From Chlorokybus atmophyticus (lineage: Eukaryota; Plantae; Mesostigma and Chlorokybus algae): a DNA stretch of 6,109 bases. Under the pieces are notes generated by a model. The model worked only from the letters and a program-made list of their open reading frames with translations. It was not told the origin of the DNA and made no database searches. The position numbers were made by a program, and so were the translations under genes. Positions 1 to 6,109 of the stretch are shown piece by piece (position 1 is the stretch's first letter; the number at the start of each line of letters is the position of its first letter). The stretch covers positions 685,131-691,239 of the forward strand of contig RHPI01000671.1 in NCBI GenBank assembly GCA_009103225.1, given 5' to 3'.

Positions 1-10
1 GGCGCGCGTG

Positions 11-25
11 TGGTGGTGGTGGTGG
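11..25. repeat. (TGG)5 microsatellite
   Basis: tggtggtggtggtgg read directly. Confidence 0.8.
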
Positions 26-266
26 TTATGCAACAAGAGTCATGAGTTGGGTGGAGTGCGTTTACTTGGTGTATAAGTTGAATACACACAAGAATGGTAT
101 ATGTAAACGTGTGCTACTGGGATAAGATTTCTTTAATGTATCAAATTTGTAATAGACATGGTCTTTGAGTGTATCGTAGATTGCACGATTGTGCATTGCA
201 TCATTAATATACTTTGCAACTGCAATTGCTTGTTAAGGGATACTCAACACACAAAAGCAATAATAT

Positions 267-288
267 CCCTCCCCCCCCCGGCCCCCCC
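267..288. repeat. Poly-C tract (G-rich on the minus strand)
   Basis: ccc t C9 gg C7. Confidence 0.85.
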
Positions 289-869
289 GAGGGAGATTTG
301 AGGCGCAACACATGAGATGGGAATTAGTAGAGCACAATTGCAGTTACGAAGGTTTCATGGTTGTTGAGATGTGCAATGCTTGACAATCGTATTCATGTCT
401 CCTTGCCATGTAAGAACACAGTACTGTACAAGACCTCAGGCAAGCCATATAGTTTGTGCCTACGCATATTAATAGTTTTATTATGCGCTGTTACATAGCT
501 AATCAATGTCTATAGTTATAAGTAGTCATTGCGATAAGCCTCGAGTTGCAGTGTTATACTTAAACTTAAGAATTTGCCATGTATAATAGTCCCATAGCAA
601 ATGTGAGCTGCTACTAACAGCCTATTAAAAGCAGCCCACAATGACTTCATCAATGATGAATGTCAGAATCTTATCATGGTAACAAATACAGCCTTTATGT
701 GACTGTTATGAGCATATAGTAAGCTGTGAGTGGTAGCTAATATCCATACCACACCATTAGGATTATGTTTGATGTTCTCGATGTCGGTATAAAGTAATAA
801 TATGTGACTTCGGATCCCGAGATGGGTTAATGTTCCCGAGGTAGCTTATCTTGATATTCACACAGTATA

Positions 870-932
870 CAACACTTGGCATGTGACACGTGTCATATGT
901 GACACATGCCGACATGTCAGCACCAAGTGTTG
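870..932. repeat. Inverted-repeat and palindrome cluster
   Basis: Perfect 10-bp inverted repeat CAACACTTGG (870-879) / CCAAGTGTTG (923-932). It encloses TGACACGTGTCA (884-895), GGCATGTG/CACATGCC (878-885/903-910), GACATGTC (911-918) and the direct repeat ATGTGACAC (881-889, 897-905). Confidence 0.8.
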
Positions 933-1110
933 AATGCTTTGTGAGCCCTCAGTGTGTGTCAGGTTAAAAAGCAACAAGAGTATATATGCTGAGTTGCAGC
1001 CACTGGTAGGCATCATCACGCGTGTGCACTATCGATCTACCGCTTGTATGATAAATGCCTGGCTAGTGGCGGTGGAAAGGGGCTCTCTTTACCATCCCAT
1101 GCTAATGGTA

Positions 1111-1145
1111 GCGTATATATGTGCGTGTGTATGCGTGTGTGTATG
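1111..1145. repeat. 35-nt perfectly alternating purine-pyrimidine tract (degenerate GT/AT/GC microsatellite)
   Basis: gcgtatatatgtgcgtgtgtatgcgtgtgtgtatg. Confidence 0.8.
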
Positions 1146-1240
1146 AGTGTTGCGAGCTGGAGTTGAGCGTGTGGTCATTCCAAGCTCCTTCCTTGATGTT
1201 CTCATTGATTGTCAGCTACATATTTGCAACATTCATATGC

Positions 1241-1273
1241 ATCATGCTATTATCATGCTATTATCATGATATT
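1241..1273. repeat. Tandem repeat, 11-bp unit ATCATGCTATT x3
   Basis: atcatgctatt atcatgctatt atcatgatatt; one mismatch in the third copy. Confidence 0.9.
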
Positions 1274-1969
1274 ATAAGAATATGATATGAATAACAGGAT
1301 AAGCTGATTTGGGTGCCTGCCATGCTTGCTTCGCACCTAATACAATGTTGGATGTACAACAATATCAATTATGATTAGCAAGTACTAAACATCAAATGTT
1401 TCAAAAAGTAAATTGGTAAGCTACATGTTTGCAATTGATGACTATAAAAAATAAAAAATAACAAACATTCGTGATACAATAAAATATGCATGCTTCTTAA
1501 CTGGTGATTGTCATGCGCGAGCATGTAGTGTCACGTGCATGATGCCCTCGGGGCTGGCGACATGGATGGACCTTGGGATTTTGGCTCTCATAGCCATTTT
1601 ACAGGGTTTATGTGCTGGGTTTTCATTGGGAACTCATGTTTGGGTCCTCATGGACGTGAGGGAGGTGTGTTCGAGGCGTATCTACAGTCAGATACGGAGC
1701 TGACAGCATATTTGGGTCACTATGGTATCTCGCACAGCTGTTTCGGAGTTGTGACTTTGAGAAGCCATAACTTACAGTTGGAGTGGCGGTTTGGCCATGG
1801 GTTGGCGTCAAAAGATGCGTCTTGAAGTGTACTTGAAGAGGATGAGCTGGGATAAGCCTTTCCTAACTGTTTACCGTTACTTATCAACGCCACCATGACT
1901 GTTACTATGCTGGTGCAGATTGACAGTTAGGGTAGTTGGAGAGTTGGTTGGGCTTGAGCTCAACGGTGG

Positions 1970-1977
1970 TATATAAG
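1970..1977 (+). promoter_or_regulatory. Candidate TATA box of the element promoter (possible LTR U3)
   Basis: TATATAAG in a more GC-balanced context, about 390 nt upstream of the gag ATG. Motif match only. Confidence 0.4.
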
Positions 1978-2362
1978 GCTTTGCTAGCTTGTTTCCTAGT
2001 TTGGGTTGGATGCAAGTTGGCCTACTGGAGTGCAAGCAACACCTTTGGGAAGAGGTTCTTGGCTGAGCGGATGCGTGTGCACATGCTTGCATGTATGGCG
2101 TGTGTGCACGTGTTCATTGCTGTGCGTTGCTGTGCATGAAGGGGTGTGTGTCACTGTTGCGACTTTGATGCACCGTATGGGCTGCCTTAGCATGTACTTT
2201 GAGTGAGGATTGAGTTGGGACTGCTCTACACAAGTGAATGGCTGATTGCAAGTCGAGTTGTGGTCTACTTGCCTACCTTTTGCAAGGGGACACGCATCTT
2301 TCACTTGCATCCAACCCATCAGCTGAGTTTGCTCGAGGTAGAAGCAAGTTGCAGGCGAGTTC

Positions 2363-4537
2363 ATGCCCACCAGATCTGGAGAGGACTGGCAGTCACGCCC
2401 ACCCAAGCCGCCCTCGAAGAGAGGAGCGAAAGGAAGGATCACTCCGGTGGAGGAGGGCCTTGCCGAAGAGGTGGAGTTGTCGAGTGACGAGGAGTCCGAC
2501 ATCGAGGACGTGGGTGGAGAGATGCATGATACAGCTGCAAGCATGGATAGCACACCGAAGTTTAGTGGGAGGCCTGGCACGGCGGACCTACGGGACTTCA
2601 TCGACCGCTTCGACTCCGAGATGGTCAAGTGGGAGTATCGGGACAAGTCGGGGTGGGACGAGCACAAAGCCTTCAAGATGTTGCCTCTATACCTCAAGGA
2701 TGAAGCCCTTGGCACGTGGAGAGAGTTCAAGGAGCAGCTGGAGGTGAGGGAGAGGGCGTTGCGGCTCGGCGCACCGGCTGCGTTTGAAGCGGAGTGGAAG
2801 AAGGAGCAGCCCGTGACTGAGTTCAAGGCGCTCTTGAGGAAGACCTACCCACAATCAACACCCGCCAAGGTTCGTGAGCTGAGTTTCTTCAAGCGCAACG
2901 CCCGGGAGACGGCGAGGATGATGTATACGCGCATGCTCAAGCTCTTGACGGACACGGACTACAAGGTGATGACGGATCAGACCGCGGCGGTTGTGTACCT
3001 TCAACAACTAGAGGCGGACTTGAGGCTGAAGGTGGAGACCATGTTGACCACTCAGTCCGAGTTTGGCACATACACGCTTGCGGATGTCTTCAAGGTGGCC
3101 GAGACGGCAGAAATTCAGCATGAGTACCTCAAGAACATTGACCGACAGCGTCGGGGGTTGAAGTTGCTTGAGATTTCGGAGGAGAAGAGCTCTTCCAAGC
3201 CCGCGGCAACATCGGCGGCAAGCAAGGCAGCTGGTGGGAAGCCAAAGGAGTTCAAGCATGCCAACAACGCGGTTGTGGAAGGTGTGTCGGGTGCCAAATG
3301 CTGGTCGTGTGGAGAGCAAGGCCATATTGCAAGGGATTGTGGGAAAGGCAAGAAGGTGGTGTGCTCTCATTGCAAGAAGGGTGGGCATGTTGATGCCAAG
3401 TGTTGGAGTAAGCATCCAGAGCTGCGTCCACAACAAGGAGCGGCAGTCGGAGCTCACTCGAGTGTGAGAGCGGAGCCATCAATGTCGGAGGTGACAAAGG
3501 CATTGGCGGCAATGCAATCGGAGTATGCATCGTTGAAGAGCATGCTCGAGCGAGGGAAATGGCCCGAGAGAGGAGCGGAGGATAAGCCAAGCAGCTCCGG
3601 AGGTTACCTCGCGTATAGTGCGCTCTCCGGAGGCACTAAGGTGGCAGCGGTTGCGACGACGAGAGCGTCGGCACGCCGAAACGCTGCACCAGCTCCCCCG
3701 ACTAGGATGGTTGAGGAGGAGGCCGCGCCCGTCCGCGAGGAGGGTGTGGATCATGATAGGATGCGGGCACCAGCTGCACGCATGCCTATGTCATTTAAGT
3801 TGCTGCCAACAACCCCGTTGGAGCAAGAGAGTTCGCGCTCGGAGGGTGCGAAAGTGCAGCCGACTGCTACGGCAACGGCGCGACATGATGTCGGCGTCGG
3901 TGGCGGTGGTGAGCACAAGAGAGTGGGGGAGCTGCTACAGATGTGTGTAAAGCTTCTCGAGGGTGCCAAGATGCTTTCCCAACAGCCCGCAACTCAAGCC
4001 AATGAAGAAAACTTGGAGTTGACGGCGCCGTTGGAGAGCGTTGCGGCGGAGCTGGTCGGGCAGCCGCTTGTTTGCTTGAAGGACCTTGGAGTCAGCAAGG
4101 AACACGTGGTGGAGCTGTTGCAAAGTGCTCTAGACACCACTAGGACTGCCTCGACAAAGTCTCATGACCATATGAGCAAGTCTCATGAAGATATGGTGGC
4201 GCAAGCAGGCCGTATGGTTGCGCGCGCGGAGCTGGCGGCGCCCGAGGGGTCCGCGTCGGCGTCGAGTTCTCTCACTCAGCTTGAAGACAAGCTGGAGGAA
4301 GGTGTGGGGAGTGTAGGAGGGATGTTGGCAATGCTTCCCGCCACTCGGCCGGCCTTGAGAGAGAAGATATCGCCGAATGTGGCGATGGTGGACAACCGTG
4401 GGGGGCACATCAGCCTAGACGGCTTCGTGCCAGATGTTGTCTTGGTGGATACAGGTGCACAACCTGTCATTTTGGGTGCTAGAGCTGTCAAGGGGATGGG
4501 ACTCAGCCCCAGGAGTGGGAGCCATGCCCGGTCATGA
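2363..4537 (+). CDS. gag: Gag(-protease N-half) polyprotein, 724 aa: capsid-like region, two zinc knuckles, long linker, retropepsin catalytic motif
   Basis: Long ORF with in-frame TAG at 2339-2341 upstream of ATG 2363. PKFSGRPGTADLRDFIDRFD from 2555 resembles Ty3/Gypsy Gag N-terminal segments. Knuckles at 3299-3340 and 3362-3403, DTGA at 4448-4459. Alternative starts at ATG 2522 or 2543. Confidence 0.9.
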   Translation: MPTRSGEDWQSRPPKPPSKRGAKGRITPVEEGLAEEVELSSDEESDIEDVGGEMHDTAASMDSTPKFSGRPGTADLRDFIDRFDSEMVKWEYRDKSGWDEHKAFKMLPLYLKDEALGTWREFKEQLEVRERALRLGAPAAFEAEWKKEQPVTEFKALLRKTYPQSTPAKVRELSFFKRNARETARMMYTRMLKLLTDTDYKVMTDQTAAVVYLQQLEADLRLKVETMLTTQSEFGTYTLADVFKVAETAEIQHEYLKNIDRQRRGLKLLEISEEKSSSKPAATSAASKAAGGKPKEFKHANNAVVEGVSGAKCWSCGEQGHIARDCGKGKKVVCSHCKKGGHVDAKCWSKHPELRPQQGAAVGAHSSVRAEPSMSEVTKALAAMQSEYASLKSMLERGKWPERGAEDKPSSSGGYLAYSALSGGTKVAAVATTRASARRNAAPAPPTRMVEEEAAPVREEGVDHDRMRAPAARMPMSFKLLPTTPLEQESSRSEGAKVQPTATATARHDVGVGGGGEHKRVGELLQMCVKLLEGAKMLSQQPATQANEENLELTAPLESVAAELVGQPLVCLKDLGVSKEHVVELLQSALDTTRTASTKSHDHMSKSHEDMVAQAGRMVARAELAAPEGSASASSSLTQLEDKLEEGVGSVGGMLAMLPATRPALREKISPNVAMVDNRGGHISLDGFVPDVVLVDTGAQPVILGARAVKGMGLSPRSGSHARS
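3299..3403 (+). other. Two tandem CCHC zinc knuckles (nucleocapsid domain)
   Basis: CWSCGEQGHIARDC (3299-3340) and CSHCKKGGHVDAKC (3362-3403) both match CX2CX4HX4C exactly, with a 7-residue linker GKGKKVV. Confidence 0.95.
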
Positions 4538-4740
4538 TCAATACCTCGGCGGGGACCGTAGAGGCCGTGTGCGGCATAACGGTGCAGCCGGTGGACATAT
4601 GCTTGACTGCGGTGGGAGGTGCTACCACGTCCTTCAAGGTTCGATGCCTCATCACGGATGCAAAGGGGTACGATGTGCTGCTCGGACAAGACTTCTTGTT
4701 CCCCGTCGGCGGCGGCGTTGACAATTGGATCGAACAAGGG
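4400..4740 (+). other. Retropepsin-type aspartic protease domain split over two reading frames
   Basis: VVLVDTGAQPVILG in the gag frame (DTGA 4448-4459). The downstream frame gives QEWEPCPVMINTSAG... and YDVLLGQDFL (4669-4698), the hydrophobic-hydrophobic-Gly-x-Asp motif at the C-terminus of retropepsins. Domain edges are approximate. Confidence 0.88.
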
Positions 4741-6108
4741 TTCTTTCGGCCGCGTTGGCGTGTGGGTGGAGGGGAGAAGGCCTATTTTCCGTTGAGCATC
4801 ACACAAGGGGGTCTTGAGAGGTCTCCAACCTCTGCATCTGCTGTGTGGGCGTGCTTGAGTCGCCGTTCAGTCAAGGGATGGCTTGGTGACAGCACCGACA
4901 TGTACTATGACCATGTGGAGGAGGGGGAGAGTGTCCTCGCACACATGGAGGAGGGGAGACCTCCGGAGCTGGTCTATATGGCGCAAACTCAGTCACAAGA
5001 GCTGGAGTTGGCTTCACAACATCGTGCTCAGCGGCAACAAGAGGCTCAAGACAAGGTTAGCCAAGCATGGATGAAGGATGTGATGGCATTGGAGCCGCCA
5101 TTGCTGCCCGAGGGTGTGAGAGCTGTTCATCCGCCTATCAACTACAGCACCGTCGAGTGGAAGGTCCCCGAGGAGGGTGTTGTGATGGTGGAGCTGTTCG
5201 GTGGCATTGCAAGTGGGCTTGCGGCCGCGTTGAACGCCGGCATCAAGGTGCGGCGCTATATCTATGTGGACCCTTCGCCAACGGCGCAACAAGGTGCACA
5301 ACATCATGTGAGGATGTTGTTGAAGAAGTATCCAGATCTGCTACATGAGGATGCGGTGAAGGGCTTTCAAAGCACATGGCCGCAAGACATTTGCTTGATA
5401 GGGCCACATCAACTTGCAGCTATCGGCCATGTGCATTTGCTTGTAGCCGGGTGGGAATGCCAAGGGCATTCACGGGCTGGTCATGGCAAAGGATTGATGG
5501 ATGCGCGCTCGTCATTGTTTTGGGAGTTAGTGCGCATCATCAACATGATTCAGCAAGGACAAGAGCAGCCCATGGCGTACGTTGTCGAGAATGTACCAGC
5601 TGAAGATGACAAGCGCAAGCGCGTGCGAGAGGACTATCAGCTGGTGAGACATGTGCTAGGCCATGAGCTGGTCATGGATGCGGCACGGCATGGTTCGCGC
5701 GCACATCGGCTGCGTGTGAAGTGGACAAACCTCGCGCCGGTTGAGTTGCTTCGCACGGTGCAGCAAGAGTACTCTAGACCGCAAGGTTTGACAGTCAACC
5801 AGGTGCTGGAGCATGGGCGCACAGCACAACAGGTCAGCAAGGCTGATCGGCCGCCTCAAGAGGTGGTGAACCAGGTCGGGCACGACATGGCGGCGCTGCC
5901 GACATTGGTGACATACTCAGGCTCTTATGCATTCCGCAAGGGAGGGCCAGGGCTGGTGTGGGACTCACAGAACAGTAGGTTGGAAGAGCCGACAGCTGGT
6001 GAGCGCGAGCGTGCGATGGGGTTTTTGTCCGGTGCGACAGCGGCGCCGGGACTAAGTGAACAACAGCGCCGTGTGCTGCTAGGACAAGCCATGGACCAGA
6101 ACAGCATG
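4510..6108 (+). CDS. pol: Pol-frame continuation (3'-truncated by the window): protease C-half, linker and C5 DNA methyltransferase; 533 codons without a stop
   Basis: Manual translation: this frame is open from 4483 (after TAG 4480-4482) to the window end, 542 codons, first ATG at 4534. It is absent from the ORF track because no stop occurs in the window. Confidence 0.92.
5179..6108 (+). CDS. C5-cytosine DNA methyltransferase catalytic domain embedded in the retroelement polyprotein
   Basis: Motifs in canonical order: I VELFGGIASG (5188-5217), II RYIYVD (5254-5271), III PQDI (5380-5391), IV GWECQGHSRAG (5449-5481, Cys 5458-5460), V GLMDARSSLF (5491-5520), VI VVENV (5581-5595), VIII DAARHGSRAHRLRVKWTN (5677-5730), TRD with PTL (5899-5907), IX ERERAMGF (6001-6024), X RRVLLGQAMD (6067-6096). 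Confidence 0.93.
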
Positions 6109-6109
6109 G

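Follow-up and report, generated by a model that had tools for sequence, protein, structure and literature searches.

The window, that is, the whole stretch of 6,109 nucleotides analysed here, very probably consists of flanking host DNA (positions ~1-1500) and, for the remainder, of a single Ty3/Gypsy-type retrotransposon copy of the Gypsy-DNMT3 kind, present here with its 5′ two-thirds. On the plus strand, the element part is ordered as leader, gag with two zinc knuckles, aspartic protease (PR), linker and an intronless DNMT3-type C5 methyltransferase (DNMT) domain. Reverse transcriptase (RT), RNase H (RH) and integrase (IN) would follow past the 3′ end of the window.

The change from flank to element is visible in base composition. 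The G+C content is 0.32-0.42 in the flank, 0.50 at 1501..2362 (plus strand) and 0.58 in the coding part. Based on the G+C rise, we take 1501..2362 as the probable 5′ non-coding part of the element, either a leader or a 5′ terminal repeat; this 5′ boundary is a probable one, because the window itself holds no second repeat copy and no internal repeat that would mark an LTR. The CpG observed/expected ratio is 0.78-0.84 in the element compared to 0.33-0.59 in the flank (places 1111-1154 were left out of the local statistics). Such a high ratio, together with two long open frames, would fit a fairly young copy. No RNA family was found by Rfam in the part searched (1155-6109), and Pfam found no family in the minus-strand ORFs 1996-2826 and 4276-4806 or in the plus-strand ORF 1535-1825, all three of which most plausibly arose by chance in DNA rich in G+C.

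The first coding feature is a gag ORF of 724 aa on the plus strand (2363..4537, stop TGA at 4535-4537), identified from the ORF list, Pfam, motifs and alignment. It carries two CCHC zinc knuckles at 3299-3340 and 3362-3403 (Pfam zf-CCHC, 8e-5) and runs into the N-terminal part of a retropepsin, which begins at about 4400 and has its active-site motif LVDTGA (catalytic DTGA) at 4442-4459 in the gag frame. A gag with CCHC knuckles followed by a retropepsin with D[T/S]G is as expected of a Ty3/Gypsy element. Over most of its length the ORF is 22-29% identical to the gag parts of related gag-PR-DNMT proteins, and a look-up found no exact match to the gag protein on record. The C-terminal part of the retropepsin and a linker of ~130 residues occupy 4483..5154 on the plus strand, as judged from the open frame and from the C-terminal protease motif VLLGQDFL at 4675-4698, which stands in the frame of the DNMT. 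Because the protease domain is split between two frames, its Pfam match on the window is weak (E=0.096); relatives that align over the protease carry PF13650 and PF13975. Pfam found no known domain in the linker.

The reading frame whose codons begin at 4483, 4486 and so forth contains no stop up to 6108 (542 codons), a length expected from base composition with a chance of only ~1.8e-10. Its distal part encodes a DNMT3-like C5 cytosine methyltransferase domain (5155..6108, plus strand), supported by Pfam, profile, fold and motifs, which ends within motif X at the window end. The motifs found stand in the canonical, non-rearranged order: motif I ELFGGIASG, for SAM binding, at 5191-5217; motif IV GWECQ, with the catalytic Cys, at 5449-5472; motif VI ENV at 5581-5595; motif VIII AHRLR..W.N at 5695-5730; motif IX ERERAMGF at 6001-6024; and motif X LLGQAMD, cut by the window end, at 6076-6096. 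A sequence-only reading of this DNA had placed a DNMT catalytic domain after the protease, uninterrupted by intron or stop and missed by the ORF track, and had proposed a PF00145 search of the translation. These points are borne out: the profile matches the domain with 37 bits (cut-off 22) at a significant E=3.5e-9, and the frame is absent from the ORF list because ORFs running off the window end are not listed.

The domain is of the DNMT3 type, both by sequence profile and by fold match. A single-sequence search with the domain finds DNMT3A at 2e-7, and a profile of the family finds DNMT3A at 1e-24, compared to 2.8e-14 for the closest DRM-type chain, ~2e-12 for DRM2, 3e-9 for HhaI and 1e-5 for DNMT2. 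The AlphaFold2 model of the domain has a pLDDT of 95 and a pTM of 0.92, and its top 50 Foldseek matches are all DNMT3A/3B/3C (TM 0.72/0.80). Every family-invariant residue is present in the window. Judged from the sequence, the catalytic residues look intact, and we infer rather than observe enzymatic activity and substrate.

We consider it unlikely that the DNMT-like domain of this family is no DNA methyltransferase, and either methylates RNA or has no role beyond binding DNA or providing structure. Across the family, the window copy included, there is little or no variation in the catalytic Cys, the glutamate of ENV, the arginines of motif VIII or the glycines of motif I, and the fold superposes on DNA-bound DNMT3A/3B. 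Motif IV points the other way: GWEC stands in place of GWPC in about half of the family, and the window has E-C before the catalytic cysteine, common to 53% of the family, rather than the near-universal P-C. The published experiments bear on both sides. The domain of KnitGypsy-Dnmt3, an element of Klebsormidium nitens described by de Mendoza et al. (2018, Nat Commun 9:1341; PMC5890265), gave no DNA methylation in yeast; the authors judged this negative result inconclusive because human DNMT3B failed too, and the related SymbioDIRS-Dnmt3 domains methylated CG de novo, the only element-borne DNMT3 for which this has been demonstrated (PMC5890265).

The sequence-only reading had also put protease and DNMT in the same frame. 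This stands for the C-terminal protease, the linker and the DNMT; it fails for gag and the catalytic DTGA, which are separated from them by one frame break inside the protease. The break follows from the DTGA lying in the gag frame and the remaining protease in the DNMT frame, with the two frames overlapping at 4483..4537 on the plus strand, and alignment to relatives puts it at ~4505-4513, adjoining a short C run. The protease is in one frame in the relatives P0016 and P0032, in copy 1 of locus L002, in a Closterium locus and in ~20 gag-PR-DNMT proteins. Since most relatives are uninterrupted there, its likeliest cause in the window is a mutation or an indel of the assembly. The copy as assembled cannot make Gag-PR-DNMT as one protein, and it may be a dead element.

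A programmed -1 ribosomal frameshift is a quite improbable account of the same frame change. Unshifted translation would then yield a Gag ending in half a protease, and a complete protease with DNMT would come from shifted ribosomes alone. One relative (L001, 37% identical) does shift the same way, no more than a few codons from the break, and CCC-AG is found at the frame junction in both. Nonetheless, L001 is a long-read contig of 2x coverage, fragmented into many ORFs, and was picked up via a length filter biased towards proteins that begin at the break; the uninterrupted relatives named above also argue against a programmed event. The canonical slippery heptamer (X XXY YYZ) is absent at the break, the RNA structure downstream is unremarkable (z = -0.44), and no heptamer with a stimulatory structure conserved in relatives was found at 4483-4537; the site also lies in a homopolymer run, where indels commonly arise. 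With relatives continuous and such a z value, we rejected frameshifting as the main reading. A metagenome search with a DNA pattern spanning the frame break gave 0 matches, and a protein-guided metagenome scan found no relative and no closer copy.

Searches collected 1626 cluster representatives at E<=1e-3 and 259 at E<=1e-30, and many of these clusters are polyproteins of 1000-3400 aa with the DNMT in mid-protein. Named members come from Marchantia polymorpha, Closterium spp. and Scenedesmus sp. (annotated 'pol'). Among the matches listed, >150 relatives have a DNMT3-type domain in a gag-protease polyprotein, many running on into RT, RNase H and integrase, and the relatives' loci are laid out as gag / PR-DNMT / RT-RH / IN(-PHD). 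The window protein is 40-55% identical at best to anything found. In the DNMT tree its neighbour is a clade of gag-PR-DNMT proteins with 24 rows, those of Marchantia among them (SH-aLRT 89).

Of the two origins that the sequence-only reading had offered, an element of an already described DNMT-bearing family is therefore supported by the >150 relatives with the same embedding, and fits KnitGypsy-Dnmt3 (PMC5890265); a one-off capture or chimera does not fit that same embedding across relatives. Two further origins of the locus deserve comment. It is very unlikely that the window holds a domesticated host gene derived from a Gypsy-DNMT3 element: the long open frames would suit such a gene, and the Marchantia relatives are annotated as ordinary genes, but the protease has a frame break, gag and protease are both kept, and the composition is unlike that of the flank. 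A chimera or misassembly that brought together the gag-protease of a retrotransposon and the DNMT3 gene of a host, for which one could cite the single copy and the lack of a visible RT or integrase in the window, is scarcely credible and largely refuted, since the fusion recurs in hundreds of clusters that span several organisms of the green lineage, the C-terminal half of the protease, the linker and the DNMT form a single 542-codon open frame, the intronless domain groups with element-borne DNMTs, and most of the stretch is found in two independent studies. On this last point, 72-76% of the stretch's sampled words are present in two runs with different studies and organism labels, and the sequence is therefore not peculiar to a single data set.

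The layout of the closest clade bears on where the DNMT is encoded. In 4/4 loci with DNA, ORF1 (gag-PR-DNMT) and ORF2 (RT-RH-IN-PHD) are in the same frame and split by one UAG-CAA; in a fifth contig the shared frame follows by arithmetic. A DNMT inside Pol, as the sequence-only reading had it, is thus right in that the domain lies within the element polyprotein, and needs refining for the closest clade, where the DNMT shares ORF1 with gag and protease, ahead of the in-frame UAG, and is not part of a classical Pol beyond the recoding site.

Based on these relatives, we propose how such elements could be expressed. The element RNA would be translated into Gag-PR-DNMT. In the closest clade, ribosomes that occasionally read through the lone in-frame UAG (next codon CAA) would go on into RT-RH-IN-PHD and complete the polyprotein; this readthrough we infer from relatives only. 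The DNMT would thereby be made in Gag-like amounts, and processing by the protease would leave it in or near the particle, where the cDNA is made. There, taking methyl groups from S-adenosylmethionine, it could methylate newly made DNA of the element itself or the DNA around the insertion. We see about an even chance that this Gypsy-DNMT3 lineage has its DNMT in the main product, Gag-PR-DNMT, rather than in a low-abundance Pol, with a conserved UAG-CAA readthrough before RT-RH-IN-PHD, and that the window copy is alike past its 3′ end. If true, DNMT production on the scale of Gag, and perhaps packaging on that scale, would make cDNA methylation in the particle, or else a bulk effect on host chromatin, more likely.

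It is an unusual turn in the conflict between host and transposon when a retrotransposon encodes an enzyme of the same class that hosts use for silencing it. The window copy adds a divergent lineage of Gypsy-DNMT3 elements. Whereas the 2018 report covered a single charophyte, the kind proves far more widespread within the green lineage, being present in a liverwort, zygnematophytes, a chlorophyte and hundreds of clusters from the environment. From the UAG that the closest clade conserves between DNMT and RT comes a testable dosage idea, namely that the DNMT would be made with Gag.

Among known systems, the cellular DNMT3A/3B of animals and the plant DNMT3/DRM enzymes share the catalytic fold and motif order with the window, DNMT3A/3B/3C being the best matches in both sequence and fold; in DRM, in contrast, the motifs are rearranged. 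The window DNMT also differs from cellular DNMT3/DRM in having none of the targeting domains PWWP, ADD and UBA, in its fusion to a retroviral-type protease and in the E-C of its motif IV. SymbioDIRS-Dnmt3 of Symbiodinium resembles the window in carrying a DNMT3-type domain within a retroelement polyprotein. Those elements, however, are DIRS elements with a tyrosine recombinase, whereas the window kind is Gypsy with a DDE integrase, and the published analysis treats SymbioDIRS-Dnmt3 as an independent acquisition (PMC5890265).

The elements of Marchantia polymorpha (such as Mp_4g09160 and Mp_8g17980) and of metagenome contigs, with gag-PR-DNMT / RT-RH-IN-PHD, have the same domain order as the window and form its nearest clade in the DNMT tree, at ~40% identity over protease-linker-DNMT and 25% over gag. 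Unlike the window, they have their protease in one frame, and their 3′ halves and repeats are visible.

By its published description, KnitGypsy-Dnmt3 is like the window a Ty3/Gypsy-type element with an intronless, non-rearranged DNMT3-type domain in its polyprotein and with conserved catalytic residues, and an intronless DNMT3 domain in a Gypsy-type polyprotein is what we find in both the window and the family. DIRS-like split repeats (A...B-A-B) are mentioned in the paper and are seen in a Marchantia relative of the window, L004. The paper places the DNMT in the Pol ORF, whereas the closest clade to the window has it in the gag-protease ORF, ahead of the in-frame UAG; neither readthrough nor frameshift is mentioned there (PMC5890265). 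No Klebsormidium sequence was among the matches of any relative search. Because the window shares no more than 55% identity with any protein found, it represents a divergent lineage, probably in a host other than Klebsormidium nitens. The Gypsy-DNMT3 kind itself has been known since 2018, and neither its wider spread nor the UAG layout changes the category. As such elements were described in 2018 and are widespread in the green lineage, the window is, as far as its sequence tells, a further and divergent member of that kind rather than a new kind.

The element carries a gag ORF of 724 aa (2363-4537, plus strand) with two CCHC zinc knuckles (Pfam zf-CCHC, 3299-3340 and 3362-3403) and, close to the end of the ORF, LVDTGA (4442-4459), the active-site motif of a retropepsin. 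A second frame on the same strand is open from position 4483 up to the window's final complete codon; given the base composition, its 542 codons would be expected by chance with a probability of about 1.8e-10. This frame encodes the C-terminal protease motif (4675-4698), a linker of around 130 residues with no known domain and, from about 5155 to the window end, a cytosine-5 methyltransferase (DNMT) domain. The sequence-only reading had remarked that the ORF track missed the DNMT frame. This is correct: the frame runs off the window end, and ORFs that do so are not listed in the ORF table.

Profile searches and structure prediction confirm that the DNMT catalytic domain, which the same reading had placed after the protease, is real. 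The Pfam profile PF00145, named there as a check, matches the window significantly (37 bits, the curated cut-off being 22). A single-sequence search of the PDB matched human and mouse DNMT3A/3B/3C at 2e-7, and a profile built from 35 family members matched DNMT3A at 1e-24, the closest DRM-type chain at 2.8e-14, DRM2 at about 2e-12, M.HhaI at 3e-9 and DNMT2 at 1e-5. AlphaFold2 run on the family alignment gave a model with a mean pLDDT of 95 and a pTM of 0.92, and the model's best 50 Foldseek hits among PDB structures are without exception catalytic domains of DNMT3A, 3B or 3C (TM 0.72 by model, 0.80 by target).

Motifs I, IV, VI, VIII, IX and X follow in canonical order and keep every invariant or near-invariant family residue, the window truncating the domain within motif X. 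Motif IV (5449-5472) reads G-W-E-C-Q, so that the catalytic cysteine is preceded by E instead of the near-universal P. This E is common to 53% of 169 aligned family DNMT domains, window included; the others have P (G-W-P-C-Q). That the domain is non-catalytic or directed at RNA appears rather unlikely to us. Comparison and modelling together demonstrate a retrotransposon polyprotein with a predicted DNMT3-fold domain in which the catalytic residues are kept.

The claim that gag, protease and DNMT share one frame holds from the C-terminal part of the protease to the DNMT but fails further upstream. Gag and the protease active site are read in one frame and the remaining protease plus the DNMT in the frame one base back, with an overlap at 4483-4537. 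In alignments with relatives the break falls at about 4505-4513, beside a short C run; by far the most likely cause, in our view, is a mutation private to this copy or an indel introduced in assembly. A programmed -1 frameshift could also account for the change, and a 37%-identical relative (locus L001) has a shift of the same direction no more than a few codons away. However, this locus is a 2x long-read contig in which the element is split into many ORFs, and it was found through a search length filter favouring proteins that start at the break spot. Moreover, the protease is single-frame in two relatives' proteins (P0016 and P0032), in copy 1 of locus L002, in the Closterium locus and in around 20 gag-protease-DNMT proteins; no slippery heptamer is found at the break, and the predicted folding of the next 100 bases is no stronger than that of shuffled sequences (z = -0.44). 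Such recoding is thus highly improbable.

Locus L002 (1-12144) holds two tandem copies of a related element, repeating roughly every 7.9 kb, on a contig of 15.9 kb and 1x coverage; the suffix '_c' in the contig's name may mark it as circular. Homopolymer indels distinguish the two copies and show how much indel noise assemblies of this sort contain.

The break in the protease frame and the retention of gag make a domesticated host gene unlikely. It is very unlikely that the stretch is a one-off chimera or a misassembly, as the open frame is unbroken from protease to DNMT, the fusion is common to hundreds of clusters and 72-76% of the sampled words of the stretch are present in two independent studies.

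Base composition also changes along the window. Bases 1-1500 are A+T-rich (G+C 0.32-0.42), and from about 1500 on G+C climbs to reach 0.58 in the coding part. The CpG observed/expected ratio is 0.33-0.59 in this flank, a depletion consistent with methylation of the host sequence, and 0.78-0.84 in the element (2363-6108), which by this measure looks like a comparatively young copy. The flank also contains a long C-rich homopolymer-like tract (262-290), an inverted repeat in A+T-rich sequence (858-944; 22-nt arms, 86% complementary, 43 nt apart, with a near-palindromic core) and, outside the element, a simple-repeat part in which 1111-1154 lies.

A HMMER search run exhaustively over 1.84 billion cluster representatives recovered 1626 proteins with E<=1e-3, of which 259 reach E<=1e-30; many are 1000-3400 aa long with the DNMT mid-protein. 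Members with a named source are from Closterium sp. NIES-53, -54 and -68, from Scenedesmus sp. PABB004 (where the annotation reads 'pol') and from Marchantia polymorpha. Among the proteins found, identity to the window reaches at most 55% over the DNMT and 41% over protease-linker-DNMT; accordingly, the source genome's own copies are apparently absent from protein collections. A maximum-likelihood tree was computed from 88 DNMT domains, none of them from Klebsormidium or cellular DNMTs; in it the window adjoins a 24-row clade (SH-aLRT 89, not strong) of Marchantia copies and environmental gag-protease-DNMT proteins of 1150-1775 aa, separate from the Closterium and Scenedesmus groups.

Relatives' loci have the order gag, protease-DNMT, reverse transcriptase-RNase H and integrase, often followed by a PHD finger. 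This finger (PF00628) ends the integrase in many members (L005:4811-7933, L007:5423-8542 and others), a position where many Gypsy elements carry a chromodomain, and it is possibly a chromatin-reading targeting module adjoining a DNMT. Two Scenedesmus 'pol' proteins (P0026 and P0176; 3225 and 4177 aa) have the DNMT at residues ~1860-2180 and could represent nesting or fusion of elements, or another architecture.

In the neighbouring clade, ORF1 (gag-protease-DNMT) and ORF2 (reverse transcriptase to PHD finger) share a frame, and in each of the four loci for which there is DNA (L004:13835 in Marchantia, L005:4799, L006:6000 and L007:5408) a single UAG, with CAA directly after it, stands between them. 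The two frames are related in the same way on a fifth contig, one without DNA. Three of the four sites match UAG-CAR-YYA, a readthrough context known from tobamoviruses. The UAG-CAA is thus a probable stop-codon readthrough signal, with the DNMT on its Gag side, and in this clade the DNMT would be produced in Gag-like amounts. The window ends around 100-200 codons before the place where such a stop would be in its own element. Once made, the DNMT could be freed by the element protease or left attached, and with SAM it would methylate newly made element cDNA or the insertion site.

Elements of this kind are already known, having been described in 2018 (de Mendoza et al., Nat Commun 9:1341, PMC5890265). 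The Gag-side DNMT ahead of a UAG may be a new detail; the available text of that paper mentions neither readthrough nor Marchantia. Membership of a DNMT-bearing retrotransposon family, one of the two options that the sequence-only reading had proposed, is supported by the 259 closest proteins, by relatives with reverse transcriptase, RNase H and integrase, and by the Marchantia locus, whose split repeats (A...B-A-B) have the layout noted for Klebsormidium (Fig. 4 legend, PMC5890265). In yeast, Symbiodinium DIRS-Dnmt3 domains performed de novo CG methylation while the Klebsormidium Gypsy DNMT gave none, a negative that the authors called inconclusive because human DNMT3B also failed there (PMC5890265). 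As possible benefits to the element, they discussed masking of its cDNA as self, protection from deaminases, chromatin shaping at insertion and self-restraint (PMC5890265).
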